Below the pieces are notes generated by a model. The model saw nothing but the letters and a program-made list of their open reading frames with translations, did not search any database and was not told where the DNA came from. DNA of 64,000 nt from Eledone cirrhosa. Taxonomy: Eukaryota. The stretch lies in NCBI GenBank assembly GCA_964016885.1, contig OZ024741.1, positions 118,110,001-118,174,000 of the forward strand, read 5' to 3'. Of the stretch, positions 1 through 64,000 are shown one piece after another (within the stretch, counting starts at the first letter, position 1; the number at the start of each line of letters is the position of its first letter). Both the position numbers and the translations under genes were made by a program.

Positions 1-1954
1 TTCCACAATTAGAGCGACCACATTTTTTGATACTTGGTTGTGGGTTTGTGGTAGGTAATTTGGCATTGGTGAGTAATGTTTTCAGTGATTTTGGTTGTCT
101 TTTGCTTTTGATTATTTTGTGTGTTTCAAGGGCTTTTTTCATTCTTGGGTTTTGTTTTAGTAGTGGGATGTTATTGTGAATAGTGTTGTAGGCTTCCGCA
201 TTTCTTGGGTTGTGTGTTGAGATATATGATAGAATATTGGACGTACCTTGAATTTGTTTCTGTTTCCGTAATTCATCAATGCCTATTGCTTTAGCCCTTT
301 CTATTCCATTATTTATTAGTAATAGTGGGTACTCTCTCTCAAGTAGAATTTCCTTTAATTCTTGAAGTCTTTTATTTCGCGTTTCATAATTGGAGACAAT
401 TGTGCAAATTCTTCTTGCTAGGTTAAAAGGAATGTTCGTCTTCGTGTGCTTTGGATGGTTGGAGGTGAATAGCAGATATTGTTTGGAATCTGTTGGTTTG
501 TAGTGTATGTCAGTTTCGATATTTGTGTCTTTTTTTGTGATTAAGATGTCCAGAAATGGGAGTTGATCTTGGCTGTATTCCATTGTGAATTGGATGTGGT
601 TATTGATGCCGTTTATTAAGTTTTTGAAATCCTTCAGTTGGTCGAGTGTGTGGGACCAAAGAATGAGGCAATCATCCAAGTAGCGTTTCCAATTCTCTGA
701 TAAATATTTGTGGAAGTTCAATCCGTATTTTGATTTGGACTGTTCATATATCTGGACTTCTAAGTATGCCATGACTAAGTTGGCATAAGTTGGAGCGGCT
801 TTTGTGCCCATCGCAGTCCCCGATATTTGCTTGTAAGTATTGCCATCGAAATCAAAAAAGTTGTTCTGTAGGATGAATTTTAATCCCTCGGTGATGAAGC
901 TTTTTTCTATTCTGTCAGGTATCTCATTGGGATATTTCTCTAGCCAGAATCCTATTGCTTCTAGTCCGTATTGGTGTGGGATCGTTGTGTAGAGATTCAC
1001 TACATCGAAAGACACAATAATAGTGTCGTTGTTGACATGTTTGGGGAGGTGGTTTAAGAGGTCCAGATCGTCTCTTACAAGGCTTGGTATGTGTTTCAGT
1101 ATTGGTTTCAGTAGTATGTCTATAAAGTTGCTCAATCTGTGTGTTTCACATTGTGGGCCCGCTACAATTGGTCTTAATTTAAGGTCTGTGGGGTATTGTG
1201 TGTTCACGCAGGCTGAGGTGGATTGTTTACAGGCATCGTTGATTATTTTACATTTGTGGATCTTCGGAAGTCCGTAAAGGTTGCTGGTTTTGTATTCAAA
1301 ATGTGTTAAATAATCGCGTTCCTTTTTAGTTAGGTCTTCCTGGTATCGATAAATCAGTGTGTTTAATTTGGTCATTATTTTTGATTGCTGGTAGTTTTTT
1401 ACTCTTTTATAGTAATTAGCATTTTGTAAGAGAGAGAACATAGAATTTTTATATTTTTCAGCCTCCATAATGACAACAGTACTTCCCTTGTCCGCTTCCT
1501 TAATTACAATGTCCGGATTGTTTTTTAGTTCATGGATAATCTCCCATTCCCTTCGACTTGTGTTGGGTTTGGGTTTAGGTTGCGGTAGTTCATGGTATGG
1601 GAAGGTAGCTATGTGGTCACAAAATTTGTCCAGAACTCTGTTTCTACCTTTTGTTGGGTTGTAGCTGCTTTTATTCCGTACAATTGATTCGTCGTTATTC
1701 TCCTTGTCAAAGAATTCCTCTGTGAGACGTAATTTTCTACAGAAGTGTGAGATATCGTCATTTATCTCGTTGGGGTTAGGATATTGTGGTGTTGGTGTGA
1801 ATTTCAGACCTTTGGAGAGAATTTTTACTTGTTGGGCTGAGAGGTTTGTATTTGAAATGTTAATTATTTTCGGTTTTTCAAAATCGGTTTGTGCCACCGG
1901 GTGTCGTGAGTCCTGTAGCCTTGGTCTAAAAAATGATTTTTCTGGAATGTTTTT
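1..1954 (-). CDS. Penelope-like element reverse transcriptase frame (runs off the window start; missing from the ORF track)
   Basis: Hand translation of the minus frame after the TGA at 1957-1955 gives LSKGLKFTPTP, IKEADKGSTVVIM, YGLPKIHK, RPIVAG, SFDVVNLY, GTAMGTKAAPTYANL, WKRYLDD, FLDI, DIHYKPTD and NIPFNLARRI. No stop was seen in the stretches translated. The first in-frame ATG is at 1468. Confidence 0.93.
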
Positions 1955-2454
1955 TCATTGGTATTATTATATCTAATGGTATTTCCCCTGTTGTTGTGTG
2001 GTCTTGTATAGAAGTTTCGGACGTATTGAGGTTCGGTTTGTTGATAGTCCGGGTTGTAGATTTGGTTCCTTTGTGTGGGTTGGGATCTATGGTTTTGGAA
2101 CAGGCTCTGTGTGGGCAGGGGTCTACGGTTTTGGAATAGGTTTTGTGTGGGTTGTGATCTGCGGATCAGGTCCTGCCTTGTGTTCGGGGATCTTTGGTTT
2201 TTGTTAGTAGGGTTATAGTTTTGTCTATGGTTTCTGGGATTATCGTTATAGTTTTGCTGGGGGTATGTTGGACGTTTTGTTACTTTTTTTGTTATTTGTT
2301 GTGCATGTGGTGTGTGAGTTTTAGTTTGTTTTAAAAATGGGTTACCTGTATGTTGTTCATTTTTGAAGTCCATTTCGTAGTTGTTGAACCAGGTGGCGTT
2401 TTTTTCCCATCGCTGGACTCTTTTTTTCCCACCTGAACTCTGACAGCTGGCCAT
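1864..2454 (-). CDS. Upstream N/Q/R-rich ORF (ORF1-like) of the same Penelope-like element
   Basis: About 196-aa low-complexity basic ORF with internal repeats (RSQPTQNLFQN/RPLPTQSLFQN/RSQPTQRNQ). It overlaps the RT frame by about 90 nt. Confidence 0.65.
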   Translation of the reverse strand: MASCQSSGGKKRVQRWEKNATWFNNYEMDFKNEQHTGNPFLKQTKTHTPHAQQITKKVTKRPTYPQQNYNDNPRNHRQNYNPTNKNQRSPNTRQDLIRRSQPTQNLFQNRRPLPTQSLFQNHRSQPTQRNQIYNPDYQQTEPQYVRNFYTRPHNNRGNTIRYNNTNEKTFQKNHFLDQGYRTHDTRWHKPILKNRK

Positions 2455-2891
2455 ATTCACTGAACCAGAAGATTTCTCCCAATCCCTTTTCCCTTGACCA
2501 CTATCTCTCCATTGTCATAACATTCATTATAAAGACTACAGAATAGTTTTCCAAATAAGGGCGCAAAAATGTAATGAAAACTTGTTCACGTGACAGCCAA
2601 ATTTCATTTATAACCAACCAAAAAAAAGCCTTCGTGAGCCTCATTTTTTCAAGTAAAAAGAAATTCAAACATTCATATATGAAAAAACAACCTGTGACAC
2701 CCCCCCCCCCCTCTCTTATTTGAAGAACTATTGTAACGCGAACTGGCGCGAAATTTATTATAATTATTGACAAACCAATCAAATTACTTCTCGAAAAACC
2801 TGGTTTTCGAGCCAGTTTTTCCATATAAAACAAGTAACATTTAGAGACCAACCAGATGTGAGAAAAACCACAGACCCTCCATCTCAACTCA

Positions 2892-2929
2892 CCTTTTGAA
2901 AAGCAGAAGAACTGCGAAACCGGTAAAGG
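2892..2929 (+). ncRNA. Minimal type I hammerhead ribozyme motif, U3-A8 core variant
   Basis: CCTT-TTGAAAA-GCAG(aagaa)CTGC-GAA-ACCGGT-A-AAGG. Stems I and II pair, stem III is palindromic, the triplet is GUA. Confidence 0.7.
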
Positions 2930-3061
2930 AACCAAATAAATATATATATTTAAAAAAAAAATAAGACTTCAGTTGCATTTTCGATTTCATCCCTTTTTCT
3001 TTATACTTCCACTCGTGTAGGACACCTCGGTTATTTTTCATTTTGTAAAAAAAAACCTCAC

Positions 3062-4216
<1,155 letters not shown>

Positions 4217-4217
<1 letters not shown>

Positions 4218-4790
4218 GGTGGCTGCCAACTCGTTTTCGAGTACGGCCACTACTTTATATCCATGTAGGAGAACCCCTACCGATGCGCTGAACGAGTGTG
4301 ACTTTTTAGTCCAGCCAGCGACTAAACTCTGGCACAAACACCCCACTTGTGACCATTATTGACATATAGTGCTGGGCCCATGGTGCATGTGATGACAAGT
4401 GCAGAGATATCTCCAGATATAAAGCAATGCCTGTGCCGTGAAGCTTTTATAGTGAGCAAAGGCACTGCACAAAGCCAGTCCCACTCTCTTAACCAAGATG
4501 ATATTTACCAAAAAGAAGAACAAGTCAACATCATTGGATACCATCAGGGTTGCAGGTGTTATATCAGAGTTTTCCTTCTCCTAGAATTCTGCCTTGACAA
4601 AGGCTAAGGGGTCATCTCTCCCTGTGATTTTGGATGGCCATTGACTCTTAAGAGCTCCTTTGCCCTTTGACAGGTCTTGTTTTTAGTCCTGCAGGATGTC
4701 CAAAGTCACCCTCCTCACCAAGAAACCTTGGTGGGGTTGCCAGTTTAGTCGCCAACGACCCGACCATGAGACAGGTTGTACTGGGATACA
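4217..4790 (+). mobile_element. Non-coding SINE-like interspersed repeat
   Basis: The first roughly 310 bp recur at 5519-5827 and a diverged reverse copy lies at about 58985-59443. It ends in (TACA)n. Confidence 0.7.
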
Positions 4791-4819
4791 TTCATACATA
4801 CATACATACATACATAAAC

Positions 4820-5520
4820 ACATTAAAAGCTACAGCAATGTGGAAGACATCCATGTACATAATATGAAAGAGTACTGGTGGAATGTTCCAGTAAAAACCC
4901 CAATAAAATGCAGGCATAACAGACCAGATATTATGATATGGGACAGGGAGAAGGCATGTGCAGTAGTGGAAATTAGCTGCCCAGCAGATGCCAATATAAT
5001 ATCAAAGATTAGTGAAAAGGAGAATATTTATGCAGAACTGATGAGAAATCTGCACATACTCCACCCTGATTACACCTTCAGATTTATGCCTGTGATTATT
5101 GGGACACTGGGGTATGTTAGTAACTGCCTCAATACAAATCTTGAGAAGCTAGGGTTGACAGGAACAGAAAGAACACAACTAGTTAGGAAATTACAAGTAC
5201 AATCCATTAATGGAACAGTAAAAATATGTAAAACATTTCAAAAATTTTACATCTAATAACTGCATATACACATGTACAGATGCAAAGCTTATACACATGC
5301 ACACATACAACTCAAAACATACACATCCACACATTTAATAACATCCATATCTACACATGCATGCATACATACATATCTACCTAGTTGATGTTGTGTAAAT
5401 TCCAATGAGAGAGTCTTGTGTCTATGTTAGAAACCGACTCTCTCTCTACTGGTAAAACTTTGCGAAATTATAAAACCAGAAGAACATACATACATACATA
5501 CATACATACATACATACATG
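4820..5520 (+). mobile_element. 5'-truncated RLE-type non-LTR retrotransposon (R4/Dong-like): endonuclease C-terminus plus 3' UTR
   Basis: HNRPDIMIWDREKACAVVEISCP...KENIYAEL...MPVIIGTLG is a PD-(D/E)xK restriction-like endonuclease pattern. Stop at 5256. Flanked on both sides by (CATA)n. Confidence 0.8.
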
Positions 5521-5827
5521 GTGGCTGCCAACTCGTTTTCGAGTACGGCCACTACTTTATATCCATGCAGGAGAACCCCCTACCGATGCGCTGAACGAGT
5601 GTGACGTTTTAGTCCAGCCAGCGACTTGAAAACTCTGGTACAAACACTACACTTGTGACAATTATTGACACATAGTGCTGGGCCTATGGTACCATGTGAC
5701 GACAAGTGCAGAGAGATCTCCAGATATAAAGCAATGCCTGTGCCGTGAAGCTTTTATAGTGAGCAAAGGCACTGCACAAAGCCAGTCCCACTCTCTTAAC
5801 CAAGATGATATTTACCAAAAAGAAGAA
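5519..5827 (+). mobile_element. Second, partial copy of the 4217-4790 repeat
   Basis: Near-identical to 4217-4520. Confidence 0.8.
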
Positions 5828-6279
5828 TATACATACATACATAATTACATACATATAAACAATTTTTTTCTTTCCTATATATTTTTTGAATGATAACATA
5901 CAAGAAAAATAGAGTTACTTGAAAAGAAATGGCGATTGAGAAGATTTAAGCTCAATGTATTTATACGGATAGAAATATAGTGAGGATATTTTAAAGGGAG
6001 AGAAAAAATGCCGCAACTTTAACACAGAACATAGAAAACAAATTAAGATAACAGAAAAAAGTTCTATGAAAGAACTCGTTTCTGTCATCTTTAATTTGTC
6101 ATATATATATATATCAATACTGGAATTGAATAATCAAAACCGTAGCGGTATGTCACATATCAAATCATATATTTTGTCTGGTGAAAACGTACTTAAACAC
6201 CACTGTACCTTTGAAATATGTATAATAAAATATATATTTTGATTCTGAGAATATTTTTCATTTATTAACATTTTGAATA

Positions 6280-6620
<341 letters not shown>

Positions 6621-7261
6621 ATATATGATGGACTCTCCCGTCGATTCGACATATGACGATTCAATGGTCTTTTCAGTTCATTGTTTTATGTATGCCTCAA
6701 ATGGCACTTCAATCCAGCTGCTGATTTACACACAAACACACACTCATGCGCGCGGACACACATACACACACATATATATATAACATATATCGTATATGTA
6801 TTCATATACAGCTCTATTATTCAGAGCATACATACATTATGATCAAAAGACAGTCTTACGTGTTCTCTTTACAATTCATAGCTTTTGGATCGTTTTCTAG
6901 TTTTTGACACTTGAGATCAGCTAGAGGATTTTGCAGTGGAATTTGTTCGGCTTCTATTGTGTCTCTGTTGTTGTTGTTGTTGTAGTTATTGTTGTTGGTA
7001 TTGTCACTGATGTTAAAGATGGTCTTACTTTTGTCGGTAACGCTCTTGTTTAAATCTTCGCTAATGTTACTCTTTCGGTTACTTTAATAAAGAAAAAAAG
7101 AAAATTATGTTATAGTTTGTTAATGTTCTTTCGTGTAAAAGATAAACGAATATTACTAACTCACTGTCTCTCTCTCACTCACTCTCTTTGAATTTCTGTC
7201 TCTCTTTCTTTCTCATTCTCTTACTTACATACACACACACACACGCACACACACACATATT

Positions 7262-7297
<36 letters not shown>

Positions 7298-7525
7298 AAG
7301 AGAGAATATATGTGTGCACGCGTACGTATCACACATGATCAACAGATCATTACCATTATCACTACTACCGTCTACAATGTGGTGGCGATAGCAATAGTGA
7401 TAATAAGACAACAGGTTTCTGTAGCTATTATTTTATCTAAACATGGTGGACTTTGAAGCTTTCCTACAGATTACTAGTTATTTCATATCATACTTCGTAT
7501 CTGCCATTTCATTTCTCCCCTCTCT

Positions 7526-7578
<53 letters not shown>

Positions 7579-7582
<4 letters not shown>

Positions 7583-7920
7583 ATATTAATAAATAGAAAC
7601 TATATTTATAAAACCATAATTATTTTATTATATATATTTCAAGGGCAACCAAGGCAATTTTGGTGCGCTTTCATCAGATAAAATACAAAATATGTTTTAT
7701 AAATGTTGACATACCTGTAGAAAAACAACCTTGACGGTTGAAGTTTCGAGCGAACCTTCAACCGTCAAGGTTGTTTTTCTACGGGTATGTCAACATTTTA
7801 AAAACATATTTTGTATTTTATCTGATGAAAGCGCACCAAAATTGCCTTGGTTGCCCTTGAAATATATATAATAAAATAATTATGGTTTTATAAATATAGT
7901 TTCTATTTATTAATATATTG
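7579..7920. repeat. Long near-perfect palindrome (arms about 170 bp) beside (TA)n
   Basis: The arms are reverse complements around a centre at about 7750. A related single-arm copy lies at about 38230-38405. Confidence 0.92.
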
Positions 7921-8008
7921 AATATTTACTCCAGTAAACTGTTGAGTGCTTTATATCAGTTATAAAACTTTTAAGCTTGTTGAATCCCAACAAATTAAAT
8001 ATAACTTC

Positions 8009-8050
<42 letters not shown>

Positions 8051-8175
8051 TTACGTAATTCCCCTATTATAAGACAGATTTTATATTATTTTTCCTCAAA
8101 AGAGGCACTAGGCACTAGGAATTACTTTCAGGGTAGGGCTTATATTTTTATACACACACAAAAAAAAACAACAGA

Positions 8176-8885
8176 TCTCTGAATTTGAATGCAATAGTGT
8201 CTGCATCCCTCGTTCTGACTCCCTTATCCACCAACGCTTCTTACTTTATCCTGTAGGTCGCCCTGGACCTGCCAGTTTTGTGGGCTTCTTTGGCTTTAGG
8301 TAGTCTCAAGTTGCAGATAACTAGATGGTGATCAGTTGACAGCTTAGCCCCTCTCTTGACACGAACATCCAGCAGAGAATCGAAGAGATCAGAGACAACA
8401 ACAAAATCAATTATTGATCTCTGTCCCTGATTCCCCTTATATCATGTATATTTATGGATGTCTCTGTGGTGGAAGATGTTCATAATAGAGAGTCCATTGC
8501 TAGAACATATGTTTAATAAGGCCTCTCCATTCGTATTTAGATCGGGAGTCGCCATTCCTTCCAATCACTCCTTTCCATGTCAGGTGGTCAGTGCCAACAT
8601 GTGCATTGAAGTCTCCCATCAAGATATATGACTCAGTCTTAATTACATCTAATGCTGGAGTGACTTCATCAAAGATGGATCTGTATTCGGATTCCTTGTT
8701 TGGTGCACCACCCACAGAAACCTACCTTTTATCCTAAGCTTGAAGAGGCAAATCCTCTCTCCTAATGGGATCCAGTCCATAACACATTCTGGCAGCCGGG
8801 GCTTGTGAGTATCTCCACTCCTGCCTATGCATTTCTGGTGCTCCACCTGAATAGTGGCGTTTCCATCCTCCGTCCAAATCTACAG
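8176..8885 (-). pseudogene. Inverted APE endonuclease segment of a decayed RTE-type LINE
   Basis: Minus translation [10 protein letters not shown]...QRSIIDFVVVS...STDHHLVICNL, with stops and frameshifts. Confidence 0.85.
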
Positions 8886-8886
8886 C

Positions 8887-10231
8887 ATTCAGAGAACTCC
8901 CTGAGCAAACTGACGACGTTGAGACAGAGTGGAGATTGTTCAGCTCAGCAGTTCCTGTTTCAGATGTTAAATGCTGCGGGCAAAATATGCTTGGTGTGGC
9001 GCCGGATGGCAGGAGGACCCCTTCGTTCAATCAAGAGGTCATGGATACCATCCGAGGAAAATCTCTGCTTGGAAATAAGTCCTCCTTCTTGTACTTGCGG
9101 TACAAGCAGGCATGAAGAATCGCAGCAGAGACAATAAAGGCGTCAAAAGTTAAGACATGGGAGGACGTTGAGGTTAAGCTGGAATCCGACTTCAGATCAG
9201 CAAATAAAGTGTTCCAGCAGACCATCTCCGACTTCGTAATAAGAAGTCCTCCTCCACACCTAGTATCAGGAACGCGTCTGGGGTTCTCCTCTCTTCAGAG
9301 TGGTTCATACTCGCAAGGTGGAGAGAATGCTTTGCTGCTCTGGAAACGGTGACTAATCCCCCATAGCCTGAGATCACAAGAACAGTTAGAGTTGAAATGT
9401 GGCAAAGCCACTGGGGAAGATGAAATCTGGTCCGAGGTGTTAAAAGCCTTAAATATAGAAGGTATTCTCTGGCTGACTCGTGTGTGCCGGGTGGCCTGAA
9501 TCTCTGGAAAGGCACCTAAGCAATGGCAATCAGGAGTGATAATCCCAATTTTCAAAAAGAGAGACAAGAGAGATTGTTCCAATTACAGAGGGATCCCATT
9601 GTTAAGCCTCCCCAGTAAAGTCTATGCTAAGTGTCTGGAAAAGAGATGCAGGGAGATTGTTGAGTTCAAGCTAGCTGATGAACAGTTTGGTTTTGGTCCC
9701 AAACGCAGCAGAGCCAACCAAATATTCACACTCCGGCAGGTCTTTGAGAAATAGTGGAAGTATTGCCAAGAGGTATAATCTTGTTTTGTAGACCTCGAAA
9801 AGACGTTACTCGGGATCTACTGTGGAAGGTTGTGCAGGAGTATGATCGATGGTCAGCTTCTTGCTGCCCTAATGTCTCTATACGAATCCCTGGGTATTTG
9901 TGTTCGGATAAATGGTGCTAAATCGAAACCATTTAATGTGGAAGTCGGACTCCACCAAGAGTGCGTACTGTCACCTCTCTTGTTCATTATGTTCTGGAAC
10001 AGGATTGACATGCGCAGCCAGGTTGAAAGTCGTATCATGACTAGCGGGTGTAAAATCAGTCGGCTGGAAATTGCAGATGACATGGTGTTACTTAACTCGA
10101 CAGAAGGTGATGCCAAGTGCTGCATGGCTGGAATGAAAATCAATGCTGCGAAAACTGAGACACTCGACCTCTCAAGGAAGCCTGCTCAGTGCTCTCTACG
10201 TGTGAATGATGTGTCTTTTAAAGAGAGTTGA
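8887..10231 (+). pseudogene. Linker and RT segment of the same decayed RTE-type LINE
   Basis: IIPIFKKRDKRDCSNYRGIPLLS, EQFGF, GLHQECVLSPLLF and IADDMVLL, with multiple disablements. Confidence 0.9.
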
Positions 10232-10659
10232 AAAATACTTTTATGGGAGAAAGAGAGGGAGAGAGAGAAAGAGAAGAGACAGGAGGGGGAAAAATAAGAG
10301 TGAGATAACGACAAAAAGAAGGGAAGAGAGAGGAGGATAGGAAAAAAGAGCAAGAAAGAGAAAGGACGAGAAAGAGGTGGAGAGAAAGAGGGAATGGTAG
10401 AAATGTAACGTAGATACTGTTAGTTATACTTTAAATAGACCTAAGATCAAAAACATTTCAGTCATGACTATCATGCTTTTTCCCCTTAGGTATAGTATAT
10501 CTGGGACCATGTTGACTAGCGTGAATATCTTTTAAAAATCAGTCGATTGCAATTTGGGTGGCATTTGGTGACTCTTTCTAGAGGTCAAACCACCTCGGAG
10601 AGGACCCTCTTATAAGTTGTCTTTGTTGCTGCTAAAATTTTACAATTTGAGGGTTTTTT

Positions 10660-11150
10660 TCCGGCTCTGAGTTCATAACCTGCCACGGTCAACTTTGCCT
10701 TTCCTCTTTCCGAGGTTGGTAAAATAAAATACCAGTCAAGTATTGGGGTCGATGTAACCGACTTTACCTTACCCTCAAATTGCTGGTTTTGTGCCTAAAT
10801 TAGAAATCCATAAGAATGATGGATTAGCAGTTCGAACTCTTTACGTTCTGAGTTCAAATCCAGCTGAGGTTAACTTTGGCTTTCATTTTTCCAATGTTGA
10901 TTAAATGAAGTACCAGTCAAGTACCGGAGTTGATTTAATTGACTTTTCCCCTACCCTTAAAACTGCTGGCCTTGAACCTAAATTAGAAATCCTTATTATT
11001 TTAGCATGAGTTAGATTCGAACCCAGGAATACAATCGTCCATTGAAACTTGAGCCCAACGCCTTAATCACCCTATGTTAAATACTGGGACTGATATAATC
11101 AACTTTACCCTCTCCTGAAATTGTTGCCCTTATGCCTAAATTAGAAACTA
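10660..11150 (+). mobile_element. Cluster of decayed tRNA-derived SINE copies
   Basis: B-box-like gagttcaaatcc followed by the family core actttgcctttc...aaaataaagtaccagt. Confidence 0.8.
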
Positions 11151-11219
11151 TTATTTATTTATTTATTATTATTACTTAATTATTGATATTATTTTTTAAT
11201 CATTATTCATTCTTTACAA

Positions 11220-11463
11220 TCTATCTATATACTACTAAAACACTGTGATAGCTTGTCTGTACTGTAATACAGCCAAAAGGGCGCACAATGGAAAAATACT
11301 TTGAAAGGAAGTTGACCCTGAAATGCGAATATAAATGGAATAAAACAAGTTTCGCGTAAATCGGTGCACGGGTTCCCGAGATACGAGGTTTTTCCGGGTA
11401 CCTTCATAAATAGAGAGAGAGAGGAGGATAGAGAGAAAAAGGAGACAGATGGTGGTGTTGTTG

Positions 11464-11494
<31 letters not shown>

Positions 11495-11727
11495 GAGTGT
11501 GTGTAGATAGATCACAGGCACCCACTTATATATATATATATACACATTTATTTATATATACATACACACACGTATATATCTGGGCCTTCCAATTTCATTT
11601 CACATTATATACATTATATACATACATATCTGTGTACATTTTAATTATTTAAAAATTATTTTTAAGTGAACATGATTCTTTTAAAATATTTTGAAGTGAA
11701 CGACCCAACGGGTCACGGGTGGTCTTG
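11220..11727 (+). mobile_element. Non-autonomous Helitron
   Basis: Starts A|TCTATCTATATACTACTAAAA and ends with GC-rich GACCCAACGGGTCACGGGT followed by CTTG|T (degenerate CTAG). Inserted between A and T. Confidence 0.65.
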
Positions 11728-12118
11728 TATACATTAAAAGTACCCAGAACAAACCATCATTATAAAAACGTCATTAATATTTGGTTTCGTATGACCTAAT
11801 TTCTGTTCAGACTTTATTATTTTTGTCATTGATTTTATTGGTTCTAAGGGAAGTAGATTTAACAATAAATAACCGCGTCCACAATAATACCTCTCACATT
11901 GACCGTTGATCCCCCATCAGTCCCAAAATATAAATAATATAAACAAATAGAAGTGGAACGAAGACAAAAGGTTTATCTGTAGTTCACAGTTTATTAAAGT
12001 CAGTAGTTTTGTGGTCGGGTTAAACATAATTTCTGTCATTATCCGACGGCAACTTCGATACATTTTTTTGGTTCCATTTTCGTTTATTTCTGTTTGTTTT
12101 TTTTTACTTCCACTAAAC

Positions 12119-12276
12119 ATGGAAGTCGATTATTCAGAAGAAAGACGCCCTCTGTTACAACCTGGTAGTGTATCGTCTGGAAAACGCCATGTTGAAAATT
12201 ACGAAGACTCACTTCAAGTACCACATGGATGTATCTGGCGATATTTTCTGTCGATATTTCAGAAAATTTCAGAATG
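12119..12276 (+). CDS. SLC16-family gene, coding exon 1
   Basis: MEVDYSEERRPLL..., donor TG|gtaaat, phase 2. Confidence 0.75.
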
Positions 12277-12794
12277 GTAAATATAACCATATTTTTTTAA
12301 TTGTTGTTACTATTGTTGTTACGTGAAACAGAGGAAAATTATGAATTTAAAACACAAAAAAATTGATCGAATATTTAGAAAAATAAAATACACACATAAC
12401 AAAATTGGGAAAATGACTGAATATAACAAGTACAAAAATGCACACACATACTCCTCTGGAAGACTGACTGAATATTTCATAACACGTTAGTGGTGCAAGT
12501 TTCTCAAATCAATTTCTTAAAAAGTAACGCAAATTTTCCAAAACGTAGTAGACTGTGTTTATTCCAGAATTAAAATTTTTTATCTATTTTTTTTTTTTTT
12601 GTTGAGCCAATGAGGGAATGGCAATGCCCATGACCAGTTAGTGGGCATTTAAGACTGGTGGGAGAGAGAGATGGAATGTGTGTTGGGACTGATTTTATAG
12701 TAAACTCCTGTAAAGGTATCCAAACACCAATAGGTGCTGTTAAACTGAACGACGGATTAAACCTATCGAGTTAAGTTTTCCATCCATGTTATTA

Positions 12795-12850
<56 letters not shown>

Positions 12851-14677
12851 ATATTCTGCTTTATGTTAAAGATTTTACCGTTTCGATAGTAAAAATTAGA
12901 TTTTTTGCTATCGAAACGGTAAGGCTTATCCGTAGAACGTATATTTTTATAATACCTACACTCTACTCTAAGTATAGAGTGCTGCTAAGTTAAATAATGG
13001 TCTTACTGATCTTAACTAGTAACATCTCGTCCATTTTATTTACTATATATTGCTAATAGGTCAATTCTAAGTCAATTTAGACTTGTGGTATTCAATAAGA
13101 TTCTTAACTTTTAAGAAATAAAATGTTAATGTAGTAAGTAGGCTAAATTACTTTCTAAAATACGTTCCCAGTTCAAATTCCACCGAGATTAGCTTTGTCT
13201 TTTATCCCTGCGGAGTCAATAAGATAAAGTACCAGTTACACATTAGGATCGATTTTAATCGACTTTCCCCTTACCCGAAATTGTTGACCTTGTGCCTTCA
13301 TCAGAAACCATTATTTTGCTTTAAATAACAGCCTTTAGTCCTTAAAAGTAGTATAATCTGCTACTTGTCACCCTATCTAGCAACACTGGAGCAGTAAATA
13401 ACAAATAATAGCTTCAAGGAGGTGAAATGTTTTTCCTATGGTTTTTTTAATGTTTTGAAAAAATCTGATCTTCAAAAAAGGACCGCGGGGGAGGGTGGGC
13501 GAAAGAACTCCAATATTTATGTAGTAACGGGGTGAAATCCTTAAATTCAGCACCCTTAAAACAGAAATATAATGCCAGGGTTTACTCCTTAAATTCGGTA
13601 ACCTTAGGACAAGGCAATTGCATGATAACGAGAAACTGATATCTAAAAAGAGCTCTCTACAGACATAGTCTTACCATTTCATTCCACACACATATCAAAA
13701 CTAGAACAAAATTTAAATCAGAAAATATTACAATTAACTCCACGAATTAGCAAAGTCATTCGAACGTCGGTTAGAATGTTGTGATATTCGTTTCTTCTCA
13801 TTGCACTCAAATTCCAAATCCACGCAGAGTTCAATTTTGCCTTTCATCTTTTCGAGGGGTTGATTCATTTTCTCCCCAGTCCGTGATATCATTGTTGCAT
13901 GCTTCCACGTGATTAGAACTATTTAGCATGACGACCAGTCGGTATGTGAGACTGACTGTAACAGTCATGGGCAAACTGTGTCCCGTTTGTTTTGTTTAAA
14001 TGGGCAGCAATTAGTCTCATCCATGTGAGTTCAAATGACGCTGAATTAATTCATCCTTCCAATAATATATTTATTAAACGCAACTGTTTGATCTCGCCTC
14101 TCGCGTCTTAGTAAACGGGAAATGTGGTAATCTGATGTTCTAACGCCTCTGTCAAACTGGTTAATTTCGCTCAAATTTGTCCTAGTTCTATGTTGACATA
14201 ATATCGATAAAATAAGTACCAGCTAAATAGTGTGGTTAATGCAATTATTATCTCGGTAAATTTTCATTAACACTTTTTTTCTTTATATACAGAATTAATA
14301 ATTTATCAATAATAAAAATTTAAAAAAAAATCATAAATCTATTTCAAATAACACTACAGATATTTTAAAACGGCAAATGAAGGGAAGGGCAAGGACTCTG
14401 GGGTCACAGAAGAATAGGAGGGGGGGATCTAGGGCGTGGAGGTGTTAGGGCTGCGCCTCGCGGAAAAGACCGCAAAAGTATTTTGTCTCCCAACGAAACA
14501 AATTATCATCTCTAAAACGGCTCATTTGCAATTCGTATAGAGGGGGAAAGGTTTTAGAATATCAAGACCTACTTAAATAGCATAAAATAATAGTCGGGAA
14601 TAAGACGGCGGTAAAAGTTTTTTTTTTTATTATTTTAAGGGTTACTAGTTGATAGGCTAAAACTTTTAAAGTGAAAT

Positions 14678-14735
<58 letters not shown>

Positions 14736-17700
14736 GAATATAGCCTTCAAAACTGTAAATTATTCGTTTTCTGTGGTTCTCCCCACCCGAGAATTCTGTT
14801 TCTACCAAGGTCGTCACAGACTAGAGGCAGGGATGACCAAAAAACGAATAATTATCGGTTGCTTTGAAACACATCAAAAACGATAGGAAAAAATAAATTC
14901 CACAGCCAAAGAGAGACGAATGTAATAATGATTTCTACTATAGACATGCTAGCAATTTTCGGGGAGGGAACAGTCGATTAGATCGATCCCAGTGCATTAC
15001 TGGTGCTTTATTTTATCGATCCCGTAAGGATGAAAGGCAAAACTAACCTCAGCGGGATTTTAACTCAGATTGTCTATGCTGTAAAGCATGGTGTCCGACG
15101 CTCTACCGACACTACCAATCCACCACCCTAGACGAATATAATACAAAATTGCCATTCCTCCTGTTTAGAAATACATGACTAGGACTTTTGCAGAGCAAAA
15201 CAGAACTGCTTTCTGGGCTCTGGACCGGTGTACCAACTTATAGGCTCTATAAATGTACAAATTCAAATTATAAATCAATATTATTGATAACATGAGATTT
15301 CAATTGGTCAACACCGACATGATATACATGAAAAAAAAAAAGTTACAAGCAGTTCACTAAAGAAAACCCTCCAAAACACTAATCATATTGAAAAATACTG
15401 GAATCACAATCTACTCATTAGTCAGAAATGTCTTCTTTTTTTTTTTTTTAATTACAACAATAGAAACTTAAAAACTATTTTTTGAAAGTCATAGTAATAT
15501 ACACGAATGGCAAAGCGTAAATGAACTGAGAGAAATTACGTATAAGAGGGATTAGATGCAGTATACTAAAGAGGAGATTGTGTTGGTATGGTCATGTGAT
15601 GCGTATCAAGGACGACAGCTGTATACAAATTGATGGAAGCTATGGAGTAGGACCCGAGACGAGGTGATAAAAGCTGACCTTGCGCAATTGTACCTCTAAG
15701 ACAATGACACAGGAACAAGATCTTTGGCGTTATGCAGTAATACAGAAGACCCGCCTTCACATGCGCACGGACTCAAACCTACATCATTCAACCACTATAC
15801 CCCTTCCATACACACCCACCCCTACTTCTGTCCACACCACCGTTACACTGTAAAGTTATGTTGGTATCACAAAAAACATCCAGCTCATACTGTAAAGTGG
15901 TCGTGTAGGTGTCACGACAAAAAACACCCAGCTCACACTGTAAAGTCGTCGCGTAGGTGTCGCGACAAAAACCACACTGTAAATGTGGTTGGCGTTAGGA
16001 AAGGCATCGAGCCGTAGATATCAAGCCAGAAACAGTTCTATATGAGTAAGACACAGTCACCTGACCCAACTTGCCTCTAATGGGACAACCTGTCTAACCC
16101 CCGTGGAAAATGGACGTTAACCGATGATGATGATGATGATTGGAATGTATCTGTGGTAAGAATTTTGACCAAAAAGTCAAAAGGCTGGAAAATTTTGTGT
16201 TAGTTAAATAAAGTTCTATTTAATATTCCAGCTTCCATCGAACTTTCGGGAGAAATGGTCTTACAGAGAAGATCATTGTGGGAACCTCTGCTTTCGTAGC
16301 CAACGCTATTTTGTTCGGATTCAGAAGCAGTCTTGCCATTTATCTCATTGAATTCAAAAGCGCTTTTCCCTGCCAAGATCAATTGGTATCGTTAGCAATC
16401 TTCCTGCCTACAGGTATATATGGTATCATAGGTAAGTGACAATTTTACCATTGACCTTTCTTTTATTAATCTACATCCTTTTTCAAAACTGGTGTAACAG
16501 TAAAAAAAAAAAAAAAAAAAAGTAATAATTCTAAGAGCAATTATTTGATAGCTTAAGTTAGATGTCAAAGGTGAAGTGTGTGTATGTGTTGAACAAATTA
16601 TTTTGTTCTCTTTTTTTTTATTCCTTCATCAGGGAATTCCTTCATCAGCGAACACGTCTCGTATACGAGTGTAATAATAAAATATGACTGATTCTTTTTT
16701 TCTTCTCTTTTTAACTTTTATTCGTTATTCTTGCGATGAAAACAAAATATTAATTATCTAAAGCAGTGTTCTCATACATGAATTCATATGAACGTATAAA
16801 GTTCGCTAATACGTTTTGGGGTTCGCTAAAAATGTCTAAGGTTCTATCAGTAAAGTTTCAATGTTCATTAAATTTTAAAGAAATGACAGTATCGGTAGAG
16901 AGTCGGACTCCATCCTACGCAGTATATAGTTACGACCCTTTATGTCTGATTTCAAATCCCGCCGAGGTTACTTTAGCCTTTCATCCTTACGGGGTCGATA
17001 AAATAAAGTACCAGTAATGCACTAGATCGATTTAATCGACTTTCCCTCCCAATAAAATTGGTCTTGTGCCTAAATCGGAAAAAATGATTTAAAGGAATGG
17101 TATAGTTTGGTATAATAAAGGAAAATATAGCGACGCCTTATTGACATTATAAAAGTTGAACCCATTTCTGCAAAGGTGGACACGGCCGATTCCTTCTTCT
17201 GAAGGAGAGGAAGTGAGAAATATATAGAGAGGAAGAATCAACCCAAATATTGGGCTAGTACTTTATTTATCGACCTCGAAAGGATGACAACCCTAATCTG
17301 CCTCCTGTCTGTAAAGCAACACTACATATAAAAGTGTTTTATTTGCAGATTCCCAAGCTACAAATATGTATTGAAAGGGTCTTAATCAGTGCTAGATTTA
17401 CCTATAAGCTACAACTTGGGTCCACACACCCTCGGGGACCTCATTTTAAAAAAATGTTTTTTTAAATGTTATTAGTTTTTATTCTTTAACACTAAATCAT
17501 AAAAAATTATGTGTAATTATTCAAAAAAAATTTACCCGAATTTTTTTAGGGAAGAGCCTCGAATTTCATATAGCTTAGGGCATCAGCAGAAATCCGGCTT
17601 TGGTTCTAACATCTCATTTTAATCAACAGGTGTTTTCACTGGATCTTTCAATACTAAATATGGAATTAGATGTTCAGCTTTAGTTGGAGGTATTTTGATG

Positions 17701-17912
17701 AGCCTGGGTATCGGAATTTCAGCGTATGTCTCATCTGTCGCAGCTATTATATTTTATCTTGGAATTATTGCGGGTAAGTAAATATTTCACACACCTGCCG
17801 TCAATAATCTGTCTCTCTGTCTGTCATGTCTTTGTCAGTCCTGTCACGGTCTGTCAGTATATCTGACTCTCATGTCTCTGTAAATCTATCTGTCTCTACC
17901 TCTCTCTGTCTC

Positions 17913-17952
<40 letters not shown>

Positions 17953-19828
17953 CTTTCTCTCTAGCTAGATGCGAACCTAATTTTTTATTTTTATTTTATA
18001 TATGTATAGGTTCTGGAACTTCATTCATATTCATCGCTGTTAATTGTGGTATTGCTACTTATTTTGATGAAAACAGTAAACAGTTGATGTCTTTCATTTC
18101 CATTGGAGGTGCAGTGGGTGCGATACTTTTCCCTGTTTTTGTTTCCAAACTCATAGATGTATATTCTTGGCGAGGTAGCCTTCTTCTTCTCTGTGCATTT
18201 ACCGTACATTTAATACCATGCGGTTTGTTGTATTCTGTAAAGAAAATACGCCCAAAACGAAAGCCCTCCGCGAGTAGTGAAGGGAGAATTAATTCTAATG
18301 GCAGATCCTACCAAAGTACAAACAAGACATCGCAAGAACATTTTACAAGTACAACGAAAATGAAATCGTATTTAGATCAAATATCAAATGATTCGAATAC
18401 GGCTGGCTGCCTGTCACCGAAAATGAATGGAAAACAAAATTACTCAAAATCTCATATGACGTCAGTACAAGATGATATCAACGTTGGACGTGAAAATGAC
18501 GGCCATTTACAAGAAGTCAACGGGCGCCTTTCAAACAACGATCCAGACCATGAAGTAGAAATGAGTCAAACACGTATACTATTTACTATGCTATCTGATA
18601 ATACCTATCTCCTACTTCTGCTTTCCATAACCGGAGCGGTGAGCTTTATTATGTCGTTTGCAACAATTTTGCCTGACTACTTTCTAAATCGCGGATTGGA
18701 TATAGAAGAAAGCACGCGGATCTTTGTAATCGCGTCCATTGGGAACATTCCAGCGCGTTTTCTTTCCAGTTGGTTACTTTACAAAAACATATTATCAGCT
18801 ATAACGATTTTCAACTTATCAGGATTAATAGGCGCTGCACTACTTTTATTGTATCCCTATTTAACGTCAACATCAATGCTTATTTTACTGTCCTTCATGA
18901 TTTTCGTGACATCAGGATTGGGGCTGGCCGTCTTCAGCGTGACACTCTTGGAAATATTTGATCATAGAATATATTCTTGCTCGCTTGGACTTGCTATGAC
19001 TTTGTCTGGTTTGGGTCTTCCTGTCAGTGGATATGTAATTAGTAAGTATATTTTCTGTATTTCTTTAGTTAGCACGTGCCTTAGTCGTTACAACAGTGGC
19101 ACATTGAGCCTGAATAGGCTCCTGGTTGAAAACTTTATTGGGGCTCTTGTATATTATGTATGGCAACGAACAAAAATTAATTAGAGCAATCTTTAAATAT
19201 TGATTTCTAATATAAGCACAAGGCCAGTAATTTGGGGGGAGGGGAAGTCGATTAAATCGACCCCGTAAGAATGAAAGGCAAAGTTAACCTCGGCGGGATT
19301 TTAAGGACTCTGGCTACAGTACGATCAGATCCCTTCCATTAATCTTCCACTGCAATAGGGTGTTGAGTTCACGATCATAAATTCGTGGGCTCGATTCCTA
19401 CACTCATAATCGCGCGTTTACACAAACTCGAGCGCTTATACTTACACATGCACACACGGAAGCGCTTACAGTTTCAAATTAGAAGTAAAGACATGTTGAA
19501 CTCCACTAAAATTCACGGTACCTTTTAGTGCATTATTTTGTCAATCTCTAATGGCTTCTGGTTACAGTTACATAAATGTCTCCGTGCGTGTATGTGTGGA
19601 TATATTTTGTCATTTTCTTTCTTTTTTTCTGTCCTATTTTTATATTTTTTCCAATGATATATTGTATATATTTTTCTTTCTTTATTTCTTACAGGTGCAC
19701 TCAAAAATCGATATGAAAGCTACCATCCTTGCTACTATTTTCTATCACTACTTTGTTACGTTACCATTTTACCTTCCCTTATCCACTACATGGTGACTTA
19801 TTGGAAAAGAAATAGAGTTACTATTTGA
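12119..19828 (+). CDS. MFS transporter, SLC16/monocarboxylate-transporter family; join(12119-12276,16232-16431,17630-17773,18010-19041,19695-19828) = 1668 nt, 555 aa
   Basis: All four introns are GT-AG with matching phases (2,1,1,1). Motifs include NTKYGIRCSALVGGILMSLG, IIFYLGIIAGSG and LIDVYSWRGSLLLL. Two hydrophobic halves are separated by a long polar loop. Confidence 0.92.
14935..15130 (-). mobile_element. tRNA-derived SINE (intron 1)
   Basis: Reverse complement of the family consensus seen at 30878-31072. Confidence 0.85.
15505..16140 (+). mobile_element. 5'-truncated RTE LINE 3' end (same family as 61762-64000)
   Basis: IRGIRCSILKRRLCWYGHVMR, shared 3' UTR repeats and a (GAT)n tail. 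Confidence 0.85.
16232..16431 (+). CDS. SLC16-family gene, coding exon 2
   Basis: Acceptor attccag|; FHRTFGRNGLTEKIIVGTSAFVANAILFGFRSSLAIYLIEF...GIYGII; donor G|gtaagt. Confidence 0.9.
16885..17085 (+). mobile_element. tRNA-derived SINE (intron 2)
   Basis: Family core gcctttcatccttacggggtcgataaaataaagtaccagt. Confidence 0.85.
17630..17773 (+). CDS. SLC16-family gene, coding exon 3
   Basis: Acceptor caacag|; VFTGSFNTKYGIRCSALVGG...LGIIA; donor G|gtaagt. Confidence 0.93.
18010..19041 (+). CDS. SLC16-family gene, coding exon 4
   Basis: Acceptor gtatag|; core of the 452-aa ORF; donor A|gtaagt. Confidence 0.95.
19695..19828 (+). CDS. SLC16-family gene, last coding exon
   Basis: Acceptor ttcttacag|; ALKNRYESYHPCYYFLSLLCYVTILPSLIHYMVTYWKRNRVTI* (last TM helix). 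Confidence 0.88.
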
Positions 19829-20079
19829 TCTATTCATGAACATGTATAGGTGGTCCCCTACTTACGAACAGTCTCCAACTTACGAGAGAGATAGGTTCCT
19901 AGGCTCAGTTCGTTAAGTCCAAATGCTCGTCAGTCGATCATTTACTTTTGTCAAAACAGATTACAATATAAAGCATTTGTAAAACAGGTTTATACAATAT
20001 TTCTATACCTCAATGATACTGGACAGTATATTTTACCTAACTTAAACAGTATTTTAATGAAGAAAACTGTAGTAGTAGT

Positions 20080-22720
20080 AGTAATAATTTATTTATTTAT
20101 TGGCCACAAGAGCCGACATTTAGGGGACACTACAAAAAATAGGGACAGTGGGGGTTACAAAAAGTAGTAAAAAGACAAATAATAAAATTATAGCAATGAA
20201 ATTCCCCAAGCCAGCTGCCTTAAAGACAGCCTCTAGGTATCGACGATCGACCCTATCGAAAGATTTCGATTGATCTAAATTGGTCAGAGCCCCATCAAAG
20301 CTAGGTTTACACTCTATGATGTATCGCATGAAGTGGAGGTTGTCGTGTATGGACCTGGTTGGGATTGCGCAAGTTTGCGCCTCCCCTATCAAATCTTCGA
20401 GGTCAAACGCCAACGTCTTCGCCAACACTTTGGCCAAAATCTTAAACTATGTTTAGCAGAGTTATGGACCTGAAATTATCTACAGTATCCCTATTGGTCT
20501 TGTCGTTCCTCATCAACGTTACTACATCCCGGCTCACAGAACTAGGAATACTCCTGTTCTGCTGTCAGATGTAGTAGACCGCTTAGAGGAGACGGGAGAC
20601 CAAGTCTAACATTTCTATGTAAAACTCGTTGGGCAGACCATCCAAACCAGGTGACTTGCGCCTAGGGCACCCGAAACTCGACTGAAGTTATCGGCCTTTC
20701 GCAGCGCTCAGCATCGGCCGGCGAAAGATGTGGTAAAGCGTTGAGGCAGGGACCGAAGTCCGCCACTGTCTCCGACCCATCTCTTCCCCCGAAGAGCCGA
20801 GCAAAGTCCTGGCGAAAGGTCTCACACATCTACCTGGGATCGTGCAATTCGCGTCCGTCTCGGTCCGTCAAAGATTTTGTTACCACGTTGCGCCTCTGCC
20901 ACGCAGGGCCATCGAACAGCTTGGTTCCTTCATTTCTTAGAGCATCCTCCTTAGCTCTGACAATACAACCTTCGTGTTTCGCATTGAAGAAATGGTCTAA
21001 TGCCATTCCCGCCGCTAGCACGTCAGTTGCAATGCCACTACAAATAGCCTCATCTAATTTAGCTACCAGCACCCCCTCCTTTCTATTTTTCTCTAACGCT
21101 ACTTCTTTGCTAAAACCTATCGGAATTACTCTCTTTTGAGAGCCCCCTTCCCCACCTGTTGTTGATGAAACCCATTTCCCCTTGTCGATGTTTCCTTACC
21201 TAAATTGTTGACCCGGTCTCTGTAAGCCTTACGTGCCGGAAACGACTTGCTCAGTTTCCAGTAACCAAGTCCTAACCTGCGTGTCTGATCTAGGTCGACC
21301 ATTCAGATCACAAACTTGTGATCTGAATAGGCAACCGTTTAAAAAAGCGGACAGCATAAACTATTTCTACCTATTGTCCTAATGAAGAACTTCAGGTCGT
21401 TAGATATGGATGTGATTGCCGTCAGCGAGACCAGGTTTCTGCCACGCGGGCACTAGCCCTCATTTACTTACCTCCGGGGAGCTTGTGGAGGTCGGGTAGT
21501 TCGATTTTCATGGTTGGTGGGGTTTCTATTGGGAACCCCTTTAAAGGCCTACTAGAGGCTTTCACATTATGAGTCCCCACGTCGTTGGGTAAGCTCTCCC
21601 TAATGTTTTTGTACGTTTTTATTGGAATCAGCACCATGAGCAGTGTTTTGGGCACTTTGAAGGTGCAGGTTCCAAAAGTTACTCCCGCTTTTTCAATGGT
21701 TGTTGGTGTCTGCATGTTTTCTTTTTTTTATGGGCATGATTTATGGTTGTGTTCGTGTTGGTGTTGTTGTGGGTGGATGTGTTTTGTGTACTTGTTGGTG
21801 TGTGTGTGGAGCTGAATTTTGCTTTTTGCGGTTCCTCCTAATCTTCACTTGGGGATGTGATGGAACTGGTGTCTAGGGACTCCGTGTCAGGGTGAGTGGG
21901 AGTGTTTTTACGGGTGTGTGAATGTTGCTGAAAGAGGGAGAGCTTGTTTGGGTGAATCCCTGTGTCGTTTTAATGGTCTCTGCTGTTATTGTTGCTACTG
22001 CTGTTGCTGCTGGTGTTCTTTTTTGTCCCGGCACCAGTGTTCGCAGCGTGGATGTTTTCGGCCCCTTACATTTTTGAGCTGAGGGCAGAAGGGTCGCAAG
22101 TGAGTTCTTTCACCGCAGACGAAACAATGCCCTCGGCAATTATGTTTTGGAGGCGAATGTGGTCCGGGATTTATCTCACATCTTCCAACCTGATCTGGAA
22201 AAGCATCTGACTGTCGATCGGGATGGTATCCGTCCCCTCCACAATCACGCATCCCAGGAGACACCACATCTCTAGTCCTGGGGGAATCATGGGAATGCGG
22301 ACTTTCACTGATCTTTTTGCCATGTGGGAAGGGTACATAATGACCTTACTGGTTCTGCAAGGGGTAATCGTGAGTCTAATAGCAAGGGCTTCTGACTTAA
22401 ACAGCTTCGAAATGGTGCCGTATTGTCTACCCCTCGCTATGTATTCGGTGGCATCTCTGGTGCGTCTGAGCACAGCTTCAATTCTGGCTTGGGGGATTAT
22501 TGCCGTTTTTTTCGTTTGCGCTGAAATGCACTGTTCTTTCCTCAACCGCTTCTATGGCTTCCGCCGGGCCAGTTAAGTTGGCCCAAGTTTGCTCTTGTTA
22601 TATGAGCTTCCAGGCCTGGGACAACTTCTTATCTTTATCGGTGAGGTTCATACTGAAGCAAGGCTTCTTTTTGGCTGCTGCCGCAACGAAAGTGTTCTTG
22701 GTGGTGGTGTTGTCGCTGTT
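20080..22720 (-). mobile_element. Decayed, internally deleted L1/Tx1-type LINE: ORF1 zinc knuckle, EN/RT remnants and 3' tail
   Basis: CFVCGERTHLRPFC (CCHC), SDHKFV, GYWKL, KSPGLDGLP, KILAKVLA, RSIHDNL and LDQSKSFDRVD. AATAAA-rich 3' end near 20090. Confidence 0.8.
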
Positions 22721-22739
22721 GCAAGTGGTATTATTATTG

Positions 22740-22920
22740 GTGGCAGTATCAGTAGAGGCTCGGACGCCATGCGTTCCAGCATAGTTATGTCCCTTTACGG
22801 TCTGAGTTCAAATCCCGTCGAGGTTGACTTTGCCTTTCATCCTTATGGGGTCGATAAAATAAAGTACCAATAATGAACTGGGTAATTGCTGGTCTTGTGC
22901 CAAAAGTAGGAACAATTATT
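22740..22920 (+). mobile_element. tRNA-derived SINE
   Basis: Matches the family consensus. Confidence 0.85.
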
Positions 22921-23134
22921 ATTGTTGCAGTTGGTGGTGTTGTTTTTCCCTTCGTTGTTGTTCTTGGGGTTGTTGTCGTTGTTCTCTTTACTTGTTTTGC
23001 TGTCGTTGTTCATGTTGTTAGTGGTGGTGTTGCTAATTTCATTTTTTTTTTTTTTTGCATGCTGTGTTTGTAGATGTAATTGTTGTTTGTTCATATTTGT
23101 GTTTTTGTCCCTCCTCTCAACTTTCAAGTTGCAT

Positions 23135-24230
23135 CACTGACCAGGCATAAAATTATTAATATGGTCCCCCTGTTCGGGTCTTTTGGGGGCACTGTCACCC
23201 CTCCTCGGCTCACGGAACCAGGATTTTTTCCATTCCGCTGTTAGGGGTCGCAGAACAAGTCTGGCATGTAAGCATAAAGCTCGTAGGGGTAGACAGTCAA
23301 AACCAGGTGATTTGTCCTTCGTGTAGCTGGTCATTGCCTTTCGGCTGTTATTAGCTTTTTGGAACACTCTGCCTCGACCGCCGAGAGCCGTGGAATGCCA
23401 CCGCGGTAGGCATTGAATTTAATTCCACGATCCGACCAGTTGATCGAAGCTGAGAAGCCGCACACATCTATTTGGGTTCGAGCAACATGCACCCGTCGTG
23501 CTCCGCCACAGACGGGATGTGGTTTTGTTGTCACACAGCACCTCAGTCGCTCAGGCCCAGCAAACGGCTCTTGTCCCCTTGTATCTAAGAGCACGTGCCA
23601 TACATCTGACGACGGTTTGTCCCTCCTCACCTTCGTCACAGTCTTTTTCCAACTGTGTGATGTCGCGGAGGGTCATGTCTTCCAAGGGCATTGTTGTTGT
23701 TGTTAGTTGTGATGCCTGAGTTTCTTGTGGCGTATTTTAATCTAGTGGTCTTGCTTTTGTTGACGCTGGTGCTTATTGTGGCCGCTGGTGGTTTTGTCCT
23801 TTTCCGTGAAATTTGATATTGGAAGAGCAGGCTATCTTATTTATTTGTGGTCGATTGTGGGCAGAAAGCCTTCAGGTGGGTTTTTGCGCTACACGTGTAA
23901 CATTTTGGTTGTCTGCCTCCACGGTCTCGGGAAGGTAGGTGCCATCCACAGTCTGATACCAGGGATGGCCTCAATGTTTTCCTGGTCCGTTTGGATGAGT
24001 AGTTCCATCCCCGATCCAGACCAGTTTTCTTGACGTCTAATATAAGGATATTTTCCTCAACGTCCATGAGGATAGCTGCATAGGTCACCCTACCTTTCAT
24101 CAATAGTTGGTCATAGGACGGCACTAGGGTCAACTCAAAGCCTCTTATGCGTGCTAGTGAGTGTAGTCTGACTTTTGTAGGAGTGGGGGTGAACATGACG
24201 TCCACTATCCCAAATCTTTTGCCTCAAGCG
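23135..24230 (-). mobile_element. Second decayed Tx1-type fragment (ORF1 knuckle plus RT remnant)
   Basis: PKCYTCSAKTHLKAFCP and KDKSPGFDCLP. Confidence 0.65.
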
Positions 24231-25311
24231 ATATGAGTCCCCCCCCCCCCCCCCCCGACGTAATCTGGGCCTTTTTTGTATTTGGGACTCGGTAGCCCGC
24301 TTCATCCGGCGTGACTTCACTACAATTGTATGGTCACCTTACAACGTATCGTGTTCTCCATCACGTAAGGCGGTGGTGTGGTCCCTTTTCTTTTCAAAAT
24401 TTATTTTGGGGACGTAATATGATATAAAATCCCAATAATGCCCAATTATTATGATGTCGTCTTTTTTGAGGATTAAGTCAAGCGTCTTATTTGACGCTTG
24501 AAATTTTCAAGATTTTCTACATTTTCTAAGAAAATATATACGTAACTGACCCCCCCCCCCTCCCGCCCTTAACAGTTGTGCCAAGAATCGATGGAAAACT
24601 GCACACATCTTTTTGGAACCGAGCAGGCCTCTGTCTATGCGTTCTATGTAGGTCGTTCATATAGATGAGAAATTTATAGTGTAAGTATGCGACCGTTTGT
24701 AATTTTGAACAAGCTATGCTATCCGTGTCTGCCACCATAATAAAATAAAAACTATGTAGATACGATCTAGAACACCCTATTCTATTGCTCCCCGTCCAAA
24801 CTGGCGCATTTGGGAAATAGAGGCAGTAATTTAGAACTGTATGATCAGAATTTTGAAACCATCTATTAGTTACTCCCATTCGGTACTTTTGTTCGTCCAA
24901 GATACCGTTTCCAACCCCGCTAACACTAAAGGGCATGGCGTTTCAAGAAAGGTTTCCAGACGCCTGACGAAAACCAGCATTATGTTTTTCCGTTGAATCA
25001 AATTAAGGTTTATAGATATGTAGTGTAGATGCTGGTCGTTCTTCCATACACTAAGAACGGTTTATCGTTTCTTCCGTGATTGAACATCGTTTCTAGTTAA
25101 TTTTTTCTGGAATGTATTGTTACAAAGCTGTTCACCAATTGCACGATAAAACCAGTGAACATTTTTTATATTTGTGGCAACAGTAGAGCCATTATTTAGT
25201 CTCGCCTTTTTCATTTGGCTTCATAATGTCCATGTCTATGTTGGTTTTCATCGTAATAAAGCAACACTTCACGCTGAATACGCTTCTCATACGTATTGAG
25301 GAGATGGAGTA

Positions 25312-25601
25312 CAGTCTGTTCGCTTTTTACGCGAAGAGGCGTTCGTGAACAAGGCGCATAAAGCAAATTCGCGTAATTCAAGTCTAATTTTCCCATTCAA
25401 ATTAATGGAAATGCAACTCGAATACATACTATATTATTATTTCTGATGATTATTAATTCCAATGTTAAATTATATTTCTGATAAATAAAAAAAATGTTAA
25501 ATCACACGCGTTATTCGCAGAAATTGAATATTTAATATTTTTTCAAAACGCGTTAAAGCGAAACCGCGTAATTCAAGTTCGCGTAAAAAGCGAACAGACT
25601 G
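25312..25601. mobile_element. Tc1/mariner-type (pogo/Tigger-like) MITE
   Basis: Perfect 24-bp TIRs CAGTCTGTTCGCTTTTTACGCGAA. TA flank on the left only. Confidence 0.85.
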
Positions 25602-26492
25602 CTTTTGTAAAATCTACAAATAACTACGAATATAGGGTGCGGTGATTTTATTTTTTTTTTTTTTTTAAAGGAAAATGTTGCTGCTATTTCTAGAAATTGT
25701 AGATACAAAAAAAAACATGCTTATGTTGAGTACAATGAGACATTACTGCGCGCGCGCGTGTGTGTGTGTGTGTGTGCGTGTGTGTGTGTGTGTGTGTGGA
25801 TGCAATATTTAGGACATAAATATAATTTATATAATGAATATTTAGAAAATAAGCAAATCATTAAAAAATAAGTCAAAGAAAGAGACCCTCTCCCTCAATT
25901 AGACTACAAAAAAAAAGAAGGTTGAGACAATGGAATAGCCAAACACGCTAGCGAGTATCACATCCGTGTCAGATCGACTTAACCGGAGTATTAGGTGATA
26001 GTCGTGAGGGTACTTAGCGATGCCCAGGAAATAGAATAGCCATCACACGCGGTAATGTCAGGAGTGTTTTGGTTTGCCTCAACATTTTTCTGAATACTTT
26101 TACATTTTGATTTCAAAACACCGCTATAGTGGATTTTGCTTTTTATTTTCAGAAATAGATACCAGTCACATACAGGGAATTTGGTTGAATATACTGCTCC
26201 CTTGTCCCAGTGTTAGATATCGTTCTTAAATGTTCCCGGCTTAAAAAGGTTTAGATGGGAAGTAATTCTAAAAACTTATAAAATGGGAGATAACTCTCAT
26301 TAGTAGCTACATCTGTAAATCATTGATTTATCTTATTTGGTAACAATGCTACAGATTTAGTATCGAGTCAGACTAGATTTTGTTTCCTCATAACTTTCTT
26401 AATTGTGCATATTGTTTAATGAAAGTGTTGCAGCCTTACTTTTTTCCAAGTTGCAGATTTCGAGTGAATGAAAAATGTTCTAATATATAAAT

Positions 26493-27100
26493 ATTAGATG
26501 AGTAGCCCGTCGTTGCTGGGCAATAATCACAATAGTATGGCTTTATTTCAATTTCTTTTTATTCATGTCTTCCCCGAAGGATAGTCCCCTTGATGTGGAC
26601 AGATTTCTTTGTTAATTGGGTCAATTTATGTTTGTAAAACAATGTTTGTTGTTTTTCAATCTGGTACATAGATGTATAGATTTTTCTGATTTCTTACCCT
26701 TGAACGACCATAGGTGAAGCAGGGCTCTTCAATGTGTAAACCGGCAACCAAAAATGTGTCCTTGTGATTTGTTGATGGTCATGACAAAACTAAGTCTCAC
26801 CGGAAATTGAAGTCGTTTGAATTGAAATGGGGCATCAGTGGGGGATAAGAGGAATTCTTTGATCGAACACATCCTCTCCTCTATTACATCCTGTTGAAAT
26901 GATGGCTAGAATCACGTATGGATACATATTTTTCACAACCAATCGAGTGCCGTTGCATGGCCTTGGTGGATCCAAATGTCTGAATAACATGATGGGTGCT
27001 ACTGCTTTAAGGTGAAGGACATCTGGAGGTATTCTTGGTGATTTTAAATAGTGGAGGAACTCAGTGGGATAATTGACAATTTCAAACTGTTCCGCCAGTG
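26493..27100 (-). mobile_element. Helitron 3' fragment: PIF1-like helicase C-terminus and terminus
   Basis: NYPTEFL...LHLK...CNGTRL...RIPLIPTDAPFQFKRLQFPVRLSFVMTINKSQG. 3' hairpin GCCC...GGGC followed by CTAA|T. Confidence 0.9.
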
Positions 27101-27208
27101 TTGAAAGATCGATAGAGCTTCGAAACGTTTACATATATAAGTTTATCCCGGGTTCAATCGGGGGTAACCACAGTAAGTAAGGTACTCAATACATAGAGTA
27201 TAAATATC

Positions 27209-27296
27209 TAATATAGAAATGGCTTCTACAGGACTAGAACTGATGATTTCCACCGAATGAAACAGTTCTAGTCCTGTAGAAACCATTTCTATATTA
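27209..27296 (+). repeat. 34-bp inverted repeat enclosing a truncated hammerhead-like core
   Basis: Arm taatatagaaatggcttctacaggactagaactg and its reverse complement; CTGATGA...GAAAC...GTC inside. Family pieces also at about 6365, 36190 and 55800. Confidence 0.7.
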
Positions 27297-28239
27297 TATA
27301 TATATATATATATTTGGGGAGGGTCATATTACTATAATATTGCCTGAAATAATAGAACACAGAGAAATATGTGCACATACATAAACCATATTAAAATAAT
27401 GTCACGAGGGAGATAAAATAAGAGCTGCCCAAGCGTTTCAATCATTGACTTTTGCATTCAAACCTTTTGTGACCATTCTTTAGGGTGTGGCCTGCGGTGA
27501 CCTAATAGTTGATGTAGCAGAAGACACTCAACATGGAAGTTATATATATATATATAGCAAAGAATGTGTCGTAAGATACCAGGTGGATCATAACGCACCA
27601 GAGCACTCAAAATAACACACACGCACGCACTCTCCAATTCGGTTCGATAATCTATCACAGGAGATGATAGAAACCAGGCTGAAAGGACCAAAACATGAGG
27701 GGCGGGATGACTATTTATCAGGTTCACAACATAAAAACCAAATTTATAAGATGGGGATTTGTTAGACTGTTATAATTATTCCTCCATAATGATTGGTTCT
27801 ATTGTATTGGAATGTTTATTGGGGGTCGATTTTGGTATATAAAATAGCAGACAAGATGAAAGCTATTCCATTGTAAATATTCGCCTTTTGATTTTCTTTT
27901 TTCTTTTTTTAATCGATAAACAGAAAATATTTATTTGTGAAAATATTTTTCCAATTTATTTTGGTAATTTTTTTTAAAATTATTTTTGCAATTATTTTTC
28001 CCGATATCAATCTTCTCTCTCACATCACGCTGTTAGCAGGGAATTGCCACCCACCAATAAATTAACTCAACAAAGCGAGGCAGTCGGATATAAGTTGGAG
28101 AAAATTGCCGGCTACCAACAAGGTGTGGGGGCTGGATATTAGTCCTAGTAAAGAAACTTGTTTTAATAAGATTTGAACGTTTCATTCCTTTTATCACGGA
28201 CCTTTTTTTTTATCGTTTTCGCTCACTTCTACCTAGGTG

Positions 28240-28790
28240 GGTCGTGGGGGCAGAGCTCGCAAAAACGTCTTCCAGAGGGTCCTATCAGAAACAACCGTCT
28301 CCAATTGATCCGGCTGAATTCCCCAGCGAGACCAGCTGAGCTCATGGATGTTATCTAACCATCTTGATCGTGGTCTACCCTCGGTCTCTTGTCAGTTGCT
28401 TTTCTCGTAAAATCTGTCCAGCGATTCTTTCACTAGACATTCTAACCACACGTCCGTAATATCGGAGGAGCGGCTCTACCTGGAACGTCTCCCTGATCTC
28501 CGAGCTATATACTCTGTTGAGTAACGTATACCAAAGACCCTTCGGAGGAACCCCATTTCGACTGATTGTATTCGCGATTGTATTCTTTCGGTCATTACCT
28601 AAGATTCATGACCATAGGTAAGGTTAGGCATGAACATTGAATTGAAGATAGTGAATTTGGCGTTTCCACCTACCTACCTTTTCATGACCGATGCTGAAGC
28701 TAGTGCATTACTGCACCAACTGTAATTCTTGCACTTAATTCAGCGTCCTGCCTTCCATCACTGGTGAAAACAACCCCGAGATACTTAATT
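28240..28790 (-). pseudogene. Decayed RTE-type LINE 3' fragment
   Basis: RIQSVEMGFLRRV-type C-terminal motif. Its 3' end is shared with 58780-58915, and a similar piece lies at 29750-29910. Confidence 0.65.
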
Positions 28791-29187
28791 CACATTCATT
28801 CTATATCTGCCATTTTATATAGCAGAAGTGAACCATCCTTTGTTTGCTTTGATTTTGATTAAATCTTTTGGATATGTCTCGAAGTTAGAGTAAAGTATGG
28901 CAATGCGAGGATGATAAATCGAATAGTATTCCTGTTAAGATTATTTAACACTAAGCCTATCTTCCCTGATTCAGTTGACCTATGAAGAGTGTTCCATCCA
29001 TGCCAACTCACTTGGAAAAGTCTATCTTTATGTAACGTTCCATCTGTTTGTTGTCTTACTCTTACTCTTGTATTTTAAATTGGAAAAGCAAACATGTATA
29101 CATATGAAGGTGGATCTTCTACATAGTCGCCGAACCTGTTAGTGGCCAAATCACGCTCTATTGACTTAAACAAACATACCCTTAGAG

Positions 29188-29373
29188 CAGGGTTTTCCAA
29201 ACTTTTTCAAACGTGCAACCCCTTTTTGGTTCAGAAACTTTTGGGGCAACCCCAAAGTCTAATACTGTTATATGGTCGTAATATAAATATACTCCTCTAC
29301 TTTTTATCACGGAACCCCAGACATTCCTTTGTGGAACGCTTGGGTTCCGCGGAACCCACTTTATGAACCACTA
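29188..29373. mobile_element. hAT (Charlie-like) MITE
   Basis: CAGGGTTTTCCAAAC left end, degenerate right end, 8-bp TSD CCTTAGAG/TCTTAGAG. Confidence 0.75.
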
Positions 29374-30119
29374 TCTTAGAGAGACAAGATCATCATGGCT
29401 GGAATAACTTTGATGAAAGACACTCATCTATGATCGACTAAAAGCATGAAACCAGTGTCAAAGCATGACCGATGTCCAATGACTGAAACCAATAAAAAGA
29501 TGAAAGTCTACATGTATCAGTACAACTGGAAATTACGAAAAGTTGTTGTAAAAATGTAATATTTTCTAGTTACACCAATCATCTCATTCACACGTTATAA
29601 TCTTTCATATAACATTTTTACTGACATTTTATTTTTTTTATTTTTGTACTGTTAATTTTTGTTTTATTTGTTCAAATAAAACTTCGATCTATAGAATAAC
29701 CCTTGTGTTTTAGTTTCTTAACTGGTCTATCTCTTACGTTTGATAACATGGAAGATTCTTTCCTTAGACATTCTAACATGTCCGTAAAATCGGAGCTGTT
29801 ATCTCTCAATTCGGAAAAGTAGCGACTCTACCTGGAACGACTTCATGATCTTCGAGTAACGTTACTCCGCAATCCCTTCGGAGGAACATCATTTCGGCCG
29901 CTTGTATTCTGGGAAGCGTATGATACATGCATAAAGGTTGCATATCCCGAACCACAAAGGAGGGTCCTGAAAACAAATGAGCACTTAGTATCATAAAACC
30001 AGGGCGAATGTAGAACAAGCGTTGAACAAAGAATATCGTTTTCAAAAATATTCTCTTCAGGCTGCGCTTTCAGACTACCTTTGTGGATTTATACCATTTC
30101 GAATAAGTCTTAAGTCTGT

Positions 30120-30376
30120 CTTAAGCCACGAGGCTCATTTGGCCGGTGCTTATCCTGGTTTCGTGGCGAGAAGCGACTGAGAGTACAAGACTCCTCCACT
30201 GGACTGGACGCCAGTCCATCGCAGGGTTATTGCTGGTACTCACTTTCAGCTGAGTATACTGGAGCAACGTGAAATGAAGTGTTTTGCTCAAGAACACAAC
30301 ACGCAACCCAGGAATCGCACCCACAACATTATGATTGTAAGTCCAACACCCTTATCACCAGACCACGTACCTCCAC
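30120..30376 (-). mobile_element. tRNA-derived SINE with CORE-like and V-domain-like boxes
   Basis: tRNA-like head, gtgttcttgagcaaaacactt (CORE-like) and ccctgcgatggactggcgtcc (V-like). Confidence 0.7.
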
Positions 30377-30664
30377 TCTCAAATAAGTGAACTACTAAAT
30401 ATATACTATCTCAAATATAGAGTAAGTGAACTGTAAAAAGTGGGCCGTCACAAAAAGAAGTTATTCATACTCTCATTGTTTTGTCTAAATTGTTCACATT
30501 TTCGGTTTAGTTAGCATAGTAGCAGTAGTAGTGGTGAGATGACTTAAGCAAGTGTTGGAATGCCTCAGCCACCGTAAGAGAGCGACCTACATTCAATGTG
30601 GAGGCTCACTTCATCATATTAGAATGATTCTTAAACAATTTTGTTATTATTATCCGGCTCTTTA

Positions 30665-31625
30665 AGGCAGTGGAATGGCAGTATTAATAGAGCGTCGGAC
30701 ACCATGATTCGTGGCATAGAGTTACAGCCCTTTAGGTTCTGATTCCAAATCCCGTAGAGGTTAGCTTTGCCTTTCATCCTTAAACAAAGTACCAGTCCTG
30801 CACTGGGGTCGATTAAATCGACCTTTCTCCTTCCTCCAAATTATTGGTTTGTGCCTAAATCAGAAACCATTATTACCCGGGCGGTGGATTGGCAGTATCG
30901 GTAGAGGGTCGGGCGCCATGCTTTGAAGCATAGAGTTAACTCCCTTTACGATCTGAGTTCAAATCCCGCCGAGGTTAACTTTGCCTTTAATCCTTACGGG
31001 GTCGATAAAATAAAGTACCAGTAATGCACTGGGATAATTGCTGGCCTGGTGCCAAAAGTAGAAACAATTATTACCCGGCTCTTTACTTTCTGCCTTCAAA
31101 TCCCGCCGAGGTCAACCTTGCCTTTCCCCCTTCCAGGTTCAATAAAAAAAAACAACAGATTTTTTTTTATTAAGGCGAAACATAATTATTACATATAGAA
31201 AAAAAACACACAGACACGCACGCACGCACGCGAGAGCAGGTAATACATACATCAGGGACCACATACAACAAAAGGCAGGCGAAAGGGGCCGACAAACGAA
31301 CAGCTACCAGAGTAAAAGATAACAATATCGCGATGAACACTGGGAAACCTAAAATAATTTTTTAGGTAAGTCAGCGCGCTAGCAGCGTTATCTCGGGTGA
31401 TAATGGGGCTGATGCGCTGAAACAACCAAGCGCCCTCACAAGCATCACCAGTTACCTGTTAGGCGAACCGCCAGTGAAGATGTGAAAATAACCTCGCAGT
31501 CAGTAGTCCGCCCCCACCAAACGTCTCGAACGCCACAAGTACCAGATAAGTACTGGTGCGATTTAATCAGTTAACTCTACCCCCCCCCCCCAATTGCTGG
31601 TCTTGTGCATGAATGAGAAACAACT
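30665..31625 (+). mobile_element. Tandem tRNA-derived SINE copies; the third is interrupted by a CRE-like insert
   Basis: Copies at about 30665, 30878 and 31085. The third resumes at about 31538 with aagtaccag. Confidence 0.85.
31165..31540 (-). mobile_element. CRE-clade non-LTR retrotransposon 3' fragment
   Basis: Minus translation LVAFETFGGGG...VTGDACEGAWLFQRISPIITRDNAASAL matches the ETxG...LFQRxS...RGNA C-terminal RLE pattern. Confidence 0.7.
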
Positions 31626-31705
31626 ATTATAGTTATTAAAAGGTTTTGATTTCAGACTTGAAGGTCTGAAGTTTAAGAATTTATGATTCGGTTGTTGCTG
31701 TTTTC

Positions 31706-31748
<43 letters not shown>

Positions 31749-32029
31749 AAGTAACCCGGGGTGATGACGATGGTGATGTCGACGACGAGAATCATGATGG
31801 TGGTGGTGATGGTAGTGTTATTATTTTGGTTTCTGTAAATAAGTTTGAATATCTTTAGTAGTGTTGCCTATTTACGTGTGTGTGTGTGTGTGTGTGCACT
31901 TACCTCCATCCAGTGTCTGTAAACTAAGCAGTACGGTGCTCAACGCAGAACTGTAACCCATAAACAGGACACAAATAGACTTCGCATAATTCATCTTTCC
32001 CCAAAGTTAAGTCAGAAAAATGGTGATAT

Positions 32030-32130
<101 letters not shown>

Positions 32131-32959
32131 CTTTTACTGTAACTTTCTGTCTATCTGTTTCTATCACTTTCCTTCTTTCTCGCTGTTATCCTTCTCTATC
32201 CCTTTCTCTCTTTACATTTTTGTCTCGCCTTGCTTCCTGTTTTGCCCTCACATTCTCTCTATCACGTGGCAGGTCATATCACGGAATCCATCCTCTCCAC
32301 TGCTTTAGACATTTCCACAATGATGTTACGCAGTACCGGCTTTACATTATGCTTAGGAGTGGTTAAACAGGGATGGAGATATCTTCCTGCCCCAAAAATC
32401 TTTTACGATGTATTTTTCAAATGTTTTTAGCTAGCACATGGCCTCATTTGTCCTAAACCCGGCACTACTGTTATGTGACAAAAATGTTTAGCTATTTATT
32501 TATTGATCGCAGGAAATAATTTTATATTTAATTTAATTTCCTGATACAAATATGTATGAAACTGTAATCCTTTAAGGTTCGGTAATACACTCCTCTGAGG
32601 TCTGCGCCGTTGGTGGCAGCCTAGTTCGCCATAATGGTAGCTCGGCACTAGCTGTAGTTAGCATAAGTTTGGTGACTTAATTCGAAATTCTTTACATCAA
32701 TTCTTTAATGAAGCGTTTAAATACGGAAAAGTGAAAACATAAAGACTCGTTTCAAAATCAATAAAGTTTAATTCTGCTAAGACAATGTGACCACGCCGGA
32801 TCACGGAAAGTAAGTTTCGTGAGTTACAATAGCAAGGTTGGTATATAAAACAAACAGCTCGGACTTTAAAAAAATTCAACTAGAATTTTTTTTAAAAAAT
32901 GGGCGAAGAGCGGCAATTTTTTTTTTTGAAGAAAACTATTTGAAAACTTTACAATAATG

Positions 32960-33162
32960 ATTTCTAGTATCGGCACAAGGCCAGTAATTTGGGGGAAGGG
33001 GAAAGTTGATTAAATCGAACCAGTACGTTACTGTTGCTTTATTTTATAGACCCCGTAAAGGACCGTAATTCTAGCGGGATTTGTACCCAGACCGTAAAGG
33101 ACCGTAACTCGATGCTGCAAAGCATGGTGTCCGACTCTCTACCGATACTGCCAATCCACCGT
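32960..33162 (-). mobile_element. tRNA-derived SINE
   Basis: Reverse of the family consensus. Confidence 0.8.
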
Positions 33163-33599
33163 CCTTAAAAACTTTACAATAATAATATTTAAATGAAACA
33201 AAAAATGGAAAGGGAAAGAAAAAAAAGGATAAAGAAGAATTAAGTAATGAAGGAAAGGTGAGAGAGACAGACTGTACACCCTAGTCTGAGTGGTGATTCT
33301 GCCGTGCCTTGCTGACAGAATAGCGAAAACATTGCCACGGAGAATGGTCAGCGACACCGCTTGCATAACCCACCCCACCTTACAAAACTCCTTCCTCGAG
33401 CGGGCTGCTCTTCTTGCAGGGGAGATTGGCAGTGCGGGGACCAACTTTTTCAATGTTTATGAGTGGGAAAAACTAATTCAATATTGCCATAGTAAGAGAA
33501 ATTGTCCAATGTTAAAAATTTCAAACTAGATCACAGGAGTAAAGGGAAACCTCTCACTTTATAACATGAAAAATCAATGGATAAATTACAAAGTTGTTT

Positions 33600-33990
33600 A
33601 TCATCATCATCATTAAAATCGCCATCGTTTAACGTCCATTTTCCACGCTAGCATGGGGTAGACGAGATGTCGTATTAAAGGTAAGTTGGATCAGGTAACT
33701 GTGTCTTACTGATATAGAACTGTTTCTGGCTAGATTTTTACATATGGATGCCCTTCCTAACGCTAACCACATTTATAATGTGCGCTTGGGGCTTTTTGCC
33801 GTGAATCCTACACGACCACTTTACAGTGTGGGCTGGGTGCTTTTTGTCGTAACTCCTACACGACCACTTTACAGTGTGGGCTGGGTGCTTTTTGTCGTAA
33901 CTCCTACACGACCACTTTACAGTGTGGGCTGGGTGCTTTTTGTCGTAACTCCTACACGACCACTTTACAGTGTGGGCTGGGTGCTTTTTG
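33600..33990 (-). mobile_element. RTE 3'-UTR-derived element with four 48-bp tandem repeats
   Basis: Unit cctacacgaccactttacagtgtgggctgggtgctttttgtcgtaact at 33806-33990. (GAT)n tail at 33601. Confidence 0.85.
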
Positions 33991-34894
33991 TTTATATAAA
34001 AACAAAACACACTATTAAAGGAAAGAAAAAAAGAAGAATCAAGCAAGGAAAGAAAAGGAGAGGGACAGCTGCTACAGCCCCGTCTGGGCAGTGCCTCAGC
34101 TACACCACGCGGACAAAATGGCAAAGGTGTCACCGCGGAAAATACCCAGGGACACCCGCTCTAACAGCCGCATACGTATAAACCAAAAGTAATCTATGGG
34201 CTTTCATTTAAGCAGCTGAGGTGTTGTCAGTTGCATATGGCGTTAGACTAGTTGAAAGGGAACCGCAGAGCTTTCACCTTTTAGGTGGGGGTGTATGCAG
34301 GTGTGTGGCGGGGATGCGTGGTATCGTAACTCCCGGGGAAGTAGCAGGGGCGTCATATTAACATATAGCGTTTCTAGTGCATTTTAAAATCAATCCTCTC
34401 CAGGTCTGATATATATATATATCGAATGTAGAAAAGTAACACACGAGTTGATATATATAAAAACAAATAGTAGAAAGGAAAAATATTTTTTTCAGTAGAT
34501 AATGCTGAAGAGATTCTTTCAGTGTAATATCAAAACATTTATTTATTTATAAAGAGGATATTTCCGCATTTAATAATGGTACCGGTTTCAGCATTATATG
34601 CATAGTCAACTGCGGATATGCATAATATGGTTAAGATCCATATTTATACAATTGATAATAATAAAAAGGGGAAGAAAAATTATTAATTTTTACATACATA
34701 TTTTGAGAGGAGAGTTCATATCTCTGTCTGTGGTTGTCCTTCTTTCTCTGTTAGTAGGTTAACAGAAGAATTGTAAATCTGGGTTTTTCGAATAATAATA
34801 ATATTCGATTCGTTTGCAATTATGCAAACAGCCTCCTAAGCCATGTCAGTAGAATGACCCGTCATTCTTGCTCTTGTGTTCGCATATAAGCAAA

Positions 34895-34941
34895 ACGGCA
34901 AACACTAATGTTTCTGGGTTATTACTCTTCATCAGTACCGT
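34895..34941 (-). ncRNA. Type I hammerhead motif with an imperfect stem II
   Basis: ACGGTA-CTGATGA-AGAGTAATAACCCA-GAA-ACA(ttag)TGT-T-TGCCGT, inside an element with inverted arms at about 34800-34908 and 35260-35369. Confidence 0.6.
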
Positions 34942-35370
34942 ATACTGTTTAACTGTCAGAGCTAGTGAAAATATATGATACTTTCTGGAATATACAATGA
35001 CTGATCGGCCTGATTTGCATATTAGCAGACTGACTGATCAGTCAGATCTGCATATTAGCAGACCCACTGATCAGCCAGATTTGTATATCAACAGACTGGC
35101 CAGTCAGTTTTATGTATACGAGCAATTAATGGCCGGCTTTGCCATAATCAAATAACTAACAAATAGTTTTATCGCTCTACAAGACTGAATACAAGAAATG
35201 TAAATCTGAGTTTATCGAATATTGATAATAATATTCGATTCGCTTGCAATTATGCAAAGACTAGTGTTTGCCATTCTGTTCATATGCCAACACAAGAACA
35301 AGAATGACGAAGTCATTCTACTGACATGGCTTAAGAGGGTGTTTGCATAATTGCAAACGAATCGAATATC

Positions 35371-35830
35371 GGATTGGCAGTATTGGTAGAGGGTCGGACG
35401 CCATGCTTTGACGTATTGAGTTACGGCTCTTGCCATTCTGAGTTCAAATCCCGCCAAGGTTAACTTTGCCTTTCATCCTTACGGGGTCGATAAAATAAAG
35501 TACCAGTAATGCACTGGGTAATTGCTGGCCTTGTGCCTAACGTAGAAACAATTATTAATATATCCCGCCGAGGTTAACTTTGCCTTTCATCCTTACGGGG
35601 TCGATAAAATAAAGTACCAGTAATGCACAGGGTAATTGCTGGCCTTGTGCCAAAAGTAGAAACAATTATTAATATTTGAAAAACTCAGACCCCGTAAGGA
35701 TGAAAGGCAAAGTTAACCCCGCCGGGGTTAACTTTGCATTTCATCCTTACGGGATCGATAAAATAAAGTACCAGTAATACACTGAGATAATTGCTAGCCT
35801 TGTGCCAAATGTAGAAACAATTATTAATAT
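35371..35830. mobile_element. SINE followed by partial tandem and inverted re-copies
   Basis: Three direct copies of the core and an inverted piece at 35688-35718. Confidence 0.85.
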
Positions 35831-35883
35831 TCGAAAAACTCAGACTTACATTTTTTGTATCGAGCCATGTAGAGCGATAAAAC

Positions 35884-35930
<47 letters not shown>

Positions 35931-36098
35931 ATAATAATAAAATTGAAGACTAAAATCCAAAGAGGGCTCGATAAGGAAAATATATATCAAATATATAAGA
36001 ACCGTAGAGCAAATATTTATTAAAATAACAGATTAAAGTTTAAGCAAAGAATCGCTGCTTTCACCCTTAATGGGATCTTCTGAAACTAACAAAGTCAA

Positions 36099-36173
<75 letters not shown>

Positions 36174-36251
36174 TTAATATAGATGAGATGTATTGCTATG
36201 TATTGAGTACCTTACTTACTGTGGTTACCTCCGATTCAACCCGGAATAACG

Positions 36252-36323
<72 letters not shown>

Positions 36324-36325
<2 letters not shown>

Positions 36326-36760
36326 ATTAAGTTAAAAATGTACATCCACATATGTATACTGAAATACTAGTATGCATATGAACCGGTACGTACTCGCGCT
36401 CTATGCAGGTTGGTCTGCCCACTACTAGTTTTCATAGAAGAGGCATATAGCGATGTGTGCTTTCGCGATTCTCTGGAGAGGCCGGAGGATGGGTGAGTAT
36501 TGCTGATGAGATGTAACAACATCGAAACTAGTCCAATATTCCTTGTCTGGCTTTCTGGAGAATGGAGGAAAGGTGTTTCCTCAAAAACCAGTATGACTCT
36601 AAGAACCGGTTTGTCTGTGTGTCTACATACGGAATAGCTGGACACTCACAGTAAAGTGACCAGTGAAAACTCGGTACATCTACATATGTACACGTGTGTG
36701 TATTCATATGCATACTAGTATTTCAGTATACATATGTGGATGTACATTTTTAACTTAATT
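36324..36760. mobile_element. Fold-back insertion with about 58-bp perfect inverted ends (PLE/retrozyme-like)
   Basis: aattaagttaaaaatgtacatccacatatgtatactgaaatactagtatgcatatgaa and its reverse complement at 36703-36760. Confidence 0.85.
36496..36540 (+). ncRNA. Canonical minimal type I hammerhead ribozyme
   Basis: AGTATTG-CTGATGA-GATGT(aaca)ACATC-GAA-ACTAGT-C-CAATATT. Every core nucleotide is intact; predicted GUC cleavage after 36533. Confidence 0.9.
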
Positions 36761-36856
36761 GTTTGAGCGCCAGTCATACAAAAGTGAGTTACAAACGAAA
36801 CGAAATTTAATTTCGTTTCGTTATTTGTTTTTATATATATATATATATATATATAT

Positions 36857-36918
<62 letters not shown>

Positions 36919-36931
36919 ATTTATATATATA

Positions 36932-37102
<171 letters not shown>

Positions 37103-37632
37103 ATATATATATTTAATACATTAACAGAGAAAGCTTTAATCAATACTCCGACCGGCTTCCGTCTCACTCAACAAACATTAGGATATACCTTAGTATAATC
37201 CCAATTATACGTCTGGGGTGCTAACTATACGTATTTTGAGGATAGTCAGTTGTATTATTTTATATGAGACATAATCAAAATACATCTCTCCTTCCAAACG
37301 ATCGTTTCATTATAAGTTTTCTACAAATTGGGAAAATAATGTCCTGGTTATGTAGAAGCCTACACATAGTCCGTAGGAATATATGTAGGTGGGCACTTAT
37401 AAATCATCAGTGGATGCCCGACAAATATCGATATAAAAAAAACCTTACCGATATTAATGTCCAGCGATGGTACCCCTCCGTGCTAGAATGACCGCCAAAT
37501 TTGAAATTCCAGCAGTCTCACAATGAGAAATCTCAAACTGCCATCAAGCGGAAAGGGGAGGTCATCGCAAAACATAAAATAATAAAATAATATGCACGCG
37601 GGTCAATTAATTCTTTCAATAATCTTAACCAT

Positions 37633-37664
<32 letters not shown>

Positions 37665-37717
37665 TATTATTATAGAGTTCGATAAGGATAATATATATAA
37701 AACCGTAGAGCAAATAT

Positions 37718-37855
37718 TTATTAAAATAACAGATTAAGGTTTAAGCAAATAATCGCTGCTTTCACCCTTAACGGGATCTTCAGAAGATTTTCAGAAGATC
37801 CTGTAAAGGGTGAAAGCAGCGATTCTTTGCTTAAACTTTAATCTGTTATTTTAAT
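37718..37855. repeat. Palindrome of two back-to-back hammerhead-bearing arms; third copy at about 35965-36090 (-)
   Basis: Minus arm CTGAAGA-TCCC(gttaa)GGGT-GAAA-GCA...TGC-TT-AAAC. The plus arm and third copy read CAGAAGA. Confidence 0.75.
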
Positions 37856-37899
37856 GAATAAATAAATATATATATATATATAAATAAATAAATAAATAA

Positions 37900-37937
<38 letters not shown>

Positions 37938-38080
37938 TCATCTTTTTCCATTTCTAAGAGGGTTCTAAACCCTACTATCAGGCTAAAATTTCTTTAGTAA
38001 AAAAAAATACGGCAAAAGCTTCTATTTCTATTTTCAAACTCACTCGCTGTTTCAAAACAAATTTACATATGTCACACACA

Positions 38081-38229
<149 letters not shown>

Positions 38230-38611
38230 GATATTAACAAATGGAAACTATATTTATAAAACCATATTTATTTCATTATACATATTTCAAGGACACCAAG
38301 TTAAATTATGGTGTGCTTTCATCAGATAAAATATAATATAGAGCAGTTTTATAAATAAATATTGATATACCCTTAAAGAATGCGACCATTACTGTTGGAA
38401 GCTCCCGGATATATATATATATTATAATAATAATAAAAATAATAATAATAATAATATTTATACTTATATACAGTATATAATCTATATATAATTAAAAATA
38501 AGATACGGGTAATATTGTGTATTACCCAATTACCAGTAAGAAAATTAGCTCAATGTAAATATCAGATATACAACATAGAAAACAATCAAACTTTTGTTTA
38601 ATGCATTTAAT

Positions 38612-38658
38612 TGCTAACGATCGTTTCTTCCAGACAAATGTCTGGAATCATCGGAGCA
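38612..38658 (-). ncRNA. Type I hammerhead motif with a U4C change
   Basis: TGCT-CCGATGA-TTCCAGAC(attt)GTCTGGAA-GAA-ACGATCGT-T-AGCA. An inverted partial copy lies at 39644-39690. Confidence 0.7.
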
Positions 38659-38703
38659 TATACAATGTTAAAACAAATTCCTAATCCTTAGAACATTCAT
38701 TAA

Positions 38704-38901
38704 CCCTTTAGCATTTAAACCGGCCATATCCGGCCAGAATTCTCTCATCTCTTTCTGTTCAAACCGGCTGTAACCGGCCACTAAGGTATTGTTCTCAAAA
38801 TAAACAATATAAAAATCTCACAGATTCGATATTATGTGAGATGAAGCCTTCGCCATCGAAATATAATAGTAAATATATAGAGTAATGTGAATGCTAAAGG
38901 G
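38704..38901. mobile_element. piggyBac-type MITE (198 bp)
   Basis: TTAA|CCCTTTAGCATT ... AATGCTAAAGGG|TTAA. Confidence 0.92.
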
Positions 38902-39692
38902 TTAAGATACATTATATTTGAGAAGACTAATTATAATTATTAGTGTCAGTTACAATATATTGAAGAGTAAGAGAAAAAGAATATTATAATGAAAAGATGG
39001 TAATAAAGTATTGAAAAGTATTATAAAGAGAAGCTGTTTTGAAGCTATATGATATATGCAAGGAATATTACTTATAAATCAATATATCAAGAATATTATA
39101 CCAAGAATATAAATAATAGCAGAGAGCATGCAATAAGGTAAGACAATTGTGTAGTGATAGCATACATACATTATATATTATAAGCATTATAAGATGTATT
39201 AGTTATAGGCAAAGATATTTATGCAGAAAGTTTTATAAAGTTTATGTAGAAAATGTTAATATCTATAGTTGTGACGTGTGCAAGCGATAAGTATAGAATT
39301 GTACAGTTTAAACAAATATATAAAACAAACACTTAATCCAAAGGTATGGATTTTAAGGACCTCCTTTAATGTTGTGATGACAATTGTAGTACTAATTTGA
39401 TGTAGTTGTTGCTGTGTCATAATCGGTGTTTCAATATTATCATTTATAAACGCTGATTTATATTGATTGAATATATGTATAGATAATATACATGATAGTT
39501 GACATTTTTCAACGTGGTACACCAAGCTAGACTACGTTGAAATTCAAACATCAACTTGCAAAAAACCTAAAGATTATGATAGTGTAAACATATTGATATT
39601 GAAGGCTACAGTTTGAAAAGGTTTAATGAATTCAAATTTGTCTCGATCGTTAGCAATTAAATGCATTAAACAAAAAATTAATTATTTTCTGT

Positions 39693-39733
<41 letters not shown>

Positions 39734-39821
39734 CGAAGGAAGTGTGGTAAGGAACCAGGTGGACCGCACAAGAGTACTCAATACTTAGGGTAGTAGAGTG
39801 GGAAATAGGAAAATGTTCTCA

Positions 39822-41136
39822 AGACCCCGACGGCAGAGCTCAAGTCGTTTCGACGGCTATTTCTGGACTAAATTAGATTTTTAGCGTTGTAATAAATAGC
39901 CGAATTTTTCATGGAAGAAACAACCTAGACATTAATATAGAGCCGACCAGGAGGTGTAACTGCCCTGATAGATCTACGTGCCACCTCAACAACAGATGCC
40001 GAGAACGTAACGTGATCTACCAATGCAACGTGAGGACGGAAAACTCCAACAAAGCCTATATAGGATTAACCGCTTGTGACTTTAAGACCTGGCTCTACCA
40101 ACACCGACATACGTTCAGAAACCCGGCCCGGCGACATGCCACTACACTTTCGGGCCACATCTGGGACATCCAAGATAATAACATCACATACCATCTTACT
40201 TGGAGCTTACTTTCCAGAGCTAACTCCTACACGGGAGGACGCCGTCCGTGTAACCTATGCTCGGAGGAAACATTACAAATGCTGTTTACGAAGGACCAAC
40301 TCCTAAGCAAAAAGAAAAACGAAGTTGTAACCGCATGTAAACACCGATTGCGTAGGACTTACCTCGCCCTCAAACCCCCTCATGATCCGGGTGGGTAGAC
40401 AATGGCTGTAACATCCTTCTTTTCCCCACTTGCCGAACAAGATAGGGGAAACCCCAGCATACATAGGTAGATGTACTTCTTTTCTTTTTTCCCTTTATCT
40501 CTTCTTCTCACTTCCTTCCACTCCCTCTCCTCTTCCTTTTCCTTTTTCCTTTTTCGCTTACCCTGAGGCAGCCCATCAGGCTTTTGTAGCCTCAGTACCC
40601 CCACCCAGTAAATTCTATATAGCATTGGCCGAAAACGCAATACCAGCTAAAAGTATAGCAGCTGTTTTAGACTCTAGTTTTTTTTTGTTTTGTTTTTTAT
40701 TTAATTTTTTAATATTATTATTATTATTTTTATTTATTGTTTTTTTAATTTTTTTAATTTCAATCTATTAACTTTTTAATTCTATAACTTCCCACTCTCA
40801 GATTCCTCCAGATTTTTTTTCGCCTGCTTCCTAACTAGCCTATTTTCACCCACACTCCTTAGAATTTACTGTATAGAATTCACTTTCAACGCTTGACCGG
40901 CTCCACCTGCTCCCTCATTGTTCTACAGGCAAGTTCAGCCACCCCCACCTACCACACACCGCCATGAAAGATTTAATTATGTTTACAAGAAATTTTGACC
41001 AATCCTTTTGACAACTACAATTTTCCCATATAAGAAATTACCCCTTGAAAAGTTCGGCTATTTATTACCACGCTAAAAATCTAATTTAGTCCAGAAATAG
41101 CCGTCGAAATGGCTTGAGCTCTGCCGTCGGGGTCTT
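39822..41136 (+). mobile_element. 5'-truncated Penelope-like element: GIY-YIG endonuclease (about 39950-40398), 3' region and about 90-bp inverted ends
   Basis: CNC...C...C knuckle, VIYQC...AYIGLT...H...CNLCSEE. Inverted repeats at 39822-39911 and 41046-41135. Confidence 0.9.
41040..41133 (+). ncRNA. Type I hammerhead motif, U3-A8 core, extended stem II
   Basis: ACCCC-TTGAAAA-G..CGGCTATTT...AAATAGCCG.C-GAA-ATGGC...GCCGT-C-GGGGT. Confidence 0.7.
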
Positions 41137-41175
41137 AAACATTTTCATATATATATATATATAAATATATATATA

Positions 41176-42937
41176 TATAAAAGAAGTTAATATCCCCACA
41201 GGTACTAAGTACCCCTGGAAATATATAGGGTGTCTATGATACAGTGATTGTTCTATGGTATTAATTTGACATACCATACCAGAACTATAAAATTAAGATA
41301 AGCGGAGCAAGCAATATTCAAACAATTTTTTAAATAAATTAAAAAATATAATTTAAATATTTACCTATTCCATTTGCTTTTACCGACGGTTTCACTTCAC
41401 AAAAAATTGGAGATCTCTAGGGACTTCCAATGGAAAAGTTCAGATCATCAGAGTGCATTTTCCTTTCCTAGGACAAAAAGTCCCAGGAACGGCAAAATAT
41501 ATTGCCATCTGCCAGCTAGCACAGGATCGAATGGGGCCGAAAATTTGACCTATGCATGAACCAGCCCTTAGTAGAAGCGGAAGTAAACATAGACGTATTG
41601 TCTACCTCGCCACTAAAAATAGCAGCTAAATAAAACAACAGATTTGTTCTCTACATAACGGAGAATATTAAAAGAAGATAATATCCATTTAGGAGATTAG
41701 TATCAGGTGTATATAAATTATAAAGAACGACAATAATTGCAGGTGAGTGTTGTGACATGGTTTTACTTCACAGAAGTCAAATAAATTGATATAAATAATT
41801 GTTACCACATGTTGATGGTCAGTTGGTCACAACTCCCAGACTGGAGTGTGTGGAGAAGAACAGAAACCTTCTGGTGGTAAGGTTCAAGTGTTTCTTTAGG
41901 CTGCCGGCGCAGGAAGGGAGACAGGAGTCATCTCTTGACAAGGTTTGAAGTGTTCTTCTTGCGGGCGAAGGAAGTGAGAGAGAATTGCCTCGCGTTCTCA
42001 AATATATAGTCCCCAGGGGGACGCAACTCCGTTTAGTACATGGATCTGCCACTGGGAGCCGCGACCGTCACAAAGGGACGCAAGTCCTATGCGTATCTGC
42101 TACTGGGAGTCGCGACCGTCACAAAGGGACGCAACTCCTATACGTATCTGCCACTGGGAGTTGAGACCGTCGCAAAGGGACGCAACTCCTATACGTATCT
42201 GAGTTACAGCCGTAAGGGGCCGCTACATCCCCACAGGTATTAAGTACCCCTGGAAATATATAGGGTGTCTATGATACAGTGGTTGTTCTATGGTATTAAT
42301 TTGACATACCATACCAGAACTATAAAATTGAGATAAGCGGAGCAAGCAATATTCAAACAATTTTTTTAAATAAATAAAAAAATATAATTTAAATATTTAC
42401 CTATTCCAATTGCTTTTACCGACGGTTTCACTTCACAAAAGATTGGAGATCTCTAGGGACTTCCAATGTAAAAGTTTAGATCATCAGAGAGCATTTTCCT
42501 TTTCTAGGACACCCTATATATTTCCAGGGGTACTTAGTACCTGTGGAGATATTAACTTCTTTTAATATTCTCCGTTAGAGAACAAATCTGTTGTTTTATT
42601 TAGCTGCTATTTTTAGTGGCGAGGTAGACAATACGTCTATGTTTACTTCCGCTTCTACTAAGGGTTGGTTCATGCATAGGTCAAATTTTCGGTTCCATTC
42701 GATCCTGTGCTAGCTGGCAGATGGCAATATATTTTGCCGTTCCTGGGACTTTATGTCCTAGGAAAGGAAAATTCTCTCTGATGATCTAAACTTTTCCATT
42801 GGAAGTCCCTAGGGATCTCCAATCTTTTGTGAAGTGAAACCGTCGGTAAAAGCAATTGGAATAGGTAAATATTTAAATTATATTTTTTAATTTATTTTAA
42901 AAAATTGTTTGAATCTTGCTTGCTCCGCTTATCTCAA
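41176..42937. mobile_element. Array of a roughly 495-bp hammerhead-containing unit: about 1.6 tandem copies (-) split by a solo LTR, plus an inverted copy (+, 42507-42937)
   Basis: 41191-41474 is repeated at 42227-42511 and 42507-42937 is the reverse complement. Each copy carries CTGATGA...GAAACCGTCGGTA. Confidence 0.85.
41688..42227 (-). mobile_element. Probable solo LTR (540 bp) with about 3.5 copies of a 51-bp tandem repeat
   Basis: Minus strand starts TGTAG and ends CTAAA (CTACA with one change). Flanks are TCCA/TCCC. It has a TATA-like ctatatattt. The empty site is visible in the sister copy at about 42545. Confidence 0.7.
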
Positions 42938-42950
42938 TTATATATATATA

Positions 42951-42988
<38 letters not shown>

Positions 42989-43109
42989 CAGGGTGTACCC
43001 CCAAAATGTATACACACTTTTCAACAGCATTCTAATAGATATTGCCTGTAATGAAAGTCTGTAAACATTTGGGAAGGGGGGGGGGGGGGTGTCATCTATA
43101 TATTCATTT

Positions 43110-43292
43110 CTAATTAAGGCACAAGACCAGCACATTTTGTGAGAAGAGCTAAGTTAATTAAATCAATCCCAGTACTTGACTAGTACTTTTAACGACCCCG
43201 AAAGAATGAAAGGTAATGTCGATCTCGGCTGGATTTGAACTTAGAATGTAATGGCATTTTATCCGACACTTATCAATTCTGCCAATCCACCA
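43110..43292 (-). mobile_element. Decayed tRNA-derived SINE
   Basis: Reverse of the family consensus. Confidence 0.7.
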
Positions 43293-43699
43293 CCCTCATA
43301 CGCAATATATATTAAAGGTAATAAGATTAATCAGATTGTTCCAGAGGACTTTCGGTTTGAGCGTTATTTGACCACTTTAGATGCCAAGCCCACATCTTCC
43401 ATATTCACTTTAGCTGTCTTTAAAACACTGTTGAATGAAAGCTTTCTTTACAAATAAAAAAACATATTAGCTTCTCTTAGGAGGATTTTTACAGACGCCA
43501 AAACTTCGTTGCCTGCCAGTGCCTCGAGAAAGCAGGCATACCGATTTAGTAGGTATTCTTTAGGTTCAAGCTGTAGCACACTAACGAAGTGATGTCCACA
43601 TTATCCACCTCCGCATAGACAGCTTTTCTCGATTTATATCTAGTTGGGATTTTTCCGTATATCTGATTATGCATGGGATGGGTCTACCAAGGAATATTT

Positions 43700-43915
43700 T
43701 GAACCGTTCTCAGAAGGGTAGTGTGCATGACTGATTGAACGTCGTAAAAGTTTTCCTGGTTACTGCTTCTGTGCAAAATATGAGATGGTTTCAGACGTCT
43801 TGTTGTGGGAGATCTCCTCTACCAGAGAGCTCAAATACCAGGGTACCATAGCAAGAGACACTGGAATTGACATGGATGGTCTACAAACATGATGGGAAAC
43901 AGAGACTGCTGGCGT
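43700..43915 (+). pseudogene. Possible RTE LINE C-terminal remnant
   Basis: VSDVLLWE...TIARDTGIDMDGLQT, followed after a frameshift by MGNRDCW. Confidence 0.45.
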
Positions 43916-44275
43916 AAAGTTGTGTTTCCTGTCTCGCCTAAGGGCGATGGATAAAATAATCTGAGATATCAAATTGTACGCTGTTATTACTTCAATACTG
44001 TTCTTTTCCACCTGGATGTCCGGCCAGACTGAACAAGACCCCAAGCATTTCAACCGGACCGAGATCTTTTTGAAAGAACAAGCTTCCTCAGATTCCCCTA
44101 GATGAGTGTATTTATGTATGAACCCGTAACTGCTGATGGATTTGTAGCGACACCGTTGTGACATATAGCGTGTCTTGGACACCTTAAACCTAGTGGAGCC
44201 CATTCCCTCTCTACTTGTGAATACAGTCGATTTCTTCCAGAGAAGGGGATTGAATGTGAGAAAGAGAGAAAGATA

Positions 44276-46478
44276 TGTAGCAGGAGTTGCCTCCCTTGTT
44301 GTGACACTCACATCCCCAATAGATTAACGCTCTCTAACAGGAAGTAGAACCCTTTCTGTAACTTCCGGTCAGAACCCTATAAAACTAACAACTTTAAGTT
44401 CTCTCTCTCTCATTCGCCTTTTCGGCTCCTGGCCTTCGCCAGGAGTCTTCGCTCAGGCGCGTTCACCTGGCAACCAAGCGGTAACTAATAACTTTGTTTC
44501 ATTCTCTCATCTATTCATTGACATGTCAACTATACTGTTTTATATATCCACAAATTGTTTATTAAATATTATACACACAAACCACGTCTCCTTGTTACAT
44601 TCATACACACCAGTATTTTGTTATAAGTGGTGACCCCGAAAAAAGAAAAAAATGGCAGAATCTGGTGTTGTGTGAGTAACATTACGAATACACAGCAAAA
44701 TTTGATTGACAAACTATGAAAATACACAGCCTACTTGAGTTCGCCATTCGTTTTAATGGAAATGTGGAGTGGCTTAACATTTGGAATATTCGAATCGGGT
44801 AGCTAGACTCACTTAGCGTAAGTCCATAAAATTCATAATGTTCCATTTGTTGAAGCACGCGGCCTGCACAATATTTCTGTCTAGCTTTCATGGTAACACT
44901 ATTGACTCACGCATACAGACGAACAAAGAAATACAACACAAAAGAAAGCGTTTTTTCGACGACTAACAAAAAATTTCTCTTTTGGATTGAAAATCGTACG
45001 ATGTCTTCTATCCGGTTGAGGTGGTTTGGTATATTTCAATTAGTTGATAAAATGAGTACGTCATTTTCGTTGGGATGTATCAGCTAACTTTTCGAAGATT
45101 ACTACAGCTCGTTCTTTGTTTTCGTCTGGCGTCCAATTACAATCCTGCGATAACATGAAAATTTCTTTCGCACGTGCTTCGACGATTAATTTGTTGCTTT
45201 TCACTGATTATGTATCGTTACGACTTTTAACGAACAGAATCGGATATTTGGCATTGGTTTTTCGAAATGCACATTGTATTTGCTGATTTTAAATCTTCAC
45301 ACGTTCATTGCAAAAAAAAGTTTTCACAGTCTAAACGCAAAAAATTCAAGATGGCCGCCTTTCTCCCGCTTTTTGACTTTTTGATTTCATTATCGGCACC
45401 ACCATGTATTGTCCTGTACTGTCCTTAATGTCTACTTTATGTAAACCCTTGTGGTTAATAAAGAAAACATTATCGGCACCGCCATCTTTGCTTCTTCTTC
45501 AAATGCAGCCATCTGATTGGCTTAGCCTCGTCACGCGACCATATCCTTGTTTTGGAAAAGAAATGCGACGCCATCTTGTTTCATAATGGCTGTCGCAGAT
45601 CCACCCTTCGGACTTTCGCTGCTATTTCTTGTACTGTGACTGAATTCCTTTTGCTTGCGGCAACTTTTGAGATATTATTTTTTTCTCCGTGAGACATCAG
45701 CTTCATCAACAACCAAAACCAGCAGAACAAGCCAGAGAATTTATTTTTGCAGCACTCTTCCTGTGAGAAAATCCATTCGGAGTTTGGAAATTTCACGATA
45801 TACCACAGAACAGAAACCACCTGCATTCATTCTCTGGAACACACTTTCTTTCCTGCTGTCATGTGATTGCACACCTGTGAACTATATTTTGTACATTTGA
45901 ACTTTGAGCTCTTCTCTTACTTTGATGACATTGTATCTTTGGGTGATGGATAGATAGATGTCCAGTCGTTCTCTGGCCAAGAGCGGTTGGCTACCTTGAT
46001 ATCCATCATTGATATTTGCAAACATTATTTTTTTTCGTAATTTTCATGCCTGTTACAACATTCTCGCCAACTTAGTACATACATATTTCATTCGATTTTT
46101 ATATGTTAAAAATCTGGCGGGGGGTAATGTAGCAGGAGTTGCCTCCCTTGTTGTGACACTCACATCCCCAATAGATTAATGCTCTCTAGACAGGAAGTAG
46201 AACCCTTTCTGTAACTTCCGGTCAGAACCCTATAAAACTAACAACTTTAAGTTCTTTCTCTCTCATTCGCCTTTTCGGCTCCTGGCCTTCGCCAGGAGTC
46301 TTCGCTCAGGCGCGTTCACCTGGCAACCAAGCGGTAACTAATAACTTTGTTTCATTCTCTCATCTATTCATTGACATGTCAACTATACTGTTCTATATAT
46401 CCACAAATTGTTTATTAAATATTATACACACAAACCACGTCTCCTTGTTACATTCATACACACTAGTATTCTGTTATA
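44276..46478 (+). mobile_element. Non-autonomous LTR retrotransposon (Gypsy-like signals): LTRs 44276-44625 and 46128-46478
   Basis: 350/351-bp LTRs with about 6 differences, TSD GATA/GATA, PBS TGGTGACCCCGA (tRNA-Trp complement) at 44628 and PPT ggcgggggg before the 3' LTR. No gag/pol ORF. Confidence 0.95.
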
Positions 46479-48664
46479 GATATATAGAGGAAGAATAGAC
46501 CTTAGTACTAGACTGGTACTTTATTTATCGATCCCGAAAGGATGAAATACAAAGTTGACCTCGGCGGGATTTGCACTAAAAAAAGCGCAGAGCTGAAATG
46601 AATACCGCAAGATATTCTGTCCGATGTTTTTAATGCCACTTTCATTTTGTCGCCCTGTCTAGATGAAATTAAACCAAATTAATATTTACTCCTGTCATCT
46701 ATCTATATTGAGGTAGCCACACACACACACACACACATCAGAGTGGGACGGTACCATGATCTCAGAACCGGTACATGAGTATTTAACACACTACTCTACA
46801 ATGTGTGCCCCTTTTTTTCTAATTATGCGCCTCATTCTTCCAAAAATAATAATTTCAGCTCCCTGTTTGTTAAGCTGACGGACTTACTTTTCGACGCTTC
46901 TTGCTTCTGACCAGTGCCGGATTTAGAACAAATGAGGTGCTATGCTAGTAAGTTATGAGGCCCCTTACTTGGGCCCTGAACGAGGTAGGGCCGGTAAAAA
47001 AAAATTGCAGAGCAAGAAGATGCAACCCCTCTCCCTGGCCAACGGGACCCTGTGCTTAAGCACACCTGAGTACAAAGAAAATGACTAAGCTTGAATTTTC
47101 CACTACACAATCCACAGCCACTCATGCTCAATCCTGCCCAGGTCATAACATCATACGACCCACTCCACCGCTTTGGATATTTCTACAATTCTGCTATGTG
47201 ACAGCCATGTTTAACAATTCATTTATTAAACGGTATGAAATTATTATATATTGAATTTAATTATACAAATTTGTACAAAAATTATGACTCTTTAAGGTTC
47301 AGTAATGAGCCGTCTCTGATGCCTGCACTCAACCCTGCTGCCTAATTGGCCATAACGATAGTGCCGGCTTTGCACGACTTGTATAGTAAGATACTACTCT
47401 CATCTGTAACTGACCCAGATCAAGCGGGATGCCACTCAAAACGTTTAGCATGAAAACAATCAGTGTTAAAAAATTCGGGATTTTCTTTTACACAAATAAA
47501 CCACTAAATTATGAAGAGCAAATATGGATAGAAAAAACAGAAAGCCAGGAGAAAGAGAAAATGAGAAGAGGAGCACCAGACTGATGTTTCTAAACATTGG
47601 TTAAACAGCATAACTTAAACAACACATGGATAGCTCTCTACTGCCTATTCATGACCAAATCATTTAATGCATGCCTCAACTGAACGGGTTGTCATATTCC
47701 GAGACCAAACGAGTCGCCACGACTCGTTTGGTCTCGTTATGTTCTATGTGTGGCACGGTTTCTACGGCTGGATGCTCTTCCTAACTCCAACTATCTTGCA
47801 AGCTGTGCTGGATGTATTTTTCGTAACACCAACACTACCACATTACAGCGTGGGCTAGATGTATTCTATCGTGATACCAGCACTAACATTTTACAGAGTG
47901 GACTAGGTACATGTTATCTTGGTACCAATACTAGCCCTTTGTATTGCCTTGAAATATGTGAAAAAGGGTTCTGATGCTGCAATTTTACTCTAACGCAGCA
48001 AAGTAGTAATGATGAAATTACTTTCATTTAAGATAAAACATCAGCAGCAATGAAGCTTTCTGGGGGCATCTATTACGTCTTTCTCATTCATAAACGATAG
48101 CATAAAGCTAAATAAGCACATGCTTAGGGCATCCATAGAATTGTATTTTAAAAATGTTTTTCAGACTTTATATATAGGGTGTGGGGCCATAATCTTTGAA
48201 GTGCTTAAGGGCTCAAAAGGATTTAATCCGGCCCTGAAGATATTCCATCATTCAACAGCTTGATTTGGAAAATAGTCGACAAGGTTACTTCATTTCAGAA
48301 ACCACTGCACAGCAAGGACAATATTCAATTCACACAGTGGTTAGTCCTGTTCAAGCTATACCACTATCATTTCTTTACAAAAACGTTCCTGTACGATTAG
48401 GTTCTGTCCTACTATACATGTGTCTAACATCATGAGCAAGTGTCGACATGGTTGGTAGTGACATGTCACACGGCTCCCATGTGAGAGACATGCTAGTCAT
48501 GTCCTGTATTGGTACTCCCATGGAAAGAGGCGAAGAGGATGTTCCAAGATGAATTGGCGGTAGACAATTGACAGAGACCTGAAACCCATAAAAAATAGTT
48601 GGAACAATTTATTGATAGATGGAACTGACCGAGATCATTGAAGCACTTTGGCTAATGATAGTGG

Positions 48665-51600
48665 AATGGATGACTGTAGCAATTACCGTGGGATATCCAT
48701 TATGTCTGTTATAGGCAAGGTCTTATGTACTGGACAGGCTTCTTGACAGCATAGCTGATGAAATCCTTCCTAAATCTCAGTGTGACTTTAGAAATGGTAG
48801 GGAGACATCGAACAACAGACAGCTGCAAGAGAAATGCATTGAGTGGGCAGCTGATGGATCTGTATCAGGTGTTTATCGATCTGACGAAGGCTTTTGATAC
48901 AGTCAATAGAATTGTCCTAGGGAAAATTCTCAAGAAACCCGGGTGACCTGATAAATTTGTCTGTGTTGGGTGGTTTCCATGATAAAATGAAGGCAACTGT
49001 CAACGTGGGTGGTAAGCTCTCTGATCCCATTGTGGTTGAAAATGGTGTTAAGCAAGAAGACATTCCGGCGCTGACTTTATTTGCGCTGTACTTTGTTATG
49101 GTTTTCTTGGTGGTCTTTGAAGGAGTCTACATTAGATATCGAACAACGGGTAAATTGATCAATATCAGAAGGTTTGCTGTCATGACAAAGATATTTACAT
49201 CGCTGATATGCAAATTCCTGTATGCCGATGACTGTCATCGCTCATTCCGAGAGTGACATGCAACGTCTTATGGATTCTTTTTCGAAAGTATGCAGTGTAT
49301 TGGGCTTAATAATCAGTCTGAAAAAGACTGTAGTGATGTATCAACCTGCACTAGGCAAAGCTTACTCTACGTCAAACATATATGTCTATGGTCAGAAATT
49401 GAAAGTCGTGGATAAGTTTGTATATCTAGGCAGCACTGTGAATGTGACCAATACTCTAGATCAGGGGTCACCAAACTACGGCCCGCGGGCCGGATCAGGC
49501 CCGCGACGTCAGTTCATCAGGCCCGCCGATGGTACTTGCATTTGCGTGATAAAACGGATGGAACACGAGATGTTTCTAATTCAATGTCTTTTTCATTTTC
49601 AGATCCCATTTTCTTCACCCTTTATTATGGCTACTAAGAAAAGAAAAGTGGACGCCAAGTGTCGCGTTTTCAATGAAGAATGGGGAGTAAAGTACTTCTT
49701 TGTGGAAACAAAGGACCAGAAAGCTAGTTGCGTGGTATGCAGCGAAATTGTTGCCGTTTTGAAAGAGCACAATCTTCGGCGTCACTATGAAACAAAACAT
49801 CTATCCACATATTCAAAGTTTTCTGGAAAGTTACGCTCTGAGAAATATGAGTCCATGAAACGTGGTTTAGAAACTCAAAGAAATCTCTTCACGAGAAAGT
49901 TTGCTGAAAATGAATCTGTCACTCGTACAAGTTACAAAATAGTGCATAAGTTGGCAGAGCGAGGAAAACCGTTTACTGATGGCAACTTCATCAAAGAGTG
50001 TATGATGGAAGCAGCAAATGACTTGTGTCTTGAGAATGCCGATTTGTTTGGAAGTATCAGCCTTTAGGCAAGTTCAGTTGTGCGGAGAACAGAAGAACTT
50101 GGAGAGAACATAGTGCTACAGATACGCGAGAAAGCTAGGAACTTGTGGTATTCTCTGGCGCTGGATGAGTCTACTGATCTCTCGAGTACGTCACAACTCT
50201 CGTATTCATTCGTGGTGTCAATTTGGACTTTCAGATAATGGAAGAGTTGGCATCCGTTTGCTGCATGCATGGAACAACAACTGGAAAAGACATTTTCGTG
50301 GAAGTGCAGAAAACTTTGCAAGGCTATAACCTTCAGTGGAATCAGCTTCGAGGTGTTACAGTTGATGGAGGAAAAAACATGGCTGGAGTGAGGAAGGGTC
50401 TGGTCGGGCAAATCAGGACTCTGTTGGAAGATTTGCAAATTCCGGGCGCTCTGTTCATACACTACATCATACATCAGCAAGCACTCTGTGGGAAAGACTT
50501 GGATATTTCTTGTGTACTGAAACCAGTCGTTTCTGCTGTGAACTTCATTCGGGACATGCACTCAATAACCGTCAATTCCAGGCTTTTCTTGAAGAAATTG
50601 ATTCTGATTTCTGTGACTTGCCTTATCACACAGCAGTGAGGTGGCTCAGTTGCGGTAAAGTCCTGTTTCGTTTTTACAAGCTCCGAAACGAAATAGATGT
50701 TTTTCTCACTGAAAAATATAGAGCTGATCCACAGCTGTCAGATCCTACCTGGCTGTCAAAGTTGACATTTTTGGTCGACATCACATCCCACATGAATGAA
50801 CTGAACTTGAAACTCCAGGGAAAGGATAACCTCGTCTGTGATCTCTACAGAATCATCAAAGGATTTCGGAGAAAGCTGTCAATGTTTGAAGCACAACTGG
50901 AAGGAGAAAACTTCTCTCATTTTCACTGTTTCAAAAAGTTTTGCGCTACAGTTGCTGAAGATGTCAACCTCGATTTTCCTAAAAAGATTATTCGTGACTT
51001 GAAGAAGCATTTTTTGGAGAGATTTTCAGATCTCGACAGAATTGAGAGTGACATTCTTCTGTTCCAGAATCCATTTGATTGTAACCTTGATGATGTGCCA
51101 GTTGAACTACAGTTGGAGTTCATTGATTTGCAAGCAAATTACTTGTTGAAAGAGAAGCACAGAGAAGGAAAACTTGTTGAATTTTACTGCTTCTTACCTG
51201 ATGTTGAGTATCCGAAATTGAAGAAATTTGCCGCTGGTATGGCATCATTGTTTGGAACAACTTATGTCTGTGAGCAAACATTTTCAAAAATGAAGTATGT
51301 GAAGTCAACACATCGAACGAGATTGACTGATGAACATTTGAAAGCAATTCTCTTGATTGGATGCAGCAATTCCAAACCAAACATTGATGATATCTTGAAA
51401 GCCAAACGTCAGTTTCACAAATCTCACTAACCTTTTTGCTGCTTAGTTTGTAAGATTCGGATATGTGCACACTAGGTCTGATGTAACTATATTTTTGCTA
51501 ACGTCGCCTTCTTTGATAACTTTTTAGTAAATAAATATGTTGGTTGTCTTTGTTTTTTGTGCATTGCACGCCACTCACCCATGATTAACACGGAATGCTA

Positions 51601-52600
51601 AACGTAGTGTTTCGTCTTTTTCCCCAGAGCTTTCGTTCTGGCTTGCAAGTATTGAACAGAATGATTATGCGGCCCGCTCTCGTCATTCTTTCAGTTATCC
51701 GGCCCACTGTGAAAAAAGTTTGGTGACCCCTGCTCTAGATAAAGAAATCTCCCTCGAATCAAGAAGGCAAGTGATGAATTTAGAAAACTCGATGGACGTC
51801 GATAGAAAACAGCATGATATTTCCATTGAGACAAAGTTAAAAGTGTATAATGCTTGTTTTGTCCTCTTTGTTGTATGCATCTGAGGCGTGGGTCACTTAC
51901 CGAAGTCATCTCAAAAGGTTGGAGCATTTTCACCAACAGTGTCTTCCACGTATACAGGGTATCCACTGGGAAATGTACGTGAGTGACACTGAAGTCCTCG
52001 GACGCAGTCAGTCTACCAGTATAAAGTCTCTCATATTTCAGCATCGATTAAGATGGAGTGGTCATGTAGTGAGAATGGATGATGATCACATCCCTAGGCA
52101 GTCCCTGTATGGTGAGCTGGTCGAAGGTAAACGACCGGTGCACAAACCAAAATTGAACCACAGGGATTGAAGTAAAAGCACACCGTGGAAGATGAAAATA
52201 TCGGAGAATGATTGAGAGAATCTCTAGATCGACTTTCCTGGATGAAGCAGTGCATAATGGGATGGGAGAATTTGAAAGAAGCCGTGTTGAGCATGAACAG
52301 CCCCAGCGGTGTGCTCGTAAGGGCTATGAATTTGTTTTGCCTGAGTATCTTGACATGCAGGTTGATTTAACCTGTAAAGAATGTGGCCTGTTATATCTAA
52401 GTAAAGCATTGTATGACATTTCTGCTTGCGGAGAGTGTGGATAAGAGTGTGCCTCAGTTGGTGGATTGAAACGTCATTTGAAAGTGCACCGTAACACCCA
52501 TTGCGAAAGGACCCCATTGTTGCAACGTCAGTGCATGAGTGTGCAAGTCCCAGCAGGATTAAAAAGCTACGTGTGTACTGCTCATGCTTAAGTATCAAGC
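48665..52600 (+). pseudogene. Decayed RTE/BovB-like LINE (RT to C-terminal C2H2 fingers), split by a hAT insertion
   Basis: NYRGISIMS, FIDLTKAFDTVNR, NGVKQ, FLYADDC, FVYLGS | LLYASEAW, LRWSGHVVRM and C-x2-C-x12-H-x3-H near 52427-52489. Confidence 0.9.
49462..51732 (+). mobile_element. Full-length hAT transposon (Charlie/SPIN/GTF2IRD2-like), 2271 bp; transposase 49627-51430 disrupted
   Basis: Perfect 16-bp TIRs CAGGGGTCACCAAACT and perfect 8-bp TSD CTCTAGAT. Motifs SLALDESTD, VTVDGG, HYIIHQ, VRWLS, TYVCEQTFS. One stop (50065) and about two frameshifts. Confidence 0.97.
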
Positions 52601-52614
52601 GATAGTATTACTCG

Positions 52615-52840
<226 letters not shown>

Positions 52841-53381
52841 CATTTTTATGCATTTTCTCACGGTAATGCGGCCGTTTGTTTTACAATTTACTTTATTAAT
52901 ACCTAATGCCCACCCGAACATTTAATAAAGGCACGTGCCTGATCCTATATGTTATTATAATCATTTATGACGTGTGGTTTGTCTGCCAGTGTCACTGTAG
53001 GTGCTGATTAACTATAACCCGGACTTTGAATTCAATAGAGGGACTTTTCTTTCGCTTACACCGTTAATTTCCTATTATTGCCTTCACTACACTTATTTAG
53101 GAAAGAAAGAATAAATAGAATAAAAAGAAAGGAAAGTAAGGAAAACAATTACTGTGAATAGAGAAGGTTTTGACGTTTGCCTGTTGTTGACTTTACCTTG
53201 CTGACTGAACTTGAGGTTTGTATTTTATTTCTGTTAACACACTGTCTACTATTTTTACGATGACAACACGCTAGTCATAATTGAACATTTTTAATGAGAG
53301 AGAGAAAAAAAGGAGAAGGGTGGATTGAACCAAGTATATTAAAATAGAACGAAGGTGATAGGGTGTTAGTTATCTTACATG

Positions 53382-53565
53382 CACGGCTGGATTAAGTATT
53401 AAGCAAAATAACACATGCTTAGGACATTAACAGAAGAGGGGGGAGGCACCCTCTTATTCAAATTAAATATATTTATTTAAATTTTTTTCTCTTTTGTAGA
53501 CTATATATGGGGAGTACCATAATCTGTTAAGTGCTTAAGTCCTCAAAAGACTTCATCCAACCCTG
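53382..53565. mobile_element. hAT-type MITE
   Basis: CACGGCTGGATTAA / TTCATCCAACCCTG ends and 8-bp TSD CTTACATG/CCTACATG. A relative lies at about 48100-48236. Confidence 0.7.
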
Positions 53566-54889
53566 CCTACATGTATACGCTCTAATAATTTTCCACCTAA
53601 ATTAATGTATCATTTTCTTCCCCTAATTCTCTCTGCTCCCCTTTCTATTTGAAATTTCATTTATACTTTATGCTTTATTTTAATTTAATTACCACCTATA
53701 TCCTCATAAATATTTAAGATAATTATTATTATATAGAGGTAGGTGTTAGGCTGAAAGTATTTTCCGAGGAAGTCGAAGGAAACTAGAAGTAATATATCTC
53801 TTTTTATTCGTGTATCTTTCCCTTTCCATCATTCCTCCTCTCTTCATCTACCTGCCGCTTTCTCTTTCTCTTCTCCATTCGTCACTCCATCTACCTGTCT
53901 TTCTCCTTTCTCATTCTCTCACATGTCTCTTTCTCTGGCTGCCTGCCTCTTTCTCCCGTATCCCTAACTACCTGTCTCGTCTGCCACCGTCTATTTTTCC
54001 ACTTCCTATCACAATTAATTGACTTCGTATGTGTACCTATCTACAGCACTAATATAAGCTGTTCATATTTCTATCTCTCACATCAATACTTAATGTCTCA
54101 TTTTTTATTGTACTTTTTAATCTCATATTGATATATCTCCCTTCTAGCACCATTCTCTCTTCTGCTAACACACTCATAATACGCACACTTAGTGTCTATA
54201 TAATTTGTCATATATACATATATAATGTATGTATGTGTGTTGAATGTAAAAGTAAGCCAGTCTGTGTAAAATTCAATAATATAAGGAAAATCTGTAATTA
54301 AGAAAGTGATTTTATTTCTATGAAACTGTTCTTATGATTTTTTTTTGCTAATGAAAGACATTGCCCATGATTTTCAAATACTTTTGAAAATAATTAAGAA
54401 TTTGGAGGGATTTAGTAATATATATGAATTTCTGTTATAAAGCTGCCGTTTAGAGTATAGTTTAACAATGATGGAAGGGTTTTAGATAACTGAACATTTT
54501 AGAACAGTTTTGTATCGTGGTTAACATTTTTACATTTGTGAAAGGGAGAAATTATTCAGTGAAAAAATAAAACTGCATTACAATATTTAATTTCAATCTT
54601 TTATGTTCTAAGTTCAAATCAAACCGGAATTAATTTTGCCTTTCACATTTCCGAGTTCATTTGATTAACGTATCGATCGCGTGAGTATTGGGACCGATTC
54701 AATTGAAAATTAATGATAGATTGTGCTCGTGATTTAAACCGCAATGTGGGTTTAAGGTGATTACCATCAATTATTAGCGACAATAAAATTGCCTTTTTAG
54801 TCCCATGACATTCCTGATCGATCGAGCAGACCTTTAGATCGAAAGTACTCAAGGCAGAATCGTCAGAGAGTCGAACAAAAATGTATTGC

Positions 54890-55346
54890 CAAATTTAATC
54901 ACGTTGAGGTCAAATTATGCTTTTCATCCTCTGCGAATTGGTTAAATAAAGAACGAGTCACGTAGAGGGGTCGATGTAATGAACTTTCTCATCCCCATAA
55001 ATTGTTGGCCTAGTGTCTAAATTAGTAATCATTATTACATAACTTTGCGTAAGGGCGGTGGATTGGCAGTATCGGTAGAGGGTCGGACGTCATGCTTTGA
55101 CGCATAGAGTTACGGCCCTTGCCATTCTGAGTTCAAATCTCGCCGAGGTTAACTTTGCCTTTCATCCTTACGGGGTCGATAAAATAAAGTACCAGTAATA
55201 CACTGGGTAATTGCTGGCCTTGTGCCTAATGTAGAAATAATTATTACATAACTTTGCCTTTCATCCTTACGGGGTCGATAAAATAAAGTACCAGTAATGT
55301 ACTGAGTAATTGCTGGCCTTGTGCCAAAAGTAGAAACAATTATTAC
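54890..55346 (+). mobile_element. tRNA-derived SINE cluster, including a near-consensus copy at 55053-55247
   Basis: Family consensus followed by a duplicated 3' half. Confidence 0.85.
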
Positions 55347-55969
55347 ATGGGAATATACTTAGTATCAGGTCGAATATGACGCAATAGATTACAATAATTT
55401 ATTTAGCATAATGTTTTCGCAGATGAGAAAATATATATATGTGTATGCATGTATCGGCCCATACACACATTGTTAAGGCTCAAACCAGTATAGGTTTAAG
55501 CGACCTTCCATGAGGTCGCATCTCAGAGGAGGGTTCTCGGGTGTTAGAGGCCCCAATCCGAGCGTATCTATATTTTCCCATCAACAGGTGGCTGGATGGC
55601 ACGGATATTCCAAAGGATCCTGTCTGACACTCTAACGATTTGGCTAATTCATTGCTCTACACCGCTGTTTATCAATCCCCAAAAGATAACAACTAGAGAA
55701 CTACTATAATTATCTCAATACATTCTATCCAATATTCTAACAACTATGCCAATCAATCTAGCTTTTATATATATATATATATATATATAATGGTTTCTTA
55801 CGAATGAAACAGTTCTAGTCCTGTAGATGTCATTTCTATAATAATAATTGTTTCTAGTATAGGCACAAGGCCAGCAATTTAGGGGGAGGGGAAAGTCGAT
55901 TAAATCGATCCGGTGCACTACTGTTGCTTTATTTTATCGACCCCGTAAGGATGAAAGGAATAACAATAA

Positions 55970-56029
55970 TATATGTATGTGTGTGTGTATATATGTGTGT
56001 GGGTGTATATATATGTGGGTGTATTTATA

Positions 56030-56068
<39 letters not shown>

Positions 56069-56145
56069 ACATATATATATATGTGTGTATGTGTGTGTGT
56101 ATATATATATATATATATGTGTATATATATATATATGTGTGTGTG

Positions 56146-56194
<49 letters not shown>

Positions 56195-56385
56195 GTGTAT
56201 ATATGTGTGTGTGTGTGTATATATGTGTGTGTGTGTATATACACGCGTGTGTGTGTCTATATATATGTCTGTGTATATATTATATATGTGTGTCTGTGTA
56301 TATATATATATATGTCTGTGTGTGTGTGTATATTATATATATGTGTGTGTGTGTGTATATATTATATATATGTGTGTGTGTGTAT
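55970..56385. repeat. (TG)n/(TA)n compound microsatellite
   Basis: Seen directly. Confidence 0.98.
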
Positions 56386-57089
56386 TATTTAGGCATTTTC
56401 TATAACAAAAAAAAAAAGCTTGTAAGTTTTTCATAAAAATATATATAATTTTACATCCATTTCCGATACTGGCATTGGTTAGAAGGGTCATTACTGATCA
56501 GGTCAGTATCTAATCAGAGCTACTGCCCACCTAGATAGATCAAGAGACCACGTCTTGCTTCATACATTTCATTTTTTGCATGTTTTCTACAGTTGGATGC
56601 ACTTCTTAAAGCCAACCACTTTACAGTATATGCTGCGTTCATTTTATCATGTTACCAGCAATAAAAAGATGTCTGTCTTTCTGCCATTTGGTCTAACATT
56701 TTCAGCTGGATGCCCTTCCTAAAGCAAATCCTCTTATGGAGTGTACTGAATACATTTTATCATGATACCCACAGTAGGAGATTGTCATGTCCTCAACTTA
56801 ACTTAAAGAGACCTTTCTACCCTATGTAGTTTACCTTCAAATTGCCAGCCATGTTACTGAGTGTACGACGTCCCTTTTATCATACCAGCCCTCATTACAC
56901 AGTGCACCTGTTCTAAGGTCAGTATGACCAATAGTGAATATGGAGGGTGATGGTTATACGGGGACGTAAATGTGATCAAAGGTGGAGATGAGGGGATTGT
57001 GGTGGTTAAGGTGGGCATGGATGTAGGGTATATGGTAATGAGAAGTAGAGCAAGAGATTCTTTTATTTTATACTTTTTAATAAAATAAT

Positions 57090-58370
57090 AATTGCTTCTG
57101 ATTTAGGCACAAGGCCAACAATTTTAGGTGAGGGGAAAGTCAAATTGACCCCAGTGTGTTACTGGTACTTTATTTTATCAACCCCTTAAGGATGAAAGGT
57201 AAAGCTAACTCGGCAGGATTTGAAATCAATGTAAAGGGCCATAATTCTATGCCACAAAGCATGTTATCTGACGCTCTACCAATACTGCCAATCTACTGCC
57301 CTTGTAACTTAAAATAATTGTTTCTACTTTAGGCACAAGGCCAGCAATTACCCAGTGCATTACTGGTACTTTATTTTAGTGACCCCGTAAGGATGAAAGG
57401 CAAAGTCAACCTCAGTGGGATTTGAACTCAGGTCGTAAAGCGACGTAACTATGCTGGAAAGCATGGCATCCGACCCTCCACCGATACTGCCAATCCAAAA
57501 ATAATGGTTTCTGATTTAGGTACAAGGCCAACAATTTTGGAGGAGGGAAAAATCGATTAAATTGACCCTAGTACATTACTGGTACTTTATTTTATTGACC
57601 CCTTAAGGAGGAAACACAAAGTTAACTTTGGAAGGATTTGAACTCAGAAGGTATAGTGTTATAACTCTATGCCACAAAACGTCCGATGCCCTATCGATAC
57701 TGCCAATCCATTGCCTTTATAAACTTATAATAATGATTTCTAATTTAGGCATAAGGTCAGCAATTTGTTGAGAAGCAGTGCCAGATTTACCATTGTGCTT
57801 AGGTGTGCTTAAGCACTGGACCCTGTTGGCCAGGGGTGGGCTGCCAAAAAAATGTACCTCCTTCAGGGGCCACATAACCTAACAAGCACAGGGCCTCATT
57901 TGTCCTAAATCCGGCACTGTTGGGAAGGGAAAATTGATTATATCAACAGCACTACTTGGTTGGTACTACTGTTTATACTACATCCATTATTTAAAATTAC
58001 TTAACATTTTTGCATTATTTCATCAACTTCGGAAGGATAAAATGCAAAAGTTGATTGACCTCAGATGGATTTGAACTCAGAAAATAAAGAGCCAAAATAA
58101 ATAGTACTAATCATTTGTCTGCAATATAATGACTATGCCAATCCACTGCCCTCAAAATAAATTATAATAATGATTTCTGATATAGGCACAAGGCCAACAA
58201 TTTTGGGGGAGGAGAAAGTTGATTAAATCGACCCTAGTGTATTACTGGTGCTTTATTTTATCAACTCCATAAGGATGAAAGGCAAAGCTAACCTCGGTAG
58301 GATTTGAACACAGAACATAAAGGGCCGTAATTATATACCGTAAAGCATGTTATCAGACGCCCTACCGATT
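57090..58370 (-). mobile_element. Head-to-tail run of about five tRNA-derived SINE copies
   Basis: Repeated ttaggcacaaggcca...actggtactttatttt...ggatttgaac...atactgccaatc units. Confidence 0.9.
57776..57919. mobile_element. hAT-type MITE nested in a SINE
   Basis: TIRs CAGTGCCAGATTTA/TAAATCCGGCACTG and TSD TTGAGAAG/TTGGGAAG. Relatives at about 32331-32468 and 46912-47065. Confidence 0.85.
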
Positions 58371-58984
58371 ATAATGATAATTATAATAAAAGTAATGACA
58401 ATGTTGATAGTTTACCTGTTAAATAGATATAAGGAATAATAAATAGTCTTCCAGACTGTTCTTAGTCTGTGTGTTGTTTGCTACATTCTAGAATAATAGA
58501 GCCAAGCCTAGGTTATTATTTATTTATTCATTATTTTTTTGCTTTTAAAACTGTTTACATAATGTCACATTGTTCTTGGTTTTTAAATATTCCTCAGAGG
58601 GTAGAATTACATATCAGCTGTTATGGCTAGAGGTGCTGTTGTTATTGATGGTGGTGGAGTTGGTATTGCTGGTGGTGGTGTTATTCAGCTGACTACTCTA
58701 TAGTAACCTCCTCATCCTCCTTTTTCTTTTTCTTTTTAGTCTTCTTTTCCGTCTTCTTTTCTTTTTCACCCCCCTTATTCCTGAGAGGGTTGTGGGAGCA
58801 GAATCCTCAAACACTCCTTCCATTGGTTCCTGTTAAAGGCAACCAGCTCCAATTAATCCAGCTGGATCCTCAAGCAAGATCAGCTGAGCTCATAGATGCT
58901 ATCCAACCATCTTGTTATGGGGGTTCATATTTTCTGTAATCAACATACAGTGAAGGTTTCTAAATCTATCTTCAAAATGTTCAA

Positions 58985-59443
58985 TCGCGACTAAACCGGC
59001 AACCCCACTAAGTTTACTTGGTGAGGAGGGTGATTTTGGACACCCTGCAGGACAAAAAACAAAACCTGACAAAGGGCGGAAGAACTCATAAGAGTCAATG
59101 GCAATCCAAAAGTGTGTAAGTATGTATATACACATGTACCGGGCGGTTAAACCACTGGGAGTGAAGGACCCCTAGCCTTTGTCAGGGCATTCTAGGAGAA
59201 GGCAACTCAGGAAACTGGGATAACTCCGATATAAAACCTGCGACTCAGTAGTTACCGATGATGTTGATCTTTTCTTCTTTTCGGGTTATAGTGTCGCTCA
59301 GAGAGTGAGATTGGCTCAGTGCACAGTCTTTCCTTACTTTAAAAAATATCTTCATGCACAGGCATTGCACGATAGAATTAATTGATAATTATTAATAATG
59401 GTATATCGTGCAATGGCCATACTCGATAACGAAGGGGCAACCA
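58985..59443 (-). mobile_element. Diverged reverse copy of the 4217-4790 repeat
   Basis: Shared blocks such as tcaccctcctcaccaag, ccattgactctta and gtttagtcgc. Confidence 0.75.
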
Positions 59444-59446
59444 TCA

Positions 59447-59477
<31 letters not shown>

Positions 59478-59479
59478 AG

Positions 59480-60138
59480 ATCAACTCCCAGAACAACAGG
59501 TGGCTCGCTGTCTCCTCCAAAGACGTGCTCAGAGTCATGCAGACAAAGTTTCCAATGACAACATTGGTCTTAGGTCTCGTCAGCAGTCAAGGTGACGTCA
59601 TGCCACCTCACTTCTTCCCTGAAGGCCTCAAGTTGAACAGCGATGGCTACATCCGCATTCTGAGCGAGGTAGTAAAGCCCTGGATCAACCAGGTAGCTGC
59701 AGGTAGGCCATACGTGTGACAGCAAGACTCAGCGCCCTGCCATACCAGCCGAAAGACCCAAGCCTGGCTGTCAGAGAACTTCGTCGACCACACTTCACCT
59801 GACATCTGGCTTCCCAGCTCGCCTGACTGCAACCCCCTCGACTTCTTTGTGTGGGGCGCAGTGGAATGAAACACCTACAGATGTAGCTACAATACAAAAG
59901 ACGATCTGAAGGCCAGGATCACAAGTGCCTTGGGGCCTAAGTCGGGGGACAGTGACGAAGGCCTGTAGCCGGTTCCGAGGCCGTCATCAAAGCGAATGGC
60001 GGGTTTATCGAGTGAGATCGAAAGAACAAGTCATGAAGGCAAACTGACTCAAGTTTGATAAATATATCTTAAAAAATAAACTACTGTGTTATTTTTTCAT
60101 AGATAGTAATCTTGCGAATAAATATCGTCCGCACCCTG
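59480..60138 (+). mobile_element. Tc1/mariner-superfamily maT (DD37D) transposase fragment with right end
   Basis: QQDSAPCH...SSPDCNPLDFFVWG with 37 residues between the last two Asp. Internal stops. Ends ...CACCCTG. Confidence 0.88.
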
Positions 60139-60145
60139 GCTTAGA

Positions 60146-60480
60146 TGGAGGCACATGGCTTAGTGGTTAGAGCATTGGCCTTGCAATCGAAAGGTTGTGA
60201 GTTCAATTCTCAGACCGGGTGATGTGTTGTTTCCTTGAGCAAGACACTTTATTTCACATTGCTCCAGTTTACTCAGCTGTAGAAATGAGATGATAGGGAC
60301 TGAGGTCCTTATCATTCCACTGCAGAGTGGTCGTGGAGGTGCCACGGCAAAAAAGCACCCAGCACTCACTGTAAATGAGGTTGGTGTTAGGAAGGGCATC
60401 CAGCTGTAGAAATCAAGCCAAGATCAGTTCCCGTCCCACCCTTGCAAGCAGGGAAAAAGCGGACGTAAAATGAAATGATA
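60146..60480 (+). mobile_element. CORE-type tRNA SINE with an RTE-derived tail
   Basis: A/B-box-like head, ccttgagcaagacactt, then gttaggaagggcatcc...ggacgtaaaatga. Confidence 0.8.
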
Positions 60481-60490
60481 TATATATATA

Positions 60491-60985
60491 CCAATTTTAT
60501 AGTTCTGGTATGTCAAATTAATACATTTGAACAACAACTGTATCATAGACACCTTATATATTTCCGAGGGTACTTAGTACCTGTGAGGATATTGATCTCA
60601 TTTTATGTATATTCTCCCATGTGTAAAGAAAAAAATCCGTTGTTTAGCTAGCTATTTTTAGTGGTGTGGCAGACAACACGATTATGCTACTACTCCCGCT
60701 TCTACTAGCGACCAGTTCATGTGCAGGTCATGTTTACGGCCCCATTCGATCCTACACTAGCTGGCTGAAGGCAATATATTTGCCGGCTGTGGGACTTTAT
60801 GTCCTATGTAAGGGAAAATGCTTTCTGAAGAGCCGAACTTTCCATTGGAAGTCCCTTGGATTTCCAATCTTTTGTGAGGCGAAACCGTCGGTAAAAGCAA
60901 GATGGATAGGTAAATATTTAAATTATATTTTTTGAATTTATTTTGAAAGATTGTTTGAATTTTGCTTGTTCCGCTTATCTCAATT
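60491..60985 (+). mobile_element. Single monomer of the roughly 495-bp hammerhead-containing unit, in (TA)n
   Basis: Homologous to 41176-42937 but starting at a different register. Confidence 0.85.
60819..60899 (+). ncRNA. Canonical type I hammerhead ribozyme with a long stem II
   Basis: TGCTTT-CTGAAGA-GCC...(ATTGGAAGTCC ctt GGATTTCCAAT)...GGC-GAA-ACCGTCGGT-A-AAAGCA. Predicted GUA cleavage after 60893. Confidence 0.85.
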
Positions 60986-61053
60986 ATATATATATACATA
61001 TATATATATATATGTATATGCATGTGTGTGTATATATATATATATATATAAAT

Positions 61054-61330
61054 ATCAGTTCCCGTCTCACCCTTGCAAGCAGGGAAAAGCGGACGTAAAA
61101 TGATGATGATGATGATATATATATATATATATATAAATATATATCATCATCATCATTTTACGTCCGCTTTTCCCTGCTTGCAAGGGTGGGACAGGAACTG
61201 ATTCTGCCTGGATTTCTACAGCTGGATGCGCTTCCTAACACCAACCTCATTTACAGTGAGTGCTGGCTGCTATTTTGCCGTTGCACCTCCATGTCCACTT
61301 TGCAGTGGAATGATAGGGACCCCAGTCCTA
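61054..61330. repeat. Tail-to-tail SINE ends forming a palindrome (61054-61202) around (TA)n
   Basis: ccttgcaagcagggaaaagcggacgtaaaa(tga)n and its reverse complement. Confidence 0.85.
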
Positions 61331-62115
61331 TCATTTCTATACAGGTGATAAGCTTACATGCGTATGCAAACAACAAATCAATCAGTTATAATTAATTAAT
61401 GATTATTCACACAATATAGAAACCATCTGCATATTATCAGGATCATTAATAAGGATTGGATTCAACAAAAACACATATCAAGAACATTAGCATTAACAAG
61501 TGCTGAATATAGGCAAGCAATAAAGAAAGCAGGTGAAGCAGATGGATTTAATTTATAAACCTTGATTCTCTTCACTTTAAATATTCATGCTCTGCTACCC
61601 TCACTGTTCTCAACAGCAAGAATGTTAACCTTCAGAAGACTATTTCAATTGTTTTGTATACCTTATGTACCTTAAGCGTGCATTGAACTTTTCTCATCTT
61701 ACCAAAAGTAATAGTGGAATATTCCATTATAATCACATATATATATATATATATATATATATCATCATCATCATCATCATCAACGTTTAACGTCCGTGTT
61801 CCACGCTTGCATGGGTTTGGACGGGGGTAGTCCCACTTGAGGCAAGAGTGATTGTCTTGCTCGCATAGGACTGTCTGGCAGGTTTTCTACAGTTGGATGC
61901 CCTTCCTAACACCAACCACATTTACAGTGTGGGTCTGGGAGGTTTTTACCGTGTTGCCTACACGGCCACATTACAGCGTGGACTGTGTGTTTTTTTGTCG
62001 TGACACCTACACGATCTCATTTGTTTCGGCCTGGATGGCGCGGCACCAACATAACTTTACATAGAACGGGGTGGTGTGGATGGGGTGGGGTGGTGGCGGG
62101 ACGGGGTGTATTTTG

Positions 62116-64000
62116 TTAGAGATGCCTACTGGCAAGGCGGGTCTTCTCTGTTACTGAGTACCGCCAAAGGTCTCGGTCCAGTGACATTGTCTTGGAGAGG
62201 TGTAAGTGTGTGAGGTCGGAGTTTATCAGCTCGTCCCAGGTTTTTCTAGGTCTGCCTATTCCGTGGCTACCGTCTATCTTTATTGCCCTGCACTTTGTTA
62301 TACAGCTATCGACTTTCATGCGCATCACGTGTCCATACCAACGTAGCCTTCTCTCGAGTAAACAACATCTGATCCCTCTTATCTCTAATTTTTTCCTTAG
62401 TTCGTTTATGCTTTGCCGTTCACGTATATTACTGTTACACATCCAGCGGAGCATGCAAGCTTCGTTCCTCTCTAGTCTGCGTATATCCTCTGCACACAAT
62501 GCCCAGGTCTCACTGCCATGCAACATTGCTGTTCGTATGCAGGCATCGTACAACCTGCCTTTCATTTTTAGGGAGAACCCTTTAGCAGCTAATAGTGGTA
62601 TAAGCTCTCTGAACTTTTTCCAACCAGTTCTGACTCTAGCTACAGTACTTTCAGAGCACCCTCCCCCACTGCTGATTTTATCACCCAGGTAACGGAAGCT
62701 GTCCACTATTTCTATAGAACCCTCTGCGCAATTGAAAGAGCTAGTATTTTGTGGGCACTTGCTGCTACTTATTGCACCAGAACACCGGCCACATGTAAAA
62801 TCTATGTTCTTAGTTAGCTTACCTGTGATCCCACTACATCTTTTATGCACCCATACTTTGCATTTAGGACATAAAATGGAGTTTCTACCTACGCCTTTCC
62901 TACACACCGAGCACGACCATTTCCCAGAAGGGACCGCCGCCTTGTTTTCTTTCCTACAAACTAGAACTTTGGTCTTAGCCAGGTTAATTTTAAGTCCTTT
63001 TGACTCTAGGCCGTGCTTCAATGTTTGGAATTTCTTCTCTAGCTCGGCCATTGATTCCGCTATGAGTGTCAGGTCGTCTGCGTATAGGAGTTCCCATGGG
63101 CAGCCTGTCTTGAACTCCTCTGTTATAGCCTGAAGGGCAATAATAAATAGTAGGGGGCTGAGAACAGAGCCCTGATGGACGCCAACTTTTACGCTAAACT
63201 CTTCACTATATTCGTTGTTAATTCTAACCTTGCTGACTGTTTCTTTATACATGGCTTGTATAGCCCTCACAAGCCATTCGTCAATGCCTAGTTTTCTAAG
63301 AGCCCACCAGATAATGGAGCGGGGGACTCTGTCGAAGGCTTTCTCCAGGTCGACAAAAGCTAAGTAGAGGGGTTTACCTTTAGCTAGGTACTTCTCCTGT
63401 AGTTGTCGTACTATGAAAAGAGCGTCTGTGGTGCTTTTGCCTGACACAAACCCGAACTGCATTTCATCTAGGTCAATTCTCTCTCTGATTAGTTGCGCTA
63501 TTACTTTTTCCGTGACCTTCATGACCTGGTCGATTAATTTAATGCCTCTATAGTTACTCCTATCTAGGGCGTCTCCTTTACCCTTATAACAGTTAACGAT
63601 GATGCTGCTATGCCAGTCCTTCGGAACAACCCCATTCTGTACGACTTGGTTAACTATGTGGGTGACCATGGTGTGTCCCACCGTGCAAGATGCCTTCAGC
63701 ATCTCAGCAACTATTTCCGAAGGCCCAGCCGCCTTACCCGTCTTCATATCCTTGATTGCCTTACTTATTATACTCCCCTCGACTAACACTGCTGGTCCCT
63801 CTATTGGGTCGATATGGGGGAGACTGTCTTTCTCCCATTTATTCTCCTCATTTAGTAGCCTTTCATAGTGACACTTCCAAGCTACCTTCTTATCAGTGTC
63901 GGTGATGGCAAGTATGCCATCATCGTTAAGTACACACTTCTCCCCGACAATATCACGGTTTTCCTTGACGCATTGCCTAGCAATCCTGAACACCTCACGT
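62116..64000 (-). CDS. RTE-clade LINE reverse transcriptase ORF (uninterrupted; continues beyond the window)
   Basis: At least 625 aa: NYRGIKL, QFGF, AFVDLEKAFDRV, GVHQGSVLSPLLF, LYADD, FRYLG, LRWYGHVMR. 3' UTR 61782-62115 and (GAT)n tail at 61762-61781. Confidence 0.96.
   Translation of the reverse strand, partial: REVFRIARQCVKENRDIVGEKCVLNDDGILAITDTDKKVAWKCHYERLLNEENKWEKDSLPHIDPIEGPAVLVEGSIISKAIKDMKTGKAAGPSEIVAEMLKASCTVGHTMVTHIVNQVVQNGVVPKDWHSSIIVNCYKGKGDALDRSNYRGIKLIDQVMKVTEKVIAQLIRERIDLDEMQFGFVSGKSTTDALFIVRQLQEKYLAKGKPLYLAFVDLEKAFDRVPRSIIWWALRKLGIDEWLVRAIQAMYKETVSKVRINNEYSEEFSVKVGVHQGSVLSPLLFIIALQAITEEFKTGCPWELLYADDLTLIAESMAELEKKFQTLKHGLESKGLKINLAKTKVLVCRKENKAAVPSGKWSCSVCRKGVGRNSILCPKCKVWVHKRCSGITGKLTKNIDFTCGRCSGAISSSKCPQNTSSFNCAEGSIEIVDSFRYLGDKISSGGGCSESTVARVRTGWKKFRELIPLLAAKGFSLKMKGRLYDACIRTAMLHGSETWALCAEDIRRLERNEACMLRWMCNSNIRERQSINELRKKLEIRGIRCCLLERRLRWYGHVMRMKVDSCITKCRAIKIDGSHGIGRPRKTWDELINSDLTHLHLSKTMSLDRDLWRYSVTEKTRLASRHL

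What the first reader, a model, noticed from the sequence alone, without database searches (positions are those of the whole stretch)
36324..36760. Perfect minimal hammerhead inside a young non-coding fold-back element
Seen: a flawless 45-nt type I hammerhead (36496-36540) with palindromic ACTAGT stem III, inside a 437-bp non-coding insertion whose roughly 58-bp inverted ends are identical. A degenerate second core may follow (CTGGAGA...GAGGAAA/TTTCCTC...AAAAC, about 36554-36592). Established: minimal hammerheads with a palindromic stem III in PLEs and retrozymes cleave best as dimers. Inference: a recently active non-autonomous ribozyme retroelement.
Basis: partly seen in the sequence, partly recalled or inferred. 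Interest (0 to 1): 0.72.

Follow-up and report, generated by a model that had tools for sequence, protein, structure and literature searches.

The report
RNA-edited copy of ribozyme retroelement
This is a truncated, mirror-image insertion of an abundant small repeat that carries a predicted self-cutting RNA motif; it differs from its closest sibling only by 17 A-to-G changes, most likely RNA-editing marks copied back into the chromosome, and such marks in other copies suggest that these repeats are pasted in from a single, probably circular, RNA.

Summary
The hammerhead (36496-36540) and the identical 58-bp inverted ends are real, but this is not a 437-bp element with terminal repeats. It is a 510-bp truncated insertion (36325-36834) of a 465-nt tandem monomer with at least 8,876 hammerhead copies and 1,952 ends in (TA)n: a non-LTR retrozyme. 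Most insertions are back-to-back arms with a ~70-nt tail on one end only, the Penelope-like (PLE) footprint. The 'second core' is not supported. This copy differs from sibling L041 by 17 of 17 A>G changes on the ribozyme strand, none after G: likely ADAR edits fixed by reverse transcription. Other copies carry up to 62 such changes. Some arrays repeat one private edit set in every monomer of both arms, which fits rolling-circle copying of one edited circle. In L078 a 46-edit tract stops at the predicted cut site. Against: some arrays show later local duplication; hyper-edited copies are rare (0 of 77 unselected loci); no RNA data, cleavage test or partner PLE. This copy has one ribozyme and is likely a dead end. 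The scan reached the shared-edit reading before on another copy (e1-8803518).

The parts
36325..36834 (.). Whole insertion (510 bp): short inverted arm plus long direct arm of the 465-nt monomer, inside a (TA)n tract
36325..36382 (-). Inverted, tail-less arm = monomer positions 408-465 (no A>G changes at its 18 A)
36379..36382 (.). 4-nt microhomology at the junction of the two arms
36379..36760 (+). Direct arm, monomer positions 84-465 (5'-truncated)
36761..36834 (+).
36496..36540 (+). Type I hammerhead; catalytic core unedited; predicted cut after C36533; palindromic helix III at 36527-36532
36396..36497 (+). Dense A>G cluster, 15 changes: 36396, 36408, 36409, 36428, 36440, 36442, 36450, 36455, 36465, 36475, 36480, 36487, 36491, 36495, 36497 (two more at 36564 and 36765)
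36402..36451 (+). Possible snRNA-type promoter module (octamer-like box, TATA-like box 44 nt later), conserved in sister family B and resembling the -77/-30 boxes of this genome's U6 genes; the octamer is broken here by two A>G changes. A lead only.
36252..36324 (.). Left (TA)n target tract
36835..37113 (.). Right (TA)n target tract

Best explanation
This is a truncated two-armed insertion of a 465-nt hammerhead retrozyme, likely pasted into a (TA)n tract by a Penelope-like reverse transcriptase from an RNA that had likely been A-to-I edited by ADAR. Shown: tandem monomer, copy number, (TA)n target, back-to-back arms with a tail on one end only, strand-specific A>G clusters that avoid a 5' G, and edit sets shared by all monomers and both arms of single arrays. 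Inferred cycle: arrays are transcribed; hammerheads cut as dimers through the palindromic helix III; monomers are ligated into structured circles; ADAR edits some; a PLE protein nicks both strands of (TA)n and primes two cDNAs on the same sense RNA at two fixed sites about 70 nt apart (monomer ~465-469 and 74); each cDNA runs round the template for an independent length, and the two are joined by microhomology. This copy has one ribozyme, lacks monomer positions 75-83 and has edits in the stem I bulge and the octamer, so it is predicted to be a dead end.
For: Family: 465-bp period; 8,876 hammerhead matches; 1,952 tail ends joined to (TA)5, control 0. Core positions are nearly invariant (0-3 changes each in ~257 monomers; C17 is U in many). 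6 of 17 pairs change on both sides across families A and B, 95% of cells paired, slid controls 34-51%. Circular fold -151.5 kcal/mol vs -97.6 +/- 5.2 in 60 shuffles. PLE footprint: 53 of 71 resolved unselected tailed loci have an inverted tail-less other end and none has two tails; 10 of 11 fold-backs with both ends seen have one of each; this matches PMC8557442, PMC3846280 and the two start sites of PMC11167929. RT + GIY-YIG ORFs exist in the genome. Editing: window vs L041 17 of 17 differences A>G; the edited 25-mer is unique in the genome; 0 of 16 cluster edits follow G vs 15 of 59 A (p=0.006); 11 of 17 edited A are in predicted A-U pairs; only 2 of 17 are in CpG. L078: 46 of 46 A>G, 0 after G (p=1e-4). 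L245: 62 of 63. Unselected loci: A>G is 16 of 39 array-wide private variants vs 27 of 260 single-monomer variants (p=8e-6); A>G:T>C 16:4 (p=0.012) vs 27:30. An ADAR2-like gene is present. One template: arms share the haplotype in 48 of 49 loci while 90% of random pairs differ; arm lengths are uncorrelated (rho 0.10). L160 repeats 9 A>G across its 17 pieces and L241-244 repeat ~16 in both arms, each seen at one locus only.
Against: No RNA evidence of any kind was obtained, so transcription, cleavage and circles are unshown. Of 177 within-array variants in 19 arrays, 47 are shared by subsets of monomers, some periodically, so local duplication after insertion also occurs (also L048, L044). L245 shows only weak 5'-G avoidance (7 of 62 vs 27 of 147, p=0.08) and edits on both sides of the cut site. 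L236 is ambiguous (11 A>G, 13 other). Several window G (monomer 5, 114, 155, 185, 192, 196) also occur as subfamily alleles, and G185 is the majority allele. No locus with more than 3 private A>G among 77 unselected loci; the strong cases came from patterns that demanded G. No autonomous PLE sharing sequence with the unit among 50 GIY-YIG loci. 15 of 53 junctions lie within 40 nt of a mirror point (9 expected, p=0.05), so some arms may be snap-back copies. In bioRxiv 10.64898/2026.07.22.740005, 8 of 9 predicted Xenopus dimers did not cleave in vitro.
Confidence: 0.78

Rival explanations
1. The edits are real RNA edits, but long homogeneous arrays grew after insertion by unequal crossing-over or conversion from one or two edited monomers; the template was a linear transcript and no circle is needed.
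For: Periodic shared variants in L124, L143, L151 and block duplications in L048. L078 mixes edited and unedited monomers. The satellite-expansion model is argued in bioRxiv 10.64898/2026.07.22.740005, and hammerhead cleavage was dispensable for PLE insertion in vitro (PMC11167929).
Against: The least diverged arrays are already long (L097 12 monomers at 0.0%, L114 11 at 0.04%, L160 14 at 0.03%) and 130 of 177 variants are singletons. Both arms would have to expand separately yet carry the same edits; 18 of 54 fold-backs have more than one monomer on both arms. Identical multi-monomer arrays sit at many dispersed loci.
Confidence: 0.2
2. The inverted arm is made by snap-back (self-primed) DNA copying of the first cDNA rather than by a second priming event on the RNA.
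For: Same haplotype in both arms (48 of 49); a few junctions fall exactly in palindromes, with a mild excess near the mirror point. Self-priming is proposed in PMC3846280.
Against: 38 of 53 junctions have unrelated coordinates on the two arms, including this one (408 vs 84). Either arm can be the longer (20 vs 29). The two outer ends are two fixed, different sites. In L078 one arm is hyper-edited and the other is not, though a 600-nt foreign insert separates them.
Confidence: 0.2
3. The A>G cluster is not RNA editing: it is an older G-rich subfamily state, CpG decay in the rest of the family, reverse-transcriptase error or an assembly artefact.
For: Some G alleles exist in older subfamilies.
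Against: The window matches the young L041 haplotype at every other position; the G-rich 25-mer is unique; 2 of 17 in CpG; one-strand bias and 5'-G avoidance; edited and unedited siblings coexist in one insertion (L078); errors would not recur at the same sites in every monomer of an array.
Confidence: 0.07
4. It is a MITE-like DNA transposon with 58-bp terminal inverted repeats that happens to carry a hammerhead.
For: Perfect 58-bp inverted ends in a TA context.
Against: Homology runs 74 nt past the right 'repeat'; inverted-arm length ranges from about 10 nt to over 5 kb among siblings; head-to-tail arrays and RNA-type edits.
Confidence: 0.01

Closest known systems
Metazoan non-LTR retrozymes (Cervera and de la Pena 2020, PMC7229834, parts 2-4 of 6 and passages read; Li, Clavereau and Pollet, bioRxiv 10.64898/2026.07.22.740005, parts 1-3 of 5 read)
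   Same: Non-coding tandem monomers with one type I hammerhead each, GC under 50%, highly self-paired predicted circle, many dispersed arrays, PLEs in the same genome.
   Different: 465 nt, slightly above the 150-450 bp of PMC7229834 but within the 51-972 bp of the preprint. Back-to-back arms, one-sided tail, (TA)n targeting and genomic A>G clusters are not in the parts read (0 hits for 'inverted' or 'microsatellite' in PMC7229834; editing is mentioned once as a possible cause of circRNA heterogeneity). Expression and circles are untested here.
EN+ Penelope-like element insertions (Craig et al. 2021, PMC8557442, passages; Arkhipova et al. 2013, PMC3846280, passages; Frangieh et al. 2024, PMC11167929, parts 1-2 of 4)
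   Same: Partial tandems, inverted 5'-truncated copy, tail often on one end only, microsatellite or AT-rich targets, two fixed initiation sites, microhomology junctions.
   Different: No ORF; tail about 70-74 nt rather than 30-40; long perfect multimers on both arms; no sequence match to a pLTR of an autonomous element was found.
PLE min-HHR versus canonical metazoan type I hammerhead (Cervera and de la Pena 2014, PMC4209133, passages)
   Same: Short palindromic helix III predicted to need a dimer.
   Different: Helix I 7 bp with a conserved bulge and helix II 5 bp fit the canonical description better than the min-HHR (helix II 7-8 bp, helix I 4-5 bp, no helix III).
Deaminase scars in genomic retroelements (APOBEC G-to-A; Knisbacher and Levanon, PMC4866542, abstract start and passages) and ADAR hyper-editing of repeat RNA (Porath et al. 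2017, PMC5625713, passages)
   Same: Clustered, one-directional, strand-biased changes fixed in retroelement copies; depletion of G upstream is the ADAR motif shared across animals.
   Different: Here the change is A>G on the transcript strand, so it points to RNA editing before reverse transcription rather than DNA editing.

Membership tests
Non-LTR retrozyme | Short non-coding monomer in head-to-tail tandem arrays | tested here: met
   465-bp period; 46 of 77 unselected loci span at least two monomer lengths. The window copy itself is under one monomer.
Non-LTR retrozyme | One type I hammerhead per monomer, conserved core and covarying stems | tested here: met
Non-LTR retrozyme | Highly self-paired predicted circular monomer | tested here: met
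   -151.5 kcal/mol, z about -10 against 60 shuffles
Non-LTR retrozyme | No LTR, PBS or PPT architecture | tested here: met
   Arrays end at monomer 74 or ~465-469 directly in (TA)n; no dedicated PBS search was run.
Non-LTR retrozyme | Self-cleavage of the RNA | not testable with these tools
   Indirect only: the L078 edit tract ends 7 nt before the predicted cut, with 0 of 73 A edited after it.
Non-LTR retrozyme | Expressed as linear and circular monomer RNA | tested here: inconclusive
   No suitable RNA data; genomic A>G clusters imply a transcript of the ribozyme strand but not its form.
PLE-mobilised insertion | Inverted 5'-truncated copy adjoining the direct copy | tested here: met
   53 of 71 resolved loci
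PLE-mobilised insertion | Tail on one end only | tested here: met
   0 of 71 with two tails; 10 of 11 with one of each; tail longer than the published 30-40 bp
PLE-mobilised insertion | Shared terminal sequence with an autonomous PLE | tested here: inconclusive
   None among 50 loci drawn from 150 scored of 10,596 GIY-YIG candidates
PLE-mobilised insertion | Target-site duplication | not testable with these tools
   Insertion inside (TA)n hides it; no empty allele at hand
ADAR hyper-editing | Clustered A>G on the transcript strand, not T>C | tested here: met
   17 of 17, 46 of 46, 62 of 63; 16:4 in unselected array-wide variants
ADAR hyper-editing | Depletion of G 5' of edited A | tested here: met
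   Window p=0.006, L078 p=1e-4; L245 weaker, p=0.08
ADAR hyper-editing | Same sites edited in RNA relative to DNA | not testable with these tools
   No RNA reads available
PLE min-HHR (Cervera 2014) | No helix III, long helix II (7-8 bp), short helix I (4-5 bp) | tested here: not met
   Helix II 5 bp, helix I 7 bp, palindromic helix III present
MITE / TIR transposon | Fixed-length terminal inverted repeats bounding the element | tested here: not met

The most novel reading that the evidence does not exclude
ADAR marks act as single-molecule barcodes that record the whole retrozyme cycle in DNA: a Penelope-type RT primes twice on one sense-strand circular RNA and rolls round it to write both arms, and it can switch to another molecule exactly at the ribozyme cut (L078), which would be in-genome evidence of hammerhead cleavage in the germ line. 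Edits that hit the octamer-like box and the ribozyme would make ADAR a restriction factor for retrozymes.
Probability: 0.45. Interest if true: 0.8.

Novelty: new member of a known kind. Interest (0 to 1): 0.6.

Why it matters
How animal retrozymes move is proposed rather than shown: PMC7229834 names PLEs as a strong candidate and tandem cDNA from circles as a hypothesis. PMC3846280 leaves open whether PLEs copy a sense or antisense template and how the inverted repeats form. This family gives thousands of very young insertions with the PLE footprint, and the A>G marks report the template strand (sense) and whether monomers and arms came from one molecule. That makes both questions testable from genome and RNA sequence. 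It also shows RNA editing feeding heritable sequence change in a repeat family. I found no paper joining retrozymes and ADAR-edited genomic copies in ten searches; the library lacks most subscription journals and I read no supplements, so prior reports are possible.

Tried and rejected
Second hammerhead core: rejected. TIR/MITE reading: rejected. Rfam at gathering level: no hit. Sequencing runs: no RNA holder listed; contigs of X1, X4, X5, X6 and X12 hold the unit or parts of it but are of unrecorded kind, and X23/X24 gave no reads, so they say nothing on expression. Autonomous partner: 50 GIY-YIG loci compared, only chance-level or nested matches; the L195/L199 family ends in (TA)n and has a palindromic-helix hammerhead but shares no sequence. 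U1 promoter likeness: none; U6 likeness is partial, spacing 43-44 vs 47-49 nt. A pattern for edits in the 3' part found nothing. The descriptor count and the L078 count at the end were script errors, redone; one search analysed only the tail of L245, redone. The monomer/dimer energy test did not model the dimer; it shows only that closing helix III in a monomer is unfavourable and that the palindrome pairs at -4.8 kcal/mol. The reverse count is inflated by overlapping matches and was not used. Rows left out: L112 (duplicate of L111) throughout; 5 edge loci and L109 (wrong side fetched) from the end tally; L113, L119 and L161 from the junction test.

Full report
Observation. It is the only descriptor hit in the window and 500 shuffled windows gave none. 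Rfam HH9 matches below its gathering score. The 58-bp inverted arms are identical. The proposed second core is not a hammerhead: it lacks A6 and the GAAA, varies in the family and pairs in the extended stem I.

The family. A search of the own genome (G000, 3.0 Gb) returned 516 matches from only 33 of 459 candidates, spaced 465 bp apart. Against a monomer from L028 the window reads: inverted 408-465, then direct 84-465 and 1-74, so the insertion is 36325-36834. A pattern over the ribozyme gives 8,876 copies, and the position-74 end joined to (TA)5 occurs 1,952 times. Both are lower bounds. Core bases are almost invariant in about 257 monomers, while C17 is U in the commonest subfamily. A sister family B (483-511 nt, about 62% identical) keeps the core, the palindrome and the bulge; 6 of 17 pairs change on both sides (nine related rows, so not independent). 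That the host is a cephalopod is my recall of its SINE, not a call result.

Architecture. I fetched 78 of the first 80 places listed and dropped one duplicate. Of 77 loci, 6 were unresolved. Of 71, 53 have an inverted other end at monomer ~465-469, 13 are direct only, 5 are other, and none has two tails. In the set not chosen by tail, 10 of 11 fold-backs with both ends visible have one tailed and one tail-less end. This is the PLE pattern of PMC8557442 and PMC3846280. PMC11167929 shows that a PLE protein nicks both strands of AT-rich DNA and starts at two internal RNA sites that delimit the tail. The two arms share their haplotype in 48 of 49 loci (90% of random pairs differ), their lengths are uncorrelated, and 38 of 53 junctions are far from a mirror point. 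That favours two primings on one RNA, with snap-back possible in a minority. The genome holds RT plus GIY-YIG ORFs of up to 1,096 codons, but I found no partner sharing sequence with the unit.

The edits. The window copy differs from L041 at 17 positions, all A>G on the ribozyme strand. None follows a G (cluster p=0.006), 11 are in predicted A-U pairs, 2 are in CpG, and the edited 25-mer is unique. G depletion upstream is the motif shared by animal ADARs (PMC5625713), and an ADAR2-like gene is present. Patterns demanding G found more: L078 with 46 of 46 A>G against its own unedited sibling monomer, L245 with 62 of 63, L241-244 with about 16 and L160 with 9, and an ambiguous L236. These were selected, so they give no frequency; none of 77 unselected loci had more than 3 private A>G. 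In those unselected loci A>G makes up 16 of 39 variants shared by a whole array but 27 of 260 single-monomer variants (p=8e-6), with a strand bias only in the first class. Caution: six of the window's G also occur as subfamily alleles, and L245 shows weak 5'-G avoidance.

What the edits say about the template. All arms show A>G in their own sense direction, so the template was the ribozyme strand. L160 and L241-244 repeat one edit set in every monomer of both arms and were seen at one locus each (8 of 108 matches were not listed). Independent editing of a linear multimer would not give that; rolling round one edited circle would. The rival is local expansion after insertion, which does occur: 47 of 177 within-array variants are shared by subsets. 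But the least diverged arrays are already long. In L078 the edited tract ends at monomer 231, the cut is predicted after 238, and none of the next 73 A is edited, as if RT crossed from one self-cleaved molecule to another. The window shows 15 of 52 A edited before the cut and 2 of 92 after (p=4e-6), though its last dense edit lies 36 nt before the cut. L245 has no such boundary. This step rests on one clear case.

This copy. It has a single ribozyme with no partner in cis, lacks positions 75-83, has G at two stem I positions that are A in all 8 other haplotypes, and has a broken octamer-like box. That box, with a TATA-like box 43-44 nt on, is conserved in families A and B and resembles this genome's U6 upstream boxes at -77 and -30; I treat it as a lead. 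The copy is very young and likely inert.

Verdict. A new member of the non-LTR retrozymes, moved with a PLE footprint. The added value is the RNA-editing record, which bears on the proposed but unshown circle-and-PLE cycle. Transcription, cleavage, circles and the partner enzyme remain inferred. Earlier notes of this scan reached similar readings on other DNA; I had formed and tested mine before reading them, and they are not independent support. One search returned nothing.

Noticed in passing
window 34760-35390: Older ~430-nt repeat on the minus strand with a hammerhead-like core near 34930, an octamer at 35021 and an inverted piece at 35256-35369; 3,707 candidates in the genome, best relatives 86-91% identical. 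Probably a third, decayed retrozyme-like family.
   Followed up: partly
L202:7818-9901; also L058, L075, L122, L137, L155, L186, L203: Sister retrozyme family B (483-511 nt, ~62% identical) with the same hammerhead palindrome, an internal (TA)n and fold-back arrays.
   Followed up: partly
L078:1804-2398: About 600 nt of foreign sequence with a ~60-nt direct repeat lies between the two arms; possible template jump to another RNA or a later insertion.
   Followed up: no
L043 right end: The short arm runs on at monomer position 18 into sequence like the family at window ~35000; possible chimera of two families.
   Followed up: no
L195, L196, L199, L205: PLE family (95-99% protein identity) with a small palindromic-helix hammerhead in its 3' region and two end points about 50 nt apart, some in (TA)n; candidate helper by target only.
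   Followed up: partly
family monomer position 238: The commonest subfamily has a GUU rather than GUC cleavage triplet together with a compensatory swap in stem II.
   Followed up: no
L124, L143, L151: Shared variants recur with period 6, 2 and 4 monomers: block duplication, multimeric circles or assembly.
   Followed up: no
window 17808-19184 +: Long exon-like frame matching a major facilitator superfamily transporter; whether the insertion lies in its intron was not checked.
   Followed up: no
window 49207-51430 +: hAT-type transposase remnants (Spin-doc zinc finger, hAT dimerisation domain).
   Followed up: no
runs X1-X20: Parts of the unit are held by runs labelled as 16 organisms in 15 studies; only X1, X4, X5, X6 and X12 were laid and showed it, X4-X6 at low depth. 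Relatives, contamination or transfer were not told apart.
   Followed up: partly
window 33772-34011: 48-nt tandem repeat, about five copies.
   Followed up: no

Follow-up and report, generated by a model that had tools for sequence, protein, structure and literature searches.

The window, a 64,000-nucleotide stretch of the Eledone cirrhosa genome (contig OZ024741.1, positions 118,110,001 to 118,174,000), carries at 41179-42939 two back-to-back arms of a short hammerhead repeat, one of which is split by a solo LTR, and further downstream a single insertion of the same family. The principal features are listed below in window coordinates, unit numbers being positions within the 490-nt repeat and A and B the two sites at which insertions end.

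39733..41145, plus: 5'-truncated PLE, with an endonuclease-like frame at 39877-40395 that has no Pfam match
41179..41687, minus: tandem arm, 3' part; unit ~97 to 490, junction at ~41291-41295, then a ~117-nt tail
41375..41457, minus: type I hammerhead motif; C3 at 41451, GUA cut after 41381
41688..42227, minus: solo Ty3/Gypsy LTR, a later insertion; begins TGTAGC
42228..42511, minus: the same tandem arm, 5' part; from unit 310 to 490, across the junction (~42326-42330) and on to unit 100
42411..42493, minus: type I hammerhead motif; C3 at 42487, cut after 42417
42508..42939, plus: inverted arm; from unit 58 as far as site A, where it abuts (TA)n
42772..42854, plus: type I hammerhead motif; C3 at 42778, cut after 42848
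42850..42930, plus: predicted long AU-rich hairpin between cut site and site A; z -3.1
60491..60985, plus: independent one-unit insertion of another subfamily; ends at site A, (TA)n flanks
within 60491..60985, plus: hammerhead; C3 at 60825, cut after 60893, 6-bp helix I fully paired

The monomer at 60491-60985 aligns with 41171-41686 (minus), 42227-42511 (minus) and 42508-42939 (plus) at 81-87% identity. The preliminary description had reported this monomer with related pieces at 41176-42937, and these are indeed present with a 490-nt period; the fusions of unit end to unit start that it had placed near 41295 and 42330 on the minus strand were recovered within a few nucleotides. Its tandem and inverted copies both exist as well, but 41688-42227 within them is a Gypsy LTR and no part of the unit. 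Removal of the LTR leaves a single minus arm lying back-to-back with the plus arm, and the locus therefore resolves into one insertion and one later LTR. Without the LTR, the minus arm measures ~790 nt or 1.6 units, running from unit 310 to 490, through a full turn and into a tail that reaches ~122 and stops at site B, abutting (TA)n. The two arms overlap by 4 nt at the inversion point (42508-42511), are 96.5-96.7% alike (differing by ~3.5%) and have both outer ends in (TA)n. As one array was split by the LTR, the two 'different registers' seen here come from that one array, and the circular permutation at this locus is partly an artefact of the LTR insertion; the wider claim that copies begin at different registers survives for their 5' ends, which scatter. 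Frames that begin with Met reach at most 25-33 aa in the three locus pieces and 83 aa in the monomer. Overall, the copy at 41179-42939 is a decayed, ordinary member of its family.

The LTR at 41688-42227 (540 nt) is unrelated to the 490-nt unit and is bordered by a 4-bp target duplication, TCCA (41684-41687) and TCCC (42228-42231). Genome-wide there are 576 first-look candidates, often paired 4.5-5 kb apart. Four such pairs were retrieved, flanking frames that read as Gypsy gag-pol and carrying 4-bp target duplications; the primer site TGGTGACC comes after the 5' LTR in the paired copies, and Pfam on two frames of one element (L062) found RVT_1, RT_RNaseH and rve between the LTR copies. The element is thus like Ty3/Gypsy in its ~4.5-5 kb pairs around RT, RNase H and integrase frames and in its 4-bp duplications, and unlike it in ending TG...AAA and not TG...CA. 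The candidate reading of 41688-42227 as the internal body of a ribozyme element was rejected on the pairs and the gag-pol frames. In this Gypsy family (41688-42227; L061-L064) the LTR holds 2-4 tandem ~52-nt repeats.

Several further elements share the window. The PLE at 39733..41145 has an inverted arm of its own and a ~72-nt tail at one end, and is a separate insertion divided from the 41179-42939 locus by (TA)n. Positions 1-3035 (minus), taken together with another genomic copy (L065:8475-10000), describe a near-complete Neptune-like PLE with inverted termini, the RT lying in the window copy, the GIY-YIG in L065 and a tail on the window end only. At 7579-7920 and 38231-38375 lies a palindromic insertion, each arm of which has CUGAUGA...GAAA hammerhead-like motifs; it is probably the terminus of another PLE family and resembles the sequence before the PLE ORF at L134. 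A separate hammerhead lies at 36485-36556 (plus; Rfam HH9, 33.4 bits, under the gathering score of 52), and 36000-36085 and 37701-37860 hold a short, very abundant inverted element whose core is hammerhead-like; one copy of this element elsewhere (L028:1947-2016) is fused back-to-back with the 490-nt unit. By eye, 17808-19181 (plus) is a long frame resembling an exon of a monocarboxylate-type MFS transporter, 62119-63999 (minus) is an RTE-like LINE frame, and the broken frames at 49207-51427 (plus) we take to be a hAT-like (GTF2IRD2/SPIN-type) transposase. Around the monomer, tRNA-related SINE-like copies are inverted with respect to each other (60156-60490, 61051-61348), with a weak Rfam tRNA match at 60156-60213.

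The 490-nt family and its hammerhead

The monomer has a period of 490 nt plus a 5-nt terminal repeat, and a GC content of 37%. The host genome is 3.0 Gb in about 30 large contigs with very long (TA)n tracts. In it a 17-mer from the ribozyme core has 379 exact matches, against 2 for its control, and a 28-mer from the start of the tail has 446 against 0; a DNA search with the unit gave 2772 first-look candidates, of which 40 were scored. Among near-full copies, 71 of 73 can be assigned to one of two subfamilies, the majority rows of which agree at 86.5%, and the copies at 41179-42939 and the monomer belong to different ones; more variants were met among loci whose letters after GUA had changed. 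There is also a sister family (524-526 nt, ~65% alike to the 490-nt unit) with 429 exact motif matches. Its copies (L141-L170, for example L157:1437-2165) have a predicted GUU cut and a longer hairpin before site A, are younger (up to 98-100% alike) and in one place (G000:C1:179145860-179146933) hold three cores in tandem. A third, more distant hammerhead unit of ~480 nt with a CUGACGA core and a GUA site stands beside a family copy at L014:900-1500. Four cores spaced ~4 kb apart on contig C2 were considered as a tandem PLE and rejected, being a segmental duplication: L126/L127 (G000:C2:144.35-144.37 Mb) comprise at least 4 tandem duplications of ~4 kb, each an L1/Tx1-like fragment with 100 nt of the unit.

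The absence of a credible ORF, already put forward from the window, holds for the family. The majority rows of both subfamilies contain 5-12 stops in each of the six frames, and the longest open run is no longer in sense than in antisense (medians 69.5 and 71.5 aa). A 168-aa run in one copy raised the idea of an endless or conserved ORF round a circle, which was rejected since the majority rows are closed in every frame. Both subfamilies and the sister family retain this ORF-less period.

Each copy was said to carry one hammerhead, and single cores are found at each of the four C3 positions listed above. The Rfam scan of the window did not report these hammerheads at E<=1; their support comes from manual structure and covariation. 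In 62 aligned copies (two from the window and a random 60 of 91 distinct ones) the stems are paired in 90.6% of cells, compared with 29-51% in slid controls. Changes on both sides of a pair occur in 46 cells against 18 in shuffles, with 0 of 500 shuffles as high, counts that are inflated by the relatedness of the copies; the pattern used to select copies held the core and helix III constant. One helix I pair is seen as UA, AU, CG and GC, that is, in all four Watson-Crick types, and pair counts and pair-type counts lie within the shuffles (74 and 41 of 500). The helix II base is unpaired (U.U) in 35 of the 62 copies and one helix I position in 25. The subfamily of 41179-42939 has U.U at the helix II base and C.A in helix I, with one or two helix I mismatches per copy; the motif at 41375..41457 has two of these and the U.U. 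Helices I and II carry compensatory changes between subfamilies, a pattern that, as far as the sequences tell, indicates selection on the ribozyme.

In the predicted fold of all four window motifs, the CUGA of the core pairs with UCGG, which makes the shape an inactive one. Dimer-dependent cleavage is described for hammerheads with a palindromic helix III in the portion of PMC4209133 used here, and the predicted inactive fold of the lone motif may fit such a mode. Four observed units folded as circles gave z of -2.7 to -9.5 in sense and -0.1 to -4.2 in antisense (12 shuffles each), and the long AU hairpin ahead of site A is predicted with z about -3. The family thus has the attributes of the retrozyme-type, non-coding tandem repeat that had been proposed, with a type I hammerhead in each unit.

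Insertion ends and the relation to PLEs

Insertions were mapped in two sets, 131 (13 loci dropped as same-place repeats; LTR, PLE and sister-family loci omitted) and a further 44 (16 same-place repeats dropped), the latter from 60 loci of which 30 were chosen by the tail motif, which favours B. Their 3' ends fall at two sites, A at ~92 nt after the GUA site and B ~117 nt further on. Single-arm insertions (n=116) have their end at A in 86 cases, at B in 23 and at another position in 7; as arms of <35 nt were left unscored, some of the 'single' B ends may conceal a tiny A arm. The inverted back-to-back insertions (n=54) comprise 38 with A+B, one with A+A, none with B+B and 15 with some other end, while 5 of the 175 are odd. 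A+B hence accounts for 38 of the 39 classifiable inverted insertions (binomial p=7e-11), and for 21 of 22 in the subset chosen by core pattern only, the other being A+A. The 5' ends of the 184 arms are scattered round the unit. Random circular permutation, the expectation of the preliminary description, is therefore not what the plotted ends of 175 insertions display: the 3' ends are fixed at two sites and only the 5' ends vary. No pile-up of 5' ends occurs at the cut site (6 of 184, ~6 expected), and RT run-off at a cleaved 5' end was rejected for want of any excess there. (TA)n lies at one or both ends of 127 of the 131 insertions, as against 257 of 2872 random positions (9%), and masks the target duplications of unit insertions.

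The arms run past the cut site and the unit junction, up to ~1.9 units (912 nt): the tandem junction is spanned by 83 of the 184, the cut site is crossed by 157 and crossed twice by 25, and 96 pass site B and go on into the non-coding unit. A template longer than one cleaved monomer had been suggested, and the counts bear this out: a cleaved linear monomer yields only 92 nt from A, so that arms crossing the cut call for a circle or an uncut multimer. Turns within one arm differ by 5.6% and opposite arms by 5.0%, which is a weak test of circle versus linear multimer, and comparison of turns within arms, equally weak as a test, gave no consistent polarised difference indicating a fixed dimeric master. 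Fold-back copying of one arm from the other was rejected as the sole origin of inverted copies; it fails for some of them, as either arm may hold sequence missing from the other (for example L023, L068, L069).

The two-end pattern extends beyond this family. The sister family has A+B in 7 of 7 inverted insertions, with arms up to 1156 nt, and three PLE families of the genome share the pattern with tails of ~55, 60 and 72 nt among the matches listed. The candidate PLE helpers suggested earlier thus gain from the PLE-type ends that the unit shares with ORF-bearing PLEs of the genome, and PLEs are present in the window. In none of the 175 insertions does the unit frame or adjoin an RT plus GIY-YIG ORF as a terminal repeat, which bears on the earlier question of whether it ever flanks an RT ORF. 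A PLE ORF match lies within 1.5 kb of 19 of 131 insertions, and the nearest such ORFs have termini and hammerheads of their own; those near L132 and L134 were rejected as the unit's ORF on account of their own termini and the (TA)n between. Comparison of the unit with 13 PLE stretches (best E 0.065) and with 19 loci of the PLE family met at L206, which carry their own hammerhead, showed no similarity, and no autonomous partner with matching sequence was found among the sampled PLE families, a minority of those in the genome.

Five insertions (L206, L204, L171, L175, L185) adjoin PLE pieces with no TA between. PLE-abutting ends number 5 of 262 against a 0.8% background, which is not clearly above it (p=0.066 in a crude test, with one library row derived from L206 itself). 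In L204 and L171, which involve two different PLE families, the order is (TA)n, a unit arm ending at A, a PLE arm with tail (B) and (TA)n. L206 has a unit B arm and after it 1.3 turns, which halt at the GUA site and are joined, over ~3 shared letters, to the middle of the ORF of a PLE whose part ends at its own A end; one cut-site end thus stands with one intact upstream site. L185 is a same-direction join, and the composites L175 and L028, the latter with the small hammerhead element, look A+A, contrary to the A+B rule. The chance that a junction falls within 1 nt of the cut site is ~0.6%, for a single case spotted post hoc. A search for more (30 loci of 75 pattern matches with changed letters after GUA) gave 29 ordinary variants. 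The arrangement of the composites is suggestive of joint insertion, and the GUA-site junction of L206 may hint at self-cleavage of the transcript.

Known systems, rival explanations and a likely route

It is helpful to place the unit among described elements, citing each source for the excerpts used here. Like PLE pLTRs (PMC3846280, PMC8557442, PMC11167929), it shows partial tandems, an inverted 5'-truncated arm, a tail at one end, an AT-rich target and a type I hammerhead; unlike them it has no ORF, its tail runs into the next unit and not into a coding region, and at ~117 nt that tail exceeds both the 30-40 nt of described PLEs and the 55-72 nt of PLEs in the E. cirrhosa genome. With animal non-LTR retrozymes (PMC7229834; bioRxiv 10.64898/2026.07.22.740005) it shares a non-coding, AT-rich head-to-tail unit with one type I hammerhead, a branched self-paired predicted fold and coexistence with PLEs; the U.U at the helix II base recurs in axolotl HHR_Amex2, and the 490-nt length compares with 150-450 bp in PMC7229834 and 51-972 bp in the bioRxiv paper. 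It differs from the retrozymes described there in occurring mostly as dispersed 0.3-1.9-mers in (TA)n, often inverted, and in a helix II lengthened by an 11-bp hairpin; two fixed 3' ends and PLE composites, seen in the unit, are absent from the excerpts of both papers. The sequencing runs inspected for expression of the unit (X1 and X4; X2 and X3 come from the X1 sample) behave as DNA. Target duplications of non-LTR retrozymes are given as >4 bp when present. Non-autonomous Chlamys PLEs such as MRC1 (PMC8557442) are likewise non-coding, PLE-type head-to-tail insertions, but MRC1-type elements resemble an autonomous partner at the 3' end, for which no counterpart was found for the unit, and most Chlamys are without the hammerhead that the unit has. 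In the excerpts of PMC7229834 the words 'octopus' and 'cephalopod' do not occur, a repeat annotation of O. vulgaris (PMC13282606) reports active Penelope families and, in the part consulted, leaves ribozymes unmentioned, and the open-access text searched yielded no paper on a 490-nt family or on retrozyme tails, although supplements and repeat libraries may name the family otherwise.

Several origins for the copies have to be weighed. It seems improbable that they are orphan pseudo-LTRs, the 5'-truncated ends of an unsampled or extinct ORF-bearing PLE, an alternative raised earlier and now weakened. Every insertion hallmark is PLE-like, most PLE insertions are 5'-truncated, retrozymes derived from pLTRs are described in bioRxiv 10.64898/2026.07.22.740005, and the 175 insertions sample a family probably numbering thousands; against this, the tail continues into the ORF in the PLEs treated in PMC3846280 and PMC11167929, whereas here more than half of the arms continue past B in non-coding sequence of the unit and 25 extend to a second hammerhead, the unit is unlike the PLE stretches and L206-family loci compared, and the subfamilies and even the 65%-alike sister family all keep an ORF-less period. 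Less credible still are arrays made at the DNA level by satellite-like duplication and inversion, with the PLE composites left by deletions between adjacent independent insertions. PLE pieces are common in the same TA-rich surroundings, their abutment falls short of significance and L126/L127 are plain segmental tandem duplication, so such an origin is possible for individual composites; as a general account it fails on the dispersed copies, the scattered 5' ends, the two fixed 3' ends and the one tail per inverted insertion.

A linear, non-autonomous mini-PLE deserves more weight, though we consider it unlikely. Its templates would be read-through transcripts of genomic 1.5-2-mers, with no circles, and the hammerhead a passenger or a trimmer of precursors. 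Consistent with this, arms are capped at ~1.9 units (1156 nt in the sister family), insertion by PAc in vitro needs no hammerhead cleavage (PMC11167929, in the part cited), 8 of 9 Xenopus dimers are reported as uncleaved in vitro (bioRxiv 10.64898/2026.07.22.740005), and the cut-site end of L206 beside its intact upstream site fits a linear multimer cut once. The compensatory helix I and II changes, which point to ribozyme selection, speak against a passenger, and the near-equal divergence of turns and arms, weak though that test is, carries no signal of a fixed dimeric master.

The reading that we favour, at a probability of roughly 0.7, takes the unit, a non-coding hammerhead repeat, for a likely non-LTR retrozyme, and has its RNA copied into (TA)n, probably by the PLE endonuclease/RT of other elements; it is drawn from sequence patterns. 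The PLE protein studied by Frangieh 2024 (PMC11167929) is described, in the sections used here, as cutting AT-rich DNA on both strands, with two internal RT start sites that bound the genomic PLE tail and uncut RNA as the main substrate, and the tail sits on one of the inverted pLTRs according to the relevant passages of Arkhipova 2013 (PMC3846280). Site A lies 92 nt after the cut, and the first start of Poseidon_Ac 85-92 nt after it, as computed from coordinates in PMC11167929; the A and B ends fit the two PLE start sites of that work. Under the favoured retrozyme reading, a PLE enzyme would nick (TA)n and begin reverse transcription inside the unit RNA at A or B, the template probably being a circle or uncut multimer. 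A lone hammerhead would be inactive, given the predicted CUGA/UCGG pairing, and would cut chiefly as a dimer through its palindromic helix III. Where priming takes place at both target ends, A would serve as one start and B as the second, and back-to-back joining of the two cDNAs via short homology would give the structure found at 41179-42939; a Gypsy element would have inserted afterwards and left the solo LTR at 41688-42227.

One can go further, tentatively and with the odds somewhat against it, and picture PLE integration as a two-RNA, two-start-site reaction in which one complex primes A on one RNA and B on the other. Retrozyme RNA would then be a generalist passenger, pairing in single events with the RNAs of unrelated PLE clades (Neptune-like and at least 2 others), and L206 would be a fossil of in vivo cleavage, the PLE RT having jumped to a retrozyme RNA ending at GUA. 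If true, this would be direct evidence, from the genome, that PLEs mobilise retrozymes, a process so far proposed from co-occurrence and from shared hammerheads or sequence kinship (PMC7229834, bioRxiv 10.64898/2026.07.22.740005), the excerpted text of the latter describing the mechanism of mobilisation as unresolved.

Taken for what it is, the family belongs to a known kind of element, and its insertion scars of PLE type are unusually clear. The 490-nt family itself carries the PLE integration signature, with exact coordinates for the two start sites, and these coordinates make the claim that PLEs are the mobilisers directly testable by the published in vitro PLE assay. Moreover, both the A+B rule and the mixed insertions are relevant to the way in which PLEs form their inverted structures.
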